Positions 1 through 64,000 are shown, counted from the first letter of the stretch. The stretch: DNA of 64,000 bases from an uncultured Methanomassiliicoccales archaeon (GCA_963695345.1 OY968769.1:480001-544000); one strand, 5' to 3'. Numbers and translations: made by a program. Notes: generated from the letters alone by a model not told the origin.

Positions 1-2
1 AC

Positions 3-545
3 CTGAAGATACTGGCCACCGCCCATGGCATCCTATGGCGTAAGAACATCGCCAAGATAATCGATAAATACGTGGCCTACGCCAACTACCGCACCGAGCC
101 CCGGGCCGTCGTCGTGTACGATACCATGTGGGGTTCCACTCAGATAATGGCGGAGATCATTGGAGACGCCATCGCATCAGAGGGTGTGCCAGTCAGTGTG
201 ATGAGGATAACGGACACGCCGCGCAGCTCAATATTGAGGGAGGTAATGATGTCCCGGGCCTTGGTCCTGGGCTCGCCAACGCTCAACAACGGGATGTTCC
301 CCAGTGTCGCGGACATCGGCACATACATCAAGGGATTGAAGCCCAAGGGCCATCTCGCCGCCATATTCAACTCATACGGATGGGGGGCGGGCACGGCCAA
401 ACAGATGAGGGACCTGCTCAACGGGAGCGGGATGGAACTGCCTTTCGAGGACATGCAGGTTCAGTTCGTGCCGGACGAGGCGGCTAGGGCGAAATGCAAG
501 GAGTTCGGAAAGCGGATCGCCCGGAAGATCCTGGAGAGCCCTTAG
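3..545 (+). CDS. fprA: Flavodiiron protein (FprA family), C-terminal part; 5' end lies outside the window
   Basis: Frame is open from position 3: LATAHGILWR, then a flavodoxin domain (VYDTMWGST, GSPTLN, SYGWG). Ends in TAG at 543-545. Confidence 0.85.
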   Translation: MKILATAHGILWRKNIAKIIDKYVAYANYRTEPRAVVVYDTMWGSTQIMAEIIGDAIASEGVPVSVMRITDTPRSSILREVMMSRALVLGSPTLNNGMFPSVADIGTYIKGLKPKGHLAAIFNSYGWGAGTAKQMRDLLNGSGMELPFEDMQVQFVPDEAARAKCKEFGKRIARKILESP

Positions 546-689
546 GAAGGAACTGAACGGTTTTTCGTTCATCGGGCCGTAGAAGCCGAGCCCTGGTCGT
601 TTACAGATGAAGTGCCGGGCAGAACTGGAACACAGGATTTGATGTCCTTCCCGAATGCTTTAAAACGCTAAACCCCCTTGAACCACGCG

Positions 690-1613
690 ATGCTAAGTAA
701 GGCGGATATCCACGTCCATACCAAGTACTCGGGACTGGCGCATTACAAGTTCCTGAAATTCCCAGAGTCAGCATCGAATCCTGAGGACGTGGTGAAGATC
801 GCCAAGCAGGTCGGGCTTTCTGTCCTCTGCATTACCGATCACAACAGCATCGCCGGGGCGTTGAAGGCGGCCGAGTACGCCAAGGACGACCCGGAGATAG
901 AGGTGGTCATCGGTGAAGAGGTAAGCACCAGGGACGGGGAGGTCATAGGTCTCTTCCTGACCGAGGAGATCCCGATGGACCTATCCGCCGAAGAGACCAT
1001 CCTCAGGATAAGGAAGCAGGGAGGGGTCGTGCTCGCACCGCATCCTTACTCGGGGCATGTCTCGGCCATCGGAAACCTGATTGATACGCTGGACATCGAT
1101 GGCATAGAGGTCATTAACGGCGGCCACATCGATGGCATTGCCAATAACAAGGCGCTCGAGCATTCGAAGTGCGGAAAATGGGCTTGTGTGGCCGGCAGCG
1201 ACGCGCATGCCCTTGGTCAGCTGGGATGCTGTTGCACCTTGTTCGAAGGCAAGACGGCGGCAGACCTGAGGGCGGCCATCCTCAACAAGACCACGCAACC
1301 CTTCGGGTCCAGCACCACGCTCGACCGGGGCATCAAATGGAGCATCGGAGTGGTCATCTACGCCGACAAGCTGGTGCTCAAGTCCTTCTTCGGATGGTTG
1401 AGGGAAGAGGACCCCAACGACCCGATCATCAAGGTCATAAAGAACATGGCGTTCTCCAAGAAGATCATCACCCTCTGCGGTTCGCTGCTGTATTTGACGC
1501 CTCCGATCCCTTATCTCGTGGGCATAACCTCGGAGAAGATCCTGAAGAAATGGAACCATACGGTAGATGCCAAGAACTCTGAGGCCACCAGAAAGCACAG
1601 TCCGACGAAGTAG
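690..1613 (+). CDS. PHP-domain metal-dependent phosphoesterase
   Basis: PHP motifs DIHVHT, ITDHN, GEEVS, PHP, GSDAH. ATG at 690 (alternative TTG at 678). Ends in TAG. Confidence 0.8.
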   Translation: MLSKADIHVHTKYSGLAHYKFLKFPESASNPEDVVKIAKQVGLSVLCITDHNSIAGALKAAEYAKDDPEIEVVIGEEVSTRDGEVIGLFLTEEIPMDLSAEETILRIRKQGGVVLAPHPYSGHVSAIGNLIDTLDIDGIEVINGGHIDGIANNKALEHSKCGKWACVAGSDAHALGQLGCCCTLFEGKTAADLRAAILNKTTQPFGSSTTLDRGIKWSIGVVIYADKLVLKSFFGWLREEDPNDPIIKVIKNMAFSKKIITLCGSLLYLTPPIPYLVGITSEKILKKWNHTVDAKNSEATRKHSPTK

Positions 1614-1745
1614 GCTTTTTCCAATAGGCCCTGAACGGGCATCGCCAGGTCATTGATCGTTTTCCTGAGGGACCGCCTGTCCCGTATCTACGCGGGAAGA
1701 TCAACAGTTAGACACACGCTCGAGTGAATCTTGGCAAACCCAATT

Positions 1746-1795
1746 CCTTAGGCGGGAGGCGCCCTTCCCCGGACCCCCTACCCTCCCGCCTGAGG
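1746..1795. terminator. 14-bp GC-rich hairpin between convergent genes
   Basis: CCTTAGGCGGGAGG (1746-1759) pairs with CCTCCCGCCTGAGG (1782-1795), one G-U pair, 22-nt loop. Confidence 0.5.
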
Positions 1796-1802
1796 TCTTA
1801 TT

Positions 1803-3210
1803 CTAACCCTCCTCGTGCTGGTGGACGTGAACATGCTCCGGGTCGTGCAGGTTCCCGAATGCGTTGACCATCACCTCGCTGAGCGCAGGATGGATGGTCT
1901 GGCTCCTCGCTAGGGGAATGTAGGTGCGGTCGCCGGCGTTCATCAGGTAGACCATCGATTGGACGAGGATCGAGGCGTTCGTTCCCACCGCGGAAACTCC
2001 GATAATGTTGTATGAGCTCTGGTCGACCACGACCTTGGCGAAGGAATCCCTCTCCCCCATGGCGTATCCCTTGGCGCAGTCGTAATATTCGCTCACCCCG
2101 ACCAGCACCTTGATGCCTTTGGCCTTGGCCTCCGATTGGGTGATGCCGACAGAAGCGACCTCTGGATAACCGAAGACCGCGTGAGGGACGGCGTGCTCGT
2201 CGATCTTCATCTTGTTCTTGGCGAAGGCATTGATCCAGACTAGCTGGGCATGGTAGTTCGCGGTGTGGCGGAACATCGTTCTGCCTATTATGTCGCCCAT
2301 GGCGAATATCCCGGGAACGTTGGTCTCGAGGAACTCGTTGACGATGATGTACCGTCCCGCATCGGTCTTGATGCCGGAGGCCTCCGGTTCAAGCATATCG
2401 GCGTTGCTCTGAACGCCAGTCGTCAGCAGTATCTCGTCCGCCTCCAGTTCCATAACGGTGCCATTGTTGCGGTCCTTGATCACCACGATCTTGCCCTTCT
2501 CCCCCTTCCTGACAGAGACGACATCCTGATTAACCTTCAGGTTGAGATACTCCATCATCTTTGCCAGGACAAGATCGCTGACCTCCTCCTCTTCGCGGGG
2601 AAGGATGCGGGGATTATGGCCGACGATGGAGACCTTGGTCCCGAACGCGGAGAAGAAATGACCGAATTCGCAGGCTTTGTATCCGCCCCCGAGGATTATC
2701 ATCGATCGTGGCAGGGTCTGCAGATCGAAAATGCTCTCGGATGTCTCGAACCCGGTCTCCCTCAACCCGGGTATGTTGGGGATGAATGTCCTCACACCGA
2801 TCGCCAGGACGATCTTCGGCGCTTTGATCTGCTCCTGTCCTACCTGCAGAGTATAAGGCCCGATGAAGCGTGCGGTGGTGTGGTAGAAGTCCAGGCCCGT
2901 GTCCGCAGCCACTCCTTCTTCCATACCACGCCTGTCCCTGAGGACCAGCTCCCACATCCGCTTGCGGACCAGCTCATAAGTCGAGAGACTCGATCTTGGC
3001 ATTGATGCCGATCTCCCGGGCATGCTCTATCTGCCGGACCATCTCCGCCGGATAGGTCAGTATCTTGCTCGGAATGCAACCCCGGTTGAGACAGGTCCCC
3101 CCAAAGACCCAGTTCTCCACCAAGGCCACCTTCAGGCCAGCGTTCCTAGCCTTTGAGACCACGTTCATCCCAGCCCCGGACCCGATCACGATAAGATCAT
3201 ATTCCTTCAT
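1803..3210 (-). CDS. Dihydrolipoamide dehydrogenase / mercuric-reductase-like pyridine nucleotide-disulfide oxidoreductase; one frameshift near 2978 (probably a sequence error)
   Basis: N-terminal GSGAG and GGTCLNRGCIPSK in one frame; GGGYKACE, GD and TIHP in another. An extra T in GAC-TTAT-GAG joins them. His-rich C-terminus. Ends in TAG. Confidence 0.8.
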
Positions 3211-3854
3211 CAGACCGCCCATCTATTGTGTGTATAACATTAATTGATTTCCTAATTCACAGACGACCAAATCGTTGGATTGTATGTTCATGCAAAGATG
3301 GACGACATGGAAAATGCGCGTTCCATTGAGCAAGGGTGAGGACATACATCGATCACCGGGAATCGGCAAATGGATCCTAAGAACCATTCCGATTCCAGAA
3401 AAGATTGTGCAAAGGTTACCTGGCTTATGACCTTGCTTTCAAGGACTGCTTATTTATGGGAATCAAGGAACTTCCCAACATATCGTCCAAGCCCGGGACG
3501 AATCTACCGAACAGTTTCTCGGATTCCATTAAGAATCAAAAACAAAGCGCGCGAATATGGTTCGAATATGACCCTAGTTCGAAAGTACCTAGAAAGCCAG
3601 AGGAAAAAAGCCTATTGAATTTTGATTAATTTCTGTGAAAAATTGACCGATTCTTATTGTACACTTGTCTAGTATTTTTGGTACAACTATTCATTTGATG
3701 CGTGCGAAAAGCTTTTATTAGCCCTTTGTCTATCGATTTAACAATGTGCGGGACAAACATCGGATTCCAAACCGAAAACACCATGAAGAGGTGTGGCGAA
3801 TATGAATCCGATATCCCGCATGTTCCGGCCGAAGGCCGGTTGAGGTGATTCAAA

Positions 3855-5186
3855 GTGAAAAAGTCCAACGCAATAAAGATCGGATTATTGATGGCACTGG
3901 TGATCATGATATTACCAGCCCTGTCAACGCCCGTGGCGGCGACTACTGGGGTGATTGAGGATATCAACACCGGCGACACAGCATGGATATTGGTGGCGAC
4001 TGCCCTTGTGTTCATCATGACACCGGCTGTAGGTTTCTTCTACGGCGGCATGTTGAGGAAGGAAAGTTTCCTTTCCATCCTTGGTCAGACTATTATCATC
4101 ACTGGAATAGTCACCTTGATTTGGGTTCTGTTCGGTTACTCGCTGGCATTCGGGGGTTTCCATTCCGACCTGATCGGTAACTTTGACTTTATTGGGATGA
4201 AAGGCGTCGGGCAACTGCCTGATACTGACTATGCCAGATCGATCCCGTCGATATTGTTCTCGATGTACCAGCTGATGTTCGCCATCGTCACGGTCTGCCT
4301 GATCATCGGCGGTGTTGCTGAGAGGATGAAACTCAAGGCAATGGTCGCATTCCTAGCGATATGGACCATTATCGTTTACCTGCCTGTAGCTCACTGGGTG
4401 TGGGGCGGGGGCTGGCTCTCGAAGCTTGGGGCATTGGACTTCGCTGGCGGTACCGTCGTGCACATCACCGCAGGTGTGTCGGTATTGGCTGCAGCAATAG
4501 TGCTGGGCAAGAGGTTGTCTGTACAGGCCGGTAACGGCGAACACCCGCACAACATCCCGATGGTCGTCCTGGGCGGCGGCCTGCTGTGGATGGGCTGGTT
4601 CGGGTTCAATGGCGGCAGTGCGCTGGGCGCTAACGGTCTGGCAGCTCAGGCATTCGCCAACACGACGATCGCCGCAGCAATGGCGGCGATCATGTGGGGC
4701 TTGGTCTCGTGGTTCCACCAGGGGAGGCCAGGCGTGCTAGGCCTCATATCCGGCGGCATCGCCGGTCTGGTAGCGATCACACCTGCCTGCGGCTTCGTTG
4801 ACACGACTGGTGCCATAGCGATCGGTCTTGGCGCCGGGGTTGTCTGTTACGGTGGTATACTGGCCAGGAAGAAGTTGGGCTTCGATGACTCTCTCGATGT
4901 GTGGGGCGTACACGGTATCGGCGGTACCTTCGGTGCCATCGCCACCGGTCTGTTCGCCACCAGCTCAGTGAACAGCGTGGTTACGAACCAAGGCCTGTTC
5001 TATGGCGGCGGCTTCACACTGCTCGGCAACCAGCTGATCGCGGTCGCAGCGGTTTGGGCATTTGCCTTCGGTATCACCTTCATCCTGCTGAAGGTGCTGG
5101 GCAAGATCACGCCACTGAGGATGACAAAGGACGAGGAACGCATCGGTGCTGATATCATCCAGCACGGGGAGAGCGCATACAGCTAA
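3855..5186 (+). CDS. amtB: Ammonium transporter
   Basis: DFAGGTVVH, GWFGFNGGS and DVWGVHG (twin His) motifs; multiple TM helices; GAGGTGA RBS. Confidence 0.95.
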   Translation: MKKSNAIKIGLLMALVIMILPALSTPVAATTGVIEDINTGDTAWILVATALVFIMTPAVGFFYGGMLRKESFLSILGQTIIITGIVTLIWVLFGYSLAFGGFHSDLIGNFDFIGMKGVGQLPDTDYARSIPSILFSMYQLMFAIVTVCLIIGGVAERMKLKAMVAFLAIWTIIVYLPVAHWVWGGGWLSKLGALDFAGGTVVHITAGVSVLAAAIVLGKRLSVQAGNGEHPHNIPMVVLGGGLLWMGWFGFNGGSALGANGLAAQAFANTTIAAAMAAIMWGLVSWFHQGRPGVLGLISGGIAGLVAITPACGFVDTTGAIAIGLGAGVVCYGGILARKKLGFDDSLDVWGVHGIGGTFGAIATGLFATSSVNSVVTNQGLFYGGGFTLLGNQLIAVAAVWAFAFGITFILLKVLGKITPLRMTKDEERIGADIIQHGESAYS

Positions 5187-5193
5187 GAGGTGA

Positions 5194-5535
<342 letters not shown>

Positions 5536-5656
5536 CGCTGACCCCCCCTAACAAACCTTTTCCTTTTTCATATCATGGCCCATCGGATAGCCTCACGGCG
5601 CGTGAGAACGGGCCTTATGTCGTCTGGATTGGAGCATCGCGATGAGGTTACATTCC

Positions 5657-6421
5657 ATGAGGTTCAAGAACGAAGTGTTGGAGAGTCTGAAGAAATCGGT
5701 CGAATGCTGGGACTTGGAATTGGCCAGGAGCTCGGCAAAGGAAGCGTTGGAGCTCGGCATCACGCCTTCGGAGGCGATCGAGGACGGATTGAGCAAAGGC
5801 ATGACCAGCATCAGCCAGAGGTTCGATGAGGCGGTCATCTTTCTGCCCCAGCTGCTGGCCGCATCCCATGCGATGGAAGAGGCGATGAAAATATTGGACC
5901 CGGTGATGGGAGCGAACAGCGTTGCCAGAAAAGGAACGATAGTCTTGGGAACAGTCCTGGGGGACGTGCACGAGATAGGCAAGAACGTCATCGGGGCGAT
6001 GCTGCGCGGTGCTGGTTATCGGATCATCGATCTGGGTAGAGACGTATCGATTGGCAGATTCATAGACGAATGCAAGGTATCCAACGCCGATATCGTCGGC
6101 GCCTCTGCGTTGATGACCACCACATTGTGGGGTCAGAAGGCGATCGCCGAAGGAATAAGGGATGAGGGCATGCGCACCAGGACGGTCTTCGGAGGCGCCC
6201 CATGCAATCAACGTTGGGTGGAAAGTTTCGGCGGTGATCTCTATTGTCCCAACGGAGCCGAGGTGGTTGACATGGTGGAAAGGCTGATGGTCAGAATGAG
6301 ACTGGAGAATGCCATAAAGATGGAGACTGAACTGGACGGAAAACGACGTAGAGGCGCAAAGGATTGGAACTGCAACGTCATGAAGGGCATGACCTATGGG
6401 ATCAACAGCCTATCGCACTGA
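5657..6421 (+). CDS. Corrinoid (B12-binding) protein, MtmC-like paralog with no adjacent methyltransferase; ~40-aa C-terminal extension
   Basis: FLPQLL cap, GDVHEIGK (DxHxxG), SALMTTT, FGGAP; similar to 7321-7971 and 10998-11639. Confidence 0.85.
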   Translation: MRFKNEVLESLKKSVECWDLELARSSAKEALELGITPSEAIEDGLSKGMTSISQRFDEAVIFLPQLLAASHAMEEAMKILDPVMGANSVARKGTIVLGTVLGDVHEIGKNVIGAMLRGAGYRIIDLGRDVSIGRFIDECKVSNADIVGASALMTTTLWGQKAIAEGIRDEGMRTRTVFGGAPCNQRWVESFGGDLYCPNGAEVVDMVERLMVRMRLENAIKMETELDGKRRRGAKDWNCNVMKGMTYGINSLSH

Positions 6422-6492
6422 TATTTCCAGATATCACCATATATGCCTTCCGCCAATTTCCCTTCAATTACAATATTTTCGAGGTGGACCCA

Positions 6493-7110
6493 GTGAGAAT
6501 TGCTGTGATCGCCTGTGACATATTCCAGAAGGAGCTCGACCTACTGATCGGCAACGACCCGAACATCGTCCACAAGGAATATCTTGAGTTCGCCCTGCAT
6601 GATCATCCGGAAGACCTCAAGGCCAGGATATTGGAGAAGGTCAATGGACTGGTCGGTAAGGTGGACGCCGTGTTCCTGGGGTACGCTGTATGCCAATCAT
6701 TGAAGGGGATAGTGAACGAGCTCCCCATACCCACGGTCATGCTGGATGCCGATGATTGCATTGGGGTCTTCCTTACCCCTTCCGAGTACGCCGAAGAAAA
6801 GGAGAAATGCCCCGGGACCTGGTTCAATAGCCCCAGATGGGCGGAGTTGGGGGTAGAAGGAGCGAACAGGGAGCTTCACCTTGACTGCCTTAAGGACCAG
6901 GGCTTTGAGCCGATGTATTTCCTGAAGATAATGTTCGAGGGATATGAACGATGCCTGTTTCTGGACACGGGAGTCCCGGAAAAGGAGAAGTGGGAATCCC
7001 TATCGAAGGATTTCGCTGACCAATTGAAGTTGCGGCACGAGTGCCGCACCTGCGACCTGAGGATGCTGGAAGGCGGCTTGACCATGACCAAGTCAAAGGT
7101 CCAGAACTGA
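6493..7110 (+). CDS. DUF1638-like protein
   Basis: IAVIAC, LEFALHDHP, FLGYAVC, DDCIGVFL, GTWF and YERCLFLDTG pattern. GTG start after GAGGTGG RBS. Confidence 0.7.
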   Translation: MRIAVIACDIFQKELDLLIGNDPNIVHKEYLEFALHDHPEDLKARILEKVNGLVGKVDAVFLGYAVCQSLKGIVNELPIPTVMLDADDCIGVFLTPSEYAEEKEKCPGTWFNSPRWAELGVEGANRELHLDCLKDQGFEPMYFLKIMFEGYERCLFLDTGVPEKEKWESLSKDFADQLKLRHECRTCDLRMLEGGLTMTKSKVQN

Positions 7111-7320
7111 CCCCTGGATTTCTAAGAGCACGCATCTGATCGCGTCATTTTGGTTATTGCGGACAACATGGCCTTTTCTTAATTTTCCGATACCGTGGGA
7201 AACGGGGGTTAATTCCTTTTTATACCAATATCACGATTCATAATAACGTTCCTAGGAATGAACATCTGAAATAACCCCATGGAAAAATCATAACTCCAAT
7301 ATCGCCAAGGATTTGCTGAG

Positions 7321-7971
7321 ATGAGCAGAAAGGAAGAGATACTGAACCGGCTGAAGATAGCCGTCGAGACCTGGAACATCGAATTGGCCAGGTTTGCAGC
7401 CAAACAGGCTATTGAGCAGGGTATCGATCCTACTGAAGCCATCGTCAATGGGTTGGGCGAAGGAATGGTCAGCATCAGCGCGAGGTTCGACGAGGCGAAG
7501 ATATTCTTGCCCCAGGTGTTGGCCGCGTCCAAAGCCATGGAAGCGGCCCTGCAGGAGTTCGCCCCAGTCATGAAAGGATCTCCGGTCCAGACCAATGGAA
7601 CGGTCGTGATTGGAACGGTTCAGGGGGACGTACACGAGATCGGCAGGCATGTGGTCTGTGCATTCCTCCGCGGGGCCAGGTACAACGTCATTGACCTCGG
7701 TAGGGATGTCCCGTCAGAAAATTTCGTGGAAGCTGCGATCAAGTTCAAGGCTGATGTCGTGGGGGCGTCAGCACTAATGACCACGACCATGATAGGTCAG
7801 GCTCAAATAGTGGAACTAATTAAGGAGGCTGGCTTAAGTGTCAAAACTATTTTTGGGGGTGCGCCATGCACACAAAAATGGGTCGACAGCATAGGTGGCG
7901 ACGCATATTGCCCCAGCGGGGGCGAGGTCGTGGCCACTGTTGAAAGTCTACTGAGAAAGGCAAAGGATTGA
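7321..7971 (+). CDS. mtmC: Monomethylamine corrinoid protein (copy 1)
   Basis: GDVHEIG B12 motif; immediately upstream of mtmB. Confidence 0.88.
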   Translation: MSRKEEILNRLKIAVETWNIELARFAAKQAIEQGIDPTEAIVNGLGEGMVSISARFDEAKIFLPQVLAASKAMEAALQEFAPVMKGSPVQTNGTVVIGTVQGDVHEIGRHVVCAFLRGARYNVIDLGRDVPSENFVEAAIKFKADVVGASALMTTTMIGQAQIVELIKEAGLSVKTIFGGAPCTQKWVDSIGGDAYCPSGGEVVATVESLLRKAKD

Positions 7972-7972
7972 A

Positions 7973-9355
7973 ATGAGCGTCGTGGACAAGGCATTGACGG
8001 TCTATGAGACGTATCTCAGGTCCGAGAAAGGCACCAAAATGCCAGAGAGCCATTGGGACAACAAAGTGGTTCCCGAAACAGCGACCATGCTGAAGGAAAA
8101 ATACCAGATCAAGTTCGGATCAGAGATCATTCCCACCGACAAGAAGATGATCAAGAATCTGTACCTGGCCGGTCTCGAAATGCTTGTTACAACTGGCATC
8201 TACAACGCCGATACTAGCAGAGTGGTCAAGGTCACCGAGAGCGAAGTCAAGGAGGGCATCAAGAAGGCCCCGAAGAGGCTTAAGTTCGGCGAGTACCGTG
8301 ATTCCGCTTATATGGAGCCCAGAAAGGGCAACTCACCCCAGAAACCGATCATCCAGGGAGGGCCGACTGGAGCAACCGTTTCGGAGGATGTTTTCATCCC
8401 TATGATCCAGAGCTACGCTCAGGAACCGGTCATCGATACCATCGTCAACGGCGTTATGGCAACCATTGATGGCATGCCCGCCACCACAAACACGCCATTC
8501 GAGATCAAGGCCACTCTGGCGGAGATCCGCGCCATACGCGAGGCCTGCAATCGTGCCGGCAGACCCTATATGGGCATATAGGGTCCGGAGACCCCCCTCT
8601 CCGCTGCGGGGCGTCTTGCCAGCGATCTCAAGGATTGTCTGAAGCCCAGTGACAGTCATGAGGTCTCCCAGCTGAATGAGATGAAGATCGACAATTCCGC
8701 CCTCAACATGATAGCAGGGTGGCTGCACAATGGCGATACTATAATGGTGGAGCAGATGCCCATCTTCGGCGGCTACATCGGAGGAGTGGAGGAGACCGCG
8801 ATCTGCGACGTGGCCACGACCCTGACGTCATTCACGCTTCTGAACGCCTCATATCACCTGGACGGTCCAATTCACATCCGCTGGGGAATAACCACCGCAA
8901 AGGAGACGCTGACGATAGCGGCAAATGTCGCTGCCGCAATCGATATGAACACTGACCTGTTGATCGCCAACCAGTATTACCCAATAGCCGGCCCATGCAC
9001 CGAGATGTGCCTTCTGGAAACGGCTGCCCAGGCTATGGTGGATACGGCCAGCGGGAGGGAACTGGTTTCCGGTTGTGCCGCAGCCAAGGGAGTAGCGGAG
9101 GATTACACCACCGGAATGGAAGCCCGGATCATGGGAGAGGCAGCGATCGCCACCGCGGGAATGAAAATCGACGACGTGAACAAGATCCTCGATAACCTGG
9201 TCCGCGGTTATCAGAAATCGTTCCCCCGTGCACCCCAGGGAAAACGATTCCAAGAATGCTACAATGTAAAGAAGGTCCTTCCAAACAAGGAATATCTAGA
9301 GGTCTATGAAAGGACCTGTGTGGCACTGAGGAATCTTGGCCTCGATATCCAGTAA
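7973..9355 (+). CDS. mtmB: Monomethylamine:corrinoid methyltransferase (copy 1), Pyl at TAG 8579-8581
   Basis: ORFs 7973-8581 and 8681-9355 are one frame joined by TAG: AGRPYMGI-O-GPETPLS, the MtmB Pyl site. Also QGGPTG and HLDGPIHIRWG. Confidence 0.95.
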
Positions 9356-9612
9356 TGGATTGATCTTTCTTGTTCAATGGGAACATTCTTGGTCGTTCTT
9401 GGTGACACCACATTTTCTAGATTAAGACCATGGACGGTTCGATTTGACAAAGCCACTCAATCTGGACGGTCTTGATTATTGATGAAAAAATCAGTTTGGA
9501 GGCCCCATGCCCTTGCAGGGGACCCCCGAGGTGCGAAGAAAAAATTTGAGCTACAGAAGGGGTTTGGTTGGAGTAGTTTTCTATCTGGGGGGATAGACAT
9601 ATTCAGTGTAGC

Positions 9613-10992
9613 TCATTTCATATTCAGACCAAAGTTCCTCAAGGTCGCCTTTGCGCCGTCATATACCTTCAGATATTCATCTGTCGGCTTGACGGTCTTG
9701 ACATCGTAGCATTCCTGGAAGCGCTTGCCTGCCGGAGCCTTGTTGTAGCTCTTTTCGTAGCTGCTGATCAAGGTTTCCAGTACCTCGTTTACCTTGGATA
9801 TCTTCATACCTGCCGTCGCAATCGCCGCTTCGCCCATGATCCTAGCCTCCATGCCGGTGGTCTTGTCAATAACGACACCCTTGGCGGCCGCGGAACCAGA
9901 CAGCAGCTCACGTCCAGATGCGGTGTCGGTGATCGCCTGTGCGGCGGTCTCCAGCAGACACATCTCGGTGCATGGTCCTGCGATCGGATAGTACTGGTTG
10001 GCCAGCAACAGGTCGGTGTTGGCATCGATGGCCGCCGCCGCGTGAGCGGCGATCTGCAGGGTTTCCCTGGAGGTGGTTATGCCCCAGCGGATGTGGATCG
10101 GACCGTCCAGGTGGAAGTTGCCACTGAACAGCGAGAAGGAGGCCAGCGTCGTTGCGACATCGCAAATGGCTGTTTCCTCTATGCCGCCGCAGTATCCTCC
10201 GAAGATCGGCATCTGCTCCACCATTATGGTGTCGCCGTTCGCCGTCCATCCTGCGATCATGTTCAATCCGGCCATGTCGATCTTGAGCTCGTTTAGCTGC
10301 GATACCTCATGGGCGTCGCAGTTCCTCTGACCGCCAAGCAGGTCACCGGCGAGACGTCCCGCTGCGGACAGCGGGGTCTCTGGGCCCTATATGCCCATGT
10401 GCGGGCGGCCAGCGCGGATACGCGCCTCTCTGACTGCCCTCAGCTCGGCCATCGTGGCACGGATCTCCCAGGGCGTGTTGGTGGTGGCGGGGTGGCCCTC
10501 GATCGTGGCCATGACACCGTTCACCAGGTGATCAACGGTCGCCTCCTGGGCGTAGCTTTGCATGATCTGGATGAATACTTCTTCAGACACCGGAGCGCCG
10601 GTTGGGCCGCCCTGGATGATCGGCTTCCTGGCCTCGTTACCGTGACGCGGGACGAAATCGACGGCATCCTTATGCTCCCCGAGTACCAATTTCTTCGGGG
10701 TCTTCTTGATGCCTTCCCAGACCTCTTCCTCAGTGAGCGTGATGACTCTTCCCAGGTCTGAATTGTAGAACCCGCTGGTCACTAGCATGTCGAGACCTGC
10801 CTGGAACAGGCGGTTCATGAGGCCCTTGTCCTCTGGAATGATCTCTTTGCCGAATTGGATCTGGTATTTTTCCTTCATCAAAGCGGCGTTGGTCGGTATT
10901 ACCTTGTAGTCCCAATCCGCCTCTGGCAGTTTCTTACCGGCTTTCGAGCGCTCGTATGTCTCGAAGATATCGATTGGTCTTTGGGCTGACAT
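9613..10992 (-). CDS. mtmB: Monomethylamine:corrinoid methyltransferase (copy 2), Pyl at TAG 10389-10387
   Basis: AGRPHMGI-O-GPETPLS; paralog of copy 1 and convergent with it. Confidence 0.95.
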
Positions 10993-10997
10993 TTTGT

Positions 10998-11639
10998 TTA
11001 CCTCCCCATCATCTGGTTGACCAATGCCACTGCTTCAGCTCCCGAGGGGCAGTACATGTCCCCGCCGATGCTCTCTACCCATTCGGGGTTGCATGGCGCG
11101 CCTCCGAAGATCGTCTTGGCGACGACATTCTCTTCCTTCAGCATGATGACAATGTCCTTTTGAACGGTGACAGTGGTGGTCATCAGGGCGGATGCTCCGA
11201 CGATGTCGGCCTTCTTGTCACGGGCAGCCTCTATGAACTTCTCAGGCGACACATCCCTTCCAAGGTCGATAACGGTGTAGCCTCCGCCGCGTAGCATAGC
11301 GCCCACGACGTTCTTTCCTATCTCATGGATGTCACCCTGAACGGTTCCGATGACGATTATTCCCTTTGCGAGGGTTGTGCCCTTTGCCATCGCAGGTTCG
11401 AGAATCTTCAACGCAGATTCCATGGCAGTAGATGCGGCCAGAACCTGCGGTAGGTAAATCTTAGCCTCATCGAACAGTTGACTGATCATCTGCATGCCCA
11501 TGCCGAGCCCCTTTTCGACGGCTTCCGACGGGTCGATTCCGGCATCGAGAGCCTGTGCTGCGGATTGCTTAGCCAGTTCGATGTTCCACGTTTCGATTGA
11601 CTTTTTAAGGTTAGCCAATATCTCCTCTTTTTTTTCCAA
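10998..11639 (-). CDS. mtmC: Monomethylamine corrinoid protein (copy 2)
   Basis: GDIHEIGK; TTG start with AGGAGGAG RBS; upstream of mtmB copy 2. Confidence 0.9.
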   Translation of the reverse strand: MEKKEEILANLKKSIETWNIELAKQSAAQALDAGIDPSEAVEKGLGMGMQMISQLFDEAKIYLPQVLAASTAMESALKILEPAMAKGTTLAKGIIVIGTVQGDIHEIGKNVVGAMLRGGGYTVIDLGRDVSPEKFIEAARDKKADIVGASALMTTTVTVQKDIVIMLKEENVVAKTIFGGAPCNPEWVESIGGDMYCPSGAEAVALVNQMMGR

Positions 11640-11903
11640 TTTATTCTCCTCCTAGAAGAACGTGTTTTAATTGCAAAAGTATCATCTTCATTTTAGTATT
11701 AATAATTATGAGTAGCATTCGGATAGGTTAAAATATAGATATGTTGGGACTAAACAGCCTAAAAGATATCTTTATATATTAAATAATTAAGATGCTCCAA
11801 GCAAATAGCATAGTTTAAATATAATAAAACTTGATGCAAATGTAGGTGTTTGCTGAATATTCTCAGTAACGCCACCAAAATGCTGTATCAAGGGAGGAGC
11901 AAA
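11640..11903. promoter_or_regulatory. AT-rich divergent promoter region for mtmC2 and mtbC
   Basis: Very AT-rich with several TATA-like boxes (TTTATATA, TTTAAATA). Contains the TCATTTTAGTATTAATAATTATGAG motif also seen at 18011. Confidence 0.7.
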
Positions 11904-12554
11904 ATGAGCGGAAAAGGGGAATTAGCAAAAAAAGAGCTGTTTGATGCAATTGTTGCATATGACAAAGATAGAACACTTAAGAGTGTTGAAGTGGCGCGGA
12001 GCGTTCTGACTCCACAAGAAATCATCGATTCACTTGCAGCTGGTATGAATGAAGTTGGAATAAGATTCGAAAGAGGTCGCCTATTCCTTCCTCACGTAAT
12101 GGTGGCTGCAAGTGCAATGACCTCGGGAGTTGAGATCATAAAGCAAGACCTCCCGAAAGGTGAGGGCGGTAAGAGTCTTGGCGTTATTGTCACAGGGACA
12201 GTGGAAGGGGACGTACATGACATTGGTAAATCCATCGTCTCCACGATGCTACAGTGCGCCGGATATGAAGTTCATGATCTGGGTAGAGATGTCCCTACAA
12301 AGAACTTCATTGACACAATAAAGGAAAAGAAAGCAGACATGGTCGGTCTGTCCGCATTGATGACCACATCTATGCAGACCCAGCGGGAAGTCATCGAGAA
12401 TTTGGTAGAAATGAATTTGAGAAAGAATATTAAGGTCATGGTGGGTGGCGCGCCAGCAACTCAATCATGGGCGGACAAGATTGGCGCTGACGGTTATGGA
12501 GAGAACGCTAGTGAGGCGGTCAAGAAGGCCGGAGAACTCCTCAAGAAGAAGTGA
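11904..12554 (+). CDS. mtbC: Dimethylamine corrinoid protein
   Basis: LFLPHV, GDVHDIGK, SALMTT, VGGAP; GGAGG RBS before ATG 11904; upstream of mtbB. Confidence 0.9.
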   Translation: MSGKGELAKKELFDAIVAYDKDRTLKSVEVARSVLTPQEIIDSLAAGMNEVGIRFERGRLFLPHVMVAASAMTSGVEIIKQDLPKGEGGKSLGVIVTGTVEGDVHDIGKSIVSTMLQCAGYEVHDLGRDVPTKNFIDTIKEKKADMVGLSALMTTSMQTQREVIENLVEMNLRKNIKVMVGGAPATQSWADKIGADGYGENASEAVKKAGELLKKK

Positions 12555-12585
12555 GAAATGCCAGTGTTCAAGGAGGTAAGAGAAA

Positions 12586-13993
12586 ATGTCAAACGAATAT
12601 GCGCTTAGAATGGGAGATGGCAAGAGAGTCTATCTTTCTAAGAAACAGATTGTGGATGATGTTACCGCCGGTTCGGAAGATGCTGCAGATCTTGGGAGCA
12701 TCCCAACCATGAGCTCCGAGGACATGGAAAGGCTCGTGGAAATTCTGATGATGCCTGGGAGAATGGTGGGCGTTGAGCATGGGATGGAAGTGCCGGTTAC
12801 TCATGATATCGGAACTATCCGCCTAGATGGAGATCAGGGTAACAGCGGAGTCGGAATTCCCTCCAGCAGATTGGTCGGAATGATGACACATGAACGGGCT
12901 CTAGGGGCAGACTCTATGGAACTTGGTCACATCGACTATAGTTTCAAACCAGTCAAACCGGTGATCGCCCAAGAGATGCAGACGATGGAGATCGTCCAGC
13001 AGAACATGATTGTTCCGGTGCTTTACGGTGCGATGCCGAACATGGGCCTCTATTATCGCCCTGATGGTCCCTTTGACAACCCTGGTGACCTCATGAAGGC
13101 CTTCAAAATCGAGGAGGCTCAGAGATCGACAGAGCATGCCGCAGAGCATTTGACACGCGACATGATCTGGGTAATGCAGAGAATTATGAAATCAGGATCA
13201 GATGGAGTCAACTTTGACACTACTGCGGCTGCGGGAGATGGCGATTTCTTTGCCACACTCAATGCGATCGAAGTATTGAGGAAGGAATTCCCAGAAATGT
13301 ATATAGAATCCGGTATGGCTGGAGAGCTTGTACTTGGAATGCATGGAGAACTAAAGTACAAAGGTGAGACCCTTGCCGGCATGTGGCCTCATCAACAGGC
13401 AAAAATGGTGGCCAAGGCTGGTTCTAACATTTTTGGCCCGGTGGTCAATACCAACACCAGCAAGTCAGGTGCCTGGAACCTGGGAAGGGCCGTCACCTTC
13501 GTGAAAGCTGCGGTTAAGGCATCTCCAATACCTTGTCACGTAAACATGGGGATGGGCGTCGGCGGAATACCGATGTTTGAGACCCCCACGATTGATGCGG
13601 TCTCCCATGCTAGCAAGGCGATGGTCGAGATCGCCCATGTCGACGGCATATAGGTTGGGGTCGGCGACCCGATGGGTATGCCGATCACACACGTAATGAC
13701 GTCCGGAATGAGTGGACTCAGGGCAGCAGGCGATCTGGTCTGTAGGATGGAGTTTGCGAAAAGCATGAGAATCAACGCAGGCGAAGGAGTTCGTTGCCAA
13801 GAAGGTGGGAGTCGACACCGTGGACCTCAGCGACGAATTTGTCATGCGAGATATCAGAGAGAGTCTCGGAATTGGCGTAGTTACCTCAGTTGCAGGAGCG
13901 CCGAAAGGCATTGCAGCCAAGATGAACATAGAAAAATTATTGGGCATCAAGATCAACTGCTGCGAAAAGTTCAGGGCACAGGTGAAGAAGTAG
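12586..13993 (+). CDS. mtbB: Dimethylamine:corrinoid methyltransferase, Pyl at TAG 13651-13653; one frameshift near 13778 (probably a sequence error)
   Basis: [29 protein letters not shown] (codon 356). Removing one base at AAC-GCAG-GCG restores [10 protein letters not shown]. Ends TAG TAA. Confidence 0.92.
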
Positions 13994-14020
13994 TAAAAAA
14001 TCAAACGCTTAATCTATCTA

Positions 14021-14074
14021 TCTCTGGACCAGCTTCTAACTGTTAATTACCTTAGGTCCAGAGAGCGGTTTTTT
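14021..14074 (+). terminator. Hairpin plus T-tract between mtbB and mtbP
   Basis: TCTCTGGACC (14021-30) pairs with GGTCCAGAGA (14055-64), followed by GCGGTTTTTT. Confidence 0.55.
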
Positions 14075-14108
14075 CTACATTCAGTGGAGGAGAGAGGAGG
14101 GGTGATTC

Positions 14109-15590
14109 ATGGTTGATATTCAAGAAGGAGGAGGTAGTCCTATGGAAACCGAGTCGAAAAAAGGGAATTCGAACGAACTACAAAGGACTATAGATTGGAA
14201 ACAAGGATTAATGATAGCTGTTGGCGTACCATTGTTGATATTGCCATCGATTGGCTATACTGCAAGTTATCTTTGGGCAGCTGCGATAATACTCTGGGTG
14301 GCATCGGTTCTTCAGGGATTCATGCAGAATATTGCCTATGGAGAAATGGCGACGGCGTTCCCCAAAGCATCAGGGTTGCCTGGTTTTGCCCAAGCTGTAT
14401 TTAAAACAAATAATAATGTAAATAAATATGATAGAGGAAAGTTAATCGGCGGATTCAGCGCCTGGGGCTATTGGTTTGCCTGGAATCCGGTATTGGCGAT
14501 CTTTTCATTGACAATCGCAAGCTATCTGCAGGGTATGATTCCGGCATTGGCTGATTACGATTTCGTGTCATTAGCCTTAGTTTGTGGGGCGTTAATATTC
14601 GTGGCCTTAATTCTCATAAACATGAAAGGATTGGCGAACGGCGCCAGGATCGGATTGATTCTAGCAGTAGTGTCTCTTATCCCGTTGATTGTAATCTCGA
14701 TAGCGCCATTTGCCACTGGTGATTTCAACGTTTCGAATATCACTAACAACTTGGTGCCCACGGGTTGGACGTGGGATTGGCAACATATTCTGATAATCTT
14801 TGGTCTATTTGCCATCGCCCAATGGAGTGCGTGCGCGTGGGAGACTGCGGCAATTTATGGACCACAATACAAGAAACCTGGTTCGGATGTGCCCAAAGCA
14901 CTATTCACCTGTGGGATAATTTGCTTAATTATCTTTGCCCTTGTTCAGACATCTGTGACTGGTACACTGGGCATTGATGGCATTCTTGCACAACCGGTCT
15001 CGCCCCTAGTACCCATGGCTGAAACGACATTTGGCTCGCTCGGTTCATCTGTCATGATTGTCATGCTCGTAGCTGCAATGATCTTGATAATCCAGACGGC
15101 GTTCCTGGGCTCTGCAACGTCGATGCACTCCATGGCGTCTGAAGGAAATCTTCCAAAATTCTTCAGCAAGTTGAACTCAAGTGGAGTTCCAGTTCGGGCA
15201 ATGATCGCAATTGCACTATTCAATATGGCACTGATCTCTCTGAAGACCCCGACCGCAATATTAGCCGCCTCAGCGATTGGATACACTTGCGCCAACGGAA
15301 TCAGCCTTTTTGCGTATGTCAAGGCGAAGAGGGATCCAGAGCTAAAGAAGTTGAATAGGCCGTTCAAGGCACCACGGGGCTGGACATATGTTGCCCTTGC
15401 ATTCGGGCTGTTCAACATTCCACTCTGTCTAATTGGTGTCATGTATCTGAACAGTCTAGAAAGTGGGATAACGGCAATCATTGTCGGAGTTATCGTTCTT
15501 GCAGCCTATTTGCCGATCTGGTTCTGGTCTCAGCATAAGAATTCAGAACTCCAAGAAAAAGAGGGAGTAATGGAGGCGGCTGAGGAGTAA
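14109..15590 (+). CDS. mtbP: APC-family permease, probable dimethylamine permease
   Basis: About 12 TM helices; ELQRTIDWKQG, YGEMATAFP, RPFKAP; follows mtbB. Alternative start at MET-ESK. Confidence 0.8.
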   Translation: MVDIQEGGGSPMETESKKGNSNELQRTIDWKQGLMIAVGVPLLILPSIGYTASYLWAAAIILWVASVLQGFMQNIAYGEMATAFPKASGLPGFAQAVFKTNNNVNKYDRGKLIGGFSAWGYWFAWNPVLAIFSLTIASYLQGMIPALADYDFVSLALVCGALIFVALILINMKGLANGARIGLILAVVSLIPLIVISIAPFATGDFNVSNITNNLVPTGWTWDWQHILIIFGLFAIAQWSACAWETAAIYGPQYKKPGSDVPKALFTCGIICLIIFALVQTSVTGTLGIDGILAQPVSPLVPMAETTFGSLGSSVMIVMLVAAMILIIQTAFLGSATSMHSMASEGNLPKFFSKLNSSGVPVRAMIAIALFNMALISLKTPTAILAASAIGYTCANGISLFAYVKAKRDPELKKLNRPFKAPRGWTYVALAFGLFNIPLCLIGVMYLNSLESGITAIIVGVIVLAAYLPIWFWSQHKNSELQEKEGVMEAAEE

Positions 15591-15968
15591 ACAGGCATTG
15601 AATTGAGAGTTCTATGGACAGAAATGACTGTCCATTCTAAATCATTTTCATCCCTTTACGATAAAATGTATCAAAATGATGAGAGTTAAGAATGGATGGA
15701 ATTCGTTCGCTAATTTGATCAGGAAGGAAAAATCTGGAGAGGAATGCCTTCAACAATTCTGTCCATAACAATTCATGGGATGATGCATGGGAACGTTTTC
15801 GAACAATAGGCTCGCCCGGTCTTCTTTGGACTTGTTATTTCATGTAGACAATCACCAAAATGGAAGCCGTTCATAGCCGAGAGGATTAGATGGTGTCTGA
15901 TCCGGCCACCGTGAAGGCGGCATACTGACAAATATGGAATTAGAATTGAGATAAGATGCATCCATAAT

Positions 15969-17601
15969 TGTCAGCGCCGGTTGAAAATTCACCAGATTTG
16001 AAGGCTGTCCCATTATTGAGTTTTCAGAGTGCCGGTTGAATTTTTACTATCAAATTTGTTCGATATCTTAACGCCTGTTGAGTAAGATCCAACCGGCCGT
16101 TCCTCTTCTGACAGAATCAGGTCCGCAGTCCGATCCTATTGGTCCATAGCTTCCTCAGGTTATGGCCCATACAAGCCAGCGTCCACTCGCTCCTTACTCT
16201 TCTTAAACCCTTACAGAAGAATTCTCGCACTCCGCGATTCTCTTTGATGTTTCCGAAGAAGCACTCGACGGTGCGACTTCGCCTGGAGAAGATGGCATGA
16301 CCCTCATCGGTGAGCAGCTTGGCCGCCATCTCCTCCATGACCGTTGGGGCTCGTTTCTTGATCCGTGGCGGGCGTTTCATCCTGGTGTCGTAGCTTAACT
16401 GGGTGACGATGTACAGGTCGACTCCGTCGCCCTGTTCGACCATTGGAGTATTGAAGTAGCCAGCATCGGCCAGAAGTTTTTCAGGCCGTCTGTCCTTAAA
16501 TTTCTCAATCTCGTCCAACATCGGCAACAGCTGATTCATATCGTTGCAGTCCTGGACGGCGACCTCGGCTACGATTACCTGGCTGTCGCAATCGACCACC
16601 GCCTGAGCATTGTACGCCTGGGCGTATCCGTTCTGAGTAATCATGATCCTGCACTCTTGGTCCGATGGATTCCTCCGCTCTGATCTCTTCTCGAGCTCCA
16701 TCTTCGACTTCCTGCTCCTGACCTTCCTCCCCTTCGCTGCCCATTCTTCCTCCAGGCGGAGCCGTTCCTCGATCTTCGCCTTCTGTTCCGCTTCCGCCTT
16801 CTCCTCTGCCTCCTTGAGCTGGCGGAGTGTATCGGCGATACGCTGCCTCCTTCCATCCCTGCGTCTCAGGGACGGCGGCAACGGATTCCCGTCATCATCG
16901 CCAAGTCGATCATCCTCGTCTTTATCGGCCTTTCCGCCTCTTTCATTATCCGATCGATCCTCTCGTCGATCTCGTCTAGCTCCTTCTGCAGGTCCTCCTT
17001 CTCCATGTTCTTCTAGATGTTCGCGTTCGCCTTGATCTTCGTTCCATCCAGTGAAACAACCTGGAGATCGGCTAGACCTTCTTCCGCGCAGAGCTGGACG
17101 ACCTGGCGGAACGCTTCCGCATGCTCGGTGCGGAAGCGGCAGATTGTTCTGAAATCGGGAAAGTTATTTGATGCCAGCACACGGAACGCAATATTCTCCC
17201 TCGTTGCTAAAAGAGATCTGTCTGGATGATCGAAGGCCTAAGCTGTAGGCATAGGCCAATATCTTGACCATCATCTTCGGGTCGTAGGGCGGGTAGCCAG
17301 GTGCTGGGGCATATCGGGCATAGATCGATGCCAGGTCCGGTTCATCGATCACTTCGGAGATGAAGTAGGCCAGATGATCCTCGGGTAGCCATTCATGAAG
17401 GTCCGGAGGCAATAAAAGCGTCTGGTCGGGATCGTATCGACGGAACGTCTTTTTCCGAGCTGGCATGATATCATTCACGCCATCTGAATTTATTTAAAAA
17501 TTGTAACCAGATTTGTTACTAAATCCAAATATAAATTAGTCAGAATCTATATAAAACTGTGACAGTCTCCAGAAATGGATAAAATTCAACTGCCACTAAC
17601 A
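15969..17601 (-). mobile_element. Degenerate IS: IS21-like termini enclosing an IS1182-family transposase
   Basis: Imperfect terminal IRs TGTCAGCGCCGGTTGAAAATT / TGTTAGTGGCAGTTGAATTTT; subterminal repeat GTGCCGGTTGAATTTT near 16029; flanks ATAAT / ATCAT (possible 5-bp target duplication). Confidence 0.65.
16117..17478 (-). pseudogene. IS1182-family transposase, disrupted (frameshifts and an in-frame TAG at 17015-17013)
   Basis: QTLLLPPDLHEWLPEDHLAYFI, PYDPKMMVKILAYAY, DGTKIKANA, YNAQAVVD, LADAGY, RSRTVECFFGNIK spread over several frames. Confidence 0.85.
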
Positions 17602-17959
17602 ATCATGAGCGAAAAAACTGAACGACAATAGTATAATATCCGTTAACATGATCATAAATGCGGAGGAAAATGATCGAGCTAGAGAAGATATTTGGTCCAT
17701 CAAGTCAGTAGTAATTGAATAGGAAGGACGATTAAAAATTCCTTACTATGATTATCTATTGGAATATGATGATTAGTTTAGAGAAGAATATTGTGACCCA
17801 TTGGATTGGAGTTCACGGCAGATGTGGTGATTTTTGTTCTTTACCGATTGGCCATTTAGGGCCTCCTCTCTCCTTTGCCATTCTAAAGACGTTCAGGATT
17901 GTACCAGATAAAACCGTCGGCCGTTGGGTGAAATAGGAAGTAATGAAGAAGATGCTCGT

Positions 17960-18130
17960 CTAGGTTCCTAAACATAATCCTAGGAGGTCAGATGAACGAT
18001 GAAACACTATTCATTTACTATAAATAATTATGAGGTATTAAAAGAATGATTTATATACTGATGTTACAAGACTTAACAGTCAATAGGTTAAATTTATATA
18101 TAATAAATTAAAGAGGAAGTCAATGTCTAA
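17960..18130 (+). promoter_or_regulatory. AT-rich promoter region of the mtbB'-mttBCP operon
   Basis: TATA-like TTTATATA boxes and blocks shared with 11688-11790. Confidence 0.55.
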
Positions 18131-18199
18131 TAATATTTATATATAAAGAATCTCGATACTCGAATAGACGTTAATCAAGTCACAATCGATGTCAGGTGG

Positions 18200-18640
18200 A
18201 TGGGCGTCGGCGGAATACCGATGTTCGAGACCCCGACGATCGATGCGGTCTCCCATGCTATCAAGGCAATGGTCGAGATCGCTCATGTCGATGGAATATA
18301 GGTTGGGGTCGGCGACCCTATGGGTATGCCGATCGAACACGTCATGACATCCGGTATGAGCGGACTGCGCGCAGGCGGAGATTTGGTCGCACGCATGGAA
18401 TTCGCCATGAGCATGCGCCTGAAGGATGCCAAGGAATACGTGGCTAAGAAGCTGGGAGTGAACCCGATGGACCTGAGCAACGAACATGCCATGAGAGAGG
18501 TCAGGGAAGCGTTCGGCCTGGGCGTCATCACCTCGGTGGCGGGTGCCCCGAAGGAGATAGCAGCGAAGATGAACATCGAAAAGGCGCTGGACATCGAGAT
18601 TAACTGCTGCGAGAAGTTCAGGAACCAGCTGAAGAAGTGA
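18200..18640 (+). pseudogene. mtbB: 5'-truncated second mtbB (C-terminal ~146 codons) retaining the Pyl TAG at 18299-18301
   Basis: [17 protein letters not shown]...[15 protein letters not shown]...INCCEKF; homology to mtbB starts abruptly at 18198. Confidence 0.85.
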
Positions 18641-18697
18641 GAATAGCCGGAACTAGCGATGAATAATTTGGTGGATTAAAGAAAGGAGGAGAAAACA

Positions 18698-20185
18698 ATG
18701 GGACAACACTACTACCCCGGAAGGGATAGATTGGAGGGCGTAAAGCTCGAGATGTTCAATACGGACGATCTCAGGCAGATCGATTACGCCAGTATGGAAG
18801 TGCTGCTGAACCCTGGCGTACAGGTTTCTGATGTAGAGGCAAGGAAGCTCTTCAAGGAAGCCGGATGCGAGGTCAACGAATCGACCAGGATCGTCAAGAT
18901 CCCCCAGTGGTTGGTCCGCAAGGCATTGATGATGGCGCCCTCGAAGTTCTATCTATACGGAAGGGACAAGAAGAACACAGTCCCCCAGGAACACAAAGGC
19001 AAGGTCCACTGGACCTGCTTCGGTACTGGGATCAAGATGTGTAACTACCTTGGACCAGGCAACTTCAAGACCGTCGACTCGACCGAGAAGGACGTCGCCA
19101 ACACCGCGAAGATCGTTGACTGGGCGGAGAACGTGGATTACTACTCACTGGCAGTGTCCGCAAGGGACTGGGCAGGAAAGGGCGCACAGGACGTGCACGA
19201 GACCCTCACCTCGCTGTCCAACACCACGAAGCACTTCCAGCACATCGACCCCGTCGGAGGCAACGTCGAATTCTACTGGGAAATCGCCAAGGCCTACTAC
19301 GGTGGCAACGAGGAGATGGCCCGCGCTAAGCCGATATTCTCGATGCTGCTATGCCCGACCAGCCCGCTGGAGCTGAGCTCCAACGCCTGTCAGGTCATCA
19401 TCAAGGGCGCCAGGTTCGGAATCCCGGTCAACGTCCTGAGCATGGCCATGTCCGGAGGGTCCTCGCCGATATTCCTGGCCGGTACCCTTGTCACCCACAA
19501 CGCCGAGGTGTTGGCAGGCATCACCCTGTCCCAGATCGCCCAGCCGGGCGCAAAGGTCTGGTACGGAAGCTCCACCACCACCTTCGACGTCAAGAGGGGA
19601 ACCGCTCCGGTAGGTTCACCAGAACTCGGAATGATCAGCGCCGCTGTGGCCAAACTTGGACAGTACTACGGACTGCCCACGTTCGTGGCGGGCATATAGG
19701 CTGACGCCAAGATACCTGATGTACAGGCAGGTCACGAGAAGACCATAACGACCCTTCTCCCCGCCCTCGCCGGTGCTAACACCATCTATGGTGCAGGTAT
19801 GCTTGAACTTGGCATGACATTCTCGATGGAGCAGCTTGTAATCGACAACGACATAATCGCCATGACGAAGAAAGTGATGTCCGGGATCCCGGTAAACGAG
19901 GAGACCATGGGAGTGGAATCGATCCAGAAGGTTGGAATCGGCAACAACTTCCTGGGACACAAGTCGACCAGGGCGAACATCAACCTACCGTCGGACCCGA
20001 TGCTGATCAACAGGGACATGATCGGAGACTGGACCGCGGCCGGATCGAAGGATCTGATAACCGTGGCCCACGAGAAGGTCCTGAACATCATGAAGACCCA
20101 CGAGGTAACACCAATCGACGCCGACCTGCACAAGGACATGGTCGCGATCATGAACAAGGCGGACAAGGCGTTCCAGGGTAACTAA
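18698..20185 (+). CDS. mttB: Trimethylamine:corrinoid methyltransferase, Pyl at TAG 19697-19699
   Basis: ORFs 18698-19699 and 19799-20185 joined in frame: [16 protein letters not shown] (codon 334); CPTSPL, HNAEVL, GHEKT; strong RBS. Confidence 0.96.
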
Positions 20186-20198
20186 GGGGGACAAATAA

Positions 20199-20858
20199 AT
20201 GTCAAAAGCAAACGAAATAATCGAGAAGGCGAAGAGCGCGGTCCTGGCATACGATCAGGAGGCCGCAGAGGAAGTGGCGCAGGAGGCGCTGAAGGCAGGG
20301 ATCAGCCCGGTCGATGTGATCCAGCTCGGATTCACAAAGGCAATGACGGAAGTCGGCGACAGGTATGCCGCCAAGGAGCTCTATTTGCCCCACGTCATCG
20401 CGGCCTCGGAAGCCATGACCGCCGGAGTGAAGATCCTCACCCCGGCCCTGGAAAAGATGGGCGGCGACCAGTCGAAGGGATTGGGGACCGTGGTCATCTG
20501 CACCATCGAGGGAGACATCCACTGCATCGGGAAGGACATCGTCGGCATCATGATGAAGGTCGCCGGATTCAACGTCATCAACCTGGGCAGGGACATCCCG
20601 GTCAAGGAGATCGTGGCGGCAGTGAAACAGCACAACCCATTGGCGGTCGGAACCTCCGCCCTGATGACCTCGACAATGGTCAACCAGATTGCCGTGGAAG
20701 AGATGCTCAAAGAACAAGGGATCAGAAAGGGCGTCAAGACCATGGTCGGCGGTGCTCCATGCACCCAGCAGTGGGCCGACAAGATCGGGGCCGACATCTA
20801 TGCCGAGAACGCGGGCGATGCGGTCAACCGGCTGAAGGCAGTCGTTGAGCAGAAGTAA
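20199..20858 (+). CDS. mttC: Trimethylamine corrinoid protein
   Basis: LYLPHV, EGDIHCIGK, SALMTST, VGGAP; follows mttB. Confidence 0.92.
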   Translation: MSKANEIIEKAKSAVLAYDQEAAEEVAQEALKAGISPVDVIQLGFTKAMTEVGDRYAAKELYLPHVIAASEAMTAGVKILTPALEKMGGDQSKGLGTVVICTIEGDIHCIGKDIVGIMMKVAGFNVINLGRDIPVKEIVAAVKQHNPLAVGTSALMTSTMVNQIAVEEMLKEQGIRKGVKTMVGGAPCTQQWADKIGADIYAENAGDAVNRLKAVVEQK

Positions 20859-20935
20859 AAGCGGTCGCGGCACCGCAACATAAACCCTTTTCATCAATCT
20901 TTCATCTTAACAGATAAATCTTAGGGGGGAAAAAC

Positions 20936-22006
20936 TTGGTGGATTTGGAAGAAAGGAGACAATTGGAACATAAGAAAAGGATCAGGATAGGGTATCTCAT
21001 GGCTCTGTTCTGCGCCATCCTGTGGGGCCTTTGGTACCTGCCGGGAAACGCCCTTTGGAGCTTGGAGCCGTTCTCGTCGATGTTCACTGCGGTGGATGCC
21101 ACCCATGGAGGCACGGTCGCCCTGATCGTTGTGGCGGTGCTGATATCTGGGTTCAACGCAATCACCGTGATTATCGCCCTGTTCATCTGGAATGGCGGAC
21201 TCGGCAAATATAAGGAGATGTACCGGACCGCCAGGCAGTTCAGGCCATGCACCAAGTACTACTTCTTCGCATCCATATTCGGCGGACCGATGGCGATCCT
21301 TGGTTCATTCATGGCCATGGGATTTGTCGGAGCGGCTTTCGCAGCGGTCGCGGCCCTGTTCTATCCGGTCGTAGGATCCCTGCTATCATATTACTGGCTC
21401 GGCCAGAAGGTATCGAGGAGGGCGCTCATAGGAATTCTGATCATCGTGTTCGGAAGCCTTGCTATCTACGCCGGAGGCCTGATAAACGACCTCACCAACG
21501 GAGGCGGCAACGTCATGGGCTACGTAGGTGGCCTGATGGCTGCGGCCGGCTGGGGCATTGAGGGAGCAGTAGCCGCTAAGGCACTGGACATTTCGGAACC
21601 GGACATCGGCATCACGCTCAGGTTCCTGGGTGAGAACATCATCTGGTGGGTCGTCGTCATACCGATACTATTCCTGCTGGGATTCCCGATGTACGACTAT
21701 GCGTTGCAGGTCTTTGAGCCGACGGTGCTGCTGGTCCTGCTGATGGCGGGTATAACCTTTGGTTTCTGTTATGTCGCCTGGTACAAATCCTTCCCCCTCA
21801 TCGGCGTGGGGAGAGGACAGGGCATTGGAAACCTCTACGGAATATTCGCAGTGGTATTCATCGCGTTGTTCGTCGGAACCATCCCGGAATGGACGATCTT
21901 GCTCGGAGGAGTGATGTGCATCATCGGCAGTTTGGTCATGTTCACCGAAGGCAGCATTGCGCTGGAATCGTTGAGACGTGACGAACCCAAGGGGGAAACG
22001 AAATGA
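20936..22006 (+). CDS. mttP: DMT/EamA-family permease, probable trimethylamine permease
   Basis: About 10 TM helices; FGGPMA, GWGIEG, WYKSFPLIGVGRG; follows mttC. Confidence 0.85.
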   Translation: MVDLEERRQLEHKKRIRIGYLMALFCAILWGLWYLPGNALWSLEPFSSMFTAVDATHGGTVALIVVAVLISGFNAITVIIALFIWNGGLGKYKEMYRTARQFRPCTKYYFFASIFGGPMAILGSFMAMGFVGAAFAAVAALFYPVVGSLLSYYWLGQKVSRRALIGILIIVFGSLAIYAGGLINDLTNGGGNVMGYVGGLMAAAGWGIEGAVAAKALDISEPDIGITLRFLGENIIWWVVVIPILFLLGFPMYDYALQVFEPTVLLVLLMAGITFGFCYVAWYKSFPLIGVGRGQGIGNLYGIFAVVFIALFVGTIPEWTILLGGVMCIIGSLVMFTEGSIALESLRRDEPKGETK

Positions 22007-22290
22007 CGGCTGAATATCCGATCAAGTTCAGGGTCCTCGAGCTGTTCAGTGACGGCAAGGACCACTGGAACAGCGAGATAGTCAAGACCATCATGAAAGA
22101 GTACGGGATCACCTCGGACTTCGGCAGGGACTCCATCAACTTCGACCTCATCGAACTGGCCGCGGGCGGCATGATCAAGGAGATCGATGTCAAACTGGAT
22201 GACGGTTCCTACAAGAAGGAGGCGTTGCTGCACAAGTATGTGATCACCGACTTCGGGAAGGTCCGCCAGAAGGACACCTGTGTGATGTAA
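22003..22290 (+). CDS. Hypothetical protein (wHTH-like) coupled to mttP
   Basis: ATGA overlap with the mttP stop; ends with YVITDFG, typical of winged-helix C-termini. Confidence 0.7.
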   Translation: MTAEYPIKFRVLELFSDGKDHWNSEIVKTIMKEYGITSDFGRDSINFDLIELAAGGMIKEIDVKLDDGSYKKEALLHKYVITDFGKVRQKDTCVM

Positions 22291-22305
22291 TAAGGAGGAA
22301 ACAAA

Positions 22306-22443
22306 ATGACAAACGCAGAAGTAATGGTCGATTATTTCGCTAACGGTTTCATCCCAAGCTCCGACATACTCTACATGGTGGTCATCGTGGCGGTCGCCGC
22401 GATAGCTCTGTGGCAAGCGAGAGTATTCGTCGCTAAGTTCTGA
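22306..22443 (+). CDS. 45-aa single-TM small protein (not in the ORF track)
   Basis: AAGGAGG RBS, then MTNAEVMVDYFANGFIPSSDILYMVVIVAVAAIALWQARVFVAKF and TGA. Confidence 0.7.
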   Translation: MTNAEVMVDYFANGFIPSSDILYMVVIVAVAAIALWQARVFVAKF

Positions 22444-22662
22444 CGCATGGAAGGTATCTACCTGACGAAAGAACTGAGACCACAAACCCTTTCCCCATCT
22501 TTCCTTTCAATATACTATCAACAGACCGGGGCTCAGAAAATAATGAAAGAGACAAACCCGATATCATCGCCGGAATTCACCTATCCTGGATCAGAGCCAG
22601 ATAGCAAAGAAAACCTTAAATTCGGAGTCGTTCATCAATCCTTAGCTGAGCAATCTCACAAT

Positions 22663-22733
22663 GGAGGGTTGGTCAGGGACCGCCGGGCCTCTACAGCTAT
22701 GGCAGCCGGGTTCGATTCCCGGGCCCTTCGCCA
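22663..22733 (+). tRNA. pylT: tRNA-Pyl (anticodon CUA)
   Basis: Acceptor GGAGGGT/GCCCTTC + G + CCA; D-stem GGTC/GACC with 3-nt loop; interrupted anticodon stem with CT-CTA-CA loop (CTA at 22691-93); T-arm CCGGG-TTCGATT-CCCGG; directly upstream of pylS. Confidence 0.93.
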
Positions 22734-22771
22734 CTATTCTCAACGCATCCTCTTACCCCGAGGTGGATAGG

Positions 22772-23599
22772 ATGCCGATTATCTGGACCTCTTCCCAATC
22801 CCAGAGAATTCGAGAGCTGGGCGGGGAACCCAAGCAGAATGAGGAGTTCCCCACGGAGGAAGAGAGGGAGAAAGCTTTCTCGGTGCTAATCGAGAAGCTT
22901 CAATCTCAACACCGAAAGATGATCCGCGATCTCTCCGCCAATCCCCGCAGGCACCAGCTTGCCGAGCTGGAGGGTTCTTTGGCCAACATGCTTGTGGGCA
23001 AGGGATTCCTCGAAGTAAGGACTCCTACCATCATTTCCTACGAGGCCCTCAGGAAGATGGGGATCACGAAGGAGCACCCCCTCTACGAACAGGTCTTCTG
23101 GCTTGATGAGAAGAGGTGCCTGCGGCCGATGCTGGCACCCAACCTGTACTTTCTCATGAGACAACTGAAACGGAACGTGAAGATGCCGTTGATGATGTTC
23201 GAGATCGGGACCTGTTACCGCAAGGAGTCACACGGCAATTCTCACCTCGAGGAGTTTACCATGCTGAACCTCGTGGAGATGAGGCCGGACATTGACGCGA
23301 CAGAGCGGTTGAGAGAGCATATCGTGTCCGTCATGGACCTCATCGGCCTGAGATATGAACTGGTGGCCGCCGAGTCCGAGGTATATGTCAGCACCATCGA
23401 TGTGGAGGTCGGTGGTGTGGAGGTCGCATCGGGCGCGGTTGGACCCCATGTCCTTGACAAGGCCCACGGGATCACAGACCCATGGGCGGGAGTGGGGTTC
23501 GGGTTGGAACGCCTGCTTCTGATGAAGAGCGGCGACCTGAACATCAAGAAGGTGGGTCGGAGCCTGATCTACCTCAACGGAGCTAGGATCGATATCTGA
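22772..23599 (+). CDS. pylS: Pyrrolysyl-tRNA synthetase, catalytic domain only (no N-terminal domain), 275 aa
   Basis: LRPMLAPNLY, FEIGTCYRKE, HLEEFTMLNLVE, PWAGVGFGLERL; GAGGTGG RBS before ATG 22772. Confidence 0.95.
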   Translation: MPIIWTSSQSQRIRELGGEPKQNEEFPTEEEREKAFSVLIEKLQSQHRKMIRDLSANPRRHQLAELEGSLANMLVGKGFLEVRTPTIISYEALRKMGITKEHPLYEQVFWLDEKRCLRPMLAPNLYFLMRQLKRNVKMPLMMFEIGTCYRKESHGNSHLEEFTMLNLVEMRPDIDATERLREHIVSVMDLIGLRYELVAAESEVYVSTIDVEVGGVEVASGAVGPHVLDKAHGITDPWAGVGFGLERLLLMKSGDLNIKKVGRSLIYLNGARIDI

Positions 23600-23601
23600 G
23601 G

Positions 23602-24696
23602 GTGAACAAGATGATTGCAGAGGATGATCTAGATATCATAATGTCAAAGGCCCGTGACGGGCGGGTTCTGGGCGATGGAGAGATCGCCTATCTCCTGGGC
23701 CTTCGCGATGAGCTGTCCGTCGGAAAGCTTTTCGAAGCGGCGCGCGACGTAAGGGACAGGAACTTCGGCCACAAGGTGTTCCTGTATGGCTTCGTTTACT
23801 TTTCGACCCACTGCCGGAACAACTGTTCCTTCTGCTTCTACAGAAGATCCAACGAAGAGAGCGTGAGGTACCGTAAGAACCGGGAGGAGATCATCGGCCT
23901 GGCCACTGCGCTGGAGGATTCCGGCATCCACCTGGTCGACCTGACCATGGGGGAGGACCCGCTGTACCACGGCAAGGCCGGCCACCACGAACTGATCGAC
24001 CTGGTCCAGAACGTGAACGATTCGGTCAACGTGCCCATCATGGTATCCCCTGGCGTAATGCCCAGGGAGATGTTCGCCTCGCTGCGGAACGCCGGGACGG
24101 ATTGGTTCGCGTGCTATCAGGAGACCCATAACCGTGAGCTCTTCAGCAAACTGCGCCCCGACCAGGACTACGACGTCCGCCTGAACCAAAAGACCTGGGC
24201 CGGGGAGGGGGGAATGCTGACGGAAGAAGGCATCATGATCGGCGTTGGAGAGACGATCGCCGACCGGGTGAACTCCATCAGGATGATGGGAAGGCTGGGA
24301 GTGCAACAGGTGAGGGCCATGACCTTCGTTCCGCAGGCGAACACCCCGATGCAGGGGATGCCTTCAACGTTGATGATCGAGGAATTGGTGACCCTGGCGG
24401 TCATGCGGCTGGTGCACCAGGATAAGCTCATCCCGGCCAGCCTGGACATCGAAGGAGTCAAGGGTCTGCGCCCACGATTGGATGCAGGCGCGAACGTGAT
24501 CACGTCCATAATCCCCCCTAGCAGAGGCCTGGCAGGAGTAGCCCAGCATGAACTGGACATTGAGAATGGGGAACGATCGAAGGGCAATATCGAGGACATG
24601 CTGGACGCGATCGGGATCAAGGTCGCCAGATTGTCCGAGTACACTGGCCTGATCGCCTCCCGGAAGGACAGGCTGGGAATCGAGGTGATCCAGTGA
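23602..24696 (+). CDS. pylB: 3-methylornithine synthase (radical SAM)
   Basis: FLYGFVYFSTHCRNNCSFC (CxxxCxxC), DLTMGED, YQETH, IPASLD, GANVITSIIP. Confidence 0.95.
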   Translation: MNKMIAEDDLDIIMSKARDGRVLGDGEIAYLLGLRDELSVGKLFEAARDVRDRNFGHKVFLYGFVYFSTHCRNNCSFCFYRRSNEESVRYRKNREEIIGLATALEDSGIHLVDLTMGEDPLYHGKAGHHELIDLVQNVNDSVNVPIMVSPGVMPREMFASLRNAGTDWFACYQETHNRELFSKLRPDQDYDVRLNQKTWAGEGGMLTEEGIMIGVGETIADRVNSIRMMGRLGVQQVRAMTFVPQANTPMQGMPSTLMIEELVTLAVMRLVHQDKLIPASLDIEGVKGLRPRLDAGANVITSIIPPSRGLAGVAQHELDIENGERSKGNIEDMLDAIGIKVARLSEYTGLIASRKDRLGIEVIQ

Positions 24697-25862
24697 AGGT
24701 GGGCATCGTGGGCGGGGCGCTGCAGGGAACGGAAGCGGTCTACCTGTCCCGGAAGGCGGGAATCGAGACGGTCGTGCTCGACCGGAGAAGACGGGCGCCC
24801 GCCATGTCGCTGGCGGATGAGGCGGTGAACGTCGACATCATCAAGGAACCTAGACGGGCCGTACGGGTTTTCGAGGACTGTGACGCCGTCATTCCGGCGA
24901 ACGAGAACTATGAGACGCTGACCGCTCTGGTCAAGCAGTTCGAGAATATCGATGTCCCGCTCATGTTCGACATGGAGTCATACGACCTCTCGTCATCCAA
25001 GGTCCGCTCCAATGAGATGATGAGGAAGCTCAACATCCCCATGCCCGGGGATTGGCCGGGATGCGGGTTCCCGGCCGTGGTGAAGCCTTCCGGTCAAAGC
25101 GGCAGCACCGGCGTCGTGAAGGCGACCGACCAGCAGCAGCTGGAGGAAGGGATGGACCGGGTGCGGAGCATTGGCGACGATTGTGTGGTGCAGGAGTTCG
25201 TTGAAGGTCCAAACATATCCGTGGAGGTCATCGGGAACGGTATCGAGATGGTGCCCCTGGTCATCACCGAGGTAGTTTTGGACGACCAGTACGACTGCAA
25301 GATGGTCCGTTCCCCCTACCGAAAGCTCGATGCGGATACCGAGCTCATCTTCCTGGCGGCCAGCGAAAAGATGGCCCAGAGCATGACCCTCAACGGCATA
25401 ATGGATGTGGAGGCGATCGTCAAGGACGGCCTCCCAAAGGTCCTGGAAATTGATGCCCGGATACCTAGCCAGACCCCGGCGGCGGTGCTCGGTTCGAGCG
25501 GTATCAACATCATGTCGATGCTGACGGATTCCTTTGTCAAGGGAAAACTGGAAAAACCCAGACCGACAAGGGAAGGATCGGCCTTCTATGAACATATCGT
25601 CGTCAGCGGCAAGACCATGAGGTCCTGCGGCGAAGGCGTGTTCGCCGAGGTGGACCAGCCCGAGCTAATGCCCGGTCTATTCGGCTCTGACGAGATGATC
25701 ACCGATTACAGGCCAGGGAAGAAGAAGTGGAGGGCCACCATCATAAACTCCGGTCCCTCCGAAGAGAGTGCCTGGCATAAGCGGCTGGCCTGCCTATGGG
25801 AGATCATGGAGCAGACCGGAGTGACGAGATACATCAACCCAACACCGGAGGCAGTGAAATGA
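24693..25862 (+). CDS. pylC: 3-methylornithine--L-lysine ligase (ATP-grasp)
   Basis: GGALQGTE, PANEN, SSSK, QEFVEG, EIDARIPSQTP. Confidence 0.93.
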   Translation: MKVGIVGGALQGTEAVYLSRKAGIETVVLDRRRRAPAMSLADEAVNVDIIKEPRRAVRVFEDCDAVIPANENYETLTALVKQFENIDVPLMFDMESYDLSSSKVRSNEMMRKLNIPMPGDWPGCGFPAVVKPSGQSGSTGVVKATDQQQLEEGMDRVRSIGDDCVVQEFVEGPNISVEVIGNGIEMVPLVITEVVLDDQYDCKMVRSPYRKLDADTELIFLAASEKMAQSMTLNGIMDVEAIVKDGLPKVLEIDARIPSQTPAAVLGSSGINIMSMLTDSFVKGKLEKPRPTREGSAFYEHIVVSGKTMRSCGEGVFAEVDQPELMPGLFGSDEMITDYRPGKKKWRATIINSGPSEESAWHKRLACLWEIMEQTGVTRYINPTPEAVK

Positions 25863-26719
25863 CCCGTTTGACCTATGAGATGATAGAGAACGTCCCGGAC
25901 AGCATGGGTCTTCGCGATGAGCGGCTGAGACACGACCTGGGCATGAACATGAAAGGCCTGGCCTACCTGGCCCTCGGACTCGAGGACGGCGACCTGAACC
26001 TGACCGGCTTCAAAATGGCGGCGGTTCCGGTCACCAGCGGTAAGGGCGTCACCCCGGGCTTTTGCGAATCGGTGTGCGCGATCACCTCGCATCTTGGCAT
26101 GAAAAGCCATGTCACCGAGGGAACGGACGTGACCGGATTCTATCAGGCGATGGAAGCGGGAGCGGACATCGTCTTCATGGCGGACGATCAGGAGTTCGTA
26201 GCTGTCAACATGAGGGAACGAAGGGCAGCGGACAATACGCACTCGACGGCTTTGGGGTACTTCACGGCACTGAAGAGGGCTGTGGGCCCCCTGAAGGGGA
26301 AGGCCGTGCTGGTCATCGGCGCAGGGAGAGTAGGCAGTTGCGCTATCGACCTCCTCGCGGACGAACGGGCTACCATAACGGTGATCGATCCGGACGTTGC
26401 GAAGATAGAGGCGGTGAGAAGGAGATACCCCGAAATCAAAGCGGTGCATGATCTGGAAATGGCGGTCTCCGGGGCGGGCGCCATTCTCAATGCCTCCCCA
26501 GCAAGGATCAAAGGCGAATGGATCCAGGAAGGCGCGGTCATCTCATCCCCGGGAATGCCTTACTCATTTGATGACCTGGGAGAATCCAAGGCCCGGGTTC
26601 TGGTGCACGATCCGCTGCAGATAGGTGTGTCCGTAATGGCTGCCTGGAGCGCCAGCTATTCGATGCATCGTAAGCCGAAGAACATTGCCTGGGCCCATGC
26701 CATAGAGGTCATCCAATGA
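25859..26719 (+). CDS. pylD: 3-methylornithyl-N6-L-lysine dehydrogenase
   Basis: MTRLT, VPVTSGKG, DVTG, MADD, GAGRVG Rossmann motif, HDPLQIG; ATGA overlap with pylC. Confidence 0.93.
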   Translation: MTRLTYEMIENVPDSMGLRDERLRHDLGMNMKGLAYLALGLEDGDLNLTGFKMAAVPVTSGKGVTPGFCESVCAITSHLGMKSHVTEGTDVTGFYQAMEAGADIVFMADDQEFVAVNMRERRAADNTHSTALGYFTALKRAVGPLKGKAVLVIGAGRVGSCAIDLLADERATITVIDPDVAKIEAVRRRYPEIKAVHDLEMAVSGAGAILNASPARIKGEWIQEGAVISSPGMPYSFDDLGESKARVLVHDPLQIGVSVMAAWSASYSMHRKPKNIAWAHAIEVIQ

Positions 26720-28350
26720 CCAAATACGGCATCGCCCTGGACATAGGGACCAGCGGGTTCCGGGCCCAGGCCATCGACCTGGAGAGCAACGAGGTCATCT
26801 CGACGGCGATCACCATAAGGCATCCCATCCCGGGAGCGAACGTGATCGACCACGTCAATTTCGCGGTGGTGGCCGGAAAGGACGAGACCCATCGCCTCAT
26901 GACCGATTCCATCAACCGGCTCCTGGAGAAGCTGGACATCGACCTGGCCAAGGTGGAGCGGATGGCGGTATGCGGAAATCCGTTCCAGCTCTCCCTGTTC
27001 CAGAACATCGAGATCCGAGACCTGGCATATGCCGGGAAGAACATGCTAGATAGGTTGGGGGTAGTGCCCCCCAAGAGGGATGGGGAAATCGTCAAGGCGA
27101 AGGACCTGGACTTGAACCTTTCCCCGGAAACCATGGTGATGATACCCCCGGCGGTCAGCCACGAGATCGGGGCAGACGCGCTGGCCATGCTGCTTATGAC
27201 CGGGATAATGGACCAGAAGGAGCCTTGCCTGGTCATCGACTACGGCACCAACGCGGAGATGGCGCTGGTCGTCAATGGGAACGTCTATTCGGGCTCGGCG
27301 GCGGCCGGGCCTGCCCTGGAAGGACAGCAGGTGGAGATGGGCATGCTGGCGGCACCCGGGGCCATATGTGACGTGAACATCGAACCGGAAGGATGGCACT
27401 GTTCGGTCCTCGATGACGGGTTCATGGCCCTGGAAGGGGACACCATGGATCCGATAGATGGCAGAAGGACCCTGACCGGGAAGATGCATGGTAAGGCCAC
27501 CGGCATCACCGGAACCGGGTTGATAGCGGCGATCGCCAGCGGGATCAGGTCAGGATTGATCGTGCCGCCCAACATCAAGACCCCGGACCATCGTCTGCAT
27601 CTGCAGGATGGAGTGTACATCACGGAGAACGATGTCTCGGAGGCGGGAAAGGCGATCGGGGCCATCAGGGCCGGGTTCCTGACCCTCATGTTAGAGGCGG
27701 GTCTCTGGACAAAGGATGTCAGGACGGCGTTCATGTCAGGGGCCTCTGGACTGTACGTCGACGCGGTGAAGGCGCAGAGCATCGGGTTGGTGCCTCCCGA
27801 GAGCGATCACATCATCCAGCTGGGCAACACCTCACTAGCCATGGCAAGGGAGCTGGTCCTGCGGCCGGAGAGGTTCCAGGAGATGAAATCGTTCGCCAAG
27901 GAGCTGAGGGCCAGCCATTGCATGTTCGCCACCTCGGAGAGGTTCAAGAACATATATTCCATCGAGCTCTCGCTGTGGTACTACTCGATGCCCATGTCGG
28001 CATACAGCGATATGCTGGCCATCTACAAGCTTCCGCCTCTTCCGGCCCAGGCGGCTCACGTCGACGTCGAGAGAAGGATGAGCCGTGACATACCGGACCT
28101 GGGCCGAAAGGGCATCACCATACTGAGGGATATCGGGGTTTCCCTCGAATCCTATCTGGAAGGATGTATCCAATGCGGTAAGTGTTCCGAGGAATGCCCG
28201 GAGGGTGCCATAAGCATCATCGAGACCGGAGACGCATTGAAAGCGGTCATCCGGTCGGAGCTCTGCTCCGGTACGGCCTGCCGCAGATGCGAACAGACCT
28301 GCCCGACCCAGTCGATCAATTTCAACGGCATGAGGGCGAACCGCGGCTGA
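26716..28350 (+). CDS. ramA: Methylamine methyltransferase corrinoid reductive activase
   Basis: ALDIGTSG, HPIPGANVIDH, DYGTNAE, SAAAGPA; C-terminal 2x[4Fe-4S] (CIQCGKCSEECP, CSGTACRRCEQTCP). Confidence 0.93.
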   Translation: MTKYGIALDIGTSGFRAQAIDLESNEVISTAITIRHPIPGANVIDHVNFAVVAGKDETHRLMTDSINRLLEKLDIDLAKVERMAVCGNPFQLSLFQNIEIRDLAYAGKNMLDRLGVVPPKRDGEIVKAKDLDLNLSPETMVMIPPAVSHEIGADALAMLLMTGIMDQKEPCLVIDYGTNAEMALVVNGNVYSGSAAAGPALEGQQVEMGMLAAPGAICDVNIEPEGWHCSVLDDGFMALEGDTMDPIDGRRTLTGKMHGKATGITGTGLIAAIASGIRSGLIVPPNIKTPDHRLHLQDGVYITENDVSEAGKAIGAIRAGFLTLMLEAGLWTKDVRTAFMSGASGLYVDAVKAQSIGLVPPESDHIIQLGNTSLAMARELVLRPERFQEMKSFAKELRASHCMFATSERFKNIYSIELSLWYYSMPMSAYSDMLAIYKLPPLPAQAAHVDVERRMSRDIPDLGRKGITILRDIGVSLESYLEGCIQCGKCSEECPEGAISIIETGDALKAVIRSELCSGTACRRCEQTCPTQSINFNGMRANRG

Positions 28351-28369
28351 CGGGAGTGGGGGATAGACG

Positions 28370-29383
28370 TTGTGCGAGGAGGGAGGCCTGAACAGATGGG
28401 AGAGCACCCAGCCTATGGTCTTGATGTTGGCCATGGTAATCGGGTTGGTGGCTGGAAACTTCATCGGCGGCGCATGGAACGACAGCAACTCCATCATCTA
28501 TGTCAGCCTCATCCTGCTGGTCTACGGGATTGCCCTCGGTACGCCGTTGAGTGCGGTCGCCAGGTCATACAAGAACCGACGGTTCATCGCCATCGCCCTG
28601 ATCGAGAACTTTGTGGTCATTCCCATCATAGGTTTCGTCCTGGCGCTGGGATTCCTCTACTCAACGCCGCTGATATTCGTGGGTTTCATACTCTATGTGG
28701 TCAATCCGTGCACAGATTGGTTCCTGGTCTTCACTGGAATGGCTAAAGGGGATGTCCCGCTGGGCTTGGCCCTCCTCCCCATCAATCTGATCGTCCAGAT
28801 ATTGCTGATCCCGGTGTTCCTCCTGCTTTTCGCGGGCGAGCTGATCACCATCCCGCTTTGGGCGTTCGTGGAAACGTCGGCCGTATTCATCGCGATCCCT
28901 TTCGCCGGTGCGGTCGCGACGAACTGGACGGTGATCCGTTCCAAAGGGATGGACTGGAAGGGCAGGCACATGGGCAAGACCCCGATCCAGATCCAGACCA
29001 TAACCTTGGCCGTGATCATCTTCTTCATGTTCGGGAGCCAGACGCCCATCATCCTCGACAACTTGGTGCCTCTGTCGGTTGTGCTGGTGCCGGTGGCGAT
29101 CTTCATCGTCGCATCCTATCTGGTCGCCAGGTCGGTGGGGATATGGGCCAGACTGAACTATGAGGAGTATGCCCTCCTGACGTGCACGACGATCGCACGC
29201 AACTCGCCGCTGGCGCTGGCGATATCCTATGGACTCTTCCCCGGGGAGCCGCTCATTCAGGTGGCCATCATAATCGGCGTCCTGGTGGAGCTCCCGGCAT
29301 TGGTGCTGGTGGTGAAGGTCCTTAGGAAGGGCAGGGAAGGATACTCGTGCCGGGTGAAGGCGGAGACATCTGGCGGAATATAA
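28370..29383 (+). CDS. ACR3/BASS-family membrane transporter
   Basis: About 10 TM helices; ENFVVIP, PCTDWFLVFTGMAKG, RNSPLALA, GVLVELP. Confidence 0.78.
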   Translation: MCEEGGLNRWESTQPMVLMLAMVIGLVAGNFIGGAWNDSNSIIYVSLILLVYGIALGTPLSAVARSYKNRRFIAIALIENFVVIPIIGFVLALGFLYSTPLIFVGFILYVVNPCTDWFLVFTGMAKGDVPLGLALLPINLIVQILLIPVFLLLFAGELITIPLWAFVETSAVFIAIPFAGAVATNWTVIRSKGMDWKGRHMGKTPIQIQTITLAVIIFFMFGSQTPIILDNLVPLSVVLVPVAIFIVASYLVARSVGIWARLNYEEYALLTCTTIARNSPLALAISYGLFPGEPLIQVAIIIGVLVELPALVLVVKVLRKGREGYSCRVKAETSGGI

Positions 29384-29389
29384 TAAACG

Positions 29390-31396
29390 GTGAGTCAAAT
29401 GAAACTGGGATTGGGCATTGATACGGGCGGAACCTTCACGGACAGCGTGATCATGGACCTGGAGAACGGTCAGGTCATCAGAAAATCCAAGGCCCTCACG
29501 ACAAGGGAGGACCTGGCGATAGGGATAAAGAACTCCCTGTCATCCCTGGGGGAGATGGATATGGGGCAGGTGCGCCTGGTCTCCCTGTCATCGACCCTGG
29601 CGACCAATTCGGTGGTCGAAGGCAAGGGCTGCCGTGTGGCATTGGTCATGATCGGCATGGAACGACGGGAATTCATGCCGGTGGACCACTTCGTGGAGGT
29701 GGCTGGCGGCCACTCGCTCCAAGGCCTGGAACAACAGGTGCTGGATACGGAAAAGGTCGAGGGGTTCATCGAGTCCGTCTCCGGCAAGGTGGACGCCTTC
29801 GCCGTCTCTGGCCTGTTGAGCATCAGGAATCCGGAGCACGAGCTGAAGGTCAAGGACCTGATCGCGGCCAGGTGCTCCCTTCCAGTGGTATGCGGCCATG
29901 AACTGTCATCACAGCTCGGATTCTACGAAAGGACCATCACCGCAGTGCTCAACGCCAAACTGATACCCATAATCGCTGAACTTATCGCCGCCGTCAAGGG
30001 AGTGCTGAATGAACATGGCGTGACCGCTCCCCTGATGATCGTGAAGGGCGATGGCTCGCTCATGAGCGAGAGCATGGCGGCGACGCGTCCGGTGGAGACC
30101 GTGCTTTCCGGCCCGGCCGCAAGCATAGTCGGGGCCAAGTTCCTGACCAAAGAGAAGGACGCGGTAATAGTGGACGTCGGGGGAACCACCACCGACATCG
30201 GCATACTGAGGAACGGCAAGCCCCGGTTGGACCCAGAAGGGGCGCTTATCGGCGGGTGGAGGACTCGGGTCAAGGCGGTAGACATCATGACCTCTGGCAT
30301 AGGTGGTGACAGCCGGATAATCGTCACCAAGGACGGTTTCAGACTGTCGCCGCTCCGGGTAGTGCCGCTGTGCGTCGCCTCGAGGATATATCCGCAGATC
30401 GTCGAAAGCCTGAAGGCCACACTATCGAACTTCCCGCGACAGAGGACCCGATACTACGACGCGAACCTGATCCCCCAGCTGGTGGAGTTCTTCATCTTCT
30501 CGAAGGATGTGCCAGGCATCGATCTTTCGCCGATGGACAGGGCTCTCATCGCCACCGTCAAGAAAGGGCCTATCACGATATTCGGGATCGCCGAGGTCAC
30601 CGGGATCGACCCGTACGCGTACAGCGTCAGGCATCTGGAGGAGCTCGGGATGGTCGCCAGGATCGGCCTCACGCCGACCGATATCCTCCATGCCAACGGC
30701 TCCTATGTGGAGTTCGACAAGGAGGCTTCGGACCTTGGGGTGGAGATACAGTCGAAGGTCATGTCCACCAGCCCAGGCGAGTTCTGCGCCATGGTGAAGC
30801 AAGGGACCATCGACAAGATCGCCAAGGAAGTGCTGCTGAAGCTGATCCAGGAAGATCCGAGGTACGAGGCGGACAACGAACTGAGCCGGCGTTTCATCCA
30901 CAAGCTCGTCACCAGGGAGATGGGCATCGATTACTCCCTCAACCTCAACCTCAACAAGAAGATCATCGGCATAGGGGCACCGGTCAGCGCTTACCTCCCC
31001 GATGTGGCGGCGAAGTTCAACACAGATCTTCTGTTGCCGGTGAACTCCGAGGTAGGGAATGCCGTCGGCGCCATCACCGGGACTGTAATGGAGACCGTCG
31101 AGGTCCAGATTAAGCCCAAGGCAGGGATGAGCAACACCGACAATCCCCCATCGGTCATCTTCACCTCGAAGGGTCGGAAGGCCTTCCCCAACTTGGAGGA
31201 GGCAAAGGCCTTCGCCATCGAATTCGCGAACAAGGAGGCGACGGACCTGGCAATGAAGGCCGGTGCCGACAGCGTTGAGCTTGTCTGCGAGGTACGGGAC
31301 GATTACGGAAAGTTGGGCAACAGCTATGGCGATGGCGGGATCCTGCTGGGAACGACAGTGCTGGTCATGGCCGTGGGAAAGCCCAAAATGCATTGA
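29390..31396 (+). CDS. Hydantoinase/oxoprolinase-family ATP-binding protein
   Basis: GIDTGGTFTD, STLATN, ERTITAVLNA, SGPAAS, DVGGTTTD, GIGGDS, VGNAVGA. Confidence 0.88.
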   Translation: MSQMKLGLGIDTGGTFTDSVIMDLENGQVIRKSKALTTREDLAIGIKNSLSSLGEMDMGQVRLVSLSSTLATNSVVEGKGCRVALVMIGMERREFMPVDHFVEVAGGHSLQGLEQQVLDTEKVEGFIESVSGKVDAFAVSGLLSIRNPEHELKVKDLIAARCSLPVVCGHELSSQLGFYERTITAVLNAKLIPIIAELIAAVKGVLNEHGVTAPLMIVKGDGSLMSESMAATRPVETVLSGPAASIVGAKFLTKEKDAVIVDVGGTTTDIGILRNGKPRLDPEGALIGGWRTRVKAVDIMTSGIGGDSRIIVTKDGFRLSPLRVVPLCVASRIYPQIVESLKATLSNFPRQRTRYYDANLIPQLVEFFIFSKDVPGIDLSPMDRALIATVKKGPITIFGIAEVTGIDPYAYSVRHLEELGMVARIGLTPTDILHANGSYVEFDKEASDLGVEIQSKVMSTSPGEFCAMVKQGTIDKIAKEVLLKLIQEDPRYEADNELSRRFIHKLVTREMGIDYSLNLNLNKKIIGIGAPVSAYLPDVAAKFNTDLLLPVNSEVGNAVGAITGTVMETVEVQIKPKAGMSNTDNPPSVIFTSKGRKAFPNLEEAKAFAIEFANKEATDLAMKAGADSVELVCEVRDDYGKLGNSYGDGGILLGTTVLVMAVGKPKMH

Positions 31397-31493
31397 CCTG
31401 AACGGATACCACACATGGTGCGGCCGTTACTGCTGGGAGCGCCCCCATGACATTAGATTAACCATTGACGTGGATGATACCGGAAGGAAGGAA

Positions 31494-32183
31494 ATGAACG
31501 TCGAAGAGATCATCGGGTTCCTTGAATCGAACAAGAGCGAGGTCAACCGGGAAGGTATGTCACGATACGGCATCAAGGTCGACCGGGCCTTCGGGATATC
31601 GATGGTCGACCTCCGCTCCCTGGCCAAGAAGATCGGGAAGGACCACCAGCTGGCCCTTGACCTGTGGGAGACGGGGTTCCATGAGGCAAGGATAATGGCG
31701 ACCGTCATCGACATACCGGCCCAGGTTACCGTTGACCAGATGGAGCGATGGGTCGCCCAGTTCGATTCCTGGGACATATGCGACCAGTGCTGCAGCAATC
31801 TCTTCTCCCGGACGCCGTTCGCGGTCACGAAGGCAAAGCAGTGGGCTTTGCGTGACGAAGAGTACGTAAAACGCGCTGGCTTCGTGATGATGGCGGCCTT
31901 GGCGGTCCATGACAAGAAGGCTCCGAACGAGCTGTTCCTTGATCTCCTCAGGACTATCGATTCCGATGCCGCGGACGACGACCGGCCATTCGTGAAAAAG
32001 GCGGTCAACTGGGCATTGAGGCAGATCGGCAAGAGGAATGTCCTGCTCCATGAGGCGGCGATTGGTGCCGCTGAATCGGTCAGGTCGCGGGGCACGAAGA
32101 GCGCCCGTTGGATCGCCGCCGACGCGCTACGGGAGCTTAGATCGGAAAAAACCACCGCCATGGTAGGAAAGCGAAAGGGATGA
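31494..32183 (+). CDS. DNA alkylation repair protein (AlkD-like HEAT-repeat glycosylase)
   Basis: LALDLW, EARIMA, FDSWDICDQ, VKKAVNWALRQIGKR. Confidence 0.85.
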   Translation: MNVEEIIGFLESNKSEVNREGMSRYGIKVDRAFGISMVDLRSLAKKIGKDHQLALDLWETGFHEARIMATVIDIPAQVTVDQMERWVAQFDSWDICDQCCSNLFSRTPFAVTKAKQWALRDEEYVKRAGFVMMAALAVHDKKAPNELFLDLLRTIDSDAADDDRPFVKKAVNWALRQIGKRNVLLHEAAIGAAESVRSRGTKSARWIAADALRELRSEKTTAMVGKRKG

Positions 32184-32294
32184 ACCTTCAGCATGAACGC
32201 ACCAGATCGTCCATGGTGCCTAGCGGAATGATGAACGCCACTCTTTATTAACGATGGTTTCCAATTAACCGACACGAACAGCAACACGATAAGG

Positions 32295-33164
32295 ATGATC
32301 GCGATCGTATTGGCAGTATCCGCCACGCTGCCGGGCGCGTTCACCGTCATAGTGACGGTCCAGGACGGCAGTGAACAGCTCTCAAATATGTTCTCGACCA
32401 GCCGCGCGAGCTTTCTCCGTTCTCAGCTGGCGAGAGCGCCGGGAGGACTAGCCTGGGATTACCTTCAAGGGGAGGATTTTCCGGTCCTCAAGGTGGAATG
32501 GACGGCTTTCAACCAGAATATTCTGGATTCGAGGAATTCTCCGTTCTCGAGCTTTCAGTCGCTTATATATTCACACTGTGATAAAAGCACCATCTCCTAC
32601 ACATTTGTGGGAACTATCGATCCCGCTCTACGGCAGCAGGCCTATTCCGAGACCGACCTGAACACTTTGTTTTCCAGAACGTTCAAGAATTCCAGCTCCA
32701 ACGGTGTCGCCATTGTGCATATCGCCTTCCTTGCCGGATCGTTCTCCGACCCGGACGCCGTTGGTGTCTCTTTCGCAGGGGATCGTTTCGCCATCTTCGG
32801 TGACACGCTTATCGATTTGTACCTGAGGGTCGCCATCGCCCATGAGATGGGACATCTCCTCGGCCTGGTGGCACCGTTGGGTGTCAATTCGATATACACC
32901 CCGCAGAACGCAACGGAACATTATGACTCCGTAAATCCGCCACATTGCACATCGAATCCTTGTCTGATGCGACCAGTGGTAAGTCCGTCCGATGATACGT
33001 GCAGATACTGTGACGCCGACATGCTAGAACTTAGGAACTCGACAGCCCCCTATGCCGTCACTCAGGCGCAACCGGTTGTTAGAATTGGTCTGATAGCCGT
33101 CGGAGCGATCATCACCTTGGTGCTGGCGGTCCCGGCCATCATCCTCTTCAGAAAAAGATACTGA
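32295..33164 (+). CDS. Membrane-anchored zincin-like metalloprotease
   Basis: HEMGHLLGL, HC-x3-PCLM, N-terminal hydrophobic segment, C-terminal TM helix followed by RKRY. Confidence 0.65.
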   Translation: MIAIVLAVSATLPGAFTVIVTVQDGSEQLSNMFSTSRASFLRSQLARAPGGLAWDYLQGEDFPVLKVEWTAFNQNILDSRNSPFSSFQSLIYSHCDKSTISYTFVGTIDPALRQQAYSETDLNTLFSRTFKNSSSNGVAIVHIAFLAGSFSDPDAVGVSFAGDRFAIFGDTLIDLYLRVAIAHEMGHLLGLVAPLGVNSIYTPQNATEHYDSVNPPHCTSNPCLMRPVVSPSDDTCRYCDADMLELRNSTAPYAVTQAQPVVRIGLIAVGAIITLVLAVPAIILFRKRY

Positions 33165-33265
33165 TGGAACGAACCATGTTCAAATGAACGCGAGTGGTCA
33201 TCGAATGGCTTATGGGCCGCCGTCTTCTTTCTTTGGTATCGATTGCCATCCTCATTCCAGGATGA

Positions 33266-33694
33266 TCACGCGGAACTGTTGGACCTATCCGATCTTTTTG
33301 GCAGCGCAGATTTCAAGAAATCCTTGGCATCGTTGACCGGTCCTTCGTCCAAGTTGCCTTTCATGAAAGCGTCCAGGATATTCATCGCATTTATGACCAT
33401 GTTGAGCCGGCTCAGGTCGCCTTCAGAGAAAGTGTTGCTTCTTTCAATGACGGTCTGCAGGTAGACCAGGTTCTGTTTCATGACGAATGCGGTCTGCAAC
33501 ACCAGCATGATGCTGTCAATAGGCATGTTGTCGGGATGCTTCAAGGCCGCCTCCATCGTCTCCTCGATCGATTCCAGACCGGTGATGGTCGCCTCAATCG
33601 TGTCCTGGACATTCTTCATCATGTCCGGGTTCGCATCCCCTTCCAGCAACAAGTCTTCTCCCTGCAAATCAGTTACCGAGCCCACGATAGCCAT
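33266..33694 (-). CDS. Hypothetical helical protein
   Basis: ~142-aa ORF with plausible composition; no recognised motif. Confidence 0.5.
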   Translation of the reverse strand: MAIVGSVTDLQGEDLLLEGDANPDMMKNVQDTIEATITGLESIEETMEAALKHPDNMPIDSIMLVLQTAFVMKQNLVYLQTVIERSNTFSEGDLSRLNMVINAMNILDAFMKGNLDEGPVNDAKDFLKSALPKRSDRSNSSA

Positions 33695-33913
33695 TCTGGA
33701 TATTCTAACTTGCGCTGGAATTTCTCCGAAACGAAACACTGATGATTCTCAAAATGGTGCTGATAGATCACGGAATGTCGCGATCCCAATTCCCATCATT
33801 CGAGGGCTGCGGCTTGACCAGGATTGCACGCCGATATCCTGAAAGGATCTTACAAATAAATCTGTTAAATAGGATGTTCCAGTATCTTGGTGAAGACAAT
33901 CGTGGTGGTTGAG

Positions 33914-34453
33914 ATGACCAAGAGCATGTTCCGTTATTCCACCAATATCGGGGAAATTGGAATGGCCGGAGATCGTGATTCGATAACGAACCTATGGTTT
34001 CACGATGAAAGGGCTCCTGTCGACGCGGTAGAACGGGAGACCGGCCTTATCTCCGATGCATATGGACAGTTATCGGAGTATCTATCTGGCAGAAGAAAAG
34101 CATTCTCGCTTCCCTTGGATCCAGCCGGGACCCCGTTCCAGAAAATGGTTTGGGAATGCCTGCGGGAGATACCATATGGTCGGACGCGGAGCTACGGCGA
34201 TGTAGCCAAGGACATAGGCTCGCCGCGGGCCTCCCGGGCGGTGGGGATGGCGAACGGCCGGAACCCGATATCGATCTTCATACCTTGTCACCGGGTGATC
34301 GGTGCCGATGGATGCCTTGCCGGCTATTCGGGAGGGTTGGACATCAAGGAGAAACTGCTTGACCTGGAGAAGTCATCATTCAAAGGGAATCCATTGTCCA
34401 AAATGAATACCGGAAGGAATTCGAAAGCGATACGGACCAGGGAGATTCAGTAA
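33914..34453 (+). CDS. ogt: Methylated-DNA--protein-cysteine methyltransferase
   Basis: GTPFQ, IPYG, RAVG, IPCHRV active site. Confidence 0.92.
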   Translation: MTKSMFRYSTNIGEIGMAGDRDSITNLWFHDERAPVDAVERETGLISDAYGQLSEYLSGRRKAFSLPLDPAGTPFQKMVWECLREIPYGRTRSYGDVAKDIGSPRASRAVGMANGRNPISIFIPCHRVIGADGCLAGYSGGLDIKEKLLDLEKSSFKGNPLSKMNTGRNSKAIRTREIQ

Positions 34454-35034
34454 TGCGTAGAAATGCCCTAGATCTTTTTGATCAACAGAAATGGGAAGCG
34501 ATTCAAAATGGAGATGCGGCCTTTGATGGCGTGTTCTTCTATGGCGTAAGGACAACTGGGGTCTATTGCCGTCCTTCGTGCAGATCGAAGACCCCTCTAA
34601 GGAAGAATGTGGAGTTCTTTGAAACTGTGGAGGAGGCTGAGAAAAGAGGGTTCCGGCCATGCAAACGATGCAAGCCTGACCTGTCCGAAAAGGACCGGGA
34701 AAACACCAAGGTCGACCAGCTCAAGAACGTGTGCGACAGCTATTTCAACGACCGGGAGCGCCTGTCGGTGGAATTGGAACGACTGGATATCCACCAGAAC
34801 CGAGTGATCCGCGAGTTCCATCGACAATATCACACGACCCCTTCCAAGTACATCAATGGACTGAGGGTGGCGAAGGCGGCAGTTTTGCTCCTAGAAACAG
34901 ACAAGAGCATGCTGCAGATCGCCTCGGAATGCGGTTTCGGGAGCGTGTCGAGCTTTTATTCACTATATAAGGCGCGGTTCGGGCGGACCCCGACCGAATC
35001 AAGGAGTTCCAAGTTAAAGGCAGGCAATGAGTGA
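34453..35034 (+). CDS. adaA: AdaA-type methylphosphotriester methyltransferase / AraC-family regulator
   Basis: Ada Zn site TTGVYCRPSC and RPCKRC; AraC C-terminus IASECGFGSVSSF...TP. Confidence 0.88.
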   Translation: MRRNALDLFDQQKWEAIQNGDAAFDGVFFYGVRTTGVYCRPSCRSKTPLRKNVEFFETVEEAEKRGFRPCKRCKPDLSEKDRENTKVDQLKNVCDSYFNDRERLSVELERLDIHQNRVIREFHRQYHTTPSKYINGLRVAKAAVLLLETDKSMLQIASECGFGSVSSFYSLYKARFGRTPTESRSSKLKAGNE

Positions 35035-35237
35035 ACCATCCAACTTAAGGGCTCGATGATTCTTCTGACGACTGACAGAGCAGGTCGAAATGTCTCCAAA
35101 CGTTATGTCATCCATTACTAAAACATTCCGCGGAAAGATCTGGATCAATTTGTCCAATCTCCATAAACTGCGAATCTGTGAAAATAAAGTGGAAGGTGAA
35201 GAGCATTCTGCCCTGCACCCTCAGGGGGGTTTAGGAC

Positions 35238-35534
35238 TTAGGCAACGAGGCAGGATCCGTCCTTGAGGCGATCCTGATCCATCTGCTTGGTGCCAAGCAG
35301 ATCACCGGTCTGAGAATGACTCATGGTCCTAGCGCCAGTTTGTGATCCCGTCCCATCGCAGGTACGGTCCTGCGCATGTAGTTTGTCCATCGTTCTGTCA
35401 CAATCGCCGTTTCCGTTCGCGGATACATCGACTCCCTGTCCAGCCATTGCGGTCGAAACCCCAACGGCAACGAGTGATGCCACAGCCAGCGTTGCGAACG
35501 CCACGATCAGTATTGCACTTAGTTTGTGGGCCAT
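35238..35534 (-). CDS. Small exported protein with two D-x-x-C-ending repeats
   Basis: N-terminal signal/TM segment; RTMDKLHAQDRTC and QMDQDRLKDGSC; AGGTGG RBS. Confidence 0.7.
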   Translation of the reverse strand: MAHKLSAILIVAFATLAVASLVAVGVSTAMAGQGVDVSANGNGDCDRTMDKLHAQDRTCDGTGSQTGARTMSHSQTGDLLGTKQMDQDRLKDGSCLVA

Positions 35535-35582
35535 CTGTTTCCACCTAATGACCTCATTAAACAGCACTAACTAAGGCCTTTA

Positions 35583-35620
35583 TGGTGCAAGAGTCGAACC
35601 TATTGGTGCAGTCATCGAAC
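35583..35620 (-). promoter_or_regulatory. Tandem operator-like repeat [GTTCGA-N7-ACCA] x2, site 1
   Basis: Minus strand: GTTCGA tgactgc ACCA atag GTTCGA ctcttgc ACCA; about 49 nt upstream of the ATG at 35534. Confidence 0.7.
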
Positions 35621-35663
35621 AGATAATGGAGTGCCTAGAAAGACTAGAATCTGCTATGCGATC

Positions 35664-36194
35664 TCACTTTTCCCCACCTAATTTACTCCAGATATCGGCG
35701 AAACGGTCCACAGCATCACATGATAAGCTCTCTTGGATGCCGATAAGAAGGTCGGCCACCCGATCCCCATCCTCGACCCGGTAGACCATTACCTTCTCCA
35801 TCTTGCTGACGTCTATCACCCTGATCCCCCTCAATCGCTTTAGATGATATGAGAGGGTGGACTTTGCAACGTCCATCTCAGCCTGTAGGTCTTGGAAGCT
35901 TGTGGGGCCATGGACCAAGAGGTGAATCAATATCTTCCGGGGGGAGTCTTGGCGCAACGCCCCCAGGGTGCGTCGGTCTTTCTCGATGAATCGGTCTGAA
36001 ATAAAGTACATTTTACGATGGCCGTCGTCCTCCGCCCGCACCAGTTTTCTCTTTTCAAGATAATCTAGGTGATATGAAAGGAGGCCTGGTTGCATGTTCA
36101 GAGATCTCTCCATCTCTCTCACATGAGTACCTGGATTAGCTGATATCATCTCGTAGATGCGACGACGATTCTCCAGGTTCAGCGCCTCTTCCAT
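35664..36194 (-). CDS. Double winged-helix transcriptional regulator (ArsR/MarR-like)
   Basis: RRRIYEMISANPGTH...LSYHL and a second HTH, KSTLSYHLKRL. Confidence 0.85.
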   Translation of the reverse strand: MEEALNLENRRRIYEMISANPGTHVREMERSLNMQPGLLSYHLDYLEKRKLVRAEDDGHRKMYFISDRFIEKDRRTLGALRQDSPRKILIHLLVHGPTSFQDLQAEMDVAKSTLSYHLKRLRGIRVIDVSKMEKVMVYRVEDGDRVADLLIGIQESLSCDAVDRFADIWSKLGGEK

Positions 36195-36200
36195 CTTCCT

Positions 36201-36464
36201 TCATCTCTTGAGCACTGCAAAGTACAGAGAGAGCAGGATTCCGAGATTCAGGAGCACTAGATATGAGCTCATCTGCAAGTCCTTCCAATCAAAGAATGGC
36301 GCAACTAGGACGAGAAGAGCAAGCAGTGAATAGAGGGCGAAAGCAACAGCGACTATTGCCAACCTTGGTTCCTTATGACGGCGATAAGCCTTTAATGACA
36401 CAGCCATGAGCACGAATGCGAAACCCGCCAAGCAGGAGCTTAAGAAAAGGTCTATTGGCGTCAC
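36201..36464 (-). CDS. Small 3-TM membrane protein, probably co-transcribed with the regulator
   Basis: Three hydrophobic helices, AYRR loop, ends LLSLYFAVLKR 6 nt before the regulator ATG; start codon uncertain. Confidence 0.7.
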   Translation of the reverse strand: MTPIDLFLSSCLAGFAFVLMAVSLKAYRRHKEPRLAIVAVAFALYSLLALLVLVAPFFDWKDLQMSSYLVLLNLGILLSLYFAVLKR

Positions 36465-36546
36465 GACACGTATAAACCAGTGATGGATAAAAATCATTTG
36501 CATCCTAGATCTGGTTTGGCCGAAAGTCGAATCCGACCGATGAGGT

Positions 36547-36584
36547 GTTCGACATATGGACCATTTTGTTCGACGTTCGTACCA
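36547..36584 (+). promoter_or_regulatory. Tandem operator-like repeat, site 2
   Basis: GTTCGA catatgg ACCA tttt GTTCGA cgttcgt ACCA; about 39 nt upstream of the ATG at 36623. Confidence 0.7.
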
Positions 36585-36622
36585 CAAAACGAATAAGCCT
36601 CATCTACCTCTGAGATTGAAAT

Positions 36623-37910
36623 ATGACACTAAAGAGAGCATGGTTAAGATCATTCGCAATAGTCACAGTATTGTTGATGCTTCTTAGCATGCCAACATCA
36701 TTGGTTTTGGCAGCCGGTGACAATGGCCAGAGCAATGGTGGCCAGATGGGCACTGGAGGCAACGACGGAGGCGACTCGTCCGGACTGGTGTCCCAAGGCG
36801 GTAGGCGGATGAACCAGACAGAAGAGACTGTACACCTCCAGCAAATGAGTGGTGAAGGCGCGCGCCTAGGTCTGTTTGGAGGATTCGATCGGAACAACTC
36901 AGAGTTCAAAGGTCGGTTCCTTTCCGTTCAGCTCAACGAAACATCAGGGTCATTGACGAACTATACCGTCATGACGTCTGGAGGGAACGAGACCTTGTTC
37001 TCGCTGATCAACCTCAAGGGTTTCATTCCCAGTAGCATCAGCACCACGGGCACGCTGCTCGTTGAGCGGGATTCGAATGCCTCGATCGTTGTTCATGACA
37101 ATCCAGTGGCTCTGTTACATATGAGCTCGAATCGTTCGATGCAGAGTGCAAATTTCACGCTGGCATCAGGGATTTCAGCTGTTGTGTTACCCACGAATGG
37201 CAATGAAACCAATATCTCATACGCATGGATCAGCGGAACGGGCATCCAAGGGATTCTGATGGTCAGGAATGGCACTCTGGTGACCGAGAAGGATGGGACC
37301 GGAGCAACGACCATTGTAGCCAACTCGTCCGATATCATGCTCCGGATGAAACCATCGATGATAAAGGGATATAATGCGATGAACGAAGCTGTTCAGACAG
37401 CCATTGCCAACGGAATGGTAGCTGGAGAACTATCGTTGATGGTCAGGAATGGCAGCGCAATGTTCGACCTTCTGCAATACCAGACAGGATTTATGCTGGA
37501 GGTGAAGCAGGCATCCGAGAACCACATTCAGCTGATTGCCTCTTCAAACGAGCATAAGGGCAGGGTGGCCATAATCAACCTGGACCGGGGCACGTTCGAT
37601 ACCCGAACGGACAGACGACATCGTTATCACTCTAGATGGGAAGACCATATTACAGACCAAGAACCCTCTGGATGTCCTGAGCAATTCCGGTTCTAATGAT
37701 AGCGACGCGGTCTACTGTATAGAAACCACCCCCAATGGTTCACAGATAATGATCTACGTTCCGAGTTTCTCGATCCATGAACTGGACATCTCAAGCGTAT
37801 CCCCATTGGCTAGTGTGTTGGGCATCACTGGGTTGATGGCTTTCCTGGGAGCAATTGCGACCGTTGGATTGGCTACCTACCTATTGTTTGGCCGGAAGGG
37901 CAAGAATTAG
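36623..37910 (+). CDS. Exported surface protein with C-terminal TM anchor; frameshift near 37610 (probably a sequence error)
   Basis: Signal peptide and many N-x-S/T sequons. The shifted frame continues DDIVITLDG...YVPSFSIHEL...TM-GRKGKN to a TAG. Paralog of 38183-39454. Confidence 0.75.
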
Positions 37911-38100
37911 GTAGAACCCGGCAATTTGACTTTTTTCTTTCATCTCTGATCAGAATCAATAATCTGTTGCATGTCCGAGTTCCCTAATCCAGGGTGTTTT
38001 ATCAGCCATGATTCTTTTCTAAGACGTCAGGATATGTTGGAGGGAATCGAAGAATATGTGTCATTTAGAAAATGCTCCGTAGTAATTGACCTTCAACCTT

Positions 38101-38138
38101 GTTCGAGGATCGAACCAATGTGTTCGAAATTTGCACCA
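38101..38138 (+). promoter_or_regulatory. Tandem operator-like repeat, site 3
   Basis: GTTCGA ggatcga ACCA atgt GTTCGA aatttgc ACCA; about 45 nt upstream of the ATG at 38183. Confidence 0.7.
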
Positions 38139-38182
38139 AAAAACGCTTAACGGGCCTTAACGGTCGATGACCCAGTGATAAA

Positions 38183-39454
38183 ATGAGGCTAGCAAGATAC
38201 AATTTGATGATACCTGTGATTGCTATCGCTTTGATTTTCTCAGCGATATTGCCAATGGTATCAGCTGATGCTGGGTCAGGCGGCAAGGACCTGAATGACC
38301 AGAGTAATGACTATAAATGGAATTGGACTGAAGCCAATACATCGGAATATGGTACGGGATATTTGAACCAGGGTGGAAAGCTATCTCAAAATGACCTGGA
38401 ATGGATGCTAAAGGAAGGAGCTAGGTATGGCATGATGGCTCAGCTGAACTACTCCAATGGAGTGATCAAAGGTGATTTCATCTCGTTACAGGTTAACGAG
38501 ACCACTGGGATGATCACGAACTTTAGCCTTATCATGGGTGATGAAGAAATCGTGGTTTTTGACTCGATAAATGTTATCGGTTTCATACCTGAAGGGGTTT
38601 CTATCCAAGGTTCAATAATGTTGATCGAGGGGGGATCCGTTCAGATCATGATCCATGATAATCCCACAGGCATGATTCATATTGTCTCGAACGGCACCGT
38701 GGCTACTGTTACCTTAATCGTATCAGAAAACGTCCAGGTGAGCGACGGCGCAGGGATCGATGATAGAGAATATGTGAACATCGACGGTGCCGGGATCGAT
38801 GCTGTACTCGCCACCGATAACGGAACGATATTGATGGACGAAAATGCAGCCCAGAAATATCTGAATGTTACCTTCGGGGACCATCTGATGTTTAAGGCGA
38901 CCCCCTCGTTTACAAACAGGAACATGGAAAACGAGCGAGCGTTGATGAAGGCGTTCGTACAGTCACAACTGGCAGGAGAGATCTCCGTCCTCGTGAGGAA
39001 CGACACAGCCATTTACAACACCATGCAGTACCAAAACCAGTTCAGGATCAATCTTATGGAAGCGCAGCAGAACCGTATCATGTTGCAGGTTTCCTCCGAT
39101 GACCATGAAGGGAGACTGGTTGTAATGACCATGGACAAGGAGACTTTAGAACTCCAGAACAGAGAGCTTATGGTGAAGATGGATGGAACGGCGATAAGGG
39201 AAGGGTCCCTTTCGGATGTGCTCAATGCAAACGGACAGCAAGGAGTGAATGCGACATTCTGTTTGCTCGCTCAGGGGGACATCTCCCAGGTCCTAGTTTA
39301 CTTCCCTAGCTTCTCGACGCATTCCTTAAGCGTAGAGGCCGTGGTTGCAGACACGAATGCGAATATCTTCGGACAGATGGACCTGATCATTCTGATCGCA
39401 GTCATGGGTGTAATAGGAGTCGTAGCGATTGTTCTGATAAAGCGTCACCGCTGA
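38183..39454 (+). CDS. Exported surface protein with C-terminal TM anchor (paralog of 36623)
   Basis: Signal peptide; shares EGAR, HDNP, AGE(I/L)S, H(E/K)GR and PSFS blocks with 36623; TM helix followed by KRHR. Confidence 0.8.
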   Translation: MRLARYNLMIPVIAIALIFSAILPMVSADAGSGGKDLNDQSNDYKWNWTEANTSEYGTGYLNQGGKLSQNDLEWMLKEGARYGMMAQLNYSNGVIKGDFISLQVNETTGMITNFSLIMGDEEIVVFDSINVIGFIPEGVSIQGSIMLIEGGSVQIMIHDNPTGMIHIVSNGTVATVTLIVSENVQVSDGAGIDDREYVNIDGAGIDAVLATDNGTILMDENAAQKYLNVTFGDHLMFKATPSFTNRNMENERALMKAFVQSQLAGEISVLVRNDTAIYNTMQYQNQFRINLMEAQQNRIMLQVSSDDHEGRLVVMTMDKETLELQNRELMVKMDGTAIREGSLSDVLNANGQQGVNATFCLLAQGDISQVLVYFPSFSTHSLSVEAVVADTNANIFGQMDLIILIAVMGVIGVVAIVLIKRHR

Positions 39455-39741
39455 ATTGGGTCGAAACCATTTCCCATTTTATTATTGACTATAAAATAAA
39501 TTTTCTCCCTGAAAGCCATCCTCGACATTTGATATAAGAGGATCGTGGACGTGACAAGAACGTGCTCCGGCGGCACCTCGTGCGATGGACACGGCTCGAC
39601 GGCGATGACCGAGAAGGGCAAGAGGTGTATCAGATCTCTAATGCCCAATGGAGGGTTCACCCATCAGTAAGATATGACACATCCAGATGTGAAGAGTGAC
39701 GCTATAGAAAAAAATCTCAGAACACTTTCAATAATTAGAGG

Positions 39742-39816
39742 CGGACGAGAGGGGATTCGAACCCCCGACCTGCAGCTTAGGAGGCTGCTGCCATATCCAG
39801 TCTAGGCCACTCGTCC
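39742..39816 (-). tRNA. tRNA-Arg (CCT)
   Basis: GGACGAG/CTCGTCC acceptor; GCAGC-CT-CCT-AA-GCTGC anticodon arm; GGGGG-TTCGAAT-CCCCT T-arm. Confidence 0.93.
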
Positions 39817-39873
39817 ATACGAAGGAGTTTGGTAAAGCGTTTCAACATGCAAGGGGAGATAGGGAACTGAAAT

Positions 39874-40641
39874 TCAGCTCTTGTCCTCTTCGGAGCCGAG
39901 CTCCTCGGGGGCCTTCTCTTCGGCCTTAGCCTCGTCCTTCTTGACGTACTCCTCGATCAGGTCCACGGTGACCTTGCCGAAGAGCTCGCGGAGGTCGGCT
40001 ACGACCTTGTACTTGGCCATCGTCCACTTGGAGTCGTACTTGCATACGTCCGGCAGGACCAGCTTGACGACGTCGTCGTCCTTGGTGATGATGAAGCCTT
40101 CGGATGTCCCGTAGTCCATCTCGAGCATCGCCTTGACCTTGTTCTCGTCGCCCTCGATCTTCTCCACGATGGTGAAGACATACTTTAGGGATTGCCCGGC
40201 GAAGCGCCTGTTGAAATCGACCTTGACGCGGCCGGCGGAGACCGAGGTGATGATACCGGTCTTGTTGTGCATGTTGACCTCCATGCCCGGGTGCGGCTCG
40301 ACGTCCTGCTTAAGGAACTCGCGTACCGAGTGTACCTCGACCAGCTTCGGGTCCCTTGGCCCAGCCGCCTTCTCCGGCGGGATGATGACCTCGGTCTCCT
40401 TACCGACCTCGGCTCCGATCAGGGCCTCGTCCAGTCCCTCGAAGATGCGGCCACCGCCGACGAGCAAGGGCATCGGGGCGTAGGTGAACTTCTCGTTGAA
40501 GATACCTGCTTCCTTGGCGCTCTCCTCTTTCGTGGTGTCGATCATTTCGTTGGTGTCGACGGTCCATGCGTTGTACTCGATCCTGATGATGTCGCCCTTG
40601 GCAACCTGTGCAGAGTTTTCAGTTGACATGAAATTCACCAT
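39874..40641 (-). CDS. slyD: FKBP-type peptidyl-prolyl isomerase, archaeal long (SlyD-like) type
   Basis: IDTT, GLDEAL, IPPEKA-G-RD, VDFN..AG, plus the archaeal C-terminal domain. Confidence 0.85.
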   Translation of the reverse strand: MVNFMSTENSAQVAKGDIIRIEYNAWTVDTNEMIDTTKEESAKEAGIFNEKFTYAPMPLLVGGGRIFEGLDEALIGAEVGKETEVIIPPEKAAGPRDPKLVEVHSVREFLKQDVEPHPGMEVNMHNKTGIITSVSAGRVKVDFNRRFAGQSLKYVFTIVEKIEGDENKVKAMLEMDYGTSEGFIITKDDDVVKLVLPDVCKYDSKWTMAKYKVVADLRELFGKVTVDLIEEYVKKDEAKAEEKAPEELGSEEDKS

Positions 40642-40793
40642 GAAATTAGTCGTCTGATTTGACTCCCTTCAATGAATGATTGTTCTTATAAGTTTTGGTA
40701 TCCACGGGTTTGGATAGATCTTTGTCGAGTGAAAACTGGGTGGATTTGGAAACGCCTGGAATAGTACCTTCCCGAAGGACGAGCGGTCAGCGT

Positions 40794-41909
40794 TCATATT
40801 TTTGTGAACGATTCCACCGTACTCCTGCCCAGGACTTTGGCGAGCTCAAGACATAGCTTGGCCAAGTTCTCCTGGTCCTGCAGGTCGAACACACCGACGT
40901 GCGAGTGGATGTGCCTTACCGGAATCCCGACTGCGATCGTGGGAACCCCGGTATTGGCCACATGGATCGCCATTCCGTCGGTGCTTCCCCCTTTCACGTA
41001 CGAGAGCTGGTATGGTATCCTCTTTTTCTTACAGACGGAGATGACCAGCTCCTTGAGGGGCTGATTGGGGATCATGCCGCCATCCCAAACGGTGATGGCC
41101 GGCCCGCTTCCCATGCGCACCGGGGCCTGGATAGGGTCAATGCCGGGAACGTCCCCGGCAATGTCCACGTCGACTATGATGGCGACGTCCGGACGCACGC
41201 TATTAGCGACGGTCTTAGCTCCCCGAGTTCCGACCTCCTCCTGGACGGTGCAGGCCGCCACCACCTTGTTCGGATGTTGGATGTCATTCTCCTTCAGGGA
41301 CCGGACCAGGTCCAGGACAGTGCAGACACCCAGGCGGTCATCGAACGCCTTTCCCATGGCCAAGGTCCTCTTCCCAGCCTTCTTTCCGTCCTTGAACGCG
41401 GTCTTAGTGAACCAATTGAAACGGCTATCCGGTACGATGCAGTCGCCGAGCCTGACCCCTCGTTCCTCGACCTCCTCCTTGTTCGCGCACCCGATGTCGA
41501 TGAACATCTTGTCCTTGGTGACGACCTTCTTGATCTCCTCCGCCTCCATCAGGTGCGGGGGCTTGGATGCAATCACTCCGTTGATGGGTCCCTTGTTGGT
41601 CATGGCGACCACTCTCTGACCCAGAAGTACCTGGTCGAACCATCCGCCCAACTGGTTGAAGGTGAGATAACCGTGGGATCCGATGCCCGTCACTATGAAG
41701 CCGCATTCGTCCATGTGCGCTGCGAAAAGTACAGTGGGGCCTTCACTCCCATTCTTCTCGAACATTAGGTTACCGATATTGTCGTTGTAGACCCTGTCGG
41801 CGTATCCGGAAGCATAATCCTTGCAGACGAGCGCTACGTTCCTTTCGAAACCGGAAGGGCCAGGGACGTTGCTCAGTTCTTCGATCAATTTCAGAGATTT
41901 CTTATCCAT
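40794..41909 (-). CDS. M42-family (TET) aminopeptidase
   Basis: GPSGFE, AAHMDE, KAFDDR, VQEEVG, DVD, GGSTD, RHIHS. Confidence 0.92.
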   Translation of the reverse strand: MDKKSLKLIEELSNVPGPSGFERNVALVCKDYASGYADRVYNDNIGNLMFEKNGSEGPTVLFAAHMDECGFIVTGIGSHGYLTFNQLGGWFDQVLLGQRVVAMTNKGPINGVIASKPPHLMEAEEIKKVVTKDKMFIDIGCANKEEVEERGVRLGDCIVPDSRFNWFTKTAFKDGKKAGKRTLAMGKAFDDRLGVCTVLDLVRSLKENDIQHPNKVVAACTVQEEVGTRGAKTVANSVRPDVAIIVDVDIAGDVPGIDPIQAPVRMGSGPAITVWDGGMIPNQPLKELVISVCKKKRIPYQLSYVKGGSTDGMAIHVANTGVPTIAVGIPVRHIHSHVGVFDLQDQENLAKLCLELAKVLGRSTVESFTKI

Positions 41910-42511
41910 TGGAATCGCCAGATCATGATATGGGTTTCCATATCTTGCTGATATGGCTGAAATCCATTTCATCTGATAAATACATTGGTCCGAGAAGGAC
42001 ATAAAAGACCCAGCATCCAGCCTGATCACAGCCTGGTTCGAGAGATGGAAATCGTATCCCGCTCCTGGATGTTGACGAGGATGTCGGAGTCGGATAGATG
42101 TTTGATGACCTCTGAGATGTGGTCATCTGGATGATGCATGGTTATGATATGGAGGGAGCCTACGAGGTCTTTGGCATCGGACGCTGTCGAGTCGTTCTGG
42201 CATATTGCCGGATAACCATACTGATGGGCATCGCCGTCCTGGTAACAAATGAGAGGAGTTACATTGTCCAAGGATGGGGTAAAATCCACGATCAATGGTC
42301 TCGAAATGCCTGGGCGACTTGTCGTTTCATGCATCGAGATCAAGAGGGCTGGAAGGTATCATTTCCTCTTGCAGAAAAACGATCACGAACAGGATCAAGC
42401 CACTGCCATTCTGACCATGACCATCGAGGTTTTGGAATGGACGAGGACGGAGATGGAAGCAGCGTTCATATGAATAATCATTTTATCCTTGATGCCATTA
42501 CGAGGGACAAG

Positions 42512-42588
42512 GCCACCATAGCTCAGCCCGGTTGAGCGGCTGACTTGTAATCAGCAGGTCGGGAGTTCGAATCTCCCTGGTGGCTCCA
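42512..42588 (+). tRNA. tRNA-Thr (TGT)
   Basis: GCCACCA/TGGTGGC acceptor + T + CCA; GCTGA-CT-TGT-AA-TCAGC; GGGAG-TTCGAAT-CTCCC. Confidence 0.95.
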
Positions 42589-42761
42589 TAGCTTTTCTTA
42601 CTTCCTGTCATTCGCCTCGCGTCAATCAAAACTCGGATGTCAATAGTCGATATTTCCCGAAATGCGTCTCCTTAGATAGTTAAAAAAGAGGAACGTTGAT
42701 GCGAATAGATTAGTAATAGTGCATTCCTAGCCGTCTTAGAGAATATCAGGGACCATTTACA

Positions 42762-42968
42762 ATGAAAACAAATGAGAAGAGACCGCTGGCTGAGGTAGAA
42801 AAGGAATATCTGGGCAGAGTATGGACCGCGAGCATCGACCACGAACCGGGATTGGAAGGATTCCGCTATTGGGTCTCAGAGAGGGACGGCACTATCTGCA
42901 AGATCATGGAAGACAGCGGTGTCGAGGAAATGGCTCTTAGAAAATCGCGGAAGAAGAAGAAAAACTAG
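42762..42968 (+). CDS. Hypothetical small protein with basic C-terminus
   Basis: 68-aa ORF after an AT-rich region; ends in TAG. Confidence 0.45.
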   Translation: MKTNEKRPLAEVEKEYLGRVWTASIDHEPGLEGFRYWVSERDGTICKIMEDSGVEEMALRKSRKKKKN

Positions 42969-42986
42969 GACCGGAGCGTTGGGACC

Positions 42987-43334
42987 TCAATCCCAATAAA
43001 TATCATTTTCCTGGAACCCGACCTTAAGGACCAGTATCCTGAAATCATGATGGATCACCGGGTTCCCGTGGACGTCCCCCGGCTCGCAGATAACTATGTC
43101 GCCCGGGCTCATTGTGACATTCTTGCCGTTGATGACGAAGGGCGCCTCGTCCAGGGCATAGAATATCTCGGTCTGGAAACGGTGATGGTGCTGACGCACT
43201 ACCTCCCCCTTCCGGAACTCCACTTCCTGGATGAAAGAACCGGGGATGCCCAGGCCTGATTCGTCGATCAGCACCTTTTTGGTATACCCCTCTCCCTGCA
43301 CGACCTTGGCCCGATCATGCTTAATGAGCTTCAT
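42987..43334 (-). CDS. Cupin-domain protein
   Basis: HHHRFQTEIFY and PGD-x4-EPGDVH cupin motifs. Confidence 0.8.
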   Translation of the reverse strand: MKLIKHDRAKVVQGEGYTKKVLIDESGLGIPGSFIQEVEFRKGEVVRQHHHRFQTEIFYALDEAPFVINGKNVTMSPGDIVICEPGDVHGNPVIHHDFRILVLKVGFQENDIYWD

Positions 43335-43338
43335 CGGA

Positions 43339-44715
43339 CTACTTCCGCGCGTCCCTTATGGCGCCCTCGAGAACGTCCAGGCCGGCATCGATCTGTTCGA
43401 TCGGGGTTATGATGGGCGGTATGACCCGGATGCCGGACCTTCCGCAACCCAGGGTTATCAATCCCCTCTTCATGCACAGTTCATCGACCTTGTCTCGGAG
43501 CCGGCAGGCCGGGGTCTTGGTCTTCCGGTCCTCCACCAGTTCGATCGCCTGCATCATGCCGAACCCGCGTACGTCACCTATCTCCTCGAACTTCTCCTTC
43601 ATCTCGTCGAGCCGCTTCCTCAGGTGGACCCCCTTGACCGCCGCCATCTCCACGATGCCGTCCTCCTCGTAGACATCCAGGGTAGCCATCGCCGAAGCGC
43701 AGGCAACGCAGTTGCCCCCGTAGGTGTTGGAGTGTGCCCCTTTGACCTTCCAATCAAGCTCGCTCCGGAATGTGGTGGCGGCTATGGGAAGTCCCGAGCC
43801 CAGGGATTTGGCCATGCAGGCAATGTCCGGCTCGATGCCGTGGTGCTCGATGCACCACATCTTCCCCGAACGGCCCATTCCCGCCTGGACCTCATCGTCA
43901 ACCAGCAGGATACCTTCCTTGTTGATGATATCGTAGACCTTCTTCGCCCAACCCACCGGCGGGACGATGTAACCGCCCTCGCCCTGGACCGGTTCCATGA
44001 AGAGGGCGGCGACCTCCTCCGGAGGCGTAATGGTCTCGAAATAGATCTCCTTCAGGATGTCGGCGCACCATATGCCGCATGAGGGATACTCCAGATGGTA
44101 GGGGCACCGGTAGCAGTAGGCGTACGGTATGTGGGTAACCCCCGGCATCATGGGAGTGTAGCGCGCCCTCTGGACCTTCTTCGAGGCCGTTAGGGAGAGA
44201 GAACCCATCGTGCGGCCGTGGAATGCCCCGATGAACGCGATGAACTGCTTGCGGTCCGGCCGGTTCCAGCGGGCCAGCTTGATAGCCGCTTCGATCGATT
44301 CGGTGCCAGAGTTGGAGAAGAATATCTTTTTCTTGTAGTGGCCCGGCCCCACCTTGCACAGGCGTTTGGCCAGTTCGGACTGTATGTCGTAGTAGTAATC
44401 GGTCCCGGCGAAATGCATCAGCTTCGCGGCTTGTTCCTGGACCGCCTTGACCACCTTCGGATGGCAATGACCGATGTTAAGGACCGCCACACCGCTGGCG
44501 AAATCGAGGAGCAGGTTCCCGTCAACGTCCCGGATCACCGCACCGGAGGCGCTTTCCACCGCAATCGGCGCAGCTTTCGTCGAGGTGGCGACGAACTCAT
44601 TGTCCATCTCGATTATCTTCTTGGCATTCGGCCCCGGCGGTTCGATCACTATGTTGGGAACTTTTTCCACGATATCGCGCTCCGTGCTCCGGACGGTCTT
44701 AATCGTAGACAACAT
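43339..44715 (-). CDS. Class III PLP aminotransferase (GABA/ornithine aminotransferase-like)
   Basis: DVDGN, NSGTES, FHGRT, EPVQGEGG, DEVQAGMGR, AKSLGSG, NTYGGN; ends in TAG. Confidence 0.9.
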   Translation of the reverse strand: MLSTIKTVRSTERDIVEKVPNIVIEPPGPNAKKIIEMDNEFVATSTKAAPIAVESASGAVIRDVDGNLLLDFASGVAVLNIGHCHPKVVKAVQEQAAKLMHFAGTDYYYDIQSELAKRLCKVGPGHYKKKIFFSNSGTESIEAAIKLARWNRPDRKQFIAFIGAFHGRTMGSLSLTASKKVQRARYTPMMPGVTHIPYAYCYRCPYHLEYPSCGIWCADILKEIYFETITPPEEVAALFMEPVQGEGGYIVPPVGWAKKVYDIINKEGILLVDDEVQAGMGRSGKMWCIEHHGIEPDIACMAKSLGSGLPIAATTFRSELDWKVKGAHSNTYGGNCVACASAMATLDVYEEDGIVEMAAVKGVHLRKRLDEMKEKFEEIGDVRGFGMMQAIELVEDRKTKTPACRLRDKVDELCMKRGLITLGCGRSGIRVIPPIITPIEQIDAGLDVLEGAIRDARK

Positions 44716-44785
44716 TATATGATGATTTGCTGGAAGGCCGTCCAGTTCCTTTTAGGATACGCTCAAGGGCATTTATCCCCCGGGC

Positions 44786-45471
44786 CTAGTCCTCGATCCC
44801 TTCCGCAAGTTCCGCGCTGGCGATCATCTTGGAGAGGATCTCGTAGGCATGGATCATGTCCTTCTCGTCCACGATGAAGATGGTATCGGTATAGCAGGAG
44901 ACGGACTCCGCCACGTTGACGTTGTTCTCGGACAGGTTCGAAGCCAGGTAGGAGAAGACCCCGCTGGTCTCCATGATCTTCTCCGGGGACTTGACGGATA
45001 TCTCCACCAGGCTGGGACGGACCCGCAGGACGTTCTCCTTGCCTACCGCGTTGACGACCTCGTTCTTGAGCTTCTCGTCGGCGATGATGGTGATGGCGTG
45101 AGCGCCTTGGATGACCTGCATTATGGCCTTCTCATTGATCAGCCTCTGGAAGATCGTCTCGAGCTTATGCAGCACGGTCCAATCGTTCTTGGCGGTGACT
45201 GCGCAGACCTTGGTCTTGACCTCCAGGCGGCTGTTGCCCAGGATCTTGAGCACGTCCTTCTCGTGGTCCTTTTTGGAGAGCTTGACCGAATAACGCCGGC
45301 AAGCGATCATGACCGCCTCCTCGTTCTTCACATTGAGGTCCTTCATGATCAATCGGCGAGCGATGAGTAGTTGATGAGATCCTTGGAGATGCAGTCCTTG
45401 ATGCTGGGATGAGCGTCTATGTATGCCCTGGTCTTCTCAGCTATGCTCTCCTTGGGAGCCTGTTCTTTCAT
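44786..45471 (-). CDS. ACT-domain regulator of amino-acid metabolism; frameshift near 45355
   Basis: N-terminal HPSIKDCISKDLINYSSLA, then EAVMIACRRY and a C-terminal ACT domain (SCYTDTIF); ends in TAG. Confidence 0.75.
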
Positions 45472-45529
45472 GTAAATCAAACATATAATAAAAGAGATAT
45501 TTGAGCGTGTCTGTTTCTAGACACATTGC

Positions 45530-46714
45530 TCATTGGATGGCGAGGAAGGACGCCAAGGAATCGTTGAAGGTCTTCACCGAGGCCTCGGAGATGATCAGGG
45601 GAGGTACCGCGCGCACCACCTGGGAGGCGGCCACGTTGATCAGGAGCCTCTTATCCAGACCGAACCTCTGGAACTCCTTGGCCTTATCCCCCATCTCAAT
45701 GCCGGTCATCAGACCTAGACCCCGAACGTCCTTGACGCATCTCGTGACCGGAAACTATCCGGGCAAGGTTGGAACGCCACTTGTCGCCCATCTCGGCGGA
45801 GCGCTCCACCAGCCTGTCCTTTTTCATGGTGTTGATGACAGCGCAGGCGGCCGCACAGGCCAGCGGGTTTCCCCCGAAGGTGGTCCCATGCGATCCGGGA
45901 GTGAACGCCTTCGATATTTCCCTGGTGGAGACCAGCGCGCCGATGGGAACGCCGCCGCCCAGCGCCTTGGCCAAGGTGATCATGTCCGGCACCACATCGA
46001 AATGCTGGAACCCGAACCATTTGCCCGTCCGCCCCATGCCGGTCTGGACCTCGTCGACGATCATCAGCGCACCGGTGTCGTGGCATACGTCCCGAGCGGT
46101 CCTGATGAACTCGGCGGGTGGCCGACTTAACACCTCCCTCCCCCTGGATGGGTTCCAGCATGACCCCGGCCGTCTCCTTGGTGACCGCCACCTTCAGCGC
46201 CTCCGGGTCGTTGAAAGGCACGAATGAGAACGCCTGTGACAGCAACGGTTCGAAACCGGTCTGGTATTTCACCTGGCCAGTGGCCGAGAGCGCTCCCGCC
46301 GTGCGGCCATGGAACGAGTTCTTGGCAGGCCACGAAATGCTTGCGTCCGGTGGCCTTGGAGGCTAATTTGAGCGCCGCCTCATTGGCCTCGGCGCCGCTG
46401 TTGACGAACATGGATACGCCCAACGGACTGGGGACCGTCGAGGCGATCGCCTCGCCCAGGTCGGCCTGCTCCTGCACGTAGTAGAGGTTCGAGACGTGTA
46501 TCATCTTCTGGGCCTGTTCGGAGATGGCCTTCACCAACGCCGGGTGGTTATGGCCCAAAGCGTTGACCGCGATGCCCGCCACGTAATCGATGTATTGGTT
46601 TCCCTGCAGGTCGTACAGGAACTCCCTTTCCCCGCGCGAGAAACAGATGTCCTCACGGCCATAGTTCTGGAACAGATATGCTGAACTGAGCAACTTGACT
46701 TCTTCGAAATCCAT
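45530..46714 (-). CDS. argD: Acetylornithine aminotransferase (several frameshifts)
   Basis: [55 protein letters not shown] across frames. Confidence 0.88.
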
Positions 46715-46773
46715 CTTGATCCCTCCGGTCATGTGATATTCATGTGATGTTATTGATAATGCTGCTGTTAGTT

Positions 46774-47637
46774 CTAGGGTTTTATCCGGGTGCCCCGGTT
46801 CTCGCCCTTGAGGAGCTGGGATACGATCGCCTCCGGGTCCTTCCCGCAGATGATGTTCGCCGCGCCCCCCATCGATACGGCAAGACAGCAGGCCTCCAGC
46901 TTCGGGATCATACCTTCTTTGACGATCCCGTCGGCGACCAGCTTCGCCACCTCTTCCGTTCTGATGTCCCGGATGACCGAATCGAGGTTCCCGAACTCCC
47001 TCATGAGCCCCGGTACGTCGGTCACCAGGATGAACTCGGCTGCCTGCACCGCCCTGGCCACGTGCGCGGCAGCGGTGTCGGCGTTCACATTGTAGAGATG
47101 TCCCACCCCATCGGCGCATATCGAATAGATGACCGGGACGAAGCCCAGACCGACGAGCCATTCAATGGACCGCGGATCGACCGATACTACCTCGCCCACG
47201 TGCCCCAGGTCCGCAACGATCTCGACACCGTTCTCGACACCTCTGATCGGGCTCCATCCTGCGGCACGCGATGGTCCCGCACTCCGAACCGGCCAGGCCT
47301 ATCGCTTTGACGCCCGCAGTACGGATCGAGGCGACCAAGGAATCGTTGATCCTGCCGAGGACCGTCTTTGCCACCATCAGAGTGTTGTCATCGGTGACCC
47401 TCAGACCCAGCACCTTGCGCACCGGGAGACCGTTCTTCTTCATCTCCTCGGTGATCTCCGGACCGCCTCCATGGACGATGACCGGCTTTACCCCGAGGGA
47501 TACCAGAAGGGCAATGTCACGGCTGAACCGGCCTTGGTCGTTGGCGCCCCCGATGGAACTGCCGCCGAACTTGATGACTACGATCTTACCCTTCAGCTCC
47601 TCGCGCCCGCGGATATTCCGAACCGTTCAATGGCCAT
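46774..47637 (-). CDS. argB: Acetylglutamate kinase (several frameshifts)
   Basis: VIKFGG, VHGGGPEI, GLRVTD, NVNAD, TDVPG, GMIPK across frames; ends in TAG. Confidence 0.88.
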
Positions 47638-47648
47638 GATGACCGCCC

Positions 47649-48878
47649 TCAGGTCGTGTACATGGCGTTGATCTTCACGTAGTCATACGTGAGATCGCAT
47701 CCCCACGCCTCGCCGGACGAGAAACCGACCGCCAGGTTCAGGTCGCATTATGATCTTCTTGCCGGAGAGGATCTTTCTCACGTCCACCTCGGACTGGGTC
47801 CCCGGTATCATGGTGGGAGAACCGTGTCTCGAACAGCGTCACGGTTGTCTCCTCGTCGCTGAGCCTGAGGACGACCTCGTCCAGCTTGAAGTCGGCCCCG
47901 GAGTTGCCCAGTGCCGACAGTATGCGGCCGAAGTTGGGGTCCGCCCCGAACACCGCCGTCTTGACCAGGCTCGACGACATTATCCCTTGGCGGCGCAACC
48001 TTGCCTCCTTCGGGTCCTTGGCGCCGGTGATCCTGACCTCGATGAGCTTCGTCGCCCCTTCACCGTCAATGACGACCTTCTTGGCCAGCATCTGGGCCAC
48101 GTAGCGCACGCGCATCCCAGAAGGCGGAATCATTGTCCGCCGCGGCGCCGCCCGCGCATCCGTTCGCCATGAGGATCGAGATATCATTGGTGCTCTGGTC
48201 CCCGTCCACGCTGATCACGTTGAAGGACTGGTCCATCATCTCCTGCCATTGGTTGTTGATGTTCTCATCCAGCCTGGCGTCGGTGGTGATGAAGGATAGT
48301 GTCGTAGCATGCAGCACCTTGACGTTGGGGGAGATCATGCCGCTGCCTTTGGTGATGCCCGCTATGGTGACCAATGTCCCATCCTTCAAGGTGACCTCGC
48401 ATGCCGCCTGCTTCTCCACGGTGTCCGTGGTCATGATGGCCCGGGCGGCCGCCAGATCAGCATCCTTGCCTTGGCCGAGGTGCTTCACCGCCAGCGGTAT
48501 GCCGCCCATCACCTTGTCCATGGGCAGGAACCGGGATATGACCCCGGTGGACGCTATGCCGACCAGATCCTCCTTGATCTTCAGCTCATTGGCCAGACCG
48601 GAGATCATCTGGTTCGCGTCGGAAAGACCGCGGGGCCCGGTGATGGCATTGGCATTGCCGGAGTTGACGATTATCGCCTGCAGCATGCTGGGGTCCTTCT
48701 TCATCATGATCTCGATGGGCGCGGCACGGACGCGGTTCTGGGTGTAGGCCACGGCGCAGCGGGCCGGCCGCTCCGAGTAGATGACGGCCAGGTCCAACTT
48801 CTCTTTCTTGATGCCGCAGTGAATGCCTGCCGCCTTGAATCCCTTCGGCGAGGTTATCCCGCCCTCAGTTGTCTCCAT
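47649..48878 (-). CDS. argJ: Ornithine acetyltransferase (several frameshifts)
   Basis: [65 protein letters not shown]. Confidence 0.9.
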
Positions 48879-48880
48879 TT

Positions 48881-49900
48881 TCAAACCCCCAGTCCCGGGA
48901 AATCCAGTCCCGTTTTCTCGTCCAGACCGAACATGATGTTGCAGTTCTGGATCGCCTGGCCGGACGCCCCCTTCACCAGGTTGTCCAGCGCGCTCATTAC
49001 CACTACGTTGCGTTCGCCCACGGTCTCGAACCCGATCTCGATGAAGTTCGATCCGGCCACCGATTGCATGGTGGGCATCGGTTCGAATTTGATGAAACGA
49101 GAACCGGAATAGAAATCACGGTACATTGAGGCGATATCTTCCTTGGCCATCGGCTCCTTCAGGCGCGGATAGGATGTGCACAGCATGCCCCTGACGACCG
49201 GAACCAGGTGGGGCGTGAAGATCAGCTCGACCGGCGTTCCGGAGACCCTCTCCAGGACCATCTTGAATCTCGGGCATGTGCCGGTGCGTCCCCGACCTTG
49301 TAGGGGGTCAGGCTCGCTCCGCAGGTCGGGTGATGGGTGGCCTTGGTGGGCTCGGCCCCGGCTCCGGACGTGCCGCTCTTGGCATCGACGATGACCCGTT
49401 CCTCGACGAGGCCTTTGGCGAACAGCGGCGCCAGGGCCAGGGTGGAACAGGTGGGGTAGCAGCCAGGATTGGCCACCAGGTGGGCACCCTTGATCTTGTC
49501 CCGGAACAGTTCGGGAATGCCGTAGACCGCCTTGGAGAGGTTCTCCTTGTCCCGGTGCTCCAGACCATACCACTTCTTGTACAGTTCCGGGTCGAACAGA
49601 CGATAGTCACCGGAAAGGTCGATGACCTTGACGCCCGAAGATGACAGCTCCGGAACCACATCCATGGATGCTCCGTGGGGCGTGGCCGTGAAGACCACAT
49701 CATAGTCGTTGCCCTGCAGCTTCTCGGTGAAGTTGAGGTCGACGAACCCGTTCAGGAACGGATGGACCTTGGCGACCTTGAGCCCGGCATGCTGCCTGGA
49801 GGTCATCGCCTGGAGCCTTGATTTCAGGATGACGGCATAGCAGGCGGGCCAATTCCCCGCCAGTGTACCCCGAACCGCCGATTATCGCTGCACTTATCAT
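48881..49900 (-). CDS. argC: N-acetyl-gamma-glutamyl-phosphate reductase (frameshifts)
   Basis: GGSGYTGGEL, DLSGDYR, ANPGCYPT, SGTSGAG, FTPHL, DNLVKGASGQA. Confidence 0.9.
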
Positions 49901-50123
49901 GAATCTGTCCTCAATCCTTTGTGAAGAGTTGCCGAATTACGAAAGATGTTTATTAAGCATGATGACCCAAATGAGACAATCGGAATCTCCCCTGTCCCTG
50001 TCGGAACTATGGCCAGCCCCTGGGTTTTTCGAGATGTCCGAAAGAAGACGTCCATGGCCGCAAATGTCTCTCTCTTGTCATCATCGCTTAATAAGCTCCG
50101 GCCGCTCACCGAAAAAGATTGAC

Positions 50124-51368
50124 ATGGCACCCAGTAAGAAAGCTAGTAAATCATCGGTCAAGTCATCCGAGCGCAAGAAGGTCGTTCTTGCTTACTCCGG
50201 CGGGTTGGACACCTCGGTCGCCATCCGCTGGCTTCAGGACAAGTACGACGTCGACGTGATCGCCGTCGGAGTCGACGTGGGACAGCCCGGCCAGATGGAC
50301 GAGGCCATCGAACGTGCCTACACCATCGGAGCCGTCAAGGCATACGCGGTGGACGCGAAGAAGGAGTTCGCCGAGAGCTATGTCTTCAAGGCCCTGAAGG
50401 CCAACGCTCTCTACATGGGCTCATACCCGATGGCGACATCGATCGCCAGGCCGCTCATCGCCAAGATCCTGGTGGATGTGGCAAAGAAGGAGAAGGCCCA
50501 ATACATCGCCCACGGATGCACGGCAAAGGGCAACGACCAGGTACGTTTTGATGTCTCCATCGGCGCACTGGCACCGGACCTGGAGATCATCGCCCCGATG
50601 CGTGAGTGGATCATGACCCGTGAGGAAGAGATCGAGTATGCCCGTAAGAACAAGATCCCCATCAAGGTGAAGAAAGCGACACCCTACAGCACCGACGAGA
50701 ACCTCTGGGGCAGGTCCTGCGAATGCGGTTGCCTGGAGGATGCCTGGCAGGAGCCGCCGGAGGATGCTTTCGAGTGGACCAAGAGCCCGGCCGCGGCACC
50801 CGACAAACCAACCTATGTCGAGATCGGATTCGAGAAAGGCCTCCCGGTCTCGCTGGATGGAAAGAAATACAGTGCCGTGGACCTGATCGAGAAGCTCAAT
50901 GTCATCGCCGGCGAGAACGGCGTCGGCCGCATAGACCAGATGGAGGACCGCCTGGTGGGCATCAAGTCCAGGGAGATCTACGAATCACCTGCCGCCGTCG
51001 TACTGATCGAGGCCCATCGTGACCTGGAAAAAATGGTACTGACCAAGGATGTCAACAACTTCAAGCGCCTCACCGAACAGCGGTACGCCGAGCTGTGCTA
51101 CGATGGACTGTGGTTCTCGCCCCTGAAGGACGCCCTGGACGCATTCATGGACTCAACCCAGGAATACGTGACCGGGACCGTCCGGGTGAAGTTGTTCAAG
51201 GGAAGCGCGGTGGTCGTTGGCCGGATGTCGAAGTATTCGCTGTACGACCATGGACTGGCCACCTATGCCAAGGGAGACCAGTTCGACCATACCTGTGCCA
51301 AGGGATTCATCTACGTCTGGGGACTGCCGCTGAAGAACGTGGCGTCGACCCAGAAGCTGAAGAAGTAG
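50124..51368 (+). CDS. argG: Argininosuccinate synthase
   Basis: LAYSGGLDTS, HGCTAKGNDQVRF, DENLWG, KSREIYE; ends in TAG at 51366-51368. Confidence 0.96.
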   Translation: MAPSKKASKSSVKSSERKKVVLAYSGGLDTSVAIRWLQDKYDVDVIAVGVDVGQPGQMDEAIERAYTIGAVKAYAVDAKKEFAESYVFKALKANALYMGSYPMATSIARPLIAKILVDVAKKEKAQYIAHGCTAKGNDQVRFDVSIGALAPDLEIIAPMREWIMTREEEIEYARKNKIPIKVKKATPYSTDENLWGRSCECGCLEDAWQEPPEDAFEWTKSPAAAPDKPTYVEIGFEKGLPVSLDGKKYSAVDLIEKLNVIAGENGVGRIDQMEDRLVGIKSREIYESPAAVVLIEAHRDLEKMVLTKDVNNFKRLTEQRYAELCYDGLWFSPLKDALDAFMDSTQEYVTGTVRVKLFKGSAVVVGRMSKYSLYDHGLATYAKGDQFDHTCAKGFIYVWGLPLKNVASTQKLKK

Positions 51369-51377
51369 GTGCCTCAA

Positions 51378-52826
51378 ATGTCCAACAAGGTCCTGTGGTC
51401 GGGGAGGTTCAGCGGGGCGCCGGACGAGGGAACGATGGCGTTCACCTCCTCCCTTTCCGTCGATTCCGTACTGGCGTGGTATGATGCCGTCGGATCGGTG
51501 GCCCACGCCAAGATGCTGGTCAAACAGAAGATCATACCCAAGCCGGACGGCGAAAAGATAATCGCGGGACTCAAGGACATTATCGGCCAGATCGAGGAGG
51601 ACACGTTCGATTTCAATGAGACGCTGGAGGATGTCCATTCCAATATCGAGTTCAGTCTGACAGAGCGCATCGGAGAGGCGGGCGGCCGCCTCCATACCGC
51701 CCGGAGTCGCAATGACCAGGTGGCCACCGACTTCCGCATGTTCATGCGGGACGTGGTCATGGATTCCGCGGAACTCCTGATGGTGCTGCAGGGGGCGCTG
51801 ATCGAGAAAGCTAAGATGAACATAGAAACGGTCATGCCAGGATTTACCCACGTCCAGCACGCGCAACCGGTCAGCTATGGGTTCCACCTGATGGCCTACG
51901 TGTTCAAGATCCAGCGTGATGTAGACCGACTGCTGGATTCGTACAAGCGTCTGAACATCTCGCCCCTCGGTTCTGCCGCCTTGGCCGGATCCACCTATCC
52001 GATCGACAGGCACATGACCGCCGAACTTCTGGGGTTCGACGGACCGTCGCACAACGCCATGGACAGTGTCAGTGACCGGGATTTCGCTTTGGAATACTCC
52101 TTCTGCGCGGCCCTGATAATGGACCACCTGTCCTCGATGTGCGAGGAGCTGGTGCTTTGGTCAAGCCAGGAGTTTGGATTCATAGAGATATCTGACATGT
52201 ATTCGACGGGAAGTTCGATCATGCCCCAAAAGAAGAACCCGGATGTAGCCGAGCTCATCAGGGGGAGGACGGCTTCGACCTCCGGCAACCTGATGACGAT
52301 GCTGATGCTTCTGAAGGGGCTTCCGCTCTCATATAACCGCGACCTGCAGGAAGACAAGCGATCCGTCATCGCCTCCTACGATACGGTGACCTCCTGCCTG
52401 GGAATGATGGCGCCGATGATGGCAACCTTGACGGTGAACAAGGAGAGGATGCTAGCCGCCACCTCCCAGGGTTTCCTTAACGCCACGGACCTGGCCGACT
52501 ACCTGGTCACGAAGGGGGTGGCGTTCCGGCAGGCCCACGAGGTCGTGGGGAAGATCGTCCGCCACTGCATCGATCAGAACAAGAGGATAGATGACCTTGG
52601 AGTGACGGAGCTGAGGAAGTTCTCGTCGAAGATCGGCAAGGACGTGAAAGAATACATTTCGGTAGAGAGCTGCATGAGCCGCCGGACGTCGTATGGAGGA
52701 ACATCACCGACCAGCGTCGACGCCCAGATAGATGTTGCCGAGGAGATAATAAGTGGACAGGTGGAATTCTGCGAGGCGGAGAGGAACCGCATGGTAAAGG
52801 TCTGGAACGACCTGCTCCGATCCTAG
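51378..52826 (+). CDS. argH: Argininosuccinate lyase
   Basis: LWSGRF, HTARSRNDQ, MPGFTH, GSSIMPQKKNPD, YNRDLQ; ends in TAG. Confidence 0.96.
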   Translation: MSNKVLWSGRFSGAPDEGTMAFTSSLSVDSVLAWYDAVGSVAHAKMLVKQKIIPKPDGEKIIAGLKDIIGQIEEDTFDFNETLEDVHSNIEFSLTERIGEAGGRLHTARSRNDQVATDFRMFMRDVVMDSAELLMVLQGALIEKAKMNIETVMPGFTHVQHAQPVSYGFHLMAYVFKIQRDVDRLLDSYKRLNISPLGSAALAGSTYPIDRHMTAELLGFDGPSHNAMDSVSDRDFALEYSFCAALIMDHLSSMCEELVLWSSQEFGFIEISDMYSTGSSIMPQKKNPDVAELIRGRTASTSGNLMTMLMLLKGLPLSYNRDLQEDKRSVIASYDTVTSCLGMMAPMMATLTVNKERMLAATSQGFLNATDLADYLVTKGVAFRQAHEVVGKIVRHCIDQNKRIDDLGVTELRKFSSKIGKDVKEYISVESCMSRRTSYGGTSPTSVDAQIDVAEEIISGQVEFCEAERNRMVKVWNDLLRS

Positions 52827-52881
52827 ACCGGTTAGGATAGTTACTTAATGGAGCCGTAAAAAAAGGCTCCGGCGTTCCCTT

Positions 52882-53250
52882 TCAATCCTCGGCCGAGCTC
52901 AAGGCGTTCCACTGCATCTCGTGATGCACTCCGCCTTTGGTGAGGATCTTGCTCATCTTTTCCGCCACCCGGACGACCTCGCCGCTCTTCGACGAACCCC
53001 GAATGTAGAACTCTTTGCGGGTCATCGGGAAGACCAGCCTCATGCGGCCTTTCCGGTTGTATCCCTCAGGCTTCTTGTTATGCTCCAGTTCAGCCTGGTT
53101 GAGGTAGATGAACATCTGCATTACGTCCGGATCCTCGGGAACCTGGTCGGTTTCCTGCAGGAATGTTGTGAGCACCTCCGGGAAGACCTTCGCCACGTCC
53201 TTGTAGTCTGTGTCATCCTTCAATACGAAATGCCCGCTTGACGCCTTCAT
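52882..53250 (-). CDS. Hypothetical protein
   Basis: ~122-aa ORF with host-like codon usage; no recognised motif. Confidence 0.65.
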   Translation of the reverse strand: MKASSGHFVLKDDTDYKDVAKVFPEVLTTFLQETDQVPEDPDVMQMFIYLNQAELEHNKKPEGYNRKGRMRLVFPMTRKEFYIRGSSKSGEVVRVAEKMSKILTKGGVHHEMQWNALSSAED

Positions 53251-53638
53251 CAACTCATTCGATGAATATCAGTCTATTTAACCTTTATTCAGATATCGAA
53301 CATTGTGTCGTTTGCCGAAGGTCCACTTATGTATGGCCAGATATGAGAATTTTGCCCAGTAGGACCGGCAGAATGAAATGGATATGGTCATGATCACGCG
53401 GAACTTCCTAGAATTGCCCACCCTGGTGGTGATTAGAATGGACCATCTTCAGACGTATCATTTGGATTGATAGGGGAAAGTGTGATTAATCCGGTTTGGA
53501 AATGGCGGGCATTTGAGCACTTCCTCTAAGAATGAATGGGCCTAACTGATTCCATCAGGGAAAGGAAGGACGGCCTCAGATTTGACATTATAAGAAGGAA
53601 TGAAGGCTTGAGCCATTAAATGGAAATCACGGCCAACA

Positions 53639-54460
53639 TCAGACCACCTTATCCCCCCTCTTCCTGGGAATAATCTCCTTGTCTACGATATTCCCATAGG
53701 GACAGGCGATGTTGCATATGGTGCATTCCATAAACCCCCTTTCTGTAGTGTGACGTATGTATTTTTCATGCTTGGGCTCGATGTTCCTGTCGAACTCATG
53801 GGATACGACACACTTTGCATAGTCCACTTTCTTCCCTGGTTCCACACCTTGCGATGGTCCAGGAATGATGGCCTGGTAAGGACAGGACTTGACACAGAGG
53901 GATTCATTCTTGCATAGAAGCTGCTCAGCACATAGGTTCCTGGTAAATGGTTTGTCTGGAATTAGGTCAGCGTCGATCAGTATCGTCACCCACCTTACCC
54001 TTGGGCCGTATTCAGGAGTGATCACTTGTGTGTTATGCCCGATGAAGCCGAGACCGGCCAGGTGGGCTGCCACCTTCTCGTGAACGGCGTGGGTCGGAAC
54101 CGCTTTGATTTTTTTGGAGTCGTGCAACCAATCAGCTATCCGCCATGCTCGTGTTTCCAGAACCTCGTAATACATGTTGAGATAATCGGCTACGCCACCG
54201 CTGAAATCGCCATTCCCCACTGCTGCCACAGCAGTGTTCAATGCTTCATCCCATATCACCATTCCAAGGACCACGGCTGACCTAGCGTTCTTCATCACTT
54301 CGGAGGGACGCATGAGGCCTCTGCCTGCTGGAAATTCCACACCCTCCAGCCTGTTAATGTCAGATACTCCAAAAAGCTGGAATCCCATCTCCATGGCCTT
54401 GATCTTCAGCTCTTGCCTCAAGTCGGTCGCACAGTTGTCGCTTTCAGAAATTTGGGTCAT
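53639..54460 (-). CDS. Epoxyqueuosine-reductase (QueG)-like Fe-S protein
   Basis: KVAAHLAGLGFIGHN, TPEYGPRVRW, Cys clusters C-x4-C-x5-CVKSCP and CTICNIACP. Confidence 0.75.
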   Translation of the reverse strand: MTQISESDNCATDLRQELKIKAMEMGFQLFGVSDINRLEGVEFPAGRGLMRPSEVMKNARSAVVLGMVIWDEALNTAVAAVGNGDFSGGVADYLNMYYEVLETRAWRIADWLHDSKKIKAVPTHAVHEKVAAHLAGLGFIGHNTQVITPEYGPRVRWVTILIDADLIPDKPFTRNLCAEQLLCKNESLCVKSCPYQAIIPGPSQGVEPGKKVDYAKCVVSHEFDRNIEPKHEKYIRHTTERGFMECTICNIACPYGNIVDKEIIPRKRGDKVV

Positions 54461-54786
54461 TGCTTCGCAACATTCTTTGTGGATTTATAAAATTTATCTC
54501 AAACAAGATTTCGGTTCACCTATTGAGCCCAAAATCATTGTTCGTTCATGTTAAGATCTCCAGACAGCCCATCATCTGGATTGCTTCGAATCGGATCGAA
54601 TAGCTCTTTTCCACACTTTGCTAAGACAAGGGACAAAATGGTCACCTCAACGATGAGCCCCAGCCCGGGCTTCCACCCGCCATTCCAAGGTATGAAAGAT
54701 CCTCTATTATTGATCTTTACCCTTGATATCTTATCTGGATTATTACCTGGCACATTTGTTTAAATCGGAGAAACCAATATCTTGGC

Positions 54787-56100
54787 ATGCCTACGGTCCT
54801 GACCATCGCAGGAACTGATTCCGTCGGAGGGGCGGGCGTGGCCGCCGATCTCAAGGCCTTCTCGTCGATGGACCTGCATGGTTGTTGCGTTATCACGGCC
54901 GTCACATCTCAGAATACCCAGAAGGTATCCGGTATCCACCCGGTTCCGGCGGAGATGGTGGCTTCGCAGCTCGACGCCGTTTTCCAGGACATCAAGATCG
55001 ATGCGGTCAAGACTGGCATGATCTATTCCGCAGAGATAGCCGAGGTCGTTGCTGGTAAGATCGAGGAGGAACAGGTCCCACTGGTGGTGGACCCGGTACT
55101 CTGCGCGGGTGTCGGTACGTCCCTTTTCCGAGAGGACCTCAGGTCCGCCGTTTTCACCCGCCTTTTCCCACTGGCCACGGTCGTGACCCCAAACCGGATG
55201 GAGGCGGAGGAATTCTCTTCCATCAAGATCCGGGATGACCAGGGCTCGGAGGAGGCCTGCAACGCCATCTCCTCCAGCGGAGCCCGGGCGGTACTGCTGA
55301 AAGGTGGACATTTCGAAGGTCCCCTGGTCACCGACCTTCTCCTCCAGGACGGGCAATTCACCGAGTTCACTTCCCCACGGCTCCCGATCAAGGTGCATGG
55401 TTCTGGGTGTACCCTCTCATCGTACATCGCCGGATACCTCGCCCAGGGATGCGACGTCAAGAGGGCGGTCTCTGGCTCGAAAAGACGTGTGCAGGACGCC
55501 ATTGCCATGTCATCCACCCTCGGGAAGGGCATGGCCATCGTCAATCCCATGGCGACAAAGCAGAAGGAGGCGATGCGCTACCCTCGGATAGGATCGATGC
55601 GTAAAGCGGTGGCGTCCCTCGCTCGGCACCTGCCGGATTCTATTGTCCCCGAGGAAGGGATGGAATTCGTGTATGCCCTTCCAAATCCACAGGACTTTCA
55701 GGAGATATGCGGTCTGGAGATCGGCAAGTTCAGATCGGCCGGAGGATGTGAACCCCAACGCGACGTGGCCTTCGGGACAAGGGGCTGGATATCCAGCGCG
55801 ATCATGATGACCTGCATCGAACACCCGGAACTGCTATCGGGGATAGAACTGAGGTACTCCCAACGGACCGAACGGATGCTACTTGAACAGGGGATCTCCA
55901 CATTGGTGACCAGGTACCGCAGGGACGAGGATGTCCTGGTGACAATAATCGAGGGAGCTGACCGTCCATCCAAACAATTAGGTTTATTATCAGGTTCAAT
56001 ATTAAAGCTGGAAGGAATGGGAATAGAACCGAGGATCGGTCTATTGGGCAAGGACCCTGATGAAATACTAAAAATGATCGGCCCTTGCTTGGATGGGTGA
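54787..56100 (+). CDS. thiD: Hydroxymethylpyrimidine/phosphomethylpyrimidine kinase with a divergent ThiN-like C-terminal domain
   Basis: TIAGTDSVGGAG, KTGM, DPV, TPN..E, KGGH, HGSGC. Confidence 0.9.
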   Translation: MPTVLTIAGTDSVGGAGVAADLKAFSSMDLHGCCVITAVTSQNTQKVSGIHPVPAEMVASQLDAVFQDIKIDAVKTGMIYSAEIAEVVAGKIEEEQVPLVVDPVLCAGVGTSLFREDLRSAVFTRLFPLATVVTPNRMEAEEFSSIKIRDDQGSEEACNAISSSGARAVLLKGGHFEGPLVTDLLLQDGQFTEFTSPRLPIKVHGSGCTLSSYIAGYLAQGCDVKRAVSGSKRRVQDAIAMSSTLGKGMAIVNPMATKQKEAMRYPRIGSMRKAVASLARHLPDSIVPEEGMEFVYALPNPQDFQEICGLEIGKFRSAGGCEPQRDVAFGTRGWISSAIMMTCIEHPELLSGIELRYSQRTERMLLEQGISTLVTRYRRDEDVLVTIIEGADRPSKQLGLLSGSILKLEGMGIEPRIGLLGKDPDEILKMIGPCLDG

Positions 56101-57265
56101 AGAGATGAGAATAGCCATGTTCACGGACAGTTACCTCCCGTCAAGGGACGGAGTGGTGACTTCCATACTTCTTTCAAGAAAGAGCCTGGAGGCTCTTGGC
56201 CATGAGGTCATCATCTTTGCCCCGGAACCGAAGGACCCCAAACAGCGGGAGGACGGGGTCTATTATTTCCGGTCCAAGAGCTTCAACTCCTACCAAGGGT
56301 ACTCCATACCCATGTTCCCCACCGACAAATGCCATATCCTGAAGAAGCTAGACGTGGACATCATCCATGCGCAGGGACTTCTCTTCATGGGTCTCAGGAG
56401 CATGCTCGCCGGAAGGACCCTGAGGTTGCCGGTGGTCGTTTCCTTTCACACGATGATCACCGATGCGGCCAAGTTCTACAATTTCACACCGTTACCGGAC
56501 TGGGTCGTCACAAGGCTCATGTGGACCTATCTCAAGGACCTGCTGAAACGGGCCGACTCGGTGATCGTCCCGACGAACGCCATCAAGGTCGAGCTCGAGG
56601 AATCGGTGAAGCGGATGAGGCACATCGAGGTCATACCGACCGGGGTGGACACCACCATGTTCAGTCCGCTGAACGACGGTTCCGCCATGCGGAAGAAATA
56701 CGGCCTGGATGGAGGCAAGGTCATCCTGACAGTGGGCAGGATCGCCTGGGAAAAGAACCTGGACCTGATCATGGAAGGGTTCAAGATCCTGCACGAGCGG
56801 GACCCTGAGACCAAGCTCATGGTGGCCGGCGAAGGGCCGGCGAAAGGCCACGCCAAGCAAAAGGCTATCGACCTGGGGATCCAGAACAGCACCTTCTTTC
56901 CCGGGTTCGTACCGGACGAAGACCTTCCTGGATTGTACGCGGCCTGCGATGCGTTCACCATCGCCTCGAAGTTCGAGACCCAAGGACTGGTCGTCCTGGA
57001 GGCCATGGCGACGGGAAAGCCATGCAGCGGCATCAACTACCGGGCGATAGCCGAGATCATAAAGAACAACGTGAACGGCTTCACGTTCTCGGAGAGCCCG
57101 GAAAGTTGGGCGATCGCCACCCAGATGGCCCTGGGATCGAATGGCAGTTTATCGGCCCAGGCAAGGGCGAGGGCCGAGGAGTACTCCCTGACGGAGAGCG
57201 CCAAGAAGCTGGTGGACCTCTATGAGTACGCCATCGAGGCGAAGAAGAAGAGACTGGCCAGGTAA
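56093..57265 (+). CDS. Glycosyltransferase family 4
   Basis: FTDSYLP..DGV, IPTGVD, VGRIAWEKN, ETQGLVVLEAMA. Confidence 0.9.
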   Translation: MGEEMRIAMFTDSYLPSRDGVVTSILLSRKSLEALGHEVIIFAPEPKDPKQREDGVYYFRSKSFNSYQGYSIPMFPTDKCHILKKLDVDIIHAQGLLFMGLRSMLAGRTLRLPVVVSFHTMITDAAKFYNFTPLPDWVVTRLMWTYLKDLLKRADSVIVPTNAIKVELEESVKRMRHIEVIPTGVDTTMFSPLNDGSAMRKKYGLDGGKVILTVGRIAWEKNLDLIMEGFKILHERDPETKLMVAGEGPAKGHAKQKAIDLGIQNSTFFPGFVPDEDLPGLYAACDAFTIASKFETQGLVVLEAMATGKPCSGINYRAIAEIIKNNVNGFTFSESPESWAIATQMALGSNGSLSAQARARAEEYSLTESAKKLVDLYEYAIEAKKKRLAR

Positions 57266-57267
57266 TG

Positions 57268-58440
57268 TCAGACCATTTGCCGGTAGGACCTGTCCCACTC
57301 ATTGGCGATGACGTCCCAATCGAACCTTTCCACTGCCCGTTCCCTCGAATTCCTTCCCATTTCTACCCTCCTCACCCGGTCGGTGAGCAGCCCAATCATG
57401 CTCCTGGCCAATGCCTCCGGGTCCCTGGGCGGGACTATCTCGCCGCACTCGGGAGACACTATCTCCCGGTTCCCCCCGGCCGATGTGGCGACGACCGGTT
57501 TTGCGCTTGACAATGCCTCATAGAGGACCACCGCGCTTGGTTCGTAGAGAGAAGGCAGGGCGAAGATATCGGCCATGCCGTAGTAGAGGGGCAGTTCTGG
57601 CTCAGGGATCCCGGTGACGAACCTGACCGACCCCCCAAGACCTAGCGAGGACGCCTGCTGTGTCAGCCTCTCCTTCAGAGGACCTCTTCCGATTATTACC
57701 AGTTGAGCATCCTTTATCTCCCTCCGGACGGCGGAGAACGCGTCGATCAGATATCGGAATCCCTTCTGTTCGATGAGCCTGCCGTTGGATAGGATGATCG
57801 GCCCCTCCCCCATGCCAAGATCCTCTCGTAGCCCGGAAAAGTCGAGGCCGGGCTTGAACTTGGAGGTGTCCACGCCGTTGTAGACCACGGAACAGCGCCC
57901 ATGTATCGGGTCAGGTATGGTGTCGACCATGGCGGCTTGGCTGACGCAGTTGATACGGTCGCACATGGAGAATATCCAGTTCCCTATCATGTCATCGTAT
58001 AGCCCGCCCCAGAAATCAACGCTTGGCGAGATCCCCCGGGGTCTGGCATTATGAATGGTCAGCATGAGCTTCTTCCCTATCGCGCGTTTCACCTTGCGGT
58101 AGGTGGAGGGCGAGTACCAGAACCGGTTGTGCACATGGAAAATGTCGCTATCCGCACTCTCCCTGGTCATGTCCCGGTTGATGGAGGGCGTGAAAGTGAA
58201 GGGAGGGGGAAGGAATAGCGGCATCCTTTCAAAGAACACGGAAGGTGAGCGGATGACATTGATCCCTTTGATGTCTTCCCTCCGGACACCTTTGGCCTGA
58301 GGGATCATCGAGGTAATCACGTCCACATGGTATCCGTGGTCCCTGACCAGGCGGCTTCCCACCTCCAGAACTACCTTCTCAGTCCCTCCGTAGTAAGGGA
58401 AGAACAAGGGGTCCAACATGCAGACTCTGAGACCGTTCAC
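57268..58440 (-). CDS. Glycosyltransferase family 4
   Basis: PYYGGTE, YNGVD, GRLIEQKG, PSLYEPSAVVLYEA; start uncertain (GTG 58440). Confidence 0.88.
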   Translation of the reverse strand: MNGLRVCMLDPLFFPYYGGTEKVVLEVGSRLVRDHGYHVDVITSMIPQAKGVRREDIKGINVIRSPSVFFERMPLFLPPPFTFTPSINRDMTRESADSDIFHVHNRFWYSPSTYRKVKRAIGKKLMLTIHNARPRGISPSVDFWGGLYDDMIGNWIFSMCDRINCVSQAAMVDTIPDPIHGRCSVVYNGVDTSKFKPGLDFSGLREDLGMGEGPIILSNGRLIEQKGFRYLIDAFSAVRREIKDAQLVIIGRGPLKERLTQQASSLGLGGSVRFVTGIPEPELPLYYGMADIFALPSLYEPSAVVLYEALSSAKPVVATSAGGNREIVSPECGEIVPPRDPEALARSMIGLLTDRVRRVEMGRNSRERAVERFDWDVIANEWDRSYRQMV

Positions 58441-58708
58441 GGCATCCAGTTTGATATTGTGCAACGGTATAAAAACATTGATAAAAGGCAATCCCAGGAT
58501 AGGGCGGGACGTTCTCTTGATCATTTCGACACGGCCGGACGGCCCAAGATGGGACTTTAGAAAATAGCGTCGTGAAGACAAGCGAAAGCAATATTAACGA
58601 ACATTTGTTCAGCGTCCTTGAGATGTTCGATATTGGCGTCGTTGATCGGCGTCATCGCGATAAGCCTGACCCTTTCAGAGCTGATACGCAAGAAATTGGT
58701 GATGACAT

Positions 58709-59788
58709 ATGAAAGTGGTCGAAGTAAACGCGTTCCATTACCCGTACATGGGCGGCATCGAACACCGCATACACCACCAGTCCCGCCGGTTGGGAAAGAA
58801 GCACAAGGTTACGGTGCTTACGTCCCGCCTTCCCGGCACACCCGAAAGGGAGCGGATGGACAACTATGATGTGGTACGGCTTGACTCGAGATATGTCAAC
58901 CTTTACAATCCCCCCCATGTCACCACTCCAGGCATCCTCGAGGCGCTGGATGAGCTGGACCCGGACATAGTCGACTTTCATTACCGGTGGTCGGGGACCT
59001 ACAACAAGGCGGCCCGCGTCTATGACGGTGCCAAGACCTTCACTTTTCACAACACCTTTGGCGAGGGCGTCGGGTTCCTAAGACCGCTGTCCATCCTCAA
59101 CGACAGTCTCTGGAAACGTCACCTCCTGAAGTTCAGGAAGATGATCTGCGTCAGCGAGTTCGTCAGGAACGACCTGATATCCAGAGGCTTTGACCCCGAT
59201 CGGTTGGAGGTCGTCTCCAGTTGCATAGAGATGCCCCTGCCGAGAGATACGGAGGAACAGGACTACGTCCTGTTCGTGGGAAGACTGGTCGCCACCAAGG
59301 GCATTCCGTACATCCTGCAGGCAATGAAAGATGTCGATACCCGCCTGGTCATATGCGGGGACGGGCCTTCCCGGCATAGCCTGGAACGGATGGCGGTTAA
59401 ACTTGGGGTCAGAGATAAGGTTACTTTCGAAGGCAGGGTGTCTGAGGAAAGAAAGGCTGACCTATTCGCCGGATGCAAGATGCTCGTTATGCCCTCGATC
59501 TTCGAATCGTTGGGACTGGCAGCGGCAGAGGCGATGTCGTATGGGAAACCAGTCATAGGCTCGACCTCGGGAGGTCTCCCGGAGGTGGTGGGGAATGGAG
59601 GCCTGGTCGTTCCGCCCGAGAACTCCCGTGAACTCGCCGAGGCGATGAAGAAACTGCTCATGGACGATGAGCTCAGACATTCCCTGGGGGCGAAGGCAAA
59701 GATAAGGGCAGCCCAATACTCCTGGGACCTGGCAGTGGAGAAGATCGAGAATATCTATTCATCGATCATGTCAGATTCAAAACAATAA
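58709..59788 (+). CDS. Glycosyltransferase family 4
   Basis: PYMGGIE, VGRLVATKG, PSIFESLGLAAAEAM. Confidence 0.9.
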   Translation: MKVVEVNAFHYPYMGGIEHRIHHQSRRLGKKHKVTVLTSRLPGTPERERMDNYDVVRLDSRYVNLYNPPHVTTPGILEALDELDPDIVDFHYRWSGTYNKAARVYDGAKTFTFHNTFGEGVGFLRPLSILNDSLWKRHLLKFRKMICVSEFVRNDLISRGFDPDRLEVVSSCIEMPLPRDTEEQDYVLFVGRLVATKGIPYILQAMKDVDTRLVICGDGPSRHSLERMAVKLGVRDKVTFEGRVSEERKADLFAGCKMLVMPSIFESLGLAAAEAMSYGKPVIGSTSGGLPEVVGNGGLVVPPENSRELAEAMKKLLMDDELRHSLGAKAKIRAAQYSWDLAVEKIENIYSSIMSDSKQ

Positions 59789-59818
59789 TGGAAAACGGTT
59801 TGAAAAGTGATAGCCCGA

Positions 59819-60724
59819 TCACACGAAGGTGACAAGGGTTATCGTGAACGTCAGCGTTTTTCCGATGAGCTCAGTGTTGGCGTTCCTCGATGCCGTTCCG
59901 GCGGCGGTGCTTACGTTGTCCAGTATGAACAATGTCCCCGCCGAGTCCACACCGCGGACCATTCCAGAGTCGGTGTCAGTTATATCGTGGACCAGGACGA
60001 TCTGCCCCGCTTCGGAGATGGAGGTGTCAACGGTCGTCACCGTGATGTTCCATCCGGCCGCGCTTTGGGTGGAATTACTGAATATGAGGTATTTCTGACC
60101 CTGCACCGGTGCGTTCTGGACCCTGACATTGTCCGCTTCGGAGTTGGCGATCAGCACATTGACCGGCCACTTGTAGACCGGGTCGGTGACCGTCATCCCT
60201 GCCACTGCGGTGACCGAGTAGATCGTCTTGAACTGGGCGAACGACATGTTCTCGTAGACGGTCTTGGTCTCGGTCAGGGTGAAGTTCTTGACCTTGCTCT
60301 GGACCAGGTTTCCATATCCTTCCGAGGGAGGGATATCGACCGTCTTGGTCTCTCCGACCTTCATTCCGATGACCGCGTTATTGAAACCGGTGATCAGAGA
60401 ACCCGATCCAACCGTGAACGACAGCGGTGTGTAGGATGCGTTGGACCTAAGGGTGAATGACAATGATTTTGGAACCGATGCATCATTTGCTACGCTGGCC
60501 AGGGATGTGTCAAAGACCCTTCCGTCCGCCAGCTTGCCGATGTAATCGACCTTGACCGTGTCCCCGGTGGCGACCGCGCGGTTCTTCTTGTTCGTTTCTT
60601 CCTGATTTCCCTGGTAAAGTACTATGACGAGCGTGCTCGCGCTCAGCATGACGAGGACGATGATGATTATCAGCGCCGTCTTAGCCAGACCGCTCGTGTC
60701 ATTCTTCAACTTCTTCGGGAACAT
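59819..60724 (-). CDS. Membrane-anchored/exported FKBP-type PPIase
   Basis: N-terminal TM helix; GDTVKVDYIG..DGRVFDTS, GFNNAVIGM, PPSEGYG, GKTLTFTI. Confidence 0.82.
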   Translation of the reverse strand: MFPKKLKNDTSGLAKTALIIIIVLVMLSASTLVIVLYQGNQEETNKKNRAVATGDTVKVDYIGKLADGRVFDTSLASVANDASVPKSLSFTLRSNASYTPLSFTVGSGSLITGFNNAVIGMKVGETKTVDIPPSEGYGNLVQSKVKNFTLTETKTVYENMSFAQFKTIYSVTAVAGMTVTDPVYKWPVNVLIANSEADNVRVQNAPVQGQKYLIFSNSTQSAAGWNITVTTVDTSISEAGQIVLVHDITDTDSGMVRGVDSAGTLFILDNVSTAAGTASRNANTELIGKTLTFTITLVTFV

Positions 60725-61003
60725 AGTGATTACAGGGCACGCAATCGATTCTCTGCACTTAAACCTTGTCGTTATTGCTGGCTATGGCCTCAAGGCTCCT
60801 CCGGGACCTCGAATAACCGGTGTCCTTTGCGCATAGGAGGCATCGAGCCTCAATTTGGCTCCGTCTAATTTCTAGCGTGCGTTCGTCCTTACTATTCTGA
60901 TCCTTGATGGCCAGTCTCGAAAAAATTCAAGGACGATGTACTCTCCGGACATTCTTTTTATATCACACGGGCGTTTATTGGCTCATTCGATAATGGCGAT
61001 AAG

Positions 61004-62718
61004 ATGAAGACCCTTTACATTCACGCCGATTACATGGAGTACGAGACCAAGAAGCCTACTCCAGTGGCCGAGAAGGATATCCCCGAGGACAGCACAAGGG
61101 CCGAGCCGAGGAAGTGCTCGTCGCATTCACGACGGTCGAGAAGCAGGACCAGGAAAGTCTGGATGAGGTTGCCGACCTGGCAGTGAAGAGCCTGCTGGAA
61201 ATACTGACGAAGGTCAAGGCGGAAAGGGTGATGCTCTACCCCTACGCACACCTTTCATCGGAGCTTTCCGATCCGGAGTCAGGAAAGAAGATGCTGAGGA
61301 CGATGGAGGCCATGCCTCAAGGAAAAGGGGGTGGAGGTATCCCGGGCTCCCTTCGGCTGGTACAAGGCGTTCAAGATAAGCTGCAAAGGGCATCCGCTCT
61401 CCGAGCTGTCCAGAGAGATCAGGATCGCACCGAAGAAAGCAGAACAGACGGAACAGATCGACAACATCGCCCTGCTGAAACAGATCTCCAAGGCCAAACT
61501 GAGCAAGGATAACCTGAAGGACAACGACCATCGGATCCTGGGGCAGAAACTGGACCTGTTCAGCTTCTACGACGTCGCCCCGGGAATGGTGTTCTGGCAC
61601 GCCAAGGGGCTGATCATCAGGAACGCCCTGATCGATTTCTGGAGGGACGAGCACCGCAAGGCCGGATACCAGGAGATCAAGACCCCCCAGATCATGAGCG
61701 ACATCCTTTGGAAGGTGTCCGGTCACTGGGAACACTACAAGGACAACATCTTTCTCACCAGCTATGACCAGACCGGCAATTCTGTGCCAAACCGATGAAC
61801 TGCCCGGGCGGCATACTGGTGTTCAACAGCAGGGAGAGGAGCTACCGGGAGCTGCCACTGCGCATGTCGGAGCTCGGCGAGGTCCACCGGGTGGAACTGT
61901 CCGGTGTGCTTTCCGGCCTGTTCAGAGTCATCCAGTTCACCCAGGATGATGCGCACGTCTATTGCATGGAAGAACAGCTGGAGAGCGAGATCAACGCCAT
62001 CATCAGCCTCATCGACAAGTTCTACAAGCTGTTCGGTTTCCAATACCGCATGGAGCTGTCCACAAAGCCGGAGAACTCGATGGGGGATCCGCTGCTGTGG
62101 GAAAAGGCAGAAAGCACCTTGAAAAAAGTGCTCGATGGCAGGAACGTCACATACGAGATCAACGCCGGGGACGGCGCCTTCTATGGACCGAAGATCGATT
62201 TCAAGATCAGGGACTCGCTGAACCGGGAATGGCAGACGGCGACCATCCAGCTGGATTTCCAGATGCCTGAGAGGTTCCAGATAAAGTACGCAGGGGATGA
62301 CGGGAGGATGCACCAACCGATCATGCTGCACAGGACCATCTACGGTTCGCTGGAACGGTTCATGGGCATCCTGTTGGAGCACGTGAACGGCAATCTGCCG
62401 GTCTGGCTTGCACCGGTCCAGGTCCGGGTCATTTCGTTCAGGGAGAGCAACGCCAAGTCCTCGGAAGCGGTCTATCAGAGGCTCTTCGACCTCGGATACC
62501 GGGTGGAACTGGACCTCAGCCCGGGGACGGTCGAGGGCAAGATCAGGGACGCGGAGATGCAGAAGATCCCCTACATCATCGTGATGGGGGACAAGGAAGA
62601 GCAGTCCAACACCCTGGCGATAAGACGTCACGGAACCAAAGGAGCGAAGTTCGGCGTCAAGCTGGAAGATTTCGAGGGGCAGCTGGCCGAAGAATGCCGG
62701 ATGAAACAACTTAACTAA
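61004..62718 (+). CDS. thrS: Threonine--tRNA ligase; three apparent frameshifts (near 61092, 61317, 61769)
   Basis: Archaeal editing domain ([37 protein letters not shown]), then [39 protein letters not shown]. Confidence 0.92.
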
Positions 62719-62966
62719 TCCTTTTCCCAGAATTTTTCTGTAAGAACTTGCAGGATGGCCCAGCTAGTCGGCGTGCGACCGAAAGGCCGTCCCTTCTCGG
62801 AACGAATTGAGTCGATGAACGCCCTAATCGATATGAAAAGCCGAGCGATGTGAAAGAAAGGGACACGAACGATGTGTGGACCTCGACCACTCGCTTTGAA
62901 ATAAATAGGATACGGGAATGTTCGATCATTCCCTGTTCGTTTTCAGCCCTTGTTTCCCAACTGTGC

Positions 62967-63566
62967 CTACCGCAGGTTGATCAATGCCGTGCTATAGAGG
63001 GAGGGGGTTGTGAAGCCGACCGTTGTCGAGGACCCGTATGACGGGATGATCTTGAGAGTGGCCGTGGACGTGTATCCCAGGGTCAGTCCGGTTATGCTGA
63101 CGGTGACCAGGTCTCCCTGTGAGACCACGCGGTTGTTACCGGTCCATAGGGACGCCGATCCGGTGGTGTTCGCCCCATACTTCGAATCGGCCACTGCACC
63201 GCTTGCGGTGGCAGACCCGGCGGCGAAGCCCAACAGGGCGTTGCTGTTGGAAGTGATCACCTGAATTGAGACCAAGTTCATGTTGACGTTAGGACTTCCG
63301 GCCTGGAGCCTTATCTGGATGGTGAGATCGGTGATCTGGGTATAGGCAGCGTTGACCGAACCGGTCACGTCCTGAACCACGAAACCGGAAGCGACGTTGT
63401 TGATCGCCTGGTCACCAGTGTTCTGGGCCTGTTCCCTTACTTTGTTGGCCGTTCCGATCAATACCGATGCCGCAACGGCCGCTATGAGGATCATGGCGAT
63501 GAAAATGATCATTGTTCCAACGCCCATCTCACCACTCCTGTTCCGCTTCAACCAGATCTTCTTCAT
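62967..63566 (-). CDS. flaB: Archaellin / class III prepilin-like protein
   Basis: Basic leader KRNRSG|EMGVGTMIIFIAMILIAAVAASVLI; ends in TAG. Confidence 0.85.
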   Translation of the reverse strand: MKKIWLKRNRSGEMGVGTMIIFIAMILIAAVAASVLIGTANKVREQAQNTGDQAINNVASGFVVQDVTGSVNAAYTQITDLTIQIRLQAGSPNVNMNLVSIQVITSNSNALLGFAAGSATASGAVADSKYGANTTGSASLWTGNNRVVSQGDLVTVSITGLTLGYTSTATLKIIPSYGSSTTVGFTTPSLYSTALINLR

Positions 63567-63942
63567 GATTTTCACCGTGTATGCGATGACCGCTAGCGTG
63601 CAAGCATCGGCTCGCTAGTACTTTGTCCTCATATCCGTTACCGCGAGGCGGCGTATATGTACCCAATAGTGCAAAATGTCATTATCGATATTGAGAAATT
63701 TGACAAGCGACCGGCGATCTGGCTCTCAATAGTGGGAATAGATTTATTCATTATCCAAAGCGGTAGATGAGGGTCTCACCGGGCGATATCCTTCATTGAC
63801 ATACCATGCAATAGCGGATTCCCCTGGAACCGTTTCCGTTCATGTGGTGCATATCATTCAAGGGAGTGCCCCTTGCGCGGCAGGTCAGAAAAAAAGGGAT
63901 AAAAAGAATGGGTTGAAATGGGTTTCAGGGACCGAGTTGGCC

Positions 63943-64000
63943 TCAATCCTTGCCGATGGCCGCGACCACCGCATCGCCCATCTCTGCCGTCGTCGCCTTG
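63943..64000 (-). CDS. C-terminus of an isocitrate/isopropylmalate dehydrogenase-family protein (partial)
   Basis: KATTAEMGDAVVAAIGKD-stop resembles the family's terminal helix. Confidence 0.55.
   Translation of the reverse strand, partial: KATTAEMGDAVVAAIGKD

Follow-up and report, generated by a model that had tools for sequence, protein, structure and literature searches.

Synonymous codon choice immediately upstream of pyrrolysine UAG codons in methylamine methyltransferase genes

Results

The locus and its pyrrolysine codons

The window, by which we mean the whole stretch of 64,000 nt analysed here (GCA_963695345.1 OY968769.1:480001-544000), comes from an uncultured Methanomassiliicoccales archaeon whose genome assembly (G000) is 85% complete, contains indels and is error-prone. 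It holds the following methyltransferase genes, with the contexts of their pyrrolysine (Pyl) codons given by direct reading:

7973..9355, plus strand: mtmB1, monomethylamine methyltransferase; single in-frame TAG (Pyl203), ORF open when TAG is read as O
8573..8584, plus strand: mtmB1 Pyl context, GGC (-2), ATA (-1, 8576-8578), TAG (8579-8581), GGT (+1)
9613..10992, minus strand: mtmB2, paralogue of mtmB1 (68% identity); single in-frame TAG (Pyl202)
10384..10395, minus strand: mtmB2 Pyl context, GGC, ATA (10392-10390), TAG (10389-10387), GGC
12586..14046, plus strand: mtbB, dimethylamine methyltransferase; in-frame TAG (Pyl356), frameshifted as assembled
13645..13656, plus strand: mtbB Pyl context, GGC, ATA (13648-13650), TAG (13651-13653), GTT
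18200..18640, plus strand: mtbB C-terminal fragment (profile positions 321-463); DNA 85% identical to the mtbB 3' end
18293..18304, plus strand: mtbB fragment Pyl context, GGA, ATA (18296-18298), TAG (18299-18301), GTT
18698..20185, plus strand: mttB, trimethylamine methyltransferase; in-frame TAG (Pyl334)
19691..19702, plus strand: mttB Pyl context, GGC, ATA (19694-19696), TAG (19697-19699), GCT

These five sites are the pyrrolysine codons of methylamine methyltransferase genes. Across its TAG, mtmB1 matches the Pfam MtmB profile in full (1-450/450, 760.8 bits) and aligns with the chains of M. barkeri MtmB1 (510 bits); mttB matches Pfam MTTB at 30-494/500, again across the TAG, and scores 833 bits against 7xcm, a solved MttB chain. 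Both TAGs align with a K of the solved M. barkeri proteins (MtmB1, 1tv2/1l2q; MttB, 7xcm), which we take to be a stand-in for Pyl, and the orthologues carry one TAG each, in the same column as those of the window genes. No solved relative was found for MtbB. Its Pfam Dimeth_Pyl match is split by a 1-nt frameshift and so covers only 1-396/463 plus a separate piece, with a third piece in a different frame; the assembly has one extra base near 13776, visible as a 1-nt insertion in the alignment with the mtbB fragment.

The window also encodes part of the decoding machinery:

22880..23596, plus strand: pylS, pyrrolysyl-tRNA synthetase of the C-terminal catalytic type (NCBIfam TIGR02367; ORF 22661-23599)

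The TIGR02367 match scores 288.7 bits against a cut-off of 178. In this incomplete, indel-containing assembly, pylT was detected neither by ARAGORN or Rfam (window positions 6000-30000) nor by ARAGORN genome-wide. As regards the reading of AUA by a tRNA-Ile2 with agmatidine, G000 encodes TiaS, with a TiaS_FLD domain at G000:1230779-1231114 (128.7 bits), and ARAGORN reports one CAU tRNA and zero tRNA-Ile from the same error-prone assembly.

All five Pyl codons read GG(C/A)-ATA-TAG-G, exactly as in the original prediction, which also rightly took ATC to be the commoner Ile codon in mttB and mtmB. With the -1 site excluded, ATA accounts for a minority of Ile codons in each of the five genes (mtmB1 6/34, mtmB2 5/33, mtbB 3/22, fragment 2/10, mttB 6/31), and it makes up 21.4% of Ile codons genome-wide. 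The five sites amount to three independent ones, because mtmB1 and mtmB2 are paralogous and the fragment is a partial, 85% identical copy of mtbB; the chance of ATA at these three sites, given Ile at -1, is therefore ~0.18 x 0.14 x 0.19, or ~0.005, from the window considered by itself.

Synonymous choice at -1 in archaeal pyrrolysine genes

The comparison proposed with the original prediction, of ATA before Pyl TAGs against each gene's own Ile usage, gives a strongly non-random result across 362 unique archaeal Pyl genes. Ile stands at -1 in 215 of them, encoded by ATA in 202, ATC in 6 and ATT in 7, with 42.1 ATA expected. As a control we used the other Ile-majority columns of the same alignments, which share the same phylogeny (24-29 such columns per dataset). 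The ATA share peaks at the -1 column in 4/4 datasets (68/72 and 34/34 in the mtmB order and class sets, 18/22 and 71/73 in the mtbB order and class sets), with the other columns reaching a maximum of 0.35-0.60 and a median of 0.06-0.22. Ranked by per-column synonymous bias, -1 comes first or second of 355-429 columns for mtmB and mtbB in both clades, and among deep pairs (<70% amino-acid identity) the same Ile codon is found at -1 in 87% for mtmB and 73% for mtbB, compared with 46-48% in the remaining Ile columns. Among MtbB paralogues that have diverged to 41-56% identity and differ in their +1 codons, 7/9 have ATA at -1, in one case as the sole ATA codon in the gene, and families f1 and f6 use it in 28/28 Pyl genes spanning all three enzyme families. 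Ile at the matching site of non-Pyl MtmB homologues is encoded by ATC (3/3). Where Val takes the -1 position (n=73), the codons are GTT 32, GTC 23, GTA 18 and GTG 0, against a GTG background of 15%. We found no description of such a codon context in print.

The simplest account of these patterns would be protein conservation and inheritance only, with ATA frozen by descent or arising as a by-product of nucleotide bias such as CTAG avoidance. Related sequences are indeed not independent, ATA is one transition away from ATG and GTA, both present at -1, and CTAG, which ATC-TAG would create, is mildly under-represented in G000 (observed/expected 0.68). However, the other Ile columns on the same tree are randomised, as their median ATA shares and deep pairs show. 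ATT makes no CTAG and supplies 28-32% of second-class Ile codons, yet occurs at -1 there in only 2/107; GTC-TAG, TCC-TAG and ACC-TAG are common, and 108/357 terminal TAGs follow a C. Ile before TAY (Tyr) has an ordinary ATA share (247/1150 in G000, 47/220 in orthologues); the -1 bias is specific to a following UAG. The column and TAY controls largely refute this account, which we find scarcely credible. From these comparisons of sequences, ATA before a Pyl TAG is a selected codon, neither chance nor plain codon usage.

ATA is not obligatory. At -1, M. barkeri MtmB1 carries Val and M. barkeri MttB carries Ser, second-class archaeal mttB genes encode Ser or Thr and show no synonymous constraint near the UAG, and 147/362 archaeal genes lack Ile at this position, so that an obligatory SECIS-like signal, present at every insertion site, is not what is seen. 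In the Methanomassiliicoccales family f7 only 12/64 genes have ATA at -1, where Met, Val, ATC or ATT also occur, and ATT is found in two Hadarchaeota MAGs and a JdFR-19-like lineage.

Leu codons in presumed bacterial MtbB and the neighbouring positions

Metagenomic MtbB genes with Leu at -1 are presumed to be bacterial, a label that rests on GC content. In these (n=84) the Leu codon is TTG in 73, TTA in 6, CTG in 4 and CTT in 1, with 11.2 TTG expected, and among 12 Leu columns the one at -1 comes first (85/90). In Leu-type genes with GC3 >=0.75, TTR fills 25/25 sites against a background of 4%, and TTG is retained in 22/25 even though a synonymous transition leads from it to CTG, a further point against inheritance only. 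A mechanism specific to agmatidine, put forward originally, is thus not supported as a general one, given that presumed bacterial MtbB is equally biased, towards Leu UUG. No one rule covers AUA, UUG and not-GUG, there is no fixed base at -1, and the chosen codon is not simply the rarest, ATT being rarer than ATA in the order set.

The GGN at -2, listed in the shared context of the original prediction, is not supported as a purely nucleotide signal and is mainly a conserved Gly: the proteins conserve Gly at -2 and Ile, Val or Met at -1. What archaea add is a preference for GGY, which ranks first among ~40 Gly columns in 4/6 datasets, second in one and eighth in one. The +4 G plays no part; the base is A in most second-class archaeal mtbB and A or T in most mttB, and ordinary terminal TAGs, too, are most often followed by G (147/357 in G000).

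Pyrrolysine TAGs and terminal TAGs

In its strict form, the original prediction would be that a P-site AUA, read by tRNA-Ile2 with agmatidine, together with the +4 G, signals Pyl rather than stop and marks these codons off from terminal TAGs. It fits 5/5 window sites, and families f1 and f6, in which ~16-17% of stops are TAG, use ATA in all of their Pyl genes. None of the terminal TAGs in the window follows ATA (0/9; our crude ORF set yields 9 terminal TAGs plus 4 N-terminal parts of Pyl genes), and in G000 only 1/353 true terminal TAGs does. The absence is correct as an observation and yet uninformative, because ATA is the last sense codon in ~1% of genes (P=0.87 for 13 TAGs); depletion before true terminal TAGs in G000 is not significant either (1/12 vs 18/73, p=0.28; genome-wide range p=0.23-0.28). 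ATA strictness does not track how often TAG serves as a stop: f1 and f6, at the level given above, are strict, f7 is relaxed at ~8%, and the Methanosarcina-type class, with TAG stops reported at ~4-5% in Methanosarcina (PMC4153887), is strict too. ATA as a signal that sets Pyl codons apart from stops is not supported, given also the M. barkeri Val and Ser sites and the variety in f7. The agmatidine side chain is described as reaching, in the A site, the nucleotide that follows AUA, and the related modification as making no P-site contact (PMC11938285). Set against the variable +4 base, proven Pyl proteins with a residue other than Ile at -1 and the same kind of bias towards UUG in presumed bacteria, this strict form of the proposal is very improbable.

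Downstream elements and RNA structure

The PYLIS elements of Rfam (RF01982 PYLIS_1, RF02509 PYLIS_2, RF02510 PYLIS_3) also concern cis context at the UAGs of mtmB, mtbB and mttB, and were located as follows:

8579..8678, plus strand: PYLIS_1-like stretch at the mtmB1 TAG, 62.6 bits, below the gathering score of 70; hairpin GAGAC...GTCTT
10290..10389, minus strand: PYLIS_1-like stretch at the mtmB2 TAG, 60.8 bits, below the gathering score of 70; hairpin
13651..13750, plus strand: PYLIS_2 match at the mtbB TAG, 84.2 bits (gathering score 36)
18299..18398, plus strand: PYLIS_2 match at the mtbB fragment TAG, 80.6 bits (gathering score 36)
19697..19796, plus strand: PYLIS_3 match at the mttB TAG, 99 bits (gathering score 38)

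Matches that start at the UAG and reach at least the gathering score are thus found for PYLIS_2 and PYLIS_3, and the mtmB stretches fall short of it. PYLIS is thought to boost the efficiency of Pyl insertion without being essential, its role as downstream context is disputed, and the elements are described as poorly conserved (PMC9499178, PMC1976440). The models are family-specific and run 100 nt downstream from the UAG, so that none of the three includes the -1 or -2 codon. The AUA context differs in being upstream, spanning two codons and recurring in unrelated gene families, and it looks codon- or tRNA-specific and non-structural.

An mRNA-level element, either a 5' extension of a PYLIS-type signal or a factor-binding site, read as nucleotides whatever tRNA decodes them, would nonetheless account for several features. 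Synonymous constraint extends beyond -1, the most constrained 9-codon windows across whole mtmB and mtbB genes being those from +1 to +12, and PYLIS_2 and PYLIS_3 score above their gathering scores right at the TAGs. A hairpin 6 nt 3' of the mtmB TAG is paired in 80% of cells vs 33-56% in slid controls, and the -2 preference varies by domain (GGY vs GGR), which could reflect different partners. However, GGY-AUA is common to three families whose downstream sequences are unrelated, and the PYLIS models exclude the -1 codon. The mtmB hairpin has only 2 compensatory cells, RNAalifold predicts zero consensus pairs for 30 mtmB sequences, and in minimum-energy folds ATA is unpaired at 5/5 window sites, with folds no better than shuffles (z +0.09 to -1.6). 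We judge such an element unlikely, while giving it some weight.

Another possibility is that minor codons are simply slow, a pause one codon before the UAG spacing ribosomes or letting a downstream hairpin refold. ATA is a minority Ile codon (10-24%) in these genes, TTG and TTA together make up 4% of Leu codons in high-GC genes, the major Val codon GTC is depleted at -1 (32% vs 55%), and ribosome profiling in M. acetivorans is reported to show transcript-dependent pausing at UAG (PMC13663744). Rarity nevertheless predicts the wrong synonyms: in the mtmB order set ATT (10%) is rarer than ATA (24%), yet is used in 0/72; GTG (15%) equals GTA and GTT in rarity, yet occurs in 0/73; and TTA is rarer than TTG, yet is found in 6 genes vs 73. 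The -2 GGY codons are not rare, and any pausing while AUA occupies the A site would be over before UAG gets there. A slow-codon effect therefore seems improbable.

Discussion

Our analysis separates two layers around the Pyl codon. The first is a protein motif shared by all three enzyme families, with a small residue (mostly Gly) at -2 and a hydrophobic residue at -1, which is Ile, Val or Met, or Leu in presumed bacteria. Over this motif lies strong synonymous selection, for AUA where the residue is Ile, for UUG (sometimes UUA) where it is Leu, never for GUG where it is Val, and for GGY at -2 in archaea. The reading we lean towards, from the pattern of codon choice, is that the second layer is a lineage-tuned efficiency context acting through the P- and E-site codons or their tRNAs, rather than an obligatory signal or a switch between Pyl and stop.

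We infer that selection acts during decoding. Once UAG has entered the A site, the P site would contain the -1 codon paired with its tRNA, which is tRNA-Ile2 with agmatidine in archaea or a UUG-reading tRNA-Leu in bacteria, and the E site would contain the -2 codon with its own. The identity of these pairs could then shift the balance at the UAG among Pyl-tRNA, release factor and slippage. In cryo-EM, tRNA-Ile2 with the related ava2C modification is described as touching the next nucleotide in the A site and none in the P site (PMC11938285), and a direct contact between agmatidine and the UAG is therefore unsupported.

Two known kinds of system offer comparisons. In selenocysteine insertion, cis information in the mRNA likewise assists the reading of a stop codon as a rare amino acid. 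SECIS, however, is an RNA structure that insertion requires and that a dedicated elongation factor recognises, whereas the AUA or UUG context is non-obligatory and no dedicated factor is known for Pyl according to the account in PMC12626013.

The effects of 5' codon context on termination and nonsense suppression are the subject of classical work in E. coli and yeast. There, and in mammalian cells, the identity of the codons just ahead of the stop, through the P-site codon or tRNA, alters the competition between release factor and suppressor tRNA. Those effects were measured in reporters or engineered sites, whereas what we describe is solely the evolutionary footprint of a natural synonymous choice at native Pyl codons, retained in two archaeal classes and paralleled by a different choice in presumed bacteria.

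It is possible, and we advance it only tentatively, that the -1 and -2 codons would constitute the first natural, widely conserved cis determinant of Pyl insertion, with the P-site tRNA weakening the release factor or favouring accommodation of tRNA-Pyl. A nearly invariant synonym just before the Pyl UAG hints that neighbouring codons may aid the reading of UAG as an amino acid. If so, organisms that keep UAG as a stop codon would gain efficient read-through exactly where it is needed.

The pyrrolysine codons of the window and their genome

The original prediction held that five pyrrolysine (Pyl) codons of the window share the context GG(C/A)-ATA-TAG-G, and that an AUA codon read by agmatidine-modified tRNA-Ile may serve, with a G at +4, as a local signal for Pyl insertion. 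Direct reading confirms all five contexts, in sequence and in position. They lie in the following features, whose TAGs are spanned by Pfam matches (MtmB, Dimeth_Pyl and MTTB):

7973-9355, plus strand: mtmB1, open frame with TAG read as Pyl
9613-10992, minus strand: mtmB2, open frame with TAG read as Pyl; paralogue of mtmB1
12586-14046, plus strand: mtbB, open frame with TAG read as Pyl
18200-18640, plus strand: mtbB C-terminal fragment, open frame with TAG read as Pyl; a partial mtbB copy (profile positions 321-463)
18698-20185, plus strand: mttB, open frame with TAG read as Pyl

Because mtmB1 and mtmB2 are paralogous and the fragment was copied from part of mtbB, the five sites represent three independent observations, one per family, as had been supposed. 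At their remaining Ile positions the five genes use ATA 14-20% of the time (21.4% genome-wide), so that with three independent sites the chance of an ATA coincidence within the window is about 0.005, given Ile at the codon directly upstream (-1).

The window's own genome (G000) is a single contig of 2.56 Mb with 56% GC, and no further copies of mtmB, mtbB or mttB were found elsewhere in it. The possibility of further Pyl genes that lack the context was rejected, as the top four candidates for TAG read-through in this genome are adjacent genes or spurious ORFs, with the TAG in no domain. Alignment of mtbB with the fragment at 18200-18640, to which it is 85% identical, reveals a single additional base in mtbB near 13776 (window 13770-13996); with the frame corrected, the gene would end in AAG AAG TAG TAA at about 13991-13996. 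Given that the genome is 85% complete and that a second gene (L383) also appears frameshifted, this is probably an assembly indel error rather than a sign of a pseudogene. The fragment itself, the C-terminal third of an mtbB copy directly upstream of mttB, has its own Pyl TAG and a match to PYLIS_2, one of the Rfam models of downstream context at Pyl codons; it looks like the leftover of a duplication or rearrangement. ARAGORN, run on all of G000, returned no tRNA-Ile, no pylT and only one CAU tRNA, in contrast to the 21% share of ATA among Ile codons and to the presence of pylS inside the window and of a TiaS domain elsewhere in the genome. The tRNA genes may have been damaged by assembly errors or may contain unusual introns.

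Codons upstream of Pyl sites in archaea

We compared Pyl genes from the order Methanomassiliicoccales (121 genomes per search plus 79 named loci from the best 80 listed, nearly all of this order) with those of a second class, that of the JdFR-19 genome, which we take to be Methanosarcina-type (151 genomes per search, plus further genes). After dropping identical sequences, 362 Pyl genes remained.

Codons at -1 of Pyl sites (number of genes in brackets)
mtmB, order (115): ATA 68, ATC 4, GTN 37, ATG 4, CTC 1, TCA 1
mtmB, class (51): ATA 34, GTT 11, GTC 6
mtmB, outgroups (5): ATT 3, ATA 1, GTT 1
mtbB, order (31): ATA 18, ATC 2, ATT 2, GTN 9
mtbB, class (75): ATA 71, ATT 2, TTT 1, TTA 1
mtbB, outgroup (1): GTA 1
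mttB, order (37): ATG 20, ATA 9, GTN 8
mttB, class (45): Ser/Thr 40, GCA 2, GGA 1, ATA 1, ATG 1
mttB, outgroups (2): ACT 2

At +1, mtmB genes encode Gly, mtbB genes Val or Ile, and mttB genes Thr, Ser or Ala. At -2, almost every mtbB and mttB gene encodes Gly, and mtmB genes have a choice of Gly, Ala, Ser or Cys; this conservation reflects constraint at the protein level. In the class, non-Pyl MtmB paralogues (L322-L337) have Leu-Met or Met-Met in place of Ile/Val-Pyl and retain the surrounding GP motif. An mtmB of archaeal type, with a Pyl TAG and 69% identity to the window's gene, lies on a 2.3-Mb contig (L127) of a MAG that bears the label Caenibius (Alphaproteobacteria), which points to a mis-binned or mislabelled MAG.

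Where Ile stands at -1, its codon is nearly uniform: ATA is used in 202 of 215 genes, against 42.1 predicted from each gene's own Ile usage. Since kinship inflates naive statistics of this kind, the control was taken from within each alignment: the remaining columns in which Ile is the majority, which share the tree. In the four datasets with an Ile majority at -1, this column comes top among 27, 29, 24 and 28 columns of the kind, with ATA shares of 0.94, 1.00, 0.82 and 0.97 compared with medians of 0.06-0.22 and maxima of 0.35-0.60 elsewhere. For mtmB and mtbB in either group, a per-column measure of synonymous bias places -1 first or second among 355-429 columns. Pairs less than 70% identical share their Ile codon at -1 in 87% (mtmB) and 73% (mtbB) of comparisons, a figure that is 46-48% at other positions, and ATA precedes the TAG in 7 of 9 divergent MtbB paralogues with different +1 codons, one otherwise ATA-free.

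Two general sources of this bias were considered and rejected. A junction preference for a following TA would extend to Ile before Tyr TAY, where ATA accounts for 21.5% of codons in G000 (247/1150) and 21.4% in orthologous genes (47/220). Avoidance of CTAG might explain why ATC is not used, but ATT is shunned as well, many Pyl and terminal TAGs follow a codon ending in C, and CTAG is only mildly under-represented (observed/expected 0.68). Where MtmB homologues that lack Pyl have Ile at the matching site, its codon is ATC in 3 of 3. The ATA bias is thus specific to the following UAG. Synonymous choice is also skewed when Val stands at -1 (GTG in 0 of 73 genes, against a 15% background) and at the Gly of -2, where GGC and GGT are far commoner than elsewhere; among about 40 Gly columns, the GGY share at -2 ranks first in four of six datasets; in the other two it comes second and eighth.

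Terminal TAGs and the +4 base

Two further parts of the original prediction carry no discriminating power. That none of 13 terminal TAGs follows ATA has no weight, as chance alone would give this outcome with P = 0.87. In a crude ORF set of G000 (2058 ORFs; stops TGA 1324, TAA 377, TAG 357), a final ATA directly precedes the stop in 18 of 1701 genes ending in TGA or TAA and in 1 of 353 with a true terminal TAG, the other four ATA-TAG ORFs being Pyl genes. This genome-wide depletion has the right direction and is not significant (p=0.23), nor is the comparison among Ile-final genes (ATA in 1/12 with terminal TAG vs 18/73; p=0.28). A G at +4 does not discriminate either, being the commonest base after terminal TAGs in G000 (147/357), and it is not a conserved feature, because the +1 codon varies widely between families.

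RNA structure around the UAG

In mtmB and mtbB, synonymous constraint is strongest from +1 to +12 codons past the TAG. Matches to PYLIS_2 and PYLIS_3 exceed the gathering score, and those to PYLIS_1 fall short of it. A hairpin, GAGAC...GTCTC, lies 6 nt past the mtmB TAG (window 8585-8625, and 10345-10381 on the minus strand; columns 40-69 of alignment A2), with 80% of cells paired and only 2 compensatory cells; among relatives it is kept mainly through sequence identity. An RNA structure that includes the ATA was also considered and rejected: each of the five folds leaves the ATA unpaired and is not better than shuffles, and RNAalifold found no consensus pairs. As every PYLIS model begins at the TAG, the upstream codons lie outside the known downstream element.

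Exceptions to ATA

The prediction does not generalize to all Pyl sites. That Ile is not universal at -1 is shown by the solved proteins of M. barkeri, with Val there in MtmB1 and Ser in MttB, and in class mttB, where the residue at -1 is not Ile, there is no local synonymous constraint. Within the order, families f1 and f6 use ATA in 28 of 28 Pyl genes, across all three enzyme families, and family f7 in 12 of 64, the remainder having Met, Val, ATC or ATT. A lineage like JdFR-19 has ATT in both mtmB and mtbB, and two Hadarchaeota MAGs have it in mtmB (L148, L280, L310, L312, L123 and L138 for the two groups together); ATT looks like a lineage-specific alternative to ATA.

By crude counts, TAG serves as stop in 17% of genes in G000, 16% in f6 (23/141) and 8% in f7 (12/157; p=0.03 for f6 vs f7), which would fit a role of ATA in competition with release factor. 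A link between strict ATA and TAG-stop use was nevertheless rejected, as the Methanosarcina-type class is strict in mtmB and mtbB, although the TAG stops reported for Methanosarcina amount to about 4-5% (PMC4153887).

A leucine counterpart in presumed bacterial MtbB

Presumed bacteria are represented here by MtbB from metagenome contigs. One scan of these, with the -1 and +1 codons left free in the pattern, returned at least 122 stretches (L387-L508). Among those listed, 101 have a frame that stays open for 150 codons or more, and 84 of these have Leu at -1. The listed Leu-type proteins are 52-68% identical to archaeal MtbB, and we presume them to be bacterial on account of GC contents of up to 0.72. 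Their -1 codon is TTG in 73, TTA in 6, CTG in 4 and CTT in 1; from the Leu usage of the individual genes, 11.2 TTG would be expected. In listed genes with GC3 of at least 0.75, TTG or TTA stands at -1 in 25 of 25, against a 4% background, and among the listed metagenomic MtbB -1 ranks first of 12 Leu columns (85/90). The Gly at -2 prefers GGR in the listed Leu-type genes, the opposite of archaea. The UUG bias is a second, independent case beside archaeal AUA, in presumed bacteria.

Discussion

What stands of the original prediction is its core, that ATA is selected owing to the Pyl UAG that follows; the +4 G, the contrast with terminal TAGs and the generality of ATA do not. With UAG in the A site, the -1 codon and its tRNA would occupy the P site and the -2 pair the E site, and we infer that the identity of these codon-tRNA pairs tunes the competition at UAG. 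This would be the simplest account, because the constraint is codon-specific and UAG-specific and differs between archaea and presumed bacteria. According to PMC11938285, the agmatidine side chain in the A site reaches the nucleotide 3' of AUA, and a P-site contact of that sort was not seen for the related ava2C modification, so that direct contact between agmatidine and UAG is unsupported. A single rule uniting AUA, UUG and the exclusion of GUG was sought, and none was found.

Since 2002 it has been an open question how a cell decodes one UAG as pyrrolysine and ends translation at another. Reviews and primary papers (PMC9499178, PMC1976440) know of no conserved sequence cue for Pyl UAG, and two recent PNAS papers likewise report no conserved cis cue. 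In the full-text literature searched, the upstream codon went unmentioned; Zhang et al. 2005 (JBC) and Longstaff et al. 2007 (Mol Microbiol), outside that search, may mention it. Ribosome profiling is established in Methanosarcina acetivorans, and that 2026 paper (PMC13663744) raises local codon context as a possibility only, with "AUA" and "isoleucine" absent from it; its SI Fig. S7 and codon-pair matrix may bear on the upstream codons.

The upstream Pyl context is a form of stop-codon context that can be tested cheaply. It could help in choosing the codons that flank the UAG when PylRS/tRNA-Pyl pairs are used for amber suppression, and could improve the prediction of Pyl genes. Seen in two classes of archaea and, in another form, among presumed bacteria, this strong UAG-specific synonymous constraint on -2 and -1 offers a concrete handle on how a UAG comes to be read as pyrrolysine or as stop.
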